From a virus (Duplodnaviria > Heunggongvirae > Uroviricota > Caudoviricetes): a stretch of 6,239 nucleotides of DNA. How positions within the stretch are numbered: position 1 is the first letter of the stretch; the number at the start of each line of letters is the position of its first letter. The DNA is taken from IMG/VR virus record IMGVR_UViG_2706794664_000014; one strand, given 5' to 3'. The position numbers were made by a program, and so were the translations under genes. Shown piece after piece: positions 1 through 6,239 of this stretch. The notes beneath the pieces are model-generated. The model was not told where the DNA came from, searched no databases, and saw only the letters and a program-made list of their open reading frames with translations.

Positions 1-664
1 CTGTGTTGTTCTGAGGTGAGCATATCACCTCTGTTCAGGTGGCCAAATTCAGTGTGCCACTTCACTTAGCAGCACCTAAGCAACAATTGACTAACAGATT
101 CGGTAGAGTCTATCTCATAGGTCAACTTCATAAACTCAGAGCTAAGTTACCTTGAAAGATTCTACCAAGAACTACACAGGTGTTATTTAGTCTGACTGTG
201 AAGGGATATTTAACGGGAGAAGAGATACGATATAACCCGAAGGGAGAGTATCATCTTAACAATTATCTTAAGAATAAAAACTGAAAAACTCTTAACAGAT
301 AACCACCTAGAAAGAAGGGAACGATAAGACCAGAGGTAGTGACCTGTTAAACAGGCTGTTTCAAAGTCTCTTAAATAAGTAAGGTCATGTGAACAATCTT
401 ACCATTTTGTCAATGCTTTTGTCTTTGACCTAAATCAATAAAATGTATCGTTTGATATGCTTTTAAACAAAATAGCTAAAAAATCTTTTTTTAGAGGGGC
501 GCTTCGCTTGGGGTCACTATGAATGATTTTTCTCTCGCTAAGAGAGCGCTTACAGAGGTCTTTCAAATCTCAATAGCCAGCCGAGGAACACAGGAAACCG
601 AGGGAAGAAAAACTATTGTGATTACCTTGAACAAGGTCTGTAAAGGTCGTTTAAGAGGTCGGTT

Positions 665-856
665 NNNNNNNNNNNNNNNNNNNNNNNNNNNNNNNNNNNN
701 NNNNNNNNNNNNNNNNNNNNNNNNNNNNNNNNNNNNNNNNNNNNNNNNNNNNNNNNNNNNNNNNNNNNNNNNNNNNNNNNNNNNNNNNNNNNNNNNNNNN
801 NNNNNNNNNNNNNNNNNNNNNNNNNNNNNNNNNNNNNNNNNNNNNNNNNNNNNNNN
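665..856. other. Run of 192 N (unresolved or masked sequence)
   Basis: Directly visible N-run; nothing inside can be annotated. Six-frame ORFs crossing it (poly-X translations) are artefacts. Confidence 1.
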
Positions 857-939
857 TTACTGTCAGAGAGGCGAATGCTTGATAGATACAGCTTTCCGGT
901 TCTGTCAAGCTATTTTTTAATAGATAGCACAAAATGCTA

Positions 940-1016
940 AAGACACCCCTGTACCATAGACTTCTATCTGTCATCTCGTGCAGGGGTTTTGAAGGAGTTT
1001 AACGGGGGTCTGTGTG
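940..1016 (+). repeat. Degenerate or partly deleted copy of the intergenic inverted-arm element (hairpin plus right-arm remnant)
   Basis: 997-1016 gtttaac-gggggtctgtgtg matches the right arm of copy 1 (gtttaac...gaagaggtctgtgtg) with about 21 nt missing. 10-mer ggtctgtgtg is shared between 1007-1016 and 1282-1291. The acccctg motif (945-951) recurs in the spacer of copy 2 (tacccctg, about 2902-2909). 7-bp stem acccctg/caggggt at 945-951 and 981-987. Confidence 0.35.
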
Positions 1017-1175
1017 GTCGTTATCCTTAAGGTCAAGCGTCCATGTACGACCGAACAGTTTAAAGACAACAAGCACTCTGACGAGGACGTAGCGAAGTAG
1101 CAGGCCTGCAATCAGCCCAATACCTCCACCAGTCCATACATCAGGTGACCCCAGCTCAGGAGGGAGATTTACCAT
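999..1175 (-). CDS. Hypothetical small membrane protein (58 aa, one predicted hydrophobic helix)
   Basis: Only open frame in this GC-richer island. Minus-strand ATG at 1175-1173 preceded by AAGGA with a 6-nt spacer. Translation MVNLPPELGSPDVWTGGGIGLIAGLLLRYVLVRVLVVFKLFGRTW... contains a transmembrane-like stretch. The 110-aa form from 1331 would run across the conserved intergenic repeat, so the short form is preferred. Coding status unproven. Confidence 0.3.
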   Translation of the reverse strand: MVNLPPELGSPDVWTGGGIGLIAGLLLRYVLVRVLVVFKLFGRTWTLDLKDNDHTDPR

Positions 1176-1189
1176 TAGTTTTCCTTGTA

Positions 1190-1287
1190 AGACGCTCTCA
1201 ATCGCATTCTGACACAAAAAGTACCTGACCTTATGAGTTGACCTGAAGAGGTCGTTTAACTCGTTACAGGGCGATTGAAGAGGTCTG
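1190..1287 (+). repeat. Intergenic inverted-arm element, copy 1 (left arm 1190-1221, variable centre 1222-1253, right arm 1254-1287)
   Basis: Left arm agacgctctcaatcgcattctgacacaaaaag matches 2831-2862 at 30/32. Right arm gtttaactcgttacagggcgattgaagaggtctg matches 2918-2951 at 31/34. The arms are inverted relative to each other (ctcaatcgc versus gcgattgag; terminal cagac/gtctg). Internal direct repeat gaagaggtc at 1245-1253 and 1277-1285. Confidence 0.7.
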
Positions 1288-1346
1288 TGTGCAATGCAAA
1301 ATATGCGACCAAATACATAGCCACGCCTCATATTTTACTCTCCCCA

Positions 1347-1606
1347 NNNNNNNNNNNNNNNNNNNNNNNNNNNNNNNNNNNNNNNNNNNNNNNNNNNNNN
1401 NNNNNNNNNNNNNNNNNNNNNNNNNNNNNNNNNNNNNNNNNNNNNNNNNNNNNNNNNNNNNNNNNNNNNNNNNNNNNNNNNNNNNNNNNNNNNNNNNNNN
1501 NNNNNNNNNNNNNNNNNNNNNNNNNNNNNNNNNNNNNNNNNNNNNNNNNNNNNNNNNNNNNNNNNNNNNNNNNNNNNNNNNNNNNNNNNNNNNNNNNNNN
1601 NNNNNN
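1347..1606. other. Run of 260 N (unresolved or masked sequence)
   Basis: Directly visible N-run; it hides the 5' part and start codon of the gene ending at 2039. Confidence 1.
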
Positions 1607-1607
1607 G

Positions 1608-2039
1608 AACATTGAAGCGGTCATTCGTAGCATTACGCCACGAGACAGATTTATGCCAGTACGCAAAACAACAAAGAATACTATTAAAAATTATCTGGCT
1701 AACTTTGACAGTTACGAGCAGTTACCAAGCAAGCTTGATGATGTTTTTATTGGGTTCTGTAGAAGTGAAGGCCACCCGAAATACAACAAAAAACTATTTT
1801 ATCTGCTAAAGAATCTTGACGAAATTAACGCATCCACCGTGACAAATCATCTTCAGCGACAGGCAACCAGACTTAGTTACGAATTACCAAGCGATAAATA
1901 TTGCGCTTTGCTTGCTGTGATGTGCGCGAAATTAATTGGCATTGTTGAACATCATATTGCCGTTGGGAATATTGAGCCAATGGAAAACGAGCAACCAGAT
2001 TTCGAGTTTGACCCCTATTTAGTTACAGAGGATTTTTAA
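1608..2039 (+). CDS. Hypothetical protein, 5'-truncated by the N-run (visible C-terminal 143 aa)
   Basis: Open frame from the first resolved codon (1608) to TAA at 2037-2039. Stop is immediately followed by the ATG of the next gene (translational coupling). Start lies in or before the gap; candidate starts TTG 1275 and GTG 1289 sit just after the GAGGTCTG motif but frame continuity across the gap cannot be verified. No recognisable family. Confidence 0.55.
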   Translation, partial: NIEAVIRSITPRDRFMPVRKTTKNTIKNYLANFDSYEQLPSKLDDVFIGFCRSEGHPKYNKKLFYLLKNLDEINASTVTNHLQRQATRLSYELPSDKYCALLAVMCAKLIGIVEHHIAVGNIEPMENEQPDFEFDPYLVTEDF

Positions 2040-2318
2040 ATGAATAAACACACATTAACCAGAGTTACAAAGACAGCCTTTGATGAACTGAACCGAATCA
2101 AAAACATTACAGGTCTGCCACACTCAGCAGTGATGAAGCTTGCAATTAACCGTGATATTAACGAACAGGATTTGCTTAATAGTCGCTTAGAGGCTGCAAG
2201 ACACCATATCAGGATTAAGCAAGATGACCTTGATAGTCTGAAATCCTTAAATGCTTTTGGACTGGATTTAGCAAGGTTACTAAGTATCAAAATTCACAAA
2301 CTGTCTCAGGAGGTCTGA
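2040..2318 (+). CDS. Small DNA-binding-like protein, possible ribbon-helix-helix (Arc/MetJ/CopG-type) regulator, 92 aa
   Basis: ATG 2040 directly after the upstream stop; SD AGAGGA at 2027-2032 with 7-nt spacer. N-terminus TLTRVTKTAFDELNRIKNITGLPHSAVMKLAINR fits a beta-strand / helix / turn / helix pattern typical of RHH folds. Pattern-based only, no search run. Confidence 0.5.
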   Translation: MNKHTLTRVTKTAFDELNRIKNITGLPHSAVMKLAINRDINEQDLLNSRLEAARHHIRIKQDDLDSLKSLNAFGLDLARLLSIKIHKLSQEV

Positions 2319-2320
2319 TT

Positions 2321-2593
2321 ATGAAGCAATGGCGAGATGATATTAAACGGTTCTTTGCAACTTACTTCATGATTAATTATGAGACAGGAATGCTTGAATG
2401 GATTGATGGTGGAGAGGTTAAGACAAGAGATGATGCTTACGGTAATCCAATGATTCGTTATGGCACTCGTGATTATTATCTGAAGTATGTCATCTGGTTT
2501 TTGCATCATGAAGTTCAGGCAACTAAAAAGATTATCTTCAGGGATGGTAATAAAAGAAATTGCCACCCAAACAATTTACTCCTGGAGATTTAA
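2321..2593 (+). CDS. HNH-like small protein (90 aa) with a divergent HNH_3-type C-terminal motif
   Basis: SD AGGAGG at 2308-2313, 7-nt spacer, ATG 2321. C-terminus YLKYVIWFLHHEV...KKIIFRDGNKRNCHPNNLLLEI resembles the DGNK-x-NN...NL signature of phage HNH_3 homing endonucleases as I recall it, but the His usually preceding DG is replaced by F-R, so catalytic competence is uncertain. Confidence 0.5.
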   Translation: MKQWRDDIKRFFATYFMINYETGMLEWIDGGEVKTRDDAYGNPMIRYGTRDYYLKYVIWFLHHEVQATKKIIFRDGNKRNCHPNNLLLEI

Positions 2594-2793
2594 TGTTATG
2601 TATTAAATTCGAATATTTGACAGATAAAATGATTAAGCATGTATCAGACCTGCTCATCAAAGAAGGTGGTTTCGGTGATGCTTGCAATCCAAAAGATATC
2701 TTCATTCATGCCACCAGCCCAAACGCAACACTAAAGACAGCAGTTACAGCGGAATGGTTTGAACGAAATAAAGCGGAATTAGGTTATTGGTAG
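2593..2793 (+). CDS. Hypothetical small protein (66 aa)
   Basis: ATG 2593-2595 overlaps the upstream TAA (TAATG coupling); GGAG at 2584-2587 with 5-nt spacer; open to TAG at 2791-2793. The six-frame track starts this ORF at 2560, but the RBS supports 2593. Confidence 0.45.
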   Translation: MLCIKFEYLTDKMIKHVSDLLIKEGGFGDACNPKDIFIHATSPNATLKTAVTAEWFERNKAELGYW

Positions 2794-2830
2794 TCCGAGA
2801 CTTTAAGAGAAATTAGAAAAACAGCTTATC

Positions 2831-2951
2831 AGACGCTCTCAATCGCATTCTAACGCAAAAAACTATCTTATTTTAGGGTGGGTAATACCACTGTACAGGC
2901 TACCCCTGAAAAAGACTGTTTAGCTCGTTACAGAGCGATTGAGGAGGTCTG
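2831..2951 (+). repeat. Intergenic inverted-arm element, copy 2 (left arm 2831-2862, variable centre 2863-2917, right arm 2918-2951)
   Basis: Arms near-identical to copy 1 while the centre differs in sequence and length (55 versus 32 nt). As RNA the arms could pair into a roughly 17-bp imperfect stem (cagacgctctcaatcgc with gcgattgaggaggtctg) plus a further taacg/cgtta extension. Confidence 0.7.
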
Positions 2952-2971
2952 GTAAAAAGGAGATTTTAAAA

Positions 2972-3295
2972 ATGAACGAATATGAATTACAGATTTTCAT
3001 TGATAGCGACACTGCTATGATGGTGCAGGCTTTCGCTGATTCCGGTGTATCAATTGACCTTGATAAATTACTAAAGCTAATGGCTGAAAACTCAGAAGAA
3101 ATTGAAGACTTTATTCAGGAAATTGAAACTGGTGAACCGCGTTTTATGTTTCCTGTTACCGACTCAAACATGAAGCGTCTTATTATCGAAGAAACGAACA
3201 AATACAGCGTTAGCCCTGAAAAATATCTCAAGGCGGCTATAGCAATTTTGTATAGCGATAATATTCTGGTGACGGATTCGAAGGTGGTGCATTAA
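2972..3295 (+). CDS. Hypothetical acidic small protein (107 aa, about 21 Asp/Glu versus about 10 Lys/Arg)
   Basis: ATG 2972 preceded by AAGGAG at 2958-2963 (spacer about 8 nt). The track start TTG 2939 lies inside the repeat arm and is probably not used. Open to TAA at 3293-3295. No recognisable family. Confidence 0.6.
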   Translation: MNEYELQIFIDSDTAMMVQAFADSGVSIDLDKLLKLMAENSEEIEDFIQEIETGEPRFMFPVTDSNMKRLIIEETNKYSVSPEKYLKAAIAILYSDNILVTDSKVVH

Positions 3296-3360
3296 TGGAA
3301 TTGGTGATTATCTGTTTTGTATTGATTGGTATGATTGCAGGTGCATCTATTAAAGTATAA
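3295..3360 (+). CDS. Putative 21-aa hydrophobic peptide (MELVIICFVLIGMIAGASIKV)
   Basis: ATG 3295-3297 overlaps the last base of the upstream TAA; strong SD AAGGTGG at 3281-3287 with 7-nt spacer; single hydrophobic helix-length peptide; TAA at 3358-3360. Below the ORF-track cutoff, found by reading the sequence. Confidence 0.3.
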   Translation: MELVIICFVLIGMIAGASIKV

Positions 3361-3384
3361 ATGTTACCAATCTGTTAAAAGCTG

Positions 3385-3413
3385 TTGACAAACAACCTTG
3401 AGCATGACATAAT
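3385..3413 (+). promoter_or_regulatory. Sigma70-type promoter: -35 TTGACA (3385-3390), 17-bp spacer, extended -10 TGaCATAAT (3405-3413)
   Basis: Consensus -35 hexamer, optimal 17-bp spacing, -10 CATAAT preceded by TGn, AT-rich upstream region. Predicted start around 3420. Confidence 0.5.
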
Positions 3414-3425
3414 TGTATATATGGG

Positions 3426-3450
3426 GGAGAGCAATTCTCTCTTATTTTTT
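3426..3450 (+). promoter_or_regulatory. Promoter-proximal hairpin plus U-tract (GGAGAG-caatt-CTCTCT then tatttttt)
   Basis: 6-bp stem with one G-U pair, 5-nt loop and a T-run, about +6 to +30 from the predicted start. Candidate pause or attenuation element. Confidence 0.3.
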
Positions 3451-3582
3451 CTTTCAATAATCCGATGGATGGATATTCTGAGTTGGAAAGGTGCAATGCT
3501 TTTCGTCCTAGCCTTTCAGGTTGGTCTGAGAGGCTATCTCAAAAAGTCTTTGTTCATTCATTATTGAATCCTTTACAGCTTT

Positions 3583-3610
3583 GCCCTAATCATGAGTTAG
3601 GGCTTTCTTT
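3583..3610 (+). terminator. Candidate intrinsic terminator (stem gccctaa / ttagggc, 7-nt loop, tttcttt)
   Basis: 7-bp perfect stem at 3583-3589 and 3597-3603, followed by a T-rich tract at 3604-3610, about 190 nt downstream of the predicted start. Confidence 0.45.
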
Positions 3611-3680
3611 AAGAGTTTTTAAACAGAGCTTTTAAAGAAAGTTTTCCTGAAACTTCGTTAACGTTATAAGCAAACCTCCA

Positions 3681-3717
3681 AAGCCCTTCACAGATTATGT
3701 TTAGGGCTTTTCTTAAT
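3681..3717 (+). terminator. Second terminator-like hairpin (aagccct ... agggctt then ttcttaat), related to the first
   Basis: Shares ttagggcttt(t)ctt with the 3583-3610 hairpin; 7-bp stem with a 15-nt loop. Also overlaps a long-range inverted repeat, ttaatagagcatc (3712-3724) with ggtgctctattaa (3769-3781). Confidence 0.3.
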
Positions 3718-3810
3718 AGAGCATCTTTAATAAATCGTTAAGTCATCTTCTAAGTGTATTGGCGTTGAAGGTGCTCTATTAAGAAATAACCACACTTAGA
3801 GGAAATTATA

Positions 3811-4521
3811 ATGACAAACGATTTATATATTAACGGTAAAAAGGTTGATAGCTTCGGAGACTGGTCACCACAGGGTGAACATCCGCTACATACTATTCAG
3901 CGTCAAGAGCATGACAAGCGCATTGAGCTTGAGCAAGAGCTAAAGATGTCACCAAAGGTAATTTCCTTTGTGTCTCCTGAGCCTCAAGAAATGCCTGATA
4001 TCTGCAAAACTGAAGCACTATTTGAGCTTGAGCGTGAATATTACCCAGCTTTAAAATCACAGCGTCTTAGACTTGATGTCGCTTACGATGCTGTTAAGAA
4101 CTTCGAAGAAACCTCGAAACCTTCAGAATATGATATTGCTTACGAGATTAAGTCAAACCCGTTTATCTATTATGAAGGAAACTTTAATGATGGTTTTGGT
4201 ACAGCGATTGAAGACGTTCCTAAAGTTCTTCAAAGTATCCCTGAAGGGTTCCGGTTAATTGATGTCAGACAAGCATTAAGGGGTTCTGGTCAATTTATTC
4301 TGATGACTGATAAAACAGATGAAGAGATTCTTCAGTTAGCTGAAGCTAATTTGACTAAGCATTATTCCGGTAAACTGGATAAGTTAAAGCAAAAGCTTAA
4401 AAAAGAACTTGATACTATGAAAGAACTTGTTAGTGAATATGAGTCGCAGAAGAAGATTGCTTTGATGGCTGATATTGAGCAGTTAACGAAGATTTCTCAG
4501 AAGTATAGCAAGGCTGTTTGA
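3811..4521 (+). CDS. Hypothetical protein (236 aa) with a coiled-coil-like, Lys/Glu-rich C-terminus
   Basis: ATG 3811 preceded by GAGGA with 7-nt spacer; long uninterrupted frame to TGA at 4519-4521. No recognisable family. Sits upstream of the tape-measure-like gene, so a tail-module role is possible but unsupported. Confidence 0.7.
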   Translation: MTNDLYINGKKVDSFGDWSPQGEHPLHTIQRQEHDKRIELEQELKMSPKVISFVSPEPQEMPDICKTEALFELEREYYPALKSQRLRLDVAYDAVKNFEETSKPSEYDIAYEIKSNPFIYYEGNFNDGFGTAIEDVPKVLQSIPEGFRLIDVRQALRGSGQFILMTDKTDEEILQLAEANLTKHYSGKLDKLKQKLKKELDTMKELVSEYESQKKIALMADIEQLTKISQKYSKAV

Positions 4522-4543
4522 TTATGAATTAAAGAGGTGATTA

Positions 4544-4753
4544 ATGTTTGAAGAACGTTTAGAGACTATTCGGTCTGTTTGTGAAAACTTAAAGTTACAA
4601 ACTAAGCCAGCCTTAAGAATTAAAAACAAACGTCAAGTTATCACCTCACACAAACCAAAAACACGCAAGATTCCAAAGTGGTGTATTGACCGTATTCCTT
4701 CTGATGCTCAAATCATAGGTGAAACGGAATTACATTATCTTGTCCGACATTAA
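4544..4753 (+). CDS. Hypothetical small basic protein (69 aa)
   Basis: ATG 4544 preceded by AAGAGGTGA; the 12-mer ttaaagaggtga (4529-4540) recurs exactly at 4889-4900 upstream of the next gene. Lys/Arg-rich. TAA at 4751-4753. Confidence 0.55.
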   Translation: MFEERLETIRSVCENLKLQTKPALRIKNKRQVITSHKPKTRKIPKWCIDRIPSDAQIIGETELHYLVRH

Positions 4754-4777
4754 AAAAGAATTGGTTGGGTAAATACG

Positions 4778-4819
4778 GGGAGAGATTATCGAGTGACATC
4801 GGTAGCTCTCCCTTTTTTT
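4778..4819 (+). terminator. Rho-independent terminator (stem gggagag / ctctccc, loop about 21 nt, then ttttttt)
   Basis: 7-bp GC-rich stem at 4778-4784 and 4806-4812 immediately followed by a T7 run at 4813-4819, 25 nt after the stop of the upstream gene. Confidence 0.6.
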
Positions 4820-4909
4820 GTATGTGTGCTACGTGAAATCTGTAAAGCTAATACCCACACTGAAAAATAGAATTTACGTACAACACGCTTAAAGAGGTGA
4901 AAAATATGA

Positions 4910-6187
4910 ATGGCACAATTTAAAGTTGATGATTTTCTGATTGAGTTAAGTTTTAACTCTCAGAAAGTTTTAAAAGGCTTGGAAAAAGCCGAGAAACAAA
5001 CGATGCAGGTAGCATCACGAATTGAGAAGCGATTGAATAAGTCGTTTAGAGTTAATCCTACGCCTTTAAATGATTCTCTCAAACTAATGGAAAGAAATGT
5101 CGATAAAACTGTTTCCAAGATTGAGCAGCGTCTTAAAAACACTAGAGCGTTTAAGATTAAAACTGAAATTGAGGATACTTTAAAGCCACTTAGACAACCA
5201 AGACAGCCACGAATTAGCGGAAGCAGAGCAATCACAGCAGCTTACTCAGCGAATATGAGCAAGCTTCGTGACTTTAATCCTATGCTTGAGAAGTATTTTA
5301 AAAGCCAGTATTACAGCTTAAGCAGTAAATCCAAGACACTTGGAAACGAAACTTTTAATCGTGAGTTAGCAAAGTTAAATCAGTCTCTTCGTGAAACACT
5401 TTCTAAGTTTAACAAGACCACCAGCAAAAATAATCACAGTGAAAATGCTTCAAATAGTCTGGATGTATTAGCTACGAGTGCAATCAAAGCAGGTACAGCC
5501 ATTTATAGTTTTCAGACAGCCTTAGAAGCTTACAGGCGGATTATGGAGGTTGGTCTGAAAAAAGAAGCATCACAACGAGCGGCACAATTCGTTTTAGGTG
5601 ATGAAGGTGCTAAACGAGCTACAGAATTTGTTAAGAATCTTGCTGATAGTAGTGGTGTAGACCAGATTGAAACATTAAGCAGTTTTGCTAAGTTTTCCGC
5701 TGGTGCTGGTGATATGAATGCAGACCAGAAAGAATCCTTATTTTCTAATGTGATTGGTACATCCAGATTAATGGGGCTAAGCACCGATGAAATTAACGGG
5801 ATTTTAAAAGCTTTCGAGCAGATGGCATCTAAAGGAAAGATTCAGGCTGAAGAGCTACGCGGTCAATTAGGTGACAGAATGGCAGGTGCTTTTCAGTTAT
5901 TTGCCAGAAGTCTTGGGATGACTACGGAAGAATTAGACAAGGCCATGAAAGACGGTAAGATTCTTTCTAAAGATGTTCTTCCTAAAGTATCCGCTGAAAT
6001 GGGAAGGATGATTGATAAAGCTGGTGGATGGGAAAAGATTATTAACTCTACTCAGACGCAGTTAGGCCGCTTAAGTAATTCATGGAATAATAATCTGGCC
6101 TTAATGTTCGATGGTTCACAGGAAGGTTTAACAGACTTTACAAGGTCACTGACTAATTTACTTAATTCACTAAATAGCTGCGCTTAA
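4910..6187 (+). CDS. Phage tail tape-measure-like protein, N-terminal portion (425 aa)
   Basis: SD GAGG at 4894-4897, ATG 4910. N-terminus MAQFKVDDFLIELSFNSQKVLKGLEKAEK follows the pattern of the lambda gpH N-terminus as I recall it. Residues about 300-370 (GILKAFEQMASKGKIQAEELRGQLGDRMAGAFQLFARSLGMTTEELDKAMKDGKILSKDVLPKVSAEM) match the conserved tape-measure domain motif from memory. Low-complexity coiled-coil stretch between. Needs HMM confirmation. Confidence 0.7.
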   Translation: MAQFKVDDFLIELSFNSQKVLKGLEKAEKQTMQVASRIEKRLNKSFRVNPTPLNDSLKLMERNVDKTVSKIEQRLKNTRAFKIKTEIEDTLKPLRQPRQPRISGSRAITAAYSANMSKLRDFNPMLEKYFKSQYYSLSSKSKTLGNETFNRELAKLNQSLRETLSKFNKTTSKNNHSENASNSLDVLATSAIKAGTAIYSFQTALEAYRRIMEVGLKKEASQRAAQFVLGDEGAKRATEFVKNLADSSGVDQIETLSSFAKFSAGAGDMNADQKESLFSNVIGTSRLMGLSTDEINGILKAFEQMASKGKIQAEELRGQLGDRMAGAFQLFARSLGMTTEELDKAMKDGKILSKDVLPKVSAEMGRMIDKAGGWEKIINSTQTQLGRLSNSWNNNLALMFDGSQEGLTDFTRSLTNLLNSLNSCA

Positions 6188-6204
6188 TACCGCTACACTT
6201 TTGC

Positions 6205-6235
6205 CAGCCCATGTTTGCCTCCGGGGAATGGGCTG
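6205..6235 (+). other. GC-rich hairpin (cagcccat / atgggctg, 8-bp stem, 15-nt loop) 18 nt after the stop codon
   Basis: Perfect 8-bp inverted repeat at 6205-6212 and 6228-6235. Local GC is about 60% against about 38% for the window. Window ends before any T-tract could be seen. Confidence 0.4.
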
Positions 6236-6239
6236 ACGG

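Follow-up and report, generated by a model that had tools for sequence, protein, structure and literature searches.

Antisense control of ColE2 replication has been known as a plasmid copy-number device since the 1990s. ColE2-type plasmids use both strands of a single palindromic segment of ~100 nt: one serves as the 5′ leader of the regulated mRNA, and the other one is a small antisense RNA which pairs with this leader and blocks translation. The initiators of ColE2-like plasmids carry the domain pair Replicase and PriCT_1, and RNAI binds the 5′ UTR of the rep mRNA (PMC6856555). This binding has been described together with control regions that are self-contained, exchangeable modules (PMC5304414).

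We analysed a DNA stretch of 6,239 nt from the viral record IMGVR_UViG_2706794664_000014 (the window), in which two hairpin elements, A and B, bracket a block of four genes. With moderate confidence, we assign A and B as two paralogues of a portable hairpin for sense/antisense RNA control belonging to the family of the ColE2/Col156 RNAI and rep-mRNA leader (incA).

Organization of the locus

The window represents an IS-truncated integrative island of ~11 kb which encodes serine recombinases, a tape measure and a Dit-like protein. The original prediction placed two copies of the element at 1190-1287 and 2831-2951, and they are present exactly there. Their arms were said to be nearly identical and their centres unlike. 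The direct repeats 1184-1220/2825-2861 (37 nt, 89% identity) and 1254-1287/2918-2951 (34 nt, 91% identity) indeed enclose unrelated centres of ~33 nt in A and ~57 nt in B. The 21-mer AGACGCTCTCAATCGCATTCT occurs without mismatch in both left arms and nowhere else in the window (two matches were obtained in 0/200 shuffles), GCGATTGARGAGGTCTG is also identical in both elements, and 26 of the 28 bases compared in the right arms are the same. The arm ends read AGACGC...GGTCTG.

The proposed inverse complementarity of the arms was confirmed by RNA folding, which gave long, nearly perfect stems of >20 bp with small internal loops for both copies. The plus strand folded slightly better than the minus strand in both A (−36.7 kcal/mol, z −3.55, vs. 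−33.2) and B (−51.6 kcal/mol, z −7.34, vs. −46.5). The arms of B pair in 4 bp, a 2x2 internal loop and 10 bp with one G-U, and those of A in 4 bp, a bulge, 4 bp, a bulge and 7 bp. Scanning the window with a covariance model produced exactly two matches, A and B, with forward scores of 95 and 104 bits vs. reverse scores of 14.5 and 35 bits, respectively. The features of the locus are:

999-1175, minus strand: gene of a 58-aa single-TM protein, whose RBS and ATG GTA AAT start adjoin A (ORF; annotated CDS in L017, gene call in L024 and L035)
1190-1287, plus strand: element A, a 98-nt hairpin cassette in RNAI-like orientation (repeats, fold, covariance model, 48 orthologous copies in related islands)
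1190-1220, plus strand: left arm of A, composed of the family core M1 (ACGCTCTCAATCGC) and then the 5′ strand of the inner helix S2 (ATTCTGAC) (30/33 to plasmid L045; phage matches of 23-24 nt)
1240-1253, plus strand: apical mini-hairpin of A, GACCTGAAGAGGTC, with a 5-bp stem and a 4-nt loop (fold, sequence reading)
1254-1287, plus strand: right arm of A, made up of the 3′ strand of S2 (CTCGTTACAGGGC) and then the M1-pairing tail GATTGAAGAGGTCTG (repeats, fold)
1305-1324, minus strand: terminator-like hairpin and U-rich run between the predicted leftward promoter and A (terminator and promoter scans)
1348-1606, no strand: N-masked stretch, in relatives back-to-back sigma-70 promoters and the 5′ end of the 185-aa gene (comparison with relatives)
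1608-2039, plus strand: unmasked C-terminal portion of the 185-aa gene, with which the bracketed block begins (ORF, relatives)
2040-2318, plus strand: 92-aa gene (ORF; no family match)
2321-2593, plus strand: 90-aa HNH-like gene, whose placement relative to the next gene varies among islands (weak HNH_3 match)
2593-2793, plus strand: 66-aa gene (ORF, relatives)
2793-2830, plus strand: conserved left flank of B (GTCCGAGACTTTAAGAGAAATTAGAAAAACAGCTTATC), also found at the inverted copy C of other islands (relatives)
2831-2951, plus strand: element B, a 121-nt forward, intercistronic hairpin cassette (repeats, fold, covariance model, conservation)
2972-3295, plus strand: 107-aa gene, always directly 3′ of B or of the alternative spacer D (island comparison)
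3295-3360, plus strand: hydrophobic ORF of 21 aa, in overlap (TAATG) with the stop of the 107-aa gene (sequence reading; gene call in L032)

The right arm had been described as lying directly upstream of gene starts. This is true of B, which is followed by the ATG at 2972 with its own AAGGAG ribosome-binding site in between, but not of A, on the right side of which ~200 nt with back-to-back promoters precede the 185-aa gene in relatives (this part is N-masked here). The gene that adjoins A is the minus-strand 58-aa gene, and its start region ATTTACCAT (= ATGGTAAAT) is common to the island and the plasmids. The promoters predicted in the relatives of the masked stretch are TTAACA-18-TATAAT, directed leftward into A, and TTGACA-17-TAGTAT/TATTGT, directed rightward. 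In locus L017, the leftward one (11/12 match) points through A toward the 58-aa gene and is followed by a terminator. The minus-strand hairpin with the U-rich run at 1305-1324 is possibly an attenuator. A sigma-70 promoter candidate within A (CTGACA-18-TATAGT, L017) was rejected, as its −10 motif is broken by indels in many copies.

Searches of Pfam, PHROGs, NCBIfam and PADLOC suggested no function for the neighbouring proteins except for the weak HNH match and the tape measure, and the 58-aa protein matched no family in these collections. The 92-aa neighbour, previously considered RHH-like, matched no RHH family in profile searches. Homologues of the 107-aa protein form a very narrow family (18 clusters), so no deep covariation can be drawn from distant islands. 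ARAGORN detected no tRNA in the window.

Homology to the ColE2/Col156 control region

The left-arm core is homologous to a segment of colicin plasmids. It shares 30 of 33 bases with plasmid L045 (local alignment z = 15.7); the alignment with plasmid L047 gave z = 12.7, and the island-plasmid local alignments ranged overall from z 10 to 16. The match covers the 5′ part of a ~100-nt plasmid hairpin; beyond the 33-nt core, the likeness is weak and mainly architectural. BLAST with B reached the plasmid copies at E = 3e-3 in a 28-Gb database. The plasmid element is present in 2046 PLSDB records, 1125 times in full length. In ColE2/Col156 replicons, it lies in antisense orientation ~190 nt upstream of rep, at the position assigned to antisense RNAI in the literature. 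In the ColE9-type plasmid L106, it is located at 3520-3612, again at ~190 nt from an oppositely oriented downstream rep gene, whose product matches Pfam Replicase and PriCT_1. The forward strand of the plasmid element ends with UUCUGACGC...GCGUCAGAA followed by the terminator UCGUUUUU, which identifies this strand as the small RNA. From its position and from secondary literature we infer that this segment is RNAI. No island protein matched the ColE2-type rep domains (Replicase and PriCT_1).

The original prediction was to be refuted by a match to a known family, which is partly the case: the element matches a described plasmid control region, but this region is not in Rfam. The Rfam search gave nothing for the window at E ≤ 1 and no match for the plasmid cassette apart from a weak sub-threshold PK-repBA near the rep start. 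A degenerate-pattern search of genome contigs yielded mostly chance matches in GC-rich coding DNA, and the real ones came only from Escherichia and small ColE2-like contigs. The core was also found in phages. T5-like phages match it at 23/24 nt within the first-step-transfer DNA, the part of the phage DNA to enter the cell first, and jumbo Asteriusvirus phages at 24/24 nt.

Copy polymorphism among the islands

The elements reside in a common, uncharacterised phage-like island of E. coli and Shigella; ~8% of the complete E. coli genomes carry it, and 455 genomes were island-positive. The island has a tape measure and a Dit of its own and is possibly a phage satellite; literature searches found no report of it as a known satellite, and the region 860-3400 had no match among phage records by megablast and blastn.

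A search of relatives for more copies and for variable flanks had been proposed, and both were found. A third copy, C, which is inverted, is present in other islands. In 5426 E. coli genomes, copies occur at three fixed syntenic island positions only, apart from the plasmid homologues. Each copy is found in only about half of the islands. The A site is filled in 48 islands and empty in 29. B (33 islands) alternates with the unrelated, hairpin-rich spacer D (35 islands), which occupies the same place in B-less islands and is swapped jointly with the upstream gene. At the site of C, the alternative is a segment bearing the small recombinase. All A/B presence combinations occur, so no copy is essential and the A-B partnership is not obligatory; the 58-aa gene persists in A-less islands. 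The gene content beside the elements also varies, the order of the HNH and 66-aa genes being swapped and B having three different left neighbours. A and B are co-oriented in each of the 17 loci carrying both. The suggestion that the elements mark boundaries of exchangeable modules is thus valid as a description only: copies are present, absent or replaced with neighbouring genes across the islands.

The empty A site reads TTTCC followed directly by TGTGTGC and shows no target-site duplication. The filled state is probably ancestral since its leader and start codon are shared with the plasmids, and the empty sites are probably palindrome deletions between CT(T)GT repeats.

Covariation and conservation

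In the architecture shared by the family, M1 pairs with the 3′ tail around the inner helix S2, and the helices covary among the plasmid, phage and island versions. S2 appears as GACGC/GCGUC, GGCGC/GCGCC, GACGAG/CUCGUC, AACG/CGUU and AAGCGA/UCGCU. In the family alignment, 76% of the cells are paired vs. 27-46% with slid partners. The covariation score was 0.195 vs. 0.140 in shuffles (reached by 0/500), with six pairs changed on both sides, for a structure derived from the same sequences, which represent few independent lineages. The covariance model built from 16 sequences scored plasmid copies outside the training set at 60-86 bits. RNAalifold found no common long helix in the mixed A/B/C alignment because copy C pairs in a different register. 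The asymmetry of wobble pairs was discarded as a test of the transcribed strand: it first favoured the minus strand, but the frequent T-to-C changes equally fit the plus strand in an alternative register.

The mean pairwise identity of B is 96% vs. 80.5% for the adjacent gene, and its arms are essentially invariant in 44 copies, with two outlier copies. For A, the mean identity is 94.6%, while the 58-aa gene averages 89.7% and the right flank 81.8%; almost all changes in its stem are transitions. The elements are more conserved than the neighbouring genes and are under purifying selection. Together with the homology to the plasmid antisense-RNA control region and the covarying helices, this conservation supports the original proposal of a structured regulatory RNA.

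Discussion

If A and B function as sense/antisense control hairpins, transcription from the predicted leftward promoter would cross A as its reverse complement and continue into the gene of the 58-aa membrane protein. In this minus-strand mRNA, A would form a long leader hairpin and a target for a forward-strand RNA. B would be a forward RNAI-like sequence within the mRNA of the rightward operon, with 20 nt between it and the 107-aa gene, and its transcript would form a stable intercistronic hairpin of >20 bp. Since its arms match those of A at 21/21 and 26/28 positions, B is likewise complementary to the 58-aa gene's leader. We infer transcription of either island strand and a regulatory outcome, which would be a translational block and/or RNase cleavage. 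A has the same layout as the plasmid element, being located in the predicted leader of a divergent gene on the opposite strand to the left, and such an opposite-strand 5′ UTR position is also true of C in other islands. In ColE2-type plasmids, the leader ORF and the rep gene take the corresponding place with respect to RNAI. B, unlike the ColE2 element, is co-directional with the flanking genes and has no opposite-strand gene to its left.

Both A and B lack the U-run terminator (UCGUUUUU), so a forward RNA would be without a terminator; the terminator scan reported none on the plus strand at either element, where the tail reads GAGGUCUG. The promoter scan gave no convincing forward promoter at A or B. 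A −10 candidate, TACCAT, is kept at A without a good −35 motif, and a convincing forward promoter, with an extended −10 (TGTGAATAT), is found only at copy C. The apical loops of A and B differ and the arms are buried in stems, which is unfavourable to the loop-loop initiation typical of antisense pairing.

A less probable alternative is that of passive RNA hairpins which lack an antisense partner and act as processing sites of RNase III or another RNase or as mRNA stabilisers. The long stems with strongly negative z-scores, the intercistronic location of B 20 nt before a gene start, the hairpin-rich spacer D at the same place in B-less islands, and the lack of a terminator and of a clear promoter of their own would all agree with such a role. 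Processing sites, however, require structure and not sequence, yet the arms are near-invariant while the adjacent gene shows ~80% nucleotide identity. Moreover, the same core of 24-33 nt is retained in plasmids and unrelated phages, and A keeps the sense/antisense layout of the plasmids. Passive processing and the antisense control that we favour are not mutually exclusive. It is unlikely that the elements are recombination linkers, i.e. conserved module-junction sequences which promote homologous cassette exchange among islands and phages, comparable to the boundary sequences of lambdoid phages and the PeSL motifs of T4-type phages. The variable neighbours of the elements (the HNH/66-aa swap and the three left neighbours of B), the alternation of B with D and of C with the recombinase segment, and the related copies in T5-like, jumbo and other phages would be accounted for in this way. 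The covarying helices, the conservation of the whole hairpin and the homology to a functional plasmid RNA would be left unexplained, and no inversion was found between the inverted copies C and B, A and B lying on the same strand wherever both are present. An invertible segment of a small serine recombinase was likewise rejected, with no inversion in the 17 loci carrying A and B; the arms are not known to resemble hix/gix sites.

Slightly more doubtful still is a role at the DNA level, with the arms as inverted protein-binding sites or with a cruciform or ssDNA hairpin as a signal in replication or packaging. The arms are conserved in sequence and carry CGC every 10 nt (CGCtctcaatCGCattctaaCGC), and the copy of the T5-like phages is situated in repeat region 3, a part of the terminal repeat rich in protein sites, adjacent to DnaA boxes and a palindrome resembling a LexA box. 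The distance between the arm centres (81 bp vs. 104 bp) is nevertheless out of a common helical phase, the compensatory changes favour intramolecular pairing, and the plasmid homologue has been described as acting at the RNA level. The predicted promoters do not overlap A but lie 55-110 nt to its right, and none is recognisable at B, which makes the paired operators originally suggested less likely. Likeness to MetJ boxes, IHF sites and Ter was limited to matches of short cores. The inverted arms, the variable centre and the clean presence or absence at the A site are reminiscent of a MITE-like palindromic insertion or an attC-like recombination site, both of which had also been suggested. They are very improbable: there is no target-site duplication and no copy outside the island, the three positions are fixed and the filled state is probably ancestral, and neither attC cores (RYYYAAC/GTTRRRY) nor an integron integrase (IntI) or a transposase partner was found, the only recombinases present being serine recombinases. 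We give the least credence of all to a nut-like antitermination site consisting of a boxA-like CGCTCT motif followed by a small hairpin. The forward strand CGCUCUCAA matches the lambda nutL boxA at 8/9 positions, the reverse strand CGCUCUGUAACGA matches the rrn boxA at 10/13, and the mini-hairpin GACCUCUUCAGGUC follows the motif after 7 nt in A. Only the 6-nt core is solid, however; there is no U-rich part of boxA, an N-like protein was not detected, the hairpin engages the motif in base pairs and, in plasmids, the same motif belongs to RNAI.

The hairpin cassette occurs here outside any rep gene, in up to three copies per island, and partially or fully in T5-like, jumbo and other coliphages. 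We read the elements as a novel form of an established antisense/leader RNA cassette. Provided that they are active, the copies would constitute a portable RNA switch reused by different mobile elements and a possible route of cross-talk among plasmids, phages and the satellite-like island. A more speculative idea, to which we assign a low probability, is that the cassette is a shared RNA ‘address’ linking the island to phages and plasmids with the same core. The island would then sense, or be switched by, an incoming element via RNA-RNA pairing, and, within the island, the three copies would couple the divergent operons as an antisense network acting in trans. In that case, phage and plasmid transcripts across the core would be complementary to the island leader and to the intercistronic hairpins. 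Rfam does not contain the family, so that with a curated model >2000 plasmids and several hundred chromosomes would gain an annotation.

Comparison with known systems

The island elements resemble ERIC/IRU (MITE-like) sequences in being imperfect, co-transcribed palindromes of ~100-130 nt whose centres can vary. ERIC sequences are dispersed around the chromosome, whereas the island copies occupy three fixed positions in one island family, and we know of no sequence similarity between them. Similarly, RNase III processing hairpins of the T7 type are paralogous intercistronic hairpins of at least 20 bp with internal loops, which fits B, but the T7 sites are not sequence-conserved across unrelated replicons and have no antisense-RNA homologue. 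A type I toxin-antitoxin system of the hok/sok kind also combines a small hydrophobic protein with a long structured 5′ leader that is overlapped by or complementary to an opposite-strand RNA. In the island, in contrast, an antisense promoter is not evident, the 58-aa gene persists without A and its product has no family match. The exchangeable REx-C replication-control modules of the Pseudomonas PFP plasmids (PMC5304414) belong to another sequence family and other hosts, and they still control rep.

The closest system is the ColE2/ColE3 (Col156-type) control region. The island differs from it in having no ColE2-type rep gene and three copies of the element, one of which (B) is embedded in an operon. 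In place of the plasmid U-run UCGUUUUU stands GCGAUUGAGGAGG, making the closing helix longer, the island lacks ~12 nt between the core and the putative −10 motif, and the putative target of A is a 58-aa membrane protein. The two nevertheless have in common the 5′ core (30/33), one long hairpin formed by pairing of the 5′ motif and the 3′ tail about the inner helix UUCUGACG/CGUCAGAA, the ATGGTAAAT start region, and the position of the regulated gene on the opposite strand to the left, as seen for A and for C of other islands.

Two hairpin elements with common arms

The original observation of a recurring intergenic element was borne out, since the window contains two copies with shared arms and unrelated centres:

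1190-1287, element A, 98 nt
2831-2951, element B, 121 nt

The repeat finder, applied to the window, gave left arms of 37 nt (89% identity) and right arms of 34 nt (91% identity). The 21-mer AGACGCTCTCAATCGCATTCT is identical in A and B and absent from the rest of the window; two matches to it occurred in 0 of 200 shuffles. The right-arm core GCGATTGARGAGGTCTG is identical as well, and the arms of A match those of B in 21/21 and 26/28 bases. The repeat is real and beyond chance. Both elements also fold stably as RNA (A, -36.7 kcal/mol, z -3.55; B, -51.6 kcal/mol, z -7.34), and their opposite strands fold slightly more weakly. The position directly before a gene start holds for B, which is followed by an ATG at 2972 with its own AAGGAG, but not for A. 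In relatives, A is followed by about 200 nt with two back-to-back promoters, and the gene truly abutting it is the 58-aa gene (999-1175, minus strand).

The island carrying the elements

The 107-aa protein encoded downstream of B has counterparts of 100% identity in E. coli and Shigella sonnei, and about 8% of complete E. coli genomes (455 of 5426) contain the region 860-3400. Annotated relatives are integrative islands of about 11 kb with at least three chromosomal insertion sites (between yciI and tonB, within a DUF72 gene, and between ymdF and wrbA). We found no description of the island as such.

Layout of the island, from left to right
Unannotated left region, 1.5-3 kb
Small serine recombinase and/or Dam methyltransferase, in some islands only
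58-aa gene, minus strand
Gene block: 185-aa, 92-aa, HNH-like, 66-aa
107-aa gene
236-aa protein and 69-aa protein
Tape measure and Dit-like protein
Large serine recombinase

Its tape measure shares about 30% identity with that of Felix-O1-like phages, and the island resembles a phage satellite or tail-module parasite. Many of its ORFs have no assigned function (window 65-6172; related loci L013, 17000-28600, and L017, 15400-26600). Island homology within the window extends from 65 to about 6172 only; both window ends (1-64 and about 6173-6239) are foreign to the island and probably IS ends, the left one having what we take to be the look of an IS3-family terminal repeat. At the right window end, the ORF of the tape measure is truncated to 425 aa. 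The foreign ends and the cut ORF indicate that this island copy is IS-disrupted, as expected in Shigella.

Of the two N-masked stretches of the window, one covers a tandem-repeat region and the other the divergent promoters plus the 5' end of the 185-aa gene. In the related locus L005, the segment corresponding to masked window 665-856 (7230-7420, minus strand) is occupied by a tandem pair of roughly 95-nt copies that carry promoter-like TTGTCA...TATATAT motifs. The left region also has two or three occurrences of GGGAGCTTCCC...TCTCCCGCTTAGTG motifs. Islands differ in the order of the HNH-like and 66/71-aa genes, which is reversed between them (window 2321-2793, L005 5243-5742), and a 3' remnant of the HNH gene persists before B, which suggests mobility of a free-standing homing-endonuclease gene. 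The 107-aa gene is overlapped at its stop codon by a 21-aa hydrophobic ORF (MELVIICFVLIGMIAGASIKV, window 3295-3360), whose motif IGMIAG recalls IGLIAG of the 58-aa protein; both products could be small membrane peptides or toxins. Window 3385-3800 contains a near-consensus promoter (TTGACA-17-CATAAT with TG), a terminator hairpin immediately after it (3421-3445), a second terminator (3583-3603), then repeats of the motif TTAGGGCTTTYCTTAA, and an inverted repeat of 22 nt (3709-3730/3765-3786) just ahead of the 236-aa gene; these features suggest one or several small RNAs, or else a second leader structure.

Copies and conservation across islands

For comparison, 104 related loci were gathered from IMG/VR, from E. 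coli genomes and public assemblies, and from a single metagenome scan. Further copies exist, and the adjoining gene content varies: nhmmer detected 49 copies of A, 45 of B and 19 of a third element, C. The last lies within the left unannotated region and is invariably on the other strand from A and B. It has the apex of B and 38 nt of its left flank, and its arms are partly different (AGACGCTCTGTAACGCATTCTAAGCG left, CTCGCTACAGAGCTTTCTATGAGG right). Islands with the small recombinase have another segment in place of C.

Every copy is optional across islands. At the A site, 48 loci carry the element and 29 lack it, the junction being clean (empty TTTCC/TGTGTGC, filled TTTCC[TTGTAAGACGC...GAGGTC]TGTGTGC). 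Upstream of the 107-aa gene, 33 loci have B, 35 have spacer D and two have a divergent variant. Spacer D is hairpin-rich, unrelated to B and accompanied by a different upstream gene. Its positions are 4930-5100 in L014, 10830-11000 in L015 and 5840-6000 in L019/L034, its hairpins being GAGTGAGAC...GTCTCACTC (9-bp stem) and GTAACC...GGTTAC; it is retained even where the island 107-aa protein is only 44% identical.

The elements are under purifying selection. Mean pairwise identity is 96% for B versus 80.5% for the adjacent 107-aa gene at the DNA level; for A it is 94.6%, with the 58-aa gene at 89.7% and the right flank at 81.8%. The B arms are essentially invariant in 44 copies, with arm changes in two outliers. 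Nearly all stem substitutions in A are transitions.

Plasmid and phage relatives

A permissive BLAST search with B, of the kind suggested earlier, revealed left-arm matches in T5-like phages (23/24 bases, intergenic, in the terminal-repeat region named repeat region 3 by Davison), in jumbo Asteriusvirus phages (24/24 bases), in the 46-kb viral contig L047 and in E. coli plasmids. The L047 cassette, too, precedes a leftward operon, one with a gene for a winged-helix protein. In the left terminal repeat of Salmonella phage Spc35 (L043, 1900-2700), a repeat region of T5 type, DnaA boxes adjoin a cassette-like segment, together with a perfect palindrome resembling a LexA box (CTGTATAAATATACAG) and AT-rich palindromes like Fur boxes; the region has the look of a cluster of binding sites for host proteins.

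In PLSDB, 2046 records contain the plasmid version (1125 of them in full length), small Col156-type plasmids among them. A matches the colicin plasmid L045 in 30/33 bases (TAARACGCTCTCAATCGCWTTCTGACRCAAAAA; local alignment z = 15.7). The upstream ATTTACCAT (= ATGGTAAAT), which starts both the 58-aa gene and a short plasmid leader ORF, is common to island and plasmids, and A and the plasmids also have a TGCA...TATGC palindrome just downstream in common. The fold is alike in all versions, with the left-arm core M1 (5') pairing with the 3' tail.

3' tails pairing with M1
Plasmids: AAUCGUUUUUAGGGCG
A and B: GCGAUUGAGGAGG
C: GCUUUCUAUGAGG
Jumbo phage: CGAUUCUAUGAGG

The inner helix shows compensatory changes (GACGC/GCGUC, GGCGC/GCGCC, GACGAG/CUCGUC, AACG/CGUU, AAGCGA/UCGCU). 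In a 16-sequence alignment, 76% of cells were paired versus 27-46% with slid partners, and six pairs changed on both sides. The covariation score was 0.195 versus 0.140 in shuffles (reached by 0/500), for a structure derived from the same sequences and few independent lineages. Rfam, searched with the window, gave no match at E <= 1, and a covariance model built from this alignment found exactly two copies there, the forward orientation scoring far above the reverse. It gave 60-86 bits for plasmid copies outside the training set, 30.6 for a jumbo phage, 27 for a phi92-like phage and only 18-22 for T5-like phages, whose copy is therefore partial. In Escherichia phage EC.P2 (Justusliebigvirus; L042, 1437-1535; 27 bits), an intergenic hairpin TGTAACGAG...CTCGTTACAGAGCC ahead of a gene start has the 15-mer AGCTCGTTACAGAGC in common with the right arm. 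Core sequence homology, a conserved covarying fold and the gene layout were established.

In the ColE9-type plasmid L106, the element (3520-3612) is antisense to rep and lies about 190 nt upstream of it. The plasmid forward strand ends in UUCUGACGC...GCGUCAGAA followed by UCGUUUUU, an intrinsic terminator, and transcription starting about 20-25 nt ahead of the core would yield an RNA of roughly 110-115 nt. ColE2 RNAI is about 115 nt long. The L106 rep product has the Pfam domains Replicase and PriCT_1, the exact pair of ColE2-like initiators (PMC6856555), and ColE2 rep expression is controlled by the antisense RNAI, which binds the 5' untranslated region of the rep mRNA (PMC6856555, PMC5304414). 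On the basis of position and secondary literature, we identify the plasmid element as the RNAI/rep-leader region. Just upstream of the L106 rep start there is a weak, sub-threshold Rfam match to PK-repBA (IncB rep pseudoknot; 3296-3419, minus strand, 23.8 bits, E = 0.005), with the short leader ORF starting ATGGTAAAT upstream of it.

Possible function

In L017, a predicted leftward promoter (TTAACA-18-TATAAT, 11/12, with TG) is followed by a small hairpin with a U-rich run, A, the 58-aa gene and a terminator; the adjoining promoter TTGACA-17-TAGTAT is predicted to drive the 185-aa operon. This arrangement indicates that A is most likely transcribed as its reverse complement within the 58-aa gene leader, and B would be read in the forward sense as part of the rightward operon.

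The element is most likely a portable control hairpin of the ColE2 RNAI type, working through sense and antisense RNA. Since A keeps the plasmid layout, its reverse complement would provide the mRNA of the 58-aa membrane protein with a structured leader, and a forward-strand RNA could pair with this leader and cause a translation block or cleavage. Such RNA might come from A itself or from B within the operon mRNA, owing to its matching arms; C, with its conserved extended -10 (TGTGAATAT), might be the source in other islands. B would also form a hairpin of more than 20 bp between cistrons, 20 nt ahead of the 107-aa gene, and may in this way be an additional processing or stabilising site. We infer transcription, pairing in trans and the regulatory outcome.

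Several findings count against the RNAI-type reading. The terminator U-run of the plasmids is lost in island copies, neither A nor B has a clear promoter for the forward RNA, each copy is dispensable with all A/B combinations existing, and the arms are buried in stems with apical loops that differ between A and B. For these reasons, and because B lacks the plasmid layout and the island lacks rep, rival explanations were kept. The likeliest of these rivals is a passive processing hairpin. A recombination linker is less probable, and a DNA-binding site less so again. The MITE or attC element considered originally is more doubtful still, as no target-site duplication was seen at element sites and BLAST found no copies outside the island in E. 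coli chromosomes. A nut-like site is the least likely of the five.

RNAI-type control remains the preferred reading, by which a plasmid copy-number RNA cassette is reused inside a common, uncharacterised, satellite-like island. The cassette is of further interest because it occurs in several virulent coliphages and is absent from Rfam. The element is a variation on a known element type, not a new type.

What the first reader, a model, noticed from the sequence alone, without database searches (positions are those of the whole stretch)
1608..2793. Tightly coupled four-gene module (hypothetical, RHH-like, HNH-like, small protein) enclosed by the repeat elements
Stop and start codons abut or overlap at every junction (TAA then ATG at 2039/2040; TGA then ATG two bases later at 2318/2321; TAATG at 2593), indicating one translationally coupled operon. 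A small RHH-type DNA-binding protein directly upstream of a small nuclease-like protein resembles antitoxin-toxin or regulator-effector layouts, and the module sits between two copies of the inverted-arm element as if it were a cassette. Function is unknown; a compact accessory, defence or anti-defence module of phage origin is possible.
Basis: partly seen in the sequence, partly recalled or inferred. Interest (0 to 1): 0.6.

Follow-up and report, generated by a model that had tools for sequence, protein, structure and literature searches.

The report
Control operon of satellite-like island
The four tightly packed genes are real, but they are not a toxin-antitoxin pair: they are the front-end operon of an apparently undescribed 11-kb mobile island that looks like a parasite of Felix-O1-type phages, and the 'HNH' gene is an optional, catalytically dead remnant of a homing endonuclease.

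Summary
Four same-strand ORFs abut or overlap exactly as described, and all are under purifying selection (dN/dS 0.04-0.3). ORF1 really starts at about 1482, inside an N-masked stretch.

The window is an IS-truncated Shigella sonnei copy of a ~11-kb integrative island found in E. coli, Salmonella, Citrobacter and E. albertii. The island carries:
- a large serine recombinase;
- copies of the tape-measure protein and the next baseplate (Dit-like) gene of virulent Ounavirinae (Felix-O1-like) phages;
- pieces of those phages' large non-coding region.

This layout parallels Vibrio PLE satellites.

Only ORF1 and the 92-aa protein are constant. The slot after them is variable: the 66-aa gene alone, HNH before it, a different HNH after it, or an unrelated HTH protein.

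The window's HNH_3-like protein:
- aligns to I-HmuI but lacks Asp74 and His75 and ends before Asn96;
- has no DNA-binding extension;
- is present in about a quarter of islands and is often frameshifted or deleted elsewhere.

So an RHH-antitoxin/HNH-toxin pairing is not supported. The RHH assignment is plausible for the N-terminal half (CopG-like, 61% probability) but unproven. Function is inferred, not shown.

The parts
1482..2039 (+). ORF1, 185 aa, first gene of the operon. Conserved core gene of unknown fold. Bases 1482-1606 are N-masked in the window.
   Evidence: P0061 is 100% identical over the readable 143 aa. Present in every island examined, though interrupted by a stop codon in L010. 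dN/dS 0.12-0.24. No Pfam, NCBIfam, PADLOC or PDB hit. The AlphaFold model is all-helical but low confidence, pLDDT 46.
2040..2318 (+). 92-aa RHH-like protein, second conserved core gene. It looks like two strand-helix-helix repeats in one chain.
   Evidence: The N-terminal half matches CopG (PDB 1B01) in register: hhalign probability 61%, P=8e-5, best of 30 column shuffles 17.8 against an observed score of 23.3. The internal repeat is weak, E=0.014. The AlphaFold model has pLDDT 47. Two allelic types are about 58% nt identical, but the putative strand residues HTLTR and HIRI are conserved.
2321..2593 (+). 90-aa HNH_3-family protein. An optional gene, catalytically degenerate: I72/F73 stand in place of I-HmuI Asp74/His75, and the chain ends before the Asn96 equivalent. 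It has no AP2 or other DNA-binding extension.
   Evidence: family profile against I-HmuI 1U3E, E=5.9e-4. Absent from or relocated in many islands. 96-99% nt identity in all 67 E. coli genomes that carry it. Degraded variants exist.
2593..2793 (+). 66-aa protein of unknown function, the commonest occupant of the variable slot.
   Evidence: dN/dS 0.12-0.32. No family hit.
1184..1290 (.). Palindromic repeat element, copy 1. It lies between the divergent promoters and the small hydrophobic ORF on the minus strand, so it would fall in that gene's 5' leader.
   Evidence: D2, D3. Folding z=-2.7 and -2.8 on the two strands. The whole ~100 nt is precisely absent in Citrobacter L007.
2825..2951 (.). Palindromic repeat element, copy 2. 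It is the downstream conserved anchor of the variable slot.
   Evidence: The long hairpin gives -50.7 kcal/mol, z=-6.5. Nearly invariant after either the 66-aa gene or HNH'. A beta-type variant with compensating arm changes occurs in Citrobacter and as a third inverted copy in L002. Island-specific and not genome-wide: found in 398 of 5426 genomes, median one place per genome.
1348..1606 (.). N-masked stretch. In relatives it holds the divergent sigma-70 promoters, the flanking 11-bp-phased TGTTAA motifs, and the first 42 codons of ORF1.
   Evidence: L002 5680-5745. The region is nearly invariant across 13 islands.
999..1175 (-). 58-aa small hydrophobic protein, divergently transcribed from the operon.
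   Evidence: (annotated in L001). The minus-strand promoter and terminator were seen in L002.
297..404 (.). Block of the island's non-coding region that is homologous to the single large non-coding region of Ounavirinae phages.
   Evidence: About 70-74% identity to phages CHB7, BPS17L1 and mistaenkt.
4910..6187 (+). Tape-measure gene of the island, cut off at codon 425 by IS630. This is context that identifies the island.

Best explanation
SHOWN. Positions 1482-2793 are a translationally coupled operon of a compact (~11 kb) integrative island. The island recurs, with the same gene order, at different chromosomal sites in E. coli/Shigella, Salmonella, Citrobacter and E. albertii.

The operon has two parts:
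- A constant pair: ORF1 (185 aa) and the 92-aa RHH-like protein.
- A variable slot, bounded by the conserved 3' end of the RHH-like gene and, in all but the type-D islands (L010, L015), by palindromic element copy 2. Small genes are exchanged in this slot.

The window's HNH_3-like gene is one such optional insert. It is a homing-endonuclease relative that has lost its catalytic Asp and His, its C-terminal Asn helix and any DNA-binding extension.

INFERRED.
1. The island is a satellite or parasite of virulent Felix-O1-like (Ounavirinae) myophages, functionally analogous to Vibrio PLEs. It supplies its own tape-measure and baseplate-hub proteins and carries helper-like cis sequences.
2. The ORF1/RHH-like pair is the island's DNA-binding control module. 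The RHH-like protein most likely acts, like CopG, as an autorepressor of the almost invariant divergent promoter. That promoter is flanked by 11-bp-phased TGTTAA motifs, and the same motif forms iteron-like arrays in the helper's control region, which could link island expression or replication to infection.
3. The dead HNH protein, which is still under purifying selection where intact, is either a recently spread selfish remnant or a domesticated DNA-binding accessory of the CapR kind. It is not a nuclease toxin.
For: Operon and coupling. Purifying selection.

Island structure and spread:
-.
- Integration sites include yecE (DUF72), yciI-tonB and others.
- The large serine recombinases are only 28-35% identical between islands.

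Helper link:
- The Dit-like protein is 70% identical to the gene that follows the tape-measure gene in 299 mostly Ounavirinae phage records.
- The tape-measure N-terminus is 77% identical over 47 aa.
- Non-coding blocks of 100-300 nt are 60-75% identical to the phages' large non-coding region.
- No capsid, terminase or replication gene appears in any copy.

Variable slot:
-.
- Identity jumps to 97-100% from the HNH start to the end of element copy 2 in islands whose RHH alleles are about 58% identical.
- The insertion junction is precise.

HNH degeneracy:
-.
- Decayed alleles.
- Counts of 67 genomes (HNH) against 267 (ORF1).

RHH.

Promoter and motif:
-.
- TGTTAA occurs 21 times in the 1735-nt phage non-coding region, against 2.2 expected, in 11-bp phase.

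Precedents in PLEs:
- Own TAC, TMP and baseplate hub giving chimeric tails (PMC12987554).
- An ORF-less ori region, an sRNA region, a small TM protein and the HNH/N nickase NixI (PMC9410903).
- The domesticated endonuclease CapR (PMC8096241).
Against: - There is no experimental or sequence evidence of excision, replication or packaging. An 11-kb contig turned out to be an integrated copy, not a circle.
- No island protein other than the tape-measure and Dit-like proteins resembles a phage protein.
- ORF1 and the RHH-like protein have no significant family or structure match. Both AlphaFold models are unreliable, with pLDDT 46-47.
- Which protein binds the TGTTAA motifs is unknown.
- In the window itself the promoter is masked, and TTAACA is not enriched (8 sites against 5.6 expected).
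- The S. sonnei copy is IS-truncated on both sides, so it is probably not a functional island.
- The purifying-selection signal on the HNH gene rests on only 7-9 substitutions.
Confidence: 0.55

Rival explanations
1. The RHH-like protein is an antitoxin or dedicated regulator, and the HNH-like protein is its nuclease toxin or effector.
For: The two genes are adjacent and translationally coupled. The protein belongs to the HNH_3 family. The PLE nuclease NixI is toxic when expressed (PMC9410903).
Against: - The RHH-like gene is present without the HNH gene in most islands: ORF1 is in 267 genomes and HNH in 67 (loci).
- In other islands the HNH paralogue sits after the 66-aa gene.
- The catalytic Asp, His and Asn are absent.
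- Frameshifted and deleted HNH alleles coexist with intact RHH genes.
- There are no PADLOC hits.
Confidence: 0.04
2. The HNH-like protein is still an active site-specific nickase or homing endonuclease. It would be NixI-like and aimed at helper DNA, or would drive its own spread, using non-canonical catalytic residues.
For: - Presence/absence polymorphism at a precise intergenic site, and near-identical sequence in diverged islands, behave like homing.
- dN/dS is 0.04-0.11.
- The paralogue HNH' keeps the His and a C-terminal Asn.
- NixI is a precedent.
Against: - I72 and F73 replace I-HmuI D74 and H75.
- The chain ends four residues after the conserved NL, before the Asn96 helix.
- There is no AP2 or NUMOD DNA-binding domain, unlike the full-length HNH_3-AP2 enzymes of the phage (gp63) and of Citrobacter island L006.
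Confidence: 0.1
3. The region is an inert remnant of a decayed prophage, and the four genes are leftover early genes with no present role.
For: - The window copy is flanked by IS911 and IS630, and its tape-measure gene is truncated.
- ORF1 is a pseudogene in L010.
- PGAP annotates mostly hypothetical proteins.
Against: - The same 11-kb gene set, with intact ORFs, occurs at different integration sites, with different integrases, in four genera.
- dN/dS is well below 1 for all genes tested.
- The promoter region is nearly invariant.
- No larger parent prophage with these genes was found in 50,697 phage records.
Confidence: 0.1
4. The island is a defence element and not a transmissible satellite. 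Its tape-measure and Dit-like copies would poison helper tail assembly, and the operon merely regulates this.
For: Helper-like tape-measure and Dit-like genes. Tail-assembly interference is a known defence strategy (PMC11364771; Rta in PMC12987554). A variable cargo region with small serine recombinases or a Dam methylase lies at the left end.
Against: - The helper-like non-coding region and iteron-type motifs suggest use of helper replication or packaging functions.
- In PLE11 the satellite tape-measure and hub proteins serve satellite virion assembly.
- The two readings are not mutually exclusive.
Confidence: 0.25
5. ORF1 and the RHH-like protein form a reverse-order toxin-antitoxin or abortive-infection pair, with ORF1 as the toxin.
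For: They are the invariant, abutting pair. RHH domains are common in antitoxins (general knowledge).
Against: ORF1 matches no toxin family in Pfam, NCBIfam or PADLOC. ORF1 is a pseudogene in L010 while the RHH gene is intact, which is the opposite of what addiction logic forbids but gives no positive support.
Confidence: 0.07

Closest known systems
[quoted passage not shown]
   Same: - A compact island integrated by a large serine recombinase.
- Almost all proteins are hypothetical.
- A large ORF-less region, a smaller ORF-less region with a likely small RNA, and a small membrane protein.
- Its own tape-measure and baseplate-hub genes next to each other.
- An HNH-type small gene.
(PMC6002521, PMC9410903, PMC12987554, compared.)
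   Different: - I did not test for sequence homology to PLE genes.
- The host is Enterobacteriaceae and the presumed helper is Ounavirinae.
- The island is smaller: about 11 kb, against about 18 kb for PLEs by my own recollection.
- No RepA_N or other replication initiator is recognisable.
- The tape-measure and hub proteins are much closer to the helper's (77% and 70% locally) than in PLE11 (20% and 41%).
- Helper dependence is not shown.
PLE NixI and I-HmuI-type HNH/N nicking endonucleases (Pfam HNH_3)
   Same: The family profile aligns to I-HmuI 1U3E residues 17-94 (E=5.9e-4). It is a small stand-alone gene in a satellite-like island.
   Different: The window protein lacks the Asp74, His75 and Asn96 equivalents and the DNA-binding C-terminal domains. 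NixI requires its catalytic Asn.
PLE CapR, a repressor derived from a homing-endonuclease domain
   Same: A nuclease-family protein without nuclease chemistry, carried by a satellite whose helper is rich in homing endonucleases (PMC8096241). The phage mistaenkt carries several HNH and GIY-YIG genes.
   Different: By my own recollection, CapR derives from a different endonuclease family. DNA binding by the window protein is untested. The gene is optional here.
Free-standing homing endonuclease genes of phages
   Same: Precise intergenic insertion, presence/absence polymorphism, near-identity across diverged backgrounds, and location at a boundary of genetic exchange (concept in PMC10448857).
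   Different: It is catalytically degenerate, and two unrelated insertion positions are used by two paralogues.
CopG/Arc-type ribbon-helix-helix autorepressors (and single-chain tandem RHH proteins such as F TraY, from my own knowledge)
   Same: The N-terminal 8-37 aligns in register with CopG 8-37. There is a Gly-Leu turn between the helices. It is a small protein encoded in the operon that it may regulate.
   Different: Below the significance usually required. The second repeat is unsupported. There is no structural confirmation.

Membership tests
HNH (beta-beta-alpha-Me) nuclease, I-HmuI / Pfam HNH_3 type | Sequence membership of the family | tested here: met
   Alone, Pfam HNH_3 gives E=7.5e-5 and 22.7 bits against a cut-off of 24.8. 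Relatives found by exhaustive HMMER score above the cut-off. The family profile hits I-HmuI 1U3E at E=5.9e-4.
HNH (beta-beta-alpha-Me) nuclease, I-HmuI / Pfam HNH_3 type | General-base histidine (I-HmuI His75) and the adjacent metal-ligand Asp74 | tested here: not met
   The window has I72-F73-R-D-G-N where I-HmuI, phage gp63 and L006 have D-H-x-D-G-(N/D). The residue roles come from my own knowledge of Shen et al. 2004.
HNH (beta-beta-alpha-Me) nuclease, I-HmuI / Pfam HNH_3 type | C-terminal helix with the catalytic, metal-binding Asn (I-HmuI Asn96, NixI N95) | tested here: not met
   The protein ends at residue 90, four residues after the conserved N85-L86. The Asn96 equivalent would be residue 94. 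The importance of this Asn is described in PMC9410903.
HNH (beta-beta-alpha-Me) nuclease, I-HmuI / Pfam HNH_3 type | Nuclease fold in a predicted or solved structure | not tested
Ribbon-helix-helix (Arc/MetJ/CopG) superfamily | Strand-helix-helix motif detectable by sequence | tested here: inconclusive
   N-terminal half against CopG 1B01: hhalign probability 61%, P=8e-5, in register. No RHH Pfam family is hit; the only Pfam hit is DndE at E=0.027. PDB profile searches were negative.
Ribbon-helix-helix (Arc/MetJ/CopG) superfamily | RHH fold in a structure model | tested here: inconclusive
   AlphaFold pLDDT 47. The helices at 11-24/28-36 and 61-70/77-90 fit two helix-helix units, but the model is unreliable.
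Type II toxin-antitoxin pair | Toxin and antitoxin genes co-occur as a conserved pair | tested here: not met
   The RHH-like gene occurs without HNH, with HNH in another position, or with other genes. Counts are 67 genomes against 267.
Type II toxin-antitoxin pair | Toxicity of one partner, neutralised by the other | not testable with these tools
   This needs expression assays.
Phage satellite (PLE-like, helper = virulent myophage) | Integrative island with its own integrase, lacking capsid, terminase and replication-machinery genes | tested here: met
Phage satellite (PLE-like, helper = virulent myophage) | Specific sequence links to a helper phage (structural genes or cis sites) | tested here: met
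   The tape-measure and Dit-like proteins. Non-coding homology and shared 11-bp-phased TTAACA motifs.
Phage satellite (PLE-like, helper = virulent myophage) | Helper-induced excision, replication and packaging, and interference with the helper | not testable with these tools
   No circular or virion-derived form was found. The 11-kb contig L022 is an integrated copy.
Phage satellite (PLE-like, helper = virulent myophage) | Homology to PLE genes (true family membership) | not tested
Only an analogy is claimed.
Free-standing homing endonuclease gene | Precise presence/absence polymorphism and horizontal spread between diverged hosts | tested here: met
Free-standing homing endonuclease gene | Catalytically competent enzyme | tested here: not met
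   See the HNH rows above.
MITE / genome-wide intergenic repeat (considered for the flanking elements) | Many dispersed copies per genome outside one element | tested here: not met
   Found in 398 of 5426 genomes, median one place per genome, all chromosomal and island-associated.

The most novel reading that the evidence does not exclude
The island is a previously undescribed family of satellites of virulent Felix-O1-like (Ounavirinae) phages in Enterobacteriaceae, convergent with Vibrio PLEs. On this reading:
- The ORF1/RHH-like operon is its infection-coupled control module, wired through the same 11-bp-phased TTAACA iterons that fill the helper's control region.
- The slot behind it is an arms-race locus.
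- In that slot, homing-endonuclease genes captured from the helper are domesticated into catalytically dead DNA binders that act on helper DNA.
Probability: 0.3. Interest if true: 0.8.

Novelty: new variant of a known kind. Interest (0 to 1): 0.6.

Why it matters
PLEs of Vibrio cholerae are the best-studied satellites of a strictly lytic phage, and PLE-like elements have so far been reported only from vibrios (PMC9410903). An analogous island in E. coli, Shigella, Salmonella and Citrobacter, apparently aimed at Felix-O1-like phages, would matter for three reasons.
- Those phages are used for Salmonella typing and are candidates for biocontrol and therapy. The island could explain strain-specific resistance to them.
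- It would give a genetically tractable second system for satellite-encoded tail proteins.
- It would show how endonuclease genes are recycled in phage-satellite conflicts.

For the narrow finding, the value is corrective. The RHH-plus-HNH neighbourhood is not a toxin-antitoxin system.

Tried and rejected
- **Rfam.** Nothing in the window at E<=1.
- **PADLOC.** No hit for any island protein.
- **Phage records.** Nothing from megablast or from tblastn with the HNH-like protein. The module therefore has no counterpart in 50,697 phage records.
- **PDB sequence and profile searches** for ORF1 and the RHH-like protein, full length and N-terminal half. Only noise.
- **AlphaFold2** of the RHH-like protein (23-sequence alignment) and of ORF1 (29 sequences). 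pLDDT was 47 and 46, too low for any fold search, so the three fold-search jobs were not used.
- **Internal-repeat test** of the RHH-like protein. Right register but E=0.014, probability 3%.
- **MITE hypothesis** for the flanking palindromes. Rejected, because they are island-specific.
- **RNA covariation** on element copy 2. Only two sequence types were available and alignment of a palindrome is unreliable, so it was inconclusive.
- **Search for an excised or circular island.** The 11,146-nt contig L022 has no terminal overlap and ends in tonB flanks.
- **Literature.** Nine searches found no description of this island. One paper noted unexplained recombination between a virulent E. coli myophage's tape-measure gene and E. 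coli chromosomal loci that PHASTER did not call prophage (PMC11069274). That may be the same island; I did not check.
- **Island proteins against phage mistaenkt.** Only the tape-measure and Dit-like proteins match the whole genome.
Full report
**1. Observation**

Reading the window directly, four plus-strand ORFs are packed as the finding says.
- ORF1 stops at TAA 2037-2039, and the next ATG is at 2040.
- That gene stops at TGA 2316-2318, and the next ATG is at 2321.
- That gene stops at TAA 2591-2593, overlapping ATG 2593.
- Each start is preceded by a GGAG/AGGA motif.

Two stretches of the window are masked with N (665-856 and 1348-1606). ORF1 is therefore only partly visible. Its readable 143 residues are 100% identical to a 185-aa Shigella sonnei protein (P0061), which puts the true start near 1482.

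Two lines of evidence show these are genuine genes. The same abutting or overlapping junctions recur in every related locus I fetched. Pairwise dN/dS for all four genes is 0.04-0.3.

The two flanking repeat copies are real, at 1184-1290 and 2825-2951.

**2. What the surrounding DNA is**

The window ends are insertion sequences. Positions 1-64 are an IS911 end, and positions from about 6155 to 6239 are an IS630 end that truncates a tape-measure gene at codon 425.

Complete E. coli genomes hold colinear relatives at 85-90% identity. In strain H2 the element (~11.2 kb) splits the DUF72 gene yecE. In strain A0 34/86 it lies between yciI and tonB.

The gene order is the same in both strains:
- a variable left end (a small serine recombinase or a Dam methylase);
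- 1-2 kb without ORFs;
- a small hydrophobic ORF on the minus strand;
- ORF1, the RHH-like gene, (HNH), and the 66-aa gene;
- a 107-aa gene;
- about 0.5 kb without ORFs;
- a 236-aa gene and a 69-aa gene;
- the tape-measure gene (TMP_3) and a Dit-like 'baseplate' gene;
- a large serine recombinase on the minus strand.

The same island occurs in other genera:
- Salmonella, also in yecE;
- Citrobacter, at other sites and in one case with a tyrosine integrase;
- E. albertii;
- IMG/VR and metagenome contigs.

ORF1 DNA is found in 267 of 5426 complete E. coli genomes.

**3. Link to a virulent phage group**

- The Dit-like protein is 60-80% identical to the gene that immediately follows the tape-measure gene in 299 phage records. 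These are mostly Ounavirinae (Felixounavirus, Suspvirus and relatives) of Escherichia, Salmonella, Shigella, Citrobacter and Erwinia.
- Against Escherichia phage mistaenkt, the island's tape-measure protein is 77% identical over the first 47 residues and about 35% elsewhere.
- No other island protein matches anything in the 86.7-kb phage genome.
- The island's ORF-less left region shares blocks of 100-300 nt, at 60-75% identity, with the one large (~1.7 kb) non-coding region of these phages. In the window these are at 97-121 and 297-404; relatives hold more.
- That phage region is packed with TTAACA/TGTTAA motifs in 11-bp phase: 21 sites in 1735 nt against 2.2 expected.

**4. Comparison with PLE satellites**

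An island with the following features is very like the PLE satellites of Vibrio cholerae:
- an integrase;
- no capsid, terminase or replication genes;
- its own copies of the helper's tape-measure and hub genes;
- helper-like cis sequences.

PLEs use a large serine recombinase (PMC6002521). They have an ORF-less ori region, a small-RNA region, a small membrane protein and the HNH/N nickase NixI (PMC9410903). They were recently shown to encode their own chaperone, tape-measure and baseplate-hub proteins, which build chimeric tails (PMC12987554).

I claim analogy only. I did not test homology to PLE genes, and helper dependence cannot be tested here. Nine literature searches found no description of this enterobacterial island. 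One paper noted unexplained recombination between a virulent coliphage's tape-measure gene and E. coli loci that were not called prophage (PMC11069274).

**5. Anatomy of the module across islands**

ORF1 and the RHH-like gene are always present and always abut. What follows them varies.

| Type | Order after ORF1 and the RHH-like gene | Loci |
|---|---|---|
| A | HNH, then 66-aa | window, L001, L002, L004/5, L014 |
| B | 66-aa only | Citrobacter L006/L007, L016, L019-21 |
| C | 66-aa, then a different HNH paralogue (95 aa, about 40% identical) | L011-13, L022 |
| D | an unrelated 128-aa protein with a weak C-terminal HTH | L010 (similarly L015) |

Other observations on the slot:
- A sliding comparison shows that the RHH-like gene exists as two alleles only about 58% identical in DNA.
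- By contrast, the segment from the HNH start codon to the end of repeat copy 2 is 97-100% identical in islands from S. sonnei, E. coli and Salmonella.
- The empty site in Citrobacter shows a precise insertion that re-creates the Shine-Dalgarno/stop/start arrangement on both sides.
- Repeat copy 2 and the 40 nt before it are nearly invariant whether the preceding gene is the 66-aa gene or HNH'.

So the cassette-like unit is the slot behind the RHH-like gene, not the four-gene block.

**6. The HNH-like protein**

Evidence for family membership:
- On its own it falls just below Pfam's HNH_3 threshold.
- An exhaustive HMMER search found 18 relatives. Nine of the ten distant relatives I scanned are bona fide HNH_3 proteins.
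- A profile of the family aligns to the solved homing endonuclease I-HmuI (1U3E) at E=5.9e-4.

Evidence for catalytic degeneracy, from that alignment and from comparison with full-length HNH_3-AP2 enzymes of the phage (gp63) and of a Citrobacter island:
- The window protein has Ile72-Phe73 where the enzymes have Asp-His (I-HmuI Asp74 and His75).
- It terminates four residues after the conserved Asn-Leu, before the helix that carries the catalytic Asn (I-HmuI Asn96; NixI N95).
- It has no AP2 or other DNA-binding extension.
- The assignment of roles to these residues rests on my knowledge of the I-HmuI structure paper and on PMC9410903.

Evidence on distribution and decay:
- The gene is in 67 of 5426 E. 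coli genomes, always at 96-99% identity.
- Other strains carry frameshifted copies, copies fused by deletion to the 66-aa gene or to the 128-aa gene, and truncated copies.
- Where intact, it shows 6 synonymous against 1-3 non-synonymous codon changes. That hints at retained function but rests on few substitutions.

Conclusion: it is a homing-endonuclease-derived gene that is very unlikely to cut DNA. It is either a young selfish remnant or a domesticated binder of the CapR kind (PMC8096241). The type-C paralogue keeps the His and a terminal Asn and may still be active.

**7. The RHH-like protein and ORF1**

No curated family or PDB sequence is matched significantly. Both AlphaFold models are unreliable, with pLDDT 47 and 46, so I ran no fold searches.

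For the RHH-like protein:
- A profile of its N-terminal half aligns in exact register with CopG. I checked my recalled CopG sequence against PDB 1B01.
- That alignment gives hhalign probability 61% and P=8e-5, above 30 column-shuffled controls.
- The second half has the same strand-helix-Gly-helix pattern but no statistical support.
- The residues that would form the DNA-reading strands (HTLTR, HIRI) are conserved across the two divergent alleles.

ORF1 is predicted to be helical with an acidic C-terminal tail. Its fold is unknown.

**8. Promoter and a mechanistic lead**

In relatives, the region masked in the window holds the following:
- a near-consensus promoter (TTGACA, 17 nt, TGcTAGTAT) for the operon;
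- an overlapping divergent promoter that would transcribe through repeat copy 1 into the small hydrophobic gene.

This ~150-nt region is more conserved than any coding sequence across 13 islands. It is flanked by two TGTTAA motifs 11 bp apart upstream and by inverted copies downstream. This is the same motif and phase as the arrays in the helper's control region.

My inference is that a DNA-binding protein recognising these motifs couples the operon to infection or autoregulates it. That protein could be the island's RHH-like protein or ORF1, or a helper protein. This is unproven, and in the window itself the motif is not enriched.

**9. The flanking repeats**

- Each is a long imperfect palindrome. 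Copy 2 folds at -50.7 kcal/mol, z=-6.5.
- An alpha type and a beta type differ by compensating changes in the arms.
- They are island-specific, not a genome-wide MITE.
- Copy 1 is cleanly absent from Citrobacter islands.
- Their role is open. Possibilities are an RNA processing or stability hairpin, a protein-binding dyad, or a recombination anchor.
- Because copy 2 on the operon strand is complementary to the leader of the divergently transcribed hydrophobic gene (which carries copy 1), antisense coupling is conceivable but untested.

**10. Verdict**

The toxin-antitoxin or regulator-effector pairing, and the four-gene cassette, are not supported.

The module is best read as the control operon of a PLE-like, apparently undescribed satellite-type island of Ounavirinae phages, followed by an accessory slot. 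I put confidence at about 0.55 for the whole picture. It is higher for the comparative facts and lower for the mechanism.

Noticed in passing
window 1-64 and about 6155-6239: The window is bounded by an IS911 end on the left (100% identical to IS911 in phage Sf6) and an IS630 end on the right. The IS630 end truncates the tape-measure gene at codon 425. The S. sonnei copy of the island is therefore degraded on both sides.
   Followed up: partly
window 665-856 and 1348-1606: Two N-masked stretches. In relative L002 the first corresponds to a pair of ~55-nt direct repeats (L002 about 5040-5190). The second corresponds to the divergent promoters plus the first 42 codons of ORF1.
   Followed up: partly
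window 97-121 and 297-404; L001 3230-3535; L002 3950-4030 and 4566-4683: Island non-coding DNA is 60-75% identical (96% over the 25-nt stretch at 97-121) to the single large non-coding region of Ounavirinae phages (CHB7, BPS17L1, mistaenkt). That phage region holds dense 11-bp-phased TTAACA arrays, so it may be an origin, a packaging region or a regulatory region.
   Followed up: partly
window 3385-3603: A near-consensus sigma-70 promoter (TTGACA, 17 nt, CATAAT, with TG) at 3385-3413 is followed by two terminator-like hairpins at 3421-3445 and 3583-3603, inside a 515-nt ORF-less gap. The arrangement is conserved in L002 (7713-7928). It looks like a small-RNA gene or an attenuator. There is no Rfam match.
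   Followed up: no
window 3709-3786: A 22-nt inverted repeat (91% complementary, 34-nt loop) lies just upstream of the 236-aa gene that starts at 3811.
   Followed up: no
window 999-1175 (minus strand): A 58-aa protein with one hydrophobic segment (GGGIGLIAGLLLRYVLVRVLVVF) is transcribed divergently from the operon, with a long structured leader that contains repeat copy 1. It resembles either a type I toxin or a LidI-like small membrane protein of PLEs. Repeat copy 2 on the opposite strand is complementary to that leader.
   Followed up: partly
window 2972-3295: The C-terminal part of the 107-aa protein (PRFMFPVTDSNMKRLIIEETNKYSVSPEKYLKAAIAIL) also has a strand-helix-helix (RHH-like) pattern. 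This was judged by eye only.
   Followed up: no
window 3811-4753 and 4777-4819: The 236-aa and 69-aa genes sit where the helper phage has its two tape-measure chaperone genes, but they show no sequence similarity to them. PGAP calls the 236-aa protein 'transposase' in some genomes, with no Pfam support. A hairpin (GGGGAGAG...CTCTCCC) followed by a run of seven T comes after the 69-aa gene, so the tape-measure and Dit-like genes may have their own promoter.
   Followed up: no
L022 1-60 and 11100-11146; L002 about 2723-2746 and about 13890: For the tonB-site islands, both junctions share CAATGACCCTTGA, which overlaps the tonB start codon. This is probably the core of the recombinase attachment site.
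   Followed up: partly
L002 3193-3768; L001 4189-4857; L006 3813-8273; L019 1-7716: The left end of the island is variable cargo. It holds small serine recombinases, a Dam-type methylase, a full-length HNH_3-AP2 endonuclease, and in L006 and L019 a tyrosine integrase. L006 has no large serine recombinase after its Dit-like gene. L019 also shows unrelated phage tail genes there (Phage_Wedge1, Gp53-like_C, Caudo_TAP).
   Followed up: no
L002 4140-4285 (minus strand): A third, inverted copy of the palindromic element is present. It is of the beta type, which otherwise occupies the copy-2 position in Citrobacter islands.
   Followed up: partly

Follow-up and report, generated by a model that had tools for sequence, protein, structure and literature searches.

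Comparative analysis identifies a coupled gene pair on a mobile island of Escherichia coli and Shigella, made up of a gene for an acidic protein of 107 residues and an overlapping, unannotated gene for a short hydrophobic peptide. The arrangement of the two open reading frames is clearly non-random and exceeds what chance would give. Its conservation across loci indicates that ribosomes ending the 107-aa gene can reinitiate on the overlapping ATG, yielding a hydrophobic helix of 21–25 residues. Substitution patterns further indicate that the amino-acid sequence of this helix is under purifying selection. The upstream protein is predicted to contain two ribbon-helix-helix (RHH) units in one chain, forming a built-in pseudo-dimer.

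The window, meaning the whole stretch of DNA that was analysed, is 6,239 nt long, has about 38% G+C as estimated by eye and contains two N-masked stretches. The pair and its immediate surroundings comprise the following features.

2825–2954, plus strand: leader ("repeat copy 2"), an extended hairpin of about 130 nt directly 5′ of the acidic-protein gene.
2957–2962, plus strand: Shine-Dalgarno sequence of the acidic-protein gene, AAGGAG, read directly from the sequence.
2972–3295, plus strand: acidic-protein gene, with ATG at 2972 and TAA at 3293–3295, encoding 107 aa; predicted single-chain double RHH protein.
3281–3287, plus strand: Shine-Dalgarno sequence of the peptide gene, AAGGTGG, inside the end of the acidic-protein gene and 7 nt before the peptide's ATG.
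3295–3360, plus strand: peptide gene encoding MELVIICFVLIGMIAGASIKV, 21 aa, GRAVY 2.2, a single hydrophobic helix with GMIAG as a GxxxG motif.
3362–3387, plus strand: three direct TGTT(A/G) iterons, beginning two bases after the peptide stop and spaced 11 and 10 bp apart.
3385–3413, plus strand: near-consensus sigma-70 promoter, TTGACA-17-CATAAT with an extended −10 TG (11/12), pointing to the tail genes.
3423–3445, plus strand: conserved, terminator-like G+C hairpin at or just past the predicted transcription start.

The junction between the two genes is directly visible in the sequence. The original prediction had read the acidic gene's stop as overlapping the start of a well-initiated peptide frame, and this is borne out: the last A of the TAA is also the first base of the ATG at 3295–3297, within reach of the AAGGTGG sequence. 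The loci compared come from complete E. coli and E. albertii genomes (19), from metagenomes (80) and from the most distant relative (4). Among the window and 99 loci, the TAATG overlap, with the peptide starting at stop+2, occurs in all 96 that have a complete region and an intact large ORF; of the other four loci, three run off the end of a contig and one carries a pseudogene. In the most divergent lineage (4 loci), the overlap takes the form ATGA and the peptide reads MTLIILWVLLGIVLSFAISMER. Overall, the stop/start overlap is kept in 100/100 intact loci through two overlap types and three peptide lengths. A purine motif (GAGG, AGGTGG or GGGG) precedes the peptide's ATG in 96/96 loci, though the C-terminal residues encoded there vary.

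The encoded peptides comprise a 21-aa type, a 25-aa type with the consensus MGLIIAWTLLGLFVGCWVGNTVNKN and a 22-aa type whose sequence bridges both, and the ORF of one deletion variant has 19 codons. Every type retains an apolar run of 17–18 residues together with a G/A/S-xxx-G/A/S motif. Comparison of synonymous with non-synonymous change, which had been suggested as a check on the peptide frame, gives the 25-aa type a pooled pN/pS of 0.29 (pS 0.49 across 47 unique nucleotide sequences) against 1.16 and 1.21 in its off-frames. The 21-aa type gives 0.31, and off-frame values overall run from about 1.2 to 1.9. At three loci (L017–L019), the acidic gene has been swapped for an allele of 101–102 aa that is 26% identical, and both the overlap and the 25-aa peptide are retained behind it; across the data set, peptide types reassort freely with acidic-protein alleles. 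Because the overlap is kept in every intact locus, the peptide frame has such a low pN/pS and the junction survives a replaced upstream allele, the comparison argues for translational coupling and for a real gene. The peptide gene is therefore concluded, on comparative sequence grounds, to be real and unannotated, with the product itself, and not just its translation, under selection. The earlier view of a short, single-helix hydrophobic peptide gene overlooked by annotation thus holds well beyond the window.

Database records agree with this oversight. RefSeq has nothing annotated at the peptide ORF in the 19 genomes inspected, and five peptide variants looked up among about 15 billion predicted proteins were not found there. 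The peptide matches no known small-toxin family and no Pfam, PHROG or NCBIfam family. Rfam gives no match within the window at E ≤ 1, and the minus strand between 2897 and 3805 holds no promoter-like site from which an antisense transcript could start. A protein–peptide fusion made by frameshifting was also considered and is unlikely, as the junction has no slippery heptamer and fused homologues were not found.

The upstream protein is as strongly negative as the original prediction described, with 21 D+E against 9 K+R residues, a net charge of −12 and a pI of 4.25. Acidity is a family-wide property (net −4 to −12 and pI 4.2–5.1 among 88 unique proteins), and the allele of the window lies at the acidic extreme of the charge range. 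The charge is also lopsided: computed by hand, the N-terminal repeat carries net −12 and the C-terminal repeat 0. The pN/pS of the gene is 0.33. L009 and L017 share 29% identity in the acidic gene but 98–100% in the flanking genes, and in the most distant lineage (4 loci) the large protein is 43% identical. Deep alleles are also present in genes neighbouring the acidic gene, so those of the acidic gene do not point specifically to an arms race.

Relatives of the 107-aa protein are 97–110 aa long or carry N-terminal extensions. Close proteins of the family number 3132, and all of the 120 listed are named "hypothetical". Searched exhaustively with HMMER, 1.84 billion representatives yield only 18 clusters at 50% identity, all belonging to the same family or being fragments of it. 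Pfam, PHROGs, NCBIfam and PADLOC hold no family for the protein, the cassette has no blastn or tblastn match among 50,697 phage records, and a search of genome contigs with the single acidic protein recovers only one locus. Relatedness to the basic 92-aa neighbour is not significant (profile comparison E 0.07).

AlphaFold2 models the 107-aa protein with a pLDDT of 81 and a pTM of 0.75 from an alignment of 35 sequences that includes both deep alleles. The predicted elements are a strand (6–10), two helices (12–23 and 30–39) and a linker helix (41–50), followed in the second half by a strand (58–62) and two helices (65–78 and 82–96), which gives two beta-alpha-alpha units overall. The predicted strands of both units pair as one antiparallel ribbon, the arrangement that defines a tandem RHH protein, and the units span residues 5–96 of 107, filling the whole chain in the predicted structure. 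Foldseek against viral models leads to tandem-RHH proteins of archaeal viruses. A second AlphaFold model, with the 102-aa allele as target, has the same topology and the same top Foldseek set; both runs drew on the same sequences, and the other four models of each run have pLDDT values of 45–75. As a structure prediction, the RHH call is coherent. Structure prediction had also been suggested as a way to look for DNA-mimic surfaces, and here the earlier idea gains nothing: the model has no fold similarity to a known mimic, and a double RHH is predicted instead.

Profile searches give a complementary view of the protein. Pfam matches for 15 members include no RHH family, even at E ≤ 10, NCBIfam gives no match for the 107-aa protein, and a PDB profile search with it yields chance-level matches only. 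Internal duplication is not significant, the N-terminal and C-terminal halves aligning in register with an hhalign E of 0.08. Residues invariant across the deep alleles are D11, T14, G25, I48, G54, V62, D64, K68, R69, P82, E83, L86 and K87, and in the predicted structure they lie mostly on helices and caps and not on the outward face of the ribbon. That outward sheet face carries hydrophobic residues in most alleles, with F, L or M at position 9 and M at position 59, according to a reading of the strands and not a computation. An N-terminal repeat of net −12 combined with a hydrophobic outward sheet face is unusual for a DNA-binding RHH protein.

Upstream, the pair lies directly after a repeat, as had been noted from the sequence alone. 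Positions 2825–2861 and 2918–2951 are direct repeats of 1184–1220 and 1254–1287 with 89–91% identity, and this second copy ends 20 nt before the acidic gene's ATG. In the leader, the 5′ arm GACGCTCTCAATCGC and the 3′ arm GCGATTGAGGAGGTC base-pair with each other; folded as RNA, the element reaches −51.6 kcal/mol (z −5.7) and leaves the Shine-Dalgarno sequence and the ATG unpaired. Repeat copy 1, ahead of the early operon, folds with a z of −2.9. The leader fold is kept with a different inner hairpin in the variant L090, and L001 has a third repeat copy, in inverted orientation, ahead of the small recombinase. The Shine-Dalgarno context AGGAG/AGGA(A/T)TTTAAAAATG before the acidic gene is common to four different leader types. 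There is no promoter-like site from the preceding gene to position 2972, and the acidic and peptide genes therefore probably lie towards the 3′ end of the early transcript.

Downstream, the iterons overlap the −35 element of the promoter just past the peptide gene. Their spacing is 11 + 11 bp in most relatives, and the pattern TGTTR-N6-TGTTR occurs twice in the window, where 0.09 matches would be expected. The 39-nt block of iterons and −35 element equals the consensus in 53 of 94 loci and has at most three differences in 92 of 94, next to synonymous sites that differ by 42–49%. The promoter at 3385 is conserved in relatives, taking the form TTGACA-17-TAGCAT in the divergent lineage. Arms of the hairpin co-vary among loci (GGGAGAG/CTCTC, GGAAGAG/CTCTTCC, GGGGAAG/TTTCCCC and GGGAG/CTCCC). 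Because a T-run follows it in the window, the hairpin could be the terminator of the early operon; many relatives have no T-run. The notion that the block after the peptide was borrowed from lambdoid late promoters was rejected, since the stand-alone blastn matches (H55–H60) are the same island with a divergent allele.

The same iteron motif and spacing recur 14 times within a 0.76-kb stretch of the Felix-O1-like phage CHB7, inside a gene-free region of 1.7 kb where TGTTA(A/G) iterons follow each other at 11-nt spacing. The phage iteron pair TGTTAGCAATCTGTTA and the island pair TGTTACCAATCTGTTA match at 15 of 16 positions. The adjacent TGTTA iterons are candidate binding sites, but a role of the acidic protein as a repressor on them was downgraded. 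In an alignment reading, the 107-aa protein and the 26%-identical 102-aa allele have different residues at the predicted DNA-facing positions, while the iteron block behind both is the same. Recognition of the iterons through the sheet is disfavoured because the predicted ribbon residues differ in front of identical iterons, and direct binding of the acidic protein to the adjacent block is given a low likelihood.

The wider context is an island. E. coli A0 34/86 carries the homologous region as an island of about 10.6 kb between yciI and tonB. Its first gene encodes a small serine recombinase; then come about 2 kb free of genes and an early operon with genes for a 185-aa, a 92-aa, an HNH and a 66-aa protein. 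The acidic gene and the peptide follow, then the promoter, a leader of about 450 nt and genes for proteins of 236 aa and 73 aa. The last three genes encode a tape-measure protein (691 aa), a Dit-like/hub protein (256 aa) and a large serine recombinase (506 aa). At least three unrelated sets of early genes occur, while everything from the cassette through to the recombinase is constant. The 506-aa recombinase (Pfam Resolvase + Recombinase) adjoins tonB and also occurs where the island has integrated at a second site. Elsewhere, the island has a gene for another small membrane protein.

Several of these components connect the island with a virulent phage. Its tape-measure protein is 28–32% identical to gp68 of Suspvirus CHB7, and the hub gene that follows is 71% identical to gp67, gp68 and gp67 being adjacent in the phage. 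CHB7 is a Felix-O1-like phage of the Ounavirinae. A 53-nt island segment (window 315–366) is 87% identical to the 1.7-kb gene-free region of CHB7, and the other island proteins have no phage homologue. A large serine recombinase, combined with a partial tail module (tape measure and hub) related to a virulent phage, is what characterizes PLE-like elements, and by this comparison the E. coli and Shigella island looks like a so far undescribed satellite of the PLE type with Felix-O1-type phages as helpers. Genes for 236- and 69-aa proteins are candidates for the chaperone of such a tail module. No description of the island or of the gene pair was found in the literature. A blastn search recovers the cassette from 477 of 5426 complete E. 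coli genomes (about 9%); since blastn misses deep alleles, the true share is at least this high. The shared 53-nt segment and the iterons are indirect hints that a helper phage may trigger excision, replication and packaging. As provirus calls made on isolate genomes, the IMG/VR matches are uninformative on packaging. Since the tape-measure gene in the window is shortened to 425 aa, the island copy there is probably defective.

The reading preferred here, held tentatively and at somewhat less than even confidence, combines these elements: the coupled pair would close the early operon, the protein serving as an adaptor or regulator and the peptide as a membrane effector against the helper phage. 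The pair would thus stand at the end of the early operon of an integrative island of about 10 kb that seems made to parasitise Felix-O1-type virulent phages, a counterpart in E. coli and Shigella of the Vibrio PLE satellites. In the cytoplasm, the acidic protein would bind either nucleic acid or a partner protein and serve as an adaptor or regulator at the junction of the early operon and the iteron-guarded tail-gene promoter. The peptide would insert in the inner membrane and, through helix–helix contacts made by its GxxxG or small-xxx-small motif, engage a membrane component of the helper phage or the host, affecting for example lysis timing or DNA entry, by analogy with LidI of PLE. Both products would function in parallel, in a proportion fixed by coupling, and would not form a toxin–antitoxin pair. 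A two-pronged anti-helper device of a widespread, hitherto undescribed family of E. coli and Shigella satellites that exploit virulent Felix-O1-like phages is quite unlikely. The RHH protein would then have lost ordinary DNA binding and be a decoy or inhibitor of a helper component, for instance the phage protein that binds TGTTA iterons or the tape-measure/tail-initiation complex (compare PLE11 Rta), and the micro-peptide would act on the helper's membrane steps, for instance holin timing or DNA entry (compare PLE LidI).

Gene order alone might bring a toxin–antitoxin system to mind, since an RHH-type gene stands first and overlaps a downstream gene, as in type II operons, and the peptide's composition (GRAVY 2.2) suits a type I toxin, without homology to Hok, Ibs, Ldr, TisB or ShoB. 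In such a toxin–antitoxin-like or abortive-infection module, the peptide would be a membrane-depolarising toxin, and the acidic RHH protein, produced earlier and in excess, would repress or sequester it until phage infection upsets the balance. This is unlikely: the RHH units fill the chain and leave no separate, disordered toxin-binding tail, and the downstream product, unlike a type II toxin, is an apolar helix of 21–25 aa that, buried in the membrane, offers a soluble protein little to bind. Free recombination of peptide types and protein alleles argues against a cognate pair, a promoter or operator was not found directly upstream, and no toxin-family or PADLOC model matches. The same reassortment speaks against a tight interface and so weighs on the proposal that both products form one complex, in which the hydrophobic RHH sheet face holds the peptide as a detachable membrane anchor for the acidic protein and its cargo. 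Strict coupling would fix their co-synthesis, the conserved hydrophobic residues at outward sheet positions 9 and 59 (most alleles, from the structure reading) would suit such a contact, and the deeply invariant K68, R69, P82, E83, L86 and K87 lie on the helices, off the sheet. Fused versions are missing among the relatives, and on balance this complex is judged distinctly improbable.

The original prediction had likened the acidic protein to DNA mimics and anti-restriction proteins, and that analogy did not stand: charge alone is behind it, and the protein has no PADLOC, Pfam or PHROG match. A DNA mimic or anti-restriction decoy accompanied by an unrelated passenger peptide is accordingly very improbable, even with a negative charge that extends across the family and mobile elements that commonly carry proteins of the Ocr and ArdA type into new hosts. 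A decoy role may still be conceived for the N-terminal half, because the charge is concentrated in the N-terminal repeat. The peptide, for its part, might be functionless, with translation alone keeping ribosomes on the mRNA up to the iteron and promoter block. Consistent with this, the ORF always ends within two bases of a conserved block starting (A)TGTTAC, whatever its length, which varies between 21, 22 and 25 codons and drops to 19 in the deletion variant. The low in-frame pN/pS set against about 1.2 off-frame means that amino-acid changes are selected against, and the apolar stretch and small-xxx-small motif are kept despite 49% synonymous divergence, which leaves the translation-only explanation extremely unlikely.

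The pair of a tandem RHH protein and a small membrane protein joins two known kinds of product, and the analysis adds to them a conserved membrane peptide gene of 21–25 residues that has so far gone unannotated. It also offers a testable fold, an unusually acidic single-chain RHH, for a "hypothetical protein" family of some 3000 members. The context may outweigh the pair itself, as the island shows hallmarks of PLE-type satellites in E. coli and Shigella and seems aimed at Felix-O1-like phages. These phages are in use for typing and biocontrol. If the island is confirmed, E. coli would become a tractable model of how satellites manipulate tail assembly, and the gene pair would be among the first candidate effectors.

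Among known proteins, the closest tandem-RHH structures are F-plasmid TraY (9f0x_E), AvtR (4hv0), DndE (7x4e) and the engineered single-chain Arc (1u9p). AvtR is a regulator of an archaeal virus. Compared with these four, the 107-aa protein is strongly acidic, with its negative charge in the N-terminal repeat, shows no sequence-profile similarity and has an additional acidic linker helix at 41–50 in the prediction; its predicted sheet residues are partly hydrophobic and are not conserved between alleles. With DNA mimics such as Ocr, ArdA and HI1450-type proteins, it shares strong negative charge but neither homology nor fold similarity. The peptide resembles Ibs, ShoB, TisB, Ldr and Hok, as well as AcrZ, MgtS and KdpF, in its size, its single apolar helix and its omission from annotation. 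Unlike type I toxins, it comes without an antisense RNA, an antisense promoter, an Rfam family or a family match, and while those toxins are tightly repressed, its translation is coupled to the upstream gene and has a good Shine-Dalgarno sequence.

Satellites of the PLE type provide the nearest counterparts in organization. LidI of Vibrio cholerae PLE is a small transmembrane ORF of 66 or 121 aa that annotation had missed, experiments show that it collapses lysis inhibition, and the PLE carrying it depends on a virulent myophage (PMC7182436). The peptide gene is likewise an overlooked small transmembrane ORF on an element with a large serine recombinase, whereas its product has only 21–25 aa and is coupled to an upstream gene; the two are likened by description and not by sequence. 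PLE satellites of Vibrio combine a serine integrase with their own chaperone, tape-measure and hub genes, which produce chimeric, shorter tails (PMC12987554). Their PLE11 member encodes Rta, an 80-aa tail-assembly inhibitor whose target, the helper's tape-measure protein, was found through escape mutants and to which its authors could assign no function from the predicted structure (PMC12987554). Like Rta, the 107-aa protein is small, lacks recognisable similarity in sequence to known families and belongs to an element with its own tape-measure and hub genes. Unlike Rta, it has a clear RHH-type prediction, and this likeness too is one of description and not of sequence. The 107-aa gene, with its deeply divergent alleles, lies directly upstream of a tail operon equivalent to that of PLE11.

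The entire window (1-6239) is part of an integrative island of about 10.6 kb, of which the related locus in E. coli A0 34/86 (L001, 8600-19900) carries a fuller copy, inserted between yciI and tonB. The island encodes two serine recombinases, one small and one large, and also carries an HNH gene, a tape-measure gene and a hub gene; relatives of the last two are the adjacent gp68 and gp67 of Felix-O1-like phages. The features of the window considered here are as follows.

Features of the window (window coordinates unless L001 or CHB7 is named)
315-366: 53-nt stretch, equivalent to L001 10587-10638 and 87% identical to the minus strand of phage CHB7 at 75910-75961
3362-3387, also about 343-352 and 640-664: TGTTA(A/G) iterons, spaced 10-11 nt
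665-856 and 1348-1606: stretches masked with N
999-1175, minus strand: conserved 58-aa ORF (MVNLPPELGSPDVWTGGGIGLIAGLLLRYVLV...) with one transmembrane segment
1184-1287 and 2825-2954: long hairpin leader repeat, also at L001 10131-10294 (minus strand)
2040-2318: 92-aa early gene with a basic product (pI 9.8-10.4)
3421-3810: predicted tail-transcript leader with a co-varying 5' hairpin
3583-3603: terminator-like hairpin inside that leader
3811-4521: 236-aa gene
4910-6187: shortened tape-measure gene

The window's copy of the island is probably defective, because its tape-measure gene encodes 425 aa, compared with 691 aa in L001, and similarity to L001 ends at 6172, with unrelated sequence beyond; perhaps an insertion caused this defect. 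L001 also supplies the sequence equivalent to the masked runs: two 83-nt direct repeats (11012-11188) for the first, and a near-consensus promoter with the start of a 185-aa early gene for the second. The 58-aa minus-strand ORF is annotated by RefSeq in some genomes, and other island variants carry a different membrane ORF of 58-61 aa in the same orientation.

The hairpin leader repeats form a family, with one member ahead of each transcription unit, and may be processing or attenuation sites. Upstream of the acidic gene (2972-3295), leaders of at least four mosaic types occur across different islands, sharing an AGAATGC/GCATTCT motif. The same operon includes the 92-aa gene, which is missing from islands with other early-gene sets. 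Its basic product has two RHH-like sequence repeats and a weak NCBIfam match to DndE, and may, from its sequence, be a second tandem-RHH protein alongside the acidic one.

Downstream, a strong promoter is predicted to yield a tail-transcript leader of about 390 nt. This leader, which had no match in Rfam, contains the co-varying and terminator-like hairpins and an additional one at about 3680-3716, seen by eye and missing from the scan's list; together, these hairpins suggest read-through control or a small RNA. The 236-aa gene that follows exists as two alleles with only 27% mutual identity. RefSeq frequently names it 'transposase', but its product matched no transposase family in Pfam or NCBIfam; judged by its location, the gene may encode an analogue of a tail-assembly chaperone.

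Island iterons overlap the -35 element of the promoter at 3385, and the 1.7-kb non-coding region of CHB7, a Felix-O1-like Suspvirus, has 14 TGTTA(A/G) iterons within 0.76 kb (L101 30447-31208). The phage counterpart of the 53-nt stretch falls in this gene-free region, and the stretch might be an origin, a packaging site or a regulator site common to island and phage. We found no published description of such an island in the literature; its layout is similar to that of Vibrio PLE satellites.

Follow-up and report, generated by a model that had tools for sequence, protein, structure and literature searches.

A conserved structured leader RNA ahead of the tail module of a satellite-like Escherichia island, with predicted termination gating and Shine-Dalgarno sequestration

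The promoter, hairpins, terminators and Shine-Dalgarno (SD) pairing of a leader in the window (the whole stretch of 6,239 nt of viral DNA that was analysed) exist, are conserved among relatives and covary, and the leader RNA is a strongly conserved structured RNA, far beyond what chance would produce. We give an even chance to the reading that this is a late-operon leader, gated by termination and antitermination and locked at translation, whose short, terminated product of ~190 nt accumulates as a small RNA. The features of the region are as follows.

3361-3384, plus strand: invariant block ahead of the -35 hexamer (alignments A1 and A2); may serve as an operator or UP element.
3385-3413, plus strand: sigma-70 promoter with TTGACA (3385-3390), a 17-nt spacer, CATAAT (3408-3413) and TG at 3405-3406 (extended -10, TGaCATAAT).
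3421-3450, plus strand: 5'-terminal hairpin P1, arms 3421-3430 and 3436-3445, loop GCAAU, followed in the window by a U-tract.
3464-3474, plus strand: (GATG)n tetranucleotide repeat inside the RNA, variable, with 2-5 copies among relatives.
3486-3504, plus strand: hairpin P3, 6 bp, with the 7-nt loop UGCAAUG at 3492-3498.
3509-3536, plus strand: hairpin P4, 11-13 bp, followed by the conserved A-rich linker AUCUCAAAAAGU (3537-3547).
3583-3610, plus strand: T1, an intrinsic-terminator-like hairpin, GCCCUAA/UUAGGGC (3583-3603), followed by UUUCUUU.
3605-3639, plus strand: hairpin after T1, 15 bp, its 5' arm being the T1 U-tract; a degenerate duplicate of I1; direct repeat D15.
3680-3716, plus strand: T2, a terminator-like hairpin (3680-3710) followed by UUUUCUU; dG -14, z -3.5.
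3709-3786, plus strand: I1, a long hairpin with arms of 22-23 bp (3709-3730 and 3765-3786) and the apical anti-SD UCUUCUAAGUGU (3747-3758).
3792-3813, plus strand: SD region ACACUUAGAGGA, the SD (3792-3803) complementary to the I1 loop, the start codon of the 236-aa gene at 3811.
3811-4753, plus strand: first two genes of the operon proposed to be gated, for 236 aa (3811-4521) and a lysine/arginine-rich protein of 69 aa (4544-4753).
4777-4819, plus strand: T3, a predicted strong intrinsic terminator, 15 paired positions followed by U7; separates the 69-aa gene from the tape-measure gene.
4910-6187, plus strand: tape-measure gene (TMP_3, phrog_4036), proposed downstream cargo of the gated operon.

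Of 5426 complete E. coli genomes, 477 (~9%) contain a match to the leader element, and further sources are Shigella, E. albertii, a Citrobacter genome, gut metagenomes and IMG/VR contigs. Full-length carriers number 240; carrier strains include E. coli O157:H7 E32511 and Rafaela_II, and Shigella sonnei has an upstream 107-aa protein identical to that of the window. Recovery of ~100 relatives from E. coli, Shigella, E. albertii, Citrobacter and gut metagenomes gave 91 distinct leader sequences. A protein-guided search with one genome per species yielded four loci only, in Escherichia and Citrobacter, and the leader diversity therefore came from the E. coli genomes together with a pattern scan of metagenomes. 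The host of the leader is a serine-recombinase island of 12-13 kb that resembles a phage satellite and carries one copy of the leader (search with covariance model R1). No description of such an island in E. coli was found in the searchable literature on SpLE2, satellites with tape-measure genes or Felixounavirus satellites, and the leader region is without annotation in every RefSeq genome inspected. A cmscan of the whole window against Rfam 15 (E up to 10) gave no family match to the leader, the classes without a match including C4/P4 CI, IsrK, riboswitches and thermometers; its matches were at chance level (miRNA, snoRNA, CRISPR-repeat and hepatitis A pseudoknot models), all under their gathering scores. 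When 3300-3900 was compared with 50,697 phage records, HK022 included, by blastn in distant mode, there was no match, so the leader was not taken from a known phage late region.

The first-pass annotation had described a near-consensus extended -10 promoter at the head of the leader, and this was borne out: 11 of 12 consensus positions are matched, the TG is present, and no other such site occurs within 2700-5000. The predicted transcription start is at 3419-3421. The promoter pattern is kept in >100 loci, also in Citrobacter, and in the alignments a 60-nt promoter block is invariant whereas the flanking coding sequence diverges. The -35 hexamer is preceded by 24 nt of the conserved unit, which starts at 3361 and whose first part contains an A-tract and a tandem TGTTA-N6-TGTTA (3362-3366 and 3373-3377, an 11-bp register). 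In relatives the same motif also lies upstream of the island's paralogous early promoter, and the leader promoter and the early promoter may thus be co-regulated through a common TGTTA-N6-TGTTA site.

The stretch 3420-3612 folds with an MFE of -60 kcal/mol (z -3.9), and none of 200 shuffles was as good. P1 (3421-3445, then UUUUUU; dG -10 kcal/mol, z -3.2) had been noticed earlier as a promoter-proximal hairpin with a U-tract. Every variant has the hairpin, and its stems covary, but the U-tract is found in only ~60% of the relatives; what is conserved in P1 is thus a 5' hairpin rather than a terminator. The two hairpins P3 and P4 form a core of 63 nt. All 91 distinct leaders share the P3 loop UGCAAUG and the pair that closes it, while the stem varies; 98.9% of the stem is paired and two pairs have changes on both sides. 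P4 folds in 44/44 variants (dG -13 to -20), with many G-U pairs and with 6 of 12 pairs changed on both sides. For P3-P4 together, 95.8% of the cells are paired, against 40-56% when the partners are slid, 8/18 pairs are changed on both sides, and the covariation score was reached by none of 500 shuffles. Model R1 scored 57-83 bits on the plus strand versus 18-36 bits on the minus strand. The covariance search of the leader against relatives that had been proposed as a check thus gave compensatory changes in P3-P4 and in I1 and a preference of R1 for the plus strand. Applied to a plain MAFFT alignment of the 5' part, RNAalifold produced a poor and in places erroneous consensus, owing to modular insertions and deletions, and this approach was replaced by an anchored analysis of each helix with counts of the named structures. 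A closing helix, P2 (3454-3461 with 3560-3567), had come from a single-sequence MFE and was dropped, being not kept in the relatives on inspection. Coding potential was likewise rejected for ORFs of 60 aa and 56 aa at 3385-3635, since neither their frames nor their peptides are conserved; the longest ATG-initiated ORF in the leader ranges from 7 to 59 aa, with peptides that differ between relatives.

T1, T2 and T3 fit the pattern of intrinsic (Rho-independent) terminators, each a conserved G+C-rich hairpin with a U-tract directly after it, and are predicted as such. T1 (dG -11.4, z -3.3) lies 163-190 nt past the predicted start, which corresponds to a predicted RNA of ~190 nt, in agreement with the terminator-like hairpin reported about 190 nt downstream in the first-pass annotation. 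The second, related copy placed some 100 nt further was recovered as T2, which sits 104 nt after T1 and shares with it a direct repeat (3597-3615 and 3701-3719) of 84% identity. T1 and the 3605-3639 hairpin together duplicate T2 plus I1 in tandem, and this duplicate is missing from 26 of the 91 relatives. GCCCU...AGGGC hairpins with U-rich tails accordingly number one in 26 and two in 65 of the 91 leaders; T1 is present in the 65, with 5-6 U among the first eight tail bases, and every relative has a T2-type hairpin except one leader with a T1-type hairpin there instead. In some leaders the interior of the terminator hairpin is flipped with the structure retained. U-tracts downstream of the leader hairpins occur on the plus strand only. 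The stability of T1 and T2 is moderate (dG -9 to -14) and the U-tract is weaker in 11 variants among the 91 leaders, so that read-through could be merely leaky and constitutive. T3 is present in all ten loci examined and its inner stem covaries; a conserved T3 ahead of the tape-measure gene strengthens the idea that expression would need processive read-through.

Downstream of T2, the stretch 3672-3825 folds with an MFE of -49.7 (z -7.2), again with none of 200 shuffles as good. An inverted repeat of 13 bp had been noted just before the ribosome-binding site. Complementarity of this length is there, 12-13 nt between the I1 loop (3747-3758) and the SD (3792-3803), but the region holds two repeats, the other being the 22-nt arms of I1, 91% complementary in the window. 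Across relatives I1 has 23 pairs, of which 13 are changed on both sides, and is 94% paired. The loop-to-SD duplex is found in all 78 distinct 3' leaders (9-13 nt, dG -13.6 to -22), with 81% of the anti-SD/SD cells paired on the MAFFT alignment, and it has two co-varying versions, CUUCUAAG/CUUAGAAG and UUCACCUC/GAGGUGAA. This maintenance of a complementary anti-SD by covariation fits a cis-acting translational operator that would sequester the SD. The pseudoknot may be sterically strained, as the loop sits atop a helix of at least 23 bp and the SD tail lies 6-7 nt from the helix base; alternatively, the lock may be an alternative fold rather than a pseudoknot. This translational layer, with the SD sequestered by the loop of a covarying hairpin, and the invariant-loop P3-P4 core are features of the leader beyond those described in the first-pass annotation.

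The tail module downstream of the leader comprises the tape-measure and baseplate genes. The tape-measure protein is closest to those of Felix-O1-like phages (28-34% identity), and in the window its gene is truncated by an IS630-type end at ~6170. The order of the genes at 3811-4753 is conserved in all annotated relatives; searches of Pfam, PHROGs and NCBIfam placed neither the 236-aa protein nor the 69-aa protein in a family. The gene for the latter, which is basic, is situated between T2 and T3. The earlier statement that the window has no recognisable Q-like gene was confirmed with Pfam, PHROGs and NCBIfam and extends to the full-length relatives: no Q-family antiterminator was found in either, the upstream genes coding for 107 aa, 21 aa, an HNH protein and others. 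Nor was any antiterminator or RNA-binding protein found among the neighbours, all of which are family-less in these three databases. The upstream 107-aa protein had been guessed from its sequence to be a ribbon-helix-helix regulator. This was rejected: it has no family match, its homologues are all close, all named hypothetical and without a Pfam domain, and a single-sequence AF2 model was unusable (pLDDT 43).

From this arrangement we infer how initiation, termination and SD release would proceed, that a factor would be needed, and what it may be. The region would control the late (tail-module) operon of a satellite-like integrative island of 12-13 kb. A very strong sigma-70 promoter would fire at ~3420, and the transcript would fold into P1, the invariant-loop P3 and P4. 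By default it would end at T1 (RNA of ~190 nt) or at T2 (~295 nt), and a short, stable non-coding RNA would accumulate as a result. Tail genes would be transcribed only by polymerases that pass both T1 and T2, and the tape-measure and baseplate genes would additionally need read-through of T3. The read-through RNA would still be locked at translation by pairing of the I1 apical loop with the SD of the first gene. With terminators and SD lock combined, switching the operon on should need both an antitermination signal and an unmasking of the SD. The P3-P4 core may be the recognition element for antitermination, either a boxB/nut-like protein-binding hairpin or a put-like RNA. A plain attenuator would not require an invariant P3 loop, which counts against this reading. 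A more far-reaching proposal, which we regard as speculative and improbable, is that P3-P4 represents a new class of antitermination RNA from undescribed Escherichia/Citrobacter satellites that parasitise virulent Felix-O1-like myoviruses. It would act alone (put-like) or as the binding site of a satellite or helper protein, the 69-aa protein being a candidate that would make a positive-feedback switch, and the short RNA would, via its invariant loop, be an antitoxin-like regulator of a 58-aa membrane protein. If true, one RNA would couple satellite immunity, induction and tail-gene expression.

The invariant loop on a variable stem is also what a stand-alone gene for a trans-acting sRNA would show, in which a promoter of its own, a structured 165-190-nt body and a dedicated terminator would be combined with the P3 loop as seed. 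All these elements are present, the candidate seed being conserved and single-stranded, and Hfq-type sRNAs usually have a terminator hairpin with a U-tail at the 3' end. Candidate targets are the 5' UTR of a divergent minus-strand gene for the 58-aa membrane protein (in a type I toxin-antitoxin-like arrangement) and helper-phage or host mRNAs. An exact second copy of the 9-mer GTGCAATGC is present on the same DNA strand at 1288-1296 of the window; this copy is found in 43 of 72 distinct islands, within an invariant 15-mer regardless of its flanks. Read on the minus strand, it is GCAUUGCAC; relatives have a strong minus-strand promoter ahead of it, the part of the 5' UTR that contains it is largely unpaired, and only 4 nt separate it from the SD in short-UTR variants. 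However, the complementarity is of 9 nt only, and one 9-mer match per 12-kb island is expected an estimated ~0.09 times by chance; since the 9-mer and the P3 loop are both invariant, there is no covariation to test. The other 29 of the 72 islands have neither the site nor the 58-aa gene, yet their loop is identical, and their only match is one of 7-8 nt inside a methyltransferase gene. A universal trans target of the P3 loop was accordingly rejected. Complementarities of 8 nt with the short RNA's own leader are no commoner than chance, and a first RNAduplex scan was uninformative, with self-antisense matches and long loops. A trans-acting sRNA as the main function of the element seems unlikely, though not far-fetched; the downstream leader would then be a separate translational operator, an arrangement compatible with the gated, translationally locked leader, as the cases of StxS and IsrK illustrate.

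P3-P4 may instead be a protein-free antitermination RNA that acts in cis like HK022 put, in which case T1-T3 would be read through constitutively and control would fall to the TGTTA operator and the SD lock. Such an RNA would fit the compact core of two hairpins (~50-63 nt), which has unpaired nucleotides that are invariant and is close to the promoter and upstream of three serial terminators; it would also fit the shared candidate operator at the promoter and the failure of Pfam, PHROGs and NCBIfam to reveal an antiterminator protein. Against it, blastn in distant mode gave no similarity to any phage, HK022 included, and transcripts reading through from upstream would gain the element as well, so that T1 and T2 would serve no purpose. 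Put-like function is not inferable from sequence, the architecture alone being compatible, and we consider this explanation quite doubtful. A DNA-level function (operators, a packaging site or a replication site), with the hairpins as incidental palindromes, would account for the invariance of the upstream block and promoter in DNA, for the recurrence of the 9-mer on the same strand near divergent early promoters and for hairpin interiors that are sometimes inverted, as at DNA palindromes. The strand-asymmetric G-U pairing and the compensatory changes, the much higher plus-strand scores of the covariance model, the restriction of U-tracts after hairpins to the plus strand and an anti-SD/SD complementarity that tracks the ribosome-binding site make it very unlikely. 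Least probable is a ligand- or temperature-sensing riboregulator (riboswitch or RNA thermometer) acting directly on terminators and SD. A long, structured and conserved leader with a terminator and SD sequestration might suggest one; however, no Rfam riboswitch or thermometer family matched (E up to 10), no conserved antiterminator helix was found that competes with T1 or T2, large modular indels and variable tetranucleotide repeats inside the RNA are unlike a ligand pocket, and I1 (~23 bp) is far too stable for a thermometer.

The leader RNA is abundant in nature and has strong covariation support, but RNA databases do not include it and RefSeq leaves it unannotated. We propose that it controls the tail module of a small island resembling a satellite of virulent phages. 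Finding what overrides three terminators and the SD lock would show how the island senses its helper, and the overriding factor could prove to be a new antitermination RNA or protein. The feature set (promoter, P3 loop, T1-T3 and anti-SD) is compact and easily mutated.

Among known systems, the first-pass annotation had likened the region to the lambda PR'/6S RNA/tR' arrangement. As a layout of promoter, short structured RNA, terminators and structural genes the comparison holds, and this layout is kept in every relative examined. With the lambdoid PR'/tR' region and Q it has in common a strong promoter, an intrinsic terminator within ~200 nt, and late or structural genes thereafter. The likeness does not extend to PR'/Q control, as the Q gene (Pfam, PHROGs, NCBIfam) and similarity to phage late regions (blastn) are absent: the island is without a Q gene, a recognisable Q-binding or pause element, or sequence homology. 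By eye, no -10-like pause hexamer with both A2 and T6 occurs in 3414-3440 (TATATA, TATATG and TATGGG have A2 only), and the initial transcribed sequence varies among relatives. The island differs further in having two tandem terminators, a third inside the operon and an SD-sequestering hairpin, and in its setting, which is not a lambdoid prophage but a small serine-recombinase island with tail genes related to virulent Felix-O1-like phages. In lambdoid phages a short by-product RNA is made by default (lambda 6S RNA; StxS of Stx phages) and can be a regulatory sRNA (PMC7547250). In the Gifsy-1 prophage of Salmonella, one IsrK promoter gives a short terminated sRNA and a structure-inactivated read-through mRNA and feeds into antitermination control, and the short isoform was shown to pair with and activate the long one (PMC4825925). 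The leader is predicted here likewise to produce, from one promoter, a short terminated RNA and a translationally inactive read-through mRNA; it has no sequence or Rfam relationship to IsrK. IsrK-like activation of the long RNA by the short one was rejected: uninterrupted pairing of the short RNA with the 3' leader of its own transcript is limited to 8-mers, of which ~10 are expected by chance with G-U allowed, and those present are not kept from one leader type to another.

Lambda nut (boxA/boxB) with N, and HK022 put, are small promoter-proximal hairpins that act in cis on the transcribing polymerase, upstream of serial terminators. P3-P4 resembles them, in architecture only, by its invariant loop, covarying stem, promoter-proximal position and serial terminators downstream. 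In contrast to lambda nut, the P3 loop has 7 nt (UGCAAUG) and is not a GNRA-like pentaloop, no boxA-like sequence was recognised, and no N-like gene was identified, the basic 69-aa protein as a counterpart of N being a guess. In the immunity systems of satellite P4 (CI RNA, seqA/seqB/seqC) and of P1/P7 (c4 RNA, Rfam C4), a constitutive leader-derived RNA and premature termination silence genes. The island is similar in combining a mobile element, presumably helper-dependent, with what would be a constitutive leader-derived RNA and premature termination, and differs in that the C4 model does not match and no loop-complementary copy lies on the same transcript; a reverse-complement copy of the 9-mer is found in no island, the existing repeat being same-sense. 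Finally, SD-sequestering leader hairpins and loop-to-RBS pseudoknots are known, for example from the control of repZ in IncB/IncI-alpha plasmids. There as in the island, the loop of an upstream hairpin pairs at the ribosome-binding site, here with conservation and covariation. In contrast to the repZ type, however, the pairing in the island covers the SD itself and should therefore repress translation rather than activate it.

The non-coding stretch between the 21-aa ORF and the 236-aa gene (the leader, window 3361-3810) corresponds to a genuine structured RNA, strongly conserved and not annotated before. Matches to it occur in 477 of 5426 complete E. coli genomes and cover at least 80% of the leader in 240 of them, and a leader annotation was found in none of the matching genomes inspected. 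When one genome per species was scanned with protein guidance, the island carrying it was present only in E. albertii, an Escherichia sp., and one Citrobacter, whose copy retains the entire leader architecture. A promoter-pattern scan yielded 91 metagenome stretches and 10 IMG/VR contigs. Pooling the E. coli, species-scan, metagenome and IMG/VR relatives gave 91 distinct leader sequences, and no reading frame is conserved in the leader among relatives. The 6.2-kb window is AT-rich, contains two masked N runs, and has its genes in plus-strand orientation.

Features of the window and of the masked early promoter region
Window, + strand: several small genes of unknown function, plus an HNH-like gene
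2972-3295, + strand: 107-aa gene
3296-3361, + strand: 21-aa hydrophobic ORF, MELVIICFVLIGMIAGASIKV
Between the 21-aa ORF and the 236-aa gene: non-coding stretch of about 450 nt
3811-4521, + strand: 236-aa gene
4544-4753, + strand: basic 69-aa gene
4910 onward (to 6187), + strand: tape-measure gene, cut by an IS630-type end at ~6170
Masked 1348-1606 (L005 3960-4116), - strand: early promoter, TTAACA-18-TGgTATAAT
Masked 1348-1606 (L005 3960-4116), + strand: early promoter, TTGACA-17-TAGTAT, paralogue of the leader promoter

The leader's host is an uncharacterised satellite-like island, and no description of this island family was found in the literature searched. In annotated relatives the island measures 12-13 kb, is inserted in yecE (DUF72), between yciI and tonB, or near ymdF, has a large serine recombinase at its boundary, and carries a 'phage baseplate protein' gene 3' of the tape-measure gene. 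The tape-measure protein (4910-6187; 7433-9481 in the relative island locus L005) is nearest to counterparts in virulent Felix-O1-like myoviruses (28-34% identity), and the 107-aa protein has 100% identical counterparts labelled as E. coli and as Shigella sonnei. The PGAP label 'transposase', given to the 236-aa protein in some genomes, was unsupported by Pfam, PHROGs, and NCBIfam. Window 6170-6239 is IS630-type terminal sequence, of which Shigella-plasmid and some coliphage copies are 95-98% identical; with its tape-measure gene interrupted in this way, the present island copy is probably defective. Iteron-like repeats arranged in tandem (window 639-665, adjoining masked 665-856; L005 3240-3290; GGTCGGTTAAGAA in relatives) lie with further direct repeats in a gene-free stretch of about 1.5 kb, which may be the island's replication origin.

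The first-pass annotation had listed a promoter, a promoter-proximal hairpin, two terminator-like hairpins, and an inverted repeat before the RBS of the 3811 gene, and all of these were found at window coordinates. The promoter consists of TTGACA (3385-3390), a 17-nt spacer and CATAAT (3408-3413) with TG at 3405-3406; it scores 11/12 and is the sole such site in 2700-5000. Positions 3361-3420 are invariant among relatives, unlike the adjoining coding DNA, which diverges; within this block a TGTTA-N6-TGTTA motif sits immediately 5' of the -35 hexamer. An island early promoter shares both this motif and the initial transcribed sequence, TGTATATATGAG, so the two promoters are paralogous and probably co-regulated. 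The divergent early promoters are concealed in the window by the masked run 1348-1606 (equivalent to L005 3960-4116). The start codon of the 21-aa ORF shares bases with the 107-aa gene's stop codon (TAATG), and the ORF ends exactly where the invariant block begins; a transmembrane-like peptide of 21-25 aa and divergent sequence is kept at this position in relatives, including Citrobacter.

Downstream, 3420-3612 folds well beyond shuffled controls (z -3.9). The first hairpin, P1 (3421-3445, followed by U6), occurs in every variant with covarying stems, whereas the U-tract that the earlier description had attached to it follows in only ~60%. P1 is thus a 5' hairpin that is conserved as such; if it terminates the upstream operon at all, it does so facultatively. 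A variable zone contains optional hairpins as well as (GATG)n and (TTCA)n repeats (window 3464-3474 and 3553-3562), whose copy number ranges among aligned relatives from 2-5 and 1-4, respectively. The core comprises the hairpins P3 and P4. P4 (11-13 bp) folds in 44/44 variants and has an A-rich linker on its 3' side, and P3 carries on a 6-bp stem the loop UGCAAUG, identical in 91/91 leaders. In the alignment used for pairing counts, 95.8% of P3-P4 cells are paired versus 40-56% in slid controls, both-sided changes affect 8 of 18 pairs, and the covariation score was reached by none of 500 shuffles. A covariance model of the core finds exactly one copy per island, with 57-83 bits on the plus strand versus 18-36 on the minus strand. 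P3 thus combines an unchanging loop with a covarying stem, which marks it as a hairpin of the specific recognition type.

Two intrinsic terminators follow, T1 (3583-3603, then UUUCUUU; dG -11.4) and, 104 nt further, T2 (3680-3710, then UUUUCUU; dG -14). Their proposed relatedness is borne out by an 84% direct repeat common to both, and the unit made up of T1 and the 15-bp hairpin after it (3605-3639) duplicates, in tandem, the unit of T2 and the long hairpin I1. GCCCU...AGGGC hairpins number two in 65 leaders and one in 26, and in nearly all leaders 5-7 of the next 8 bases are U. In some relatives the hairpin is kept with its interior inverted or expanded; inverted interiors (window equivalents 3583-3603 and 3683-3707) are exact reverse complements of the window's, e.g., UAAUCAUGAGUUA versus UAACUCAUGAUUA, and are structure-preserving hairpin flips. 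A third strong intrinsic terminator, T3 (window 4777-4819, plus strand; 4777-4813, then U7), lies outside the region first described, between the 69-aa and tape-measure genes, and is kept in 10/10 loci examined with a covarying inner stem. Its stem (GGGGAGAG...CUCUCCC) resembles P1, and in some relatives T3 precedes the same GAGGAUAG..CUAUCC hairpin that is found after the leader start site in O157-type islands. No promoter-like site was found from T3 to the start of the tape-measure gene, so transcription from the leader promoter has to cross three terminators to reach the tape-measure and baseplate genes.

Two inverted repeats precede the RBS of the 3811 gene, the second being a loop-to-SD complementarity. 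The first is I1, with 22-nt arms (3709-3730/3765-3786) that are 91% complementary; among relatives its 23 pairs are 94% paired, with both-sided changes in 13, and 3672-3825 folds well beyond shuffled controls (z -7.2). The I1 loop (3747-3758, UCUUCUAAGUGU) is complementary over ~12 nt to the Shine-Dalgarno (SD) region (3792-3803, ACACUUAGAGGA). This loop-to-SD duplex, of 9-13 nt and dG -13.6 to -22, is present in 78/78 distinct 3' leaders and exists in two co-varying versions, CUUCUAAG(UG) with (CA)CUUAGAAG/GAGG and UUCACCUC(U) with (A)GAGGUGAA.

The best-supported reading of these sequence features is a late-operon control with a transcriptional and a translational layer. Premature termination at T1 and T2, and then at T3, would need to be overridden, and the default product would be a stable structured RNA of ~190 nt, or ~295 nt when ending at T2. 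P3-P4 is the putative element that renders polymerase terminator-resistant, either via a protein (nut/boxB-like) or as RNA itself (put-like). In the second layer, the I1 loop would mask the SD of the first gene, which might be released when RNase III cuts the 23-bp I1, by a trans RNA, or through a protein.

A secondary reading, compatible with such control, is that the leader RNA acts in trans as an sRNA in a type-I-toxin-like pair with a 58-aa gene (1175..999, minus strand), whose product is a conserved single-TM protein. The 9-mer GTGCAATGC, comprising the P3 loop and its closing pair, has a second occurrence at 1288-1296, on the same DNA strand, within the invariant 15-mer CTGTGTGCAATGCAA; read on the minus strand it is GCAUUGCAC, placed in the largely unpaired 5' UTR of the 58-aa gene, downstream of a strong minus-strand promoter seen in relatives. 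The site occurs in 43 of 72 distinct islands, always linked to this gene. However, the other 29 lack both site and gene with an unchanged P3 loop, the complementarity spans just 9 nt, one such match within a 12-kb island is not improbable, and the invariance of both partners makes covariation untestable. The pairing is therefore suggestive but weak. The same UTR contains one of two same-orientation copies of a long-hairpin element of ~105-130 nt (1184-1287 and 2825-2951, plus strand), with arms 89-91% identical, different interiors, and z -2.5 to -6.3 on either strand. Some islands lack the first copy, which thus looks like an insertion; as the second lies in the plus-strand operon, the two transcripts would be mutually antisense.

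For the order of promoter, leader and terminators, the lambda PR'/6S RNA/tR' arrangement had been offered as a parallel. The layout agrees, but membership in that system fails because no Q was found in Pfam, PHROGs, and NCBIfam searches, no qut or pause element is recognisable, and no homology to a lambda-type late region was found. The leader varies the known scheme of a terminated leader before late genes through an additional SD lock and an invariant hairpin that is so far unexplained. Among published systems, those functionally closest to it are StxS, an sRNA that arose as a by-product of termination at PR' (PMC7547250), and IsrK, which exists both as a short sRNA and as a read-through isoform that is translationally inactive (PMC4825925).

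Follow-up and report, generated by a model that had tools for sequence, protein, structure and literature searches.

A tape-measure gene very probably interrupted by IS630 in an island of Shigella sonnei

Genes and features of the locus

The features of the window, which is the whole stretch of 6,239 nt that was analysed, are collected in Table 1. Runs of N are present in the window. Homology to an island of E. coli begins at position 65, and the sequence to the left of this point was found to be an end of IS911. In contig L006, the segment 3860–5119, which ends at window position 64, is 99.4–99.8% identical to elements annotated as 'IS3-like element IS911 family transposase', and a 389-aa transposase with an rve domain lies directly to the left in L006, L007 and L009. 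With IS911 at positions 1–64 and IS630 at positions 6173–6239, the window is thus an IS-to-IS fragment.

Two small genes precede the tape-measure ORF. The 236-aa protein gave no match in Pfam, PHROG, NCBIfam, PADLOC or PDB sequence searches, and the 69-aa protein gave none in Pfam, PHROG, PADLOC or PDB sequence searches. The name 'transposase' attached by PGAP to the 236-aa protein found no support in these searches. The relatives of this protein in the database, which come from E. coli, Shigella, Salmonella and E. albertii, number 3039; the listed matches are too similar for a deep alignment, and the single-sequence AlphaFold model of the protein was unusable (mean pLDDT of 48.7).

The 425-aa tape-measure-like ORF described in the first-pass annotation, which had been made from the sequence alone, was borne out by profile searches. 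Its product matched Pfam TMP_3 (PF20155) at aa 229–396, with an E value of 2.5e-21, and the PHROG 4036 profile, 'tail length tape measure protein', at positions 250–470 of 749 only, whereas an intact relative of 688 aa reaches position 748, indicating that the C-terminal third is missing. When compared by BLASTP with the 688-aa protein of E. coli ECONIH4, 401 of 421 residues were identical (95%) over residues 1–421 of both proteins, with 0 gaps. In two E. coli chromosomes, the gene annotated as tape measure is 2067 nt long, and the intact homologues collected from E. coli and from IMG/VR loci (n = 13) measure 679–725 aa. The distance of about 55 residues initially given between the conserved domain and the stop proved to be approximate, since the stop comes 29 residues after the end of the Pfam match, and the TIGR02675 match, found in the intact relative (E = 1.4e-16), ends 70 residues before the equivalent point. 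The strongest hydrophobic segments of the intact protein, at about aa 477–510 and 541–565, are both located beyond residue 421, and the conserved C-terminus of the intact relatives is also absent from the 425-aa protein. Because these parts are missing, the 425-aa product would be unable to act as a tape measure, and in all likelihood it is the non-functional product of a pseudogene. This pseudogene status is masked by the names given to the product at NCBI, 'tape measure protein' and 'tape measure domain'.

The GC-rich stretch with a perfect 8-bp hairpin, noticed earlier in the 52 nt after the stop, was also confirmed. The GC content is 59.6% at positions 6188–6239, whereas the non-N part of the window has 38.6% and the ORF, to position 6172, has 38.4%. 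The compositional shift begins at 6173, within the last five codons of the ORF, and not at the stop codon. The arm CAGCCCAT (6205–6212) pairs with ATGGGCTG (6228–6235), and the minimum free energy of the hairpin RNA, calculated for a 40-mer, is −16.9 kcal/mol. A perfect inverted repeat of at least 8 bp arose in 0.7% of 20,000 shuffles of the 52-mer, which argues that the hairpin is not due to chance.

Table 1. Positions of genes, mobile-element ends and other features in the window.
Position	Strand	Feature	Basis or remark
1..64	-	Terminal 64 nt of IS911, left inverted-repeat end; transposase gene just beyond the start of the window	Comparison with L006
3811-4521	+	Conserved island gene, 236-aa protein	Same order in every related island examined
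4544-4753	+	Conserved island gene, 69-aa protein	Same order in every related island examined
4892-4897		Ribosome-binding site AAGAGG of the tape-measure ORF	
4910..6187	+	Tape-measure ORF	ATG start, 425 codons/aa
4910..6172	+	Tape-measure codons 1-421 (688 codons in intact relatives)	BLASTP, Pfam TMP_3, PHROG 4036
6171..6172	.	TA target dinucleotide of IS630	Alignment of window, E. coli genes and pCP301 IS630
6173..6187	+	IS-encoded end of the ORF: AAT AGC TGC GCT (NSCA), then TAA stop	Reading frame; junction from alignment
6173..6239	-	Terminal 67 nt of IS630, end downstream of the transposase gene	95% identical to pCP301 IS630; 100% to L005
6193..6239	-	3' end of the IS630 transposase gene, ...VSPFPGGKHGLAKV; stop is the reverse complement of 6193-6195	Translation equals the C-terminus of the L005 transposase
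6205..6235	.	Perfect 8-bp hairpin, 15-nt loop	Fold and shuffle test; inside IS630 transposase coding sequence

The IS630 end and its insertion site

When positions 3600–6239 were compared with plasmids by megablast, only the last ~85 nt (6155–6239) matched, with 95% identity, to Shigella virulence plasmids at a site annotated as IS630; the copy of Shigella flexneri pCP301 served as the reference. Against complete E. coli genomes, the same segment retrieved islands that are 86–94% identical, with the homology ending at 6172–6173. The switch was placed at 6172/6173 by a four-way alignment of the window, two intact E. coli genes and the pCP301 IS630, in which the window follows the E. coli tape-measure genes to ...TTAATTCAC TA and then IS630 from AATAGCTGCGCTTAATACCGC.... 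Judged by these alignments, the sequence from 6173 on is the right end of IS630, a member of the Tc1/mariner-like IS630 family that was first found in S. sonnei. The element is oriented opposite to the tape-measure gene, and the window ends within it. The overall GC content of IS630 (52%) accounts for the compositional step.

As the window holds 67 nt of IS630 only, the completeness of the element rests on the S. sonnei contig L005, from another assembly, which is 100% identical to the window over this end. In L005, a complete IS630 of 1153 bp (6349–7501) is found at exactly the same junction and encodes an intact 343-aa transposase with HTH and DDE_3 domains; the element has a TA on either side, the far flank being a different locus. 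In a full copy from E. coli PapRG-06-5 (L004), the termini are AATAGCTGCGC at the start and GCGCAGCTATT at the end, with CTA...TAG as flanks. Translation of the minus strand at 6193–6237 gave VSPFPGGKHGLAKV followed by the stop, the exact C-terminus of the 343-aa transposase, whose last 15 codons lie within the window. Compared with the IS630 of S. sonnei, the termini, the length of 1153 bp, the 343-aa DDE_3 transposase with its stop in the terminal repeat, the TA flanks and the host all match. The element is thus identical in kind, and only its insertion site, codon 421 of an island tape-measure gene, is particular.

IS630 reportedly prefers a TA within CTAG and duplicates this TA (Tenzen et al. 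1990; Tenzen & Ohtsubo 1991). Codon 421 of the ORF is CTA (6170–6172), and the junction in the window reads ...CAC TA|AATAGC; the intact gene of ECONIH4 reads CACTAGG, which contains CTAG. Since the closest relative, strain 47-1826, has CTGG at the insertion point and not the CTAG of ECONIH4, the pre-insertion sequence of S. sonnei can only be inferred.

The insertion of IS630 after codon 421 of a tape-measure gene of ~688 codons, in the island of the S. sonnei lineage, is the explanation held here with high confidence. IS630 (1153 bp) would have transposed, in the orientation opposite to the gene, into a TA at a site where an intact relative has CTAG. Translation would then run 12 nt into the terminal repeat of IS630 and stop at TAA, yielding the 425-aa product, and both the GC jump and the hairpin would be IS630 sequence, the hairpin lying in the last transposase codons on the other strand. 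An IS-mediated rearrangement or deletion would have separated the remaining part of the tape-measure gene, and IS911, IS600 and an IS2-like element would have fragmented the island further. A mobile element interrupting the gene had been among the possibilities raised by the first-pass annotation, and it is the one that was upheld. An intron or a REP-like sequence, also proposed there, was rejected, the inserted DNA being the end of IS630 with transposase coding sequence running right up to it. At the gathering thresholds, no Rfam match was obtained for the window or for two intact islands.

Fate of the missing 3' part and recurrence of the junction

On the far side of IS630 in L005, the sequence continues not with codon 422 but with a truncated ygjI followed by ebgC and ebgA, 99.8% identical to E. 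coli; this is the only contig among those read that passes through IS630, and its continuation into ygjI could be an error of the assembler in resolving a repeat. This far flank points to recombination between IS630 copies or to deletion, and the junction is likely an IS630-mediated rearrangement (recombination between copies, inversion or deletion). The idea of a simple junction between element and host, considered at first, was not sustained in that form, although a host gene, ygjI, does lie beyond IS630 in the one contig that reads through.

When the missing C-terminal 267 aa were used as a query, one S. sonnei-named entry (P0028) was found, covering the last ~113 residues only. Its contig, L011 (1.18 kb), consists of an IS600-type end, tape-measure codons ~555–688, an intergenic region, the first ~131 codons of a Dit-like gene and another IS end. 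The IS600-type end is identical to the sequence adjoining the annotated IS600 ORF1 in pCP301. The other end, which we take to be IS2, is 82% identical to an annotated IS3-family pseudogene in the E. coli PapRG-06-5 sequence (L004). No S. sonnei-named match to codons 422–554 was obtained in this search. As read from these ends, four or more IS elements have fragmented the S. sonnei island, namely IS630, IS911, IS600 and the IS2-like element.

These observations bear on the reading in which the gene is split and not destroyed, with its 3' part (TA+GGTGGTCAATC..., from codon 422 on) directly beyond IS630, so that precise excision could restore it. IS630-family elements do move by cut-and-paste, and S. 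sonnei does carry the C-terminal portion of a tape-measure gene that is closely related. Nevertheless, this portion begins near codon 555 and has an IS600 end, and not IS630, at its border, codons 422–554 are without an S. sonnei-named match, and the single read-through contig leads into ygjI-ebgC-ebgA, all of which make a restorable gene improbable.

The junction recurs in many independent S. sonnei assemblies. An identical 425-aa protein, carrying the name 'tape measure domain/protein [Shigella sonnei]', is on record for 82 contigs; in the assembly index it occurs in 138 blocks, and the contigs involved are mostly 2–10 kb long. The cluster to which this protein belongs comprises 667 members, the listed ones being for the greater part contig-end fragments of S. 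sonnei. Of the six S. sonnei contigs inspected, all with 99.8–100% identity to the window, L005 reads through IS630 and the other five terminate within it. Among complete E. coli genomes, none was found to span the tape-measure/IS630 junction, and a degenerate pattern made for both gene/IS630 junctions gave no hit in the genome contig collection, from which this lineage is absent. The catalogue of IS elements for S. sonnei 53G includes IS630 (Hawkey et al. 2020, PMC7373316). It is multicopy, and short-read assemblies break at it, which explains why the window ends inside the element.

An assembly artefact, that is, a chimeric contig end with the gene intact in the genome, might be suspected from the multicopy repeat in which the window ends, a place prone to assembler error, and from the runs of N. 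This is very unlikely, as the occurrence of the same junction and product on 82 contigs, in 138 index blocks and at six inspected loci (99.8–100%) argues for a real, lineage-wide insertion. Additionally, the break falls exactly at a TA with a canonical IS630 terminus, and the sole S. sonnei-named match to the missing C-terminal part is that to the last ~113 residues.

The hairpin belongs to the element. The same sequence is found in the IS630 copies L003, L004 and L005, and this conservation within IS630 accounts for its non-random character. The minus strand across it codes for the last residues of the IS630 transposase, the sequence that follows the stem in the complete element is ACGGTTTCCATAAAATGG and not a T-run, and the hairpin was not reported by a terminator consensus scan. 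Although a stem is present, a rho-independent terminator was therefore rejected, given the lack of a T-run, the negative scan and the transposase coding sequence on the other strand. That the 425-aa ORF is a native and complete short tape-measure-like protein, such as the N-terminal module of a satellite, with the hairpin as its intrinsic terminator, is scarcely credible, because, in spite of a good ribosome-binding site, an intact TMP_3 domain and a stable hairpin after the stop, IS630 supplies the last 4 codons, the stop and the hairpin alike, the 421 residues can be aligned, with no gap, to the N-terminal portion of 688-aa proteins, and each of the 13 related islands examined carries a gene for 679–725 aa. 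Neither the short N-terminal-module-only tape measure suggested by the first-pass annotation nor the full-length homologues of the same size that it had set against a truncation, with the hairpin as terminator, were encountered among these relatives, which are all the non-Shigella ones examined.

The truncated gene is an ordinary IS630-made pseudogene in the IS-rich and decaying S. sonnei genome, and the insertion accounts for the end of the contig. With the IS-driven pseudogenisation and rearrangement well documented for Shigella (PMC7373316), the locus shares an expanded IS that disrupts a gene, IS-bounded contigs and several ISs, here within one 12-kb island. The target differs in being an accessory gene of a mobile element, and not a metabolic or virulence gene, and no phenotype is implied. 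As a caution, a sharp compositional shift together with a hairpin at the end of a contig is the signature of a multicopy insertion sequence.

The intact island and its relation to Felix O1-like phages

In strain 47-1826, the intact island, of ~12 kb, lies between yciI and tonB; in ECONIH4, it is located within yecE. Its order comprises a small resolvase-type recombinase, a stretch of ~2 kb without annotated CDS that consists of non-coding repeats, small ORFs (about eight ahead of the tape-measure gene) that include an HNH nuclease and then the genes for the 236-aa and 69-aa proteins, the tape-measure gene, a Dit_like gene and a serine recombinase. The small resolvase-type recombinase was seen in 47-1826 and in the IMG/VR loci L017 and L027. 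The Dit_like protein (PF21821) has 256 aa and is encoded 174 nt downstream of the tape-measure gene in the intact relatives; in the lineage of the window, the downstream neighbour is IS630 and not the Dit-like gene. The large serine recombinase, of 506 aa, is encoded on the opposite strand and borders the island, and a second type, only ~33% identical to the first, is found among the island recombinases. The same gene order was observed in more than 12 IMG/VR and E. albertii loci, and the tape-measure proteins across the island loci show identities of 43%–97%. A search of the genome contig collection with the tape-measure protein retrieved only two E. albertii loci. The hosts of the island are E. 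coli, Shigella, Salmonella and E. albertii. A defence-system reading of the island was rejected, as PADLOC found no known defence gene when applied to ten island proteins.

The tape-measure protein of the intact island is 26–34% identical to that of Felix O1-like virulent myoviruses (Ounavirinae), with 29% over the full length, and for most of the 13 intact homologues the alignment with the tape measure of Salmonella phage BPS17L1 (743 aa) runs from one end to the other. The Dit-like protein of the island is 65–70% identical to the product of the phage gene located immediately downstream of the phage tape-measure gene. The gene order is the same as that of gp087 (tape measure) and the adjacent gp086 in Felix O1-like phages (BPS17L1 and Escherichia phages SUSP2 and EP1). 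Beyond the tape-measure and Dit-like genes, no match to the Felix O1-like genome was found for the other island ORFs. The island differs from these phages in being without sheath, tube, capsid and terminase genes, and the tape-measure copy in the window is truncated.

A comparable arrangement has been described for PLE11 of Vibrio cholerae, which carries its own tape measure, tail assembly chaperone and baseplate hub and forms chimeric tails on ICP1 parts (PMC12987554, Nature 2026). The identities between PLE11 and ICP1 are 20% for the tape measure, 20% for the chaperone and 41% for the baseplate hub, and no other satellites with a tape measure were reported, except those predicted in Vibrio PLE-like elements and in some cf-PICIs (PMC12987554). 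Like PLE, the island is compact, has a large serine recombinase, consists almost entirely of hypothetical genes and has no capsid or terminase genes. Similarly to PLE11, a diverged tape measure is combined with a better-conserved baseplate gene, with identities to the putative helper of 29% and 65–70%, compared with 20% and 41% between PLE11 and ICP1. In contrast to PLE, the host and the putative helper are different, no PLE-type chaperone, replication initiator or nuclease was recognisable, and the S. sonnei copy is broken. The likeness is one of gene content and of identities to the putative helper.

On this comparison, it is tentatively suggested, as a possibility somewhat short of even, that the truncated gene was left by one of a family of ~12-kb enterobacterial islands, which may be PLE-like satellites of virulent Felix O1-like myoviruses, swapping in their own tape measure and first baseplate protein to build chimeric tails, and that the S. 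sonnei copy may be a dead satellite shattered by IS630, IS911, IS600 and the IS2-like element. The earlier suggestion of a truncated gene in a remnant element or satellite would then hold loosely, for an island that is broken by ISs in S. sonnei. No published description of a satellite of Felix O1 or of the Ounavirinae was found in the literature searched, nor was any earlier description of the island family, which may be undescribed. The surrounding island is the part that deserves specialist attention, as it was not until 2026 that satellites encoding a tape measure and a baseplate protein of their own were demonstrated, for PLE11 (PMC12987554). If the satellite reading is true, a widespread E. 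coli island matched to Felix O1-like phages would provide a tractable model for the manipulation of tail assembly by satellites.

Insertion sequences at the borders and within the island

The left end of the window was found to be the left inverted repeat of IS911, with the transposase gene lying immediately beyond it, and since the other border is an IS630 end, both borders of the window are IS ends. A solo remnant of the same IS911 end, about 40 nt long, was found at the same position in the Shigella sonnei contig L008, from which the full IS911 is absent. At the right border, 56 nt of the IS630 end (6170-6225) recur with 96-98% identity in the E. coli phages ev099, PhiR70_1 and mEp332, at intergenic sites that carry no annotation and may be solo remnants of IS630 ends within phage genomes. 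L008 also carries, at 6266-8648 (about window 3557-3650), an extra IS3-family insertion encoding a 385-aa transposase, which is present in one S. sonnei lineage and sits between the 107-aa and 236-aa genes. The 288-aa resolvase of this contig, with a duplicated catalytic domain, adjoins yciI, and the S. sonnei island is therefore placed at the yciI-tonB locus.

Features of the window and their coordinates
Feature	Window	Description	Counterpart
IS911 terminal sequence	1-64	left inverted repeat	
N run 1	665-856	192 nt masked	L005 805-1044, 240 nt unmasked
N run 2	1347-1606	260 nt masked	L005 1535-1782, 248 nt unmasked
~100-nt direct repeat	1184-1287; 2825-2951	two blocks, 89-91% identity	
90-aa ORF	2321-2593	weak HNH_3 match, E=7.5e-5, under the Pfam cut-off	
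Two hairpins	3585-3720; 3709-3786	GCCCTAA...TTAGGGCTTTCTTT and AGCCCT...AGGGCTTTTCTT, T-run after each	

Candidate regulatory sequences

Counterparts of the two masked stretches were taken from near-identical S. sonnei contigs, masked and unmasked lengths being unequal. In L005, the first contains two units of about 90 nt in tandem, each with a TATATAT-type box, and the second comprises an AT-rich promoter-like region and the start of a 185-aa gene. The copies of the direct repeat are located directly 5' of genes, one before the 185-aa ORF and the other before the 107-aa ORF, and both contain imperfect inverted arms, AGACGCTCTCAATCGC ... GCGATTGA(A/G)GAGGTCT. This repeat is also kept in the E. 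coli islands L001 and L002, and Rfam returned nothing for it; it could serve as a common promoter, a common operator or a leader RNA. The two hairpins, together with a 22-nt inverted repeat of 91% complementarity in the same region, occupy the gap separating the 107-aa gene from the 236-aa gene and are probably terminators and an operator dividing two transcription units.

Small island proteins

The 236-aa protein (3811-4521) has 3039 relatives, and many NCBI records call the protein a 'transposase', a name that looks unsupported because no match was found in Pfam, PHROG, NCBIfam, PADLOC or PDB. Its single-sequence AlphaFold model was poor except for a long C-terminal helix. The slot of the 90-aa ORF is occupied in other islands by a different 95-aa HNH protein or by an unrelated 128-aa protein.

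The island family and its likeness to Felix O1-like phages

Window 65-6172 is part of a conserved island family of about 12 kb (L001, L002 and L015-L035) with a large serine recombinase at the border. The tape-measure and Dit-like baseplate genes of the islands are homologues of adjacent genes in virulent Felix O1-like myoviruses. Window 301-367 shares about 80% identity over 69 nt with a non-coding stretch (44803-44869) that the Felix O1-like phage BPS17L1 carries close to the end of its record, containing AAGGGAACGATAAGA plus a TGTTAAACAGG hairpin; this likeness may reflect a regulatory or packaging signal in common, or chance. Neither further phage structural genes nor known defence genes were found in the family, and the literature yielded no publication on it. 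The islands are analogous to the PLE satellites of Vibrio.
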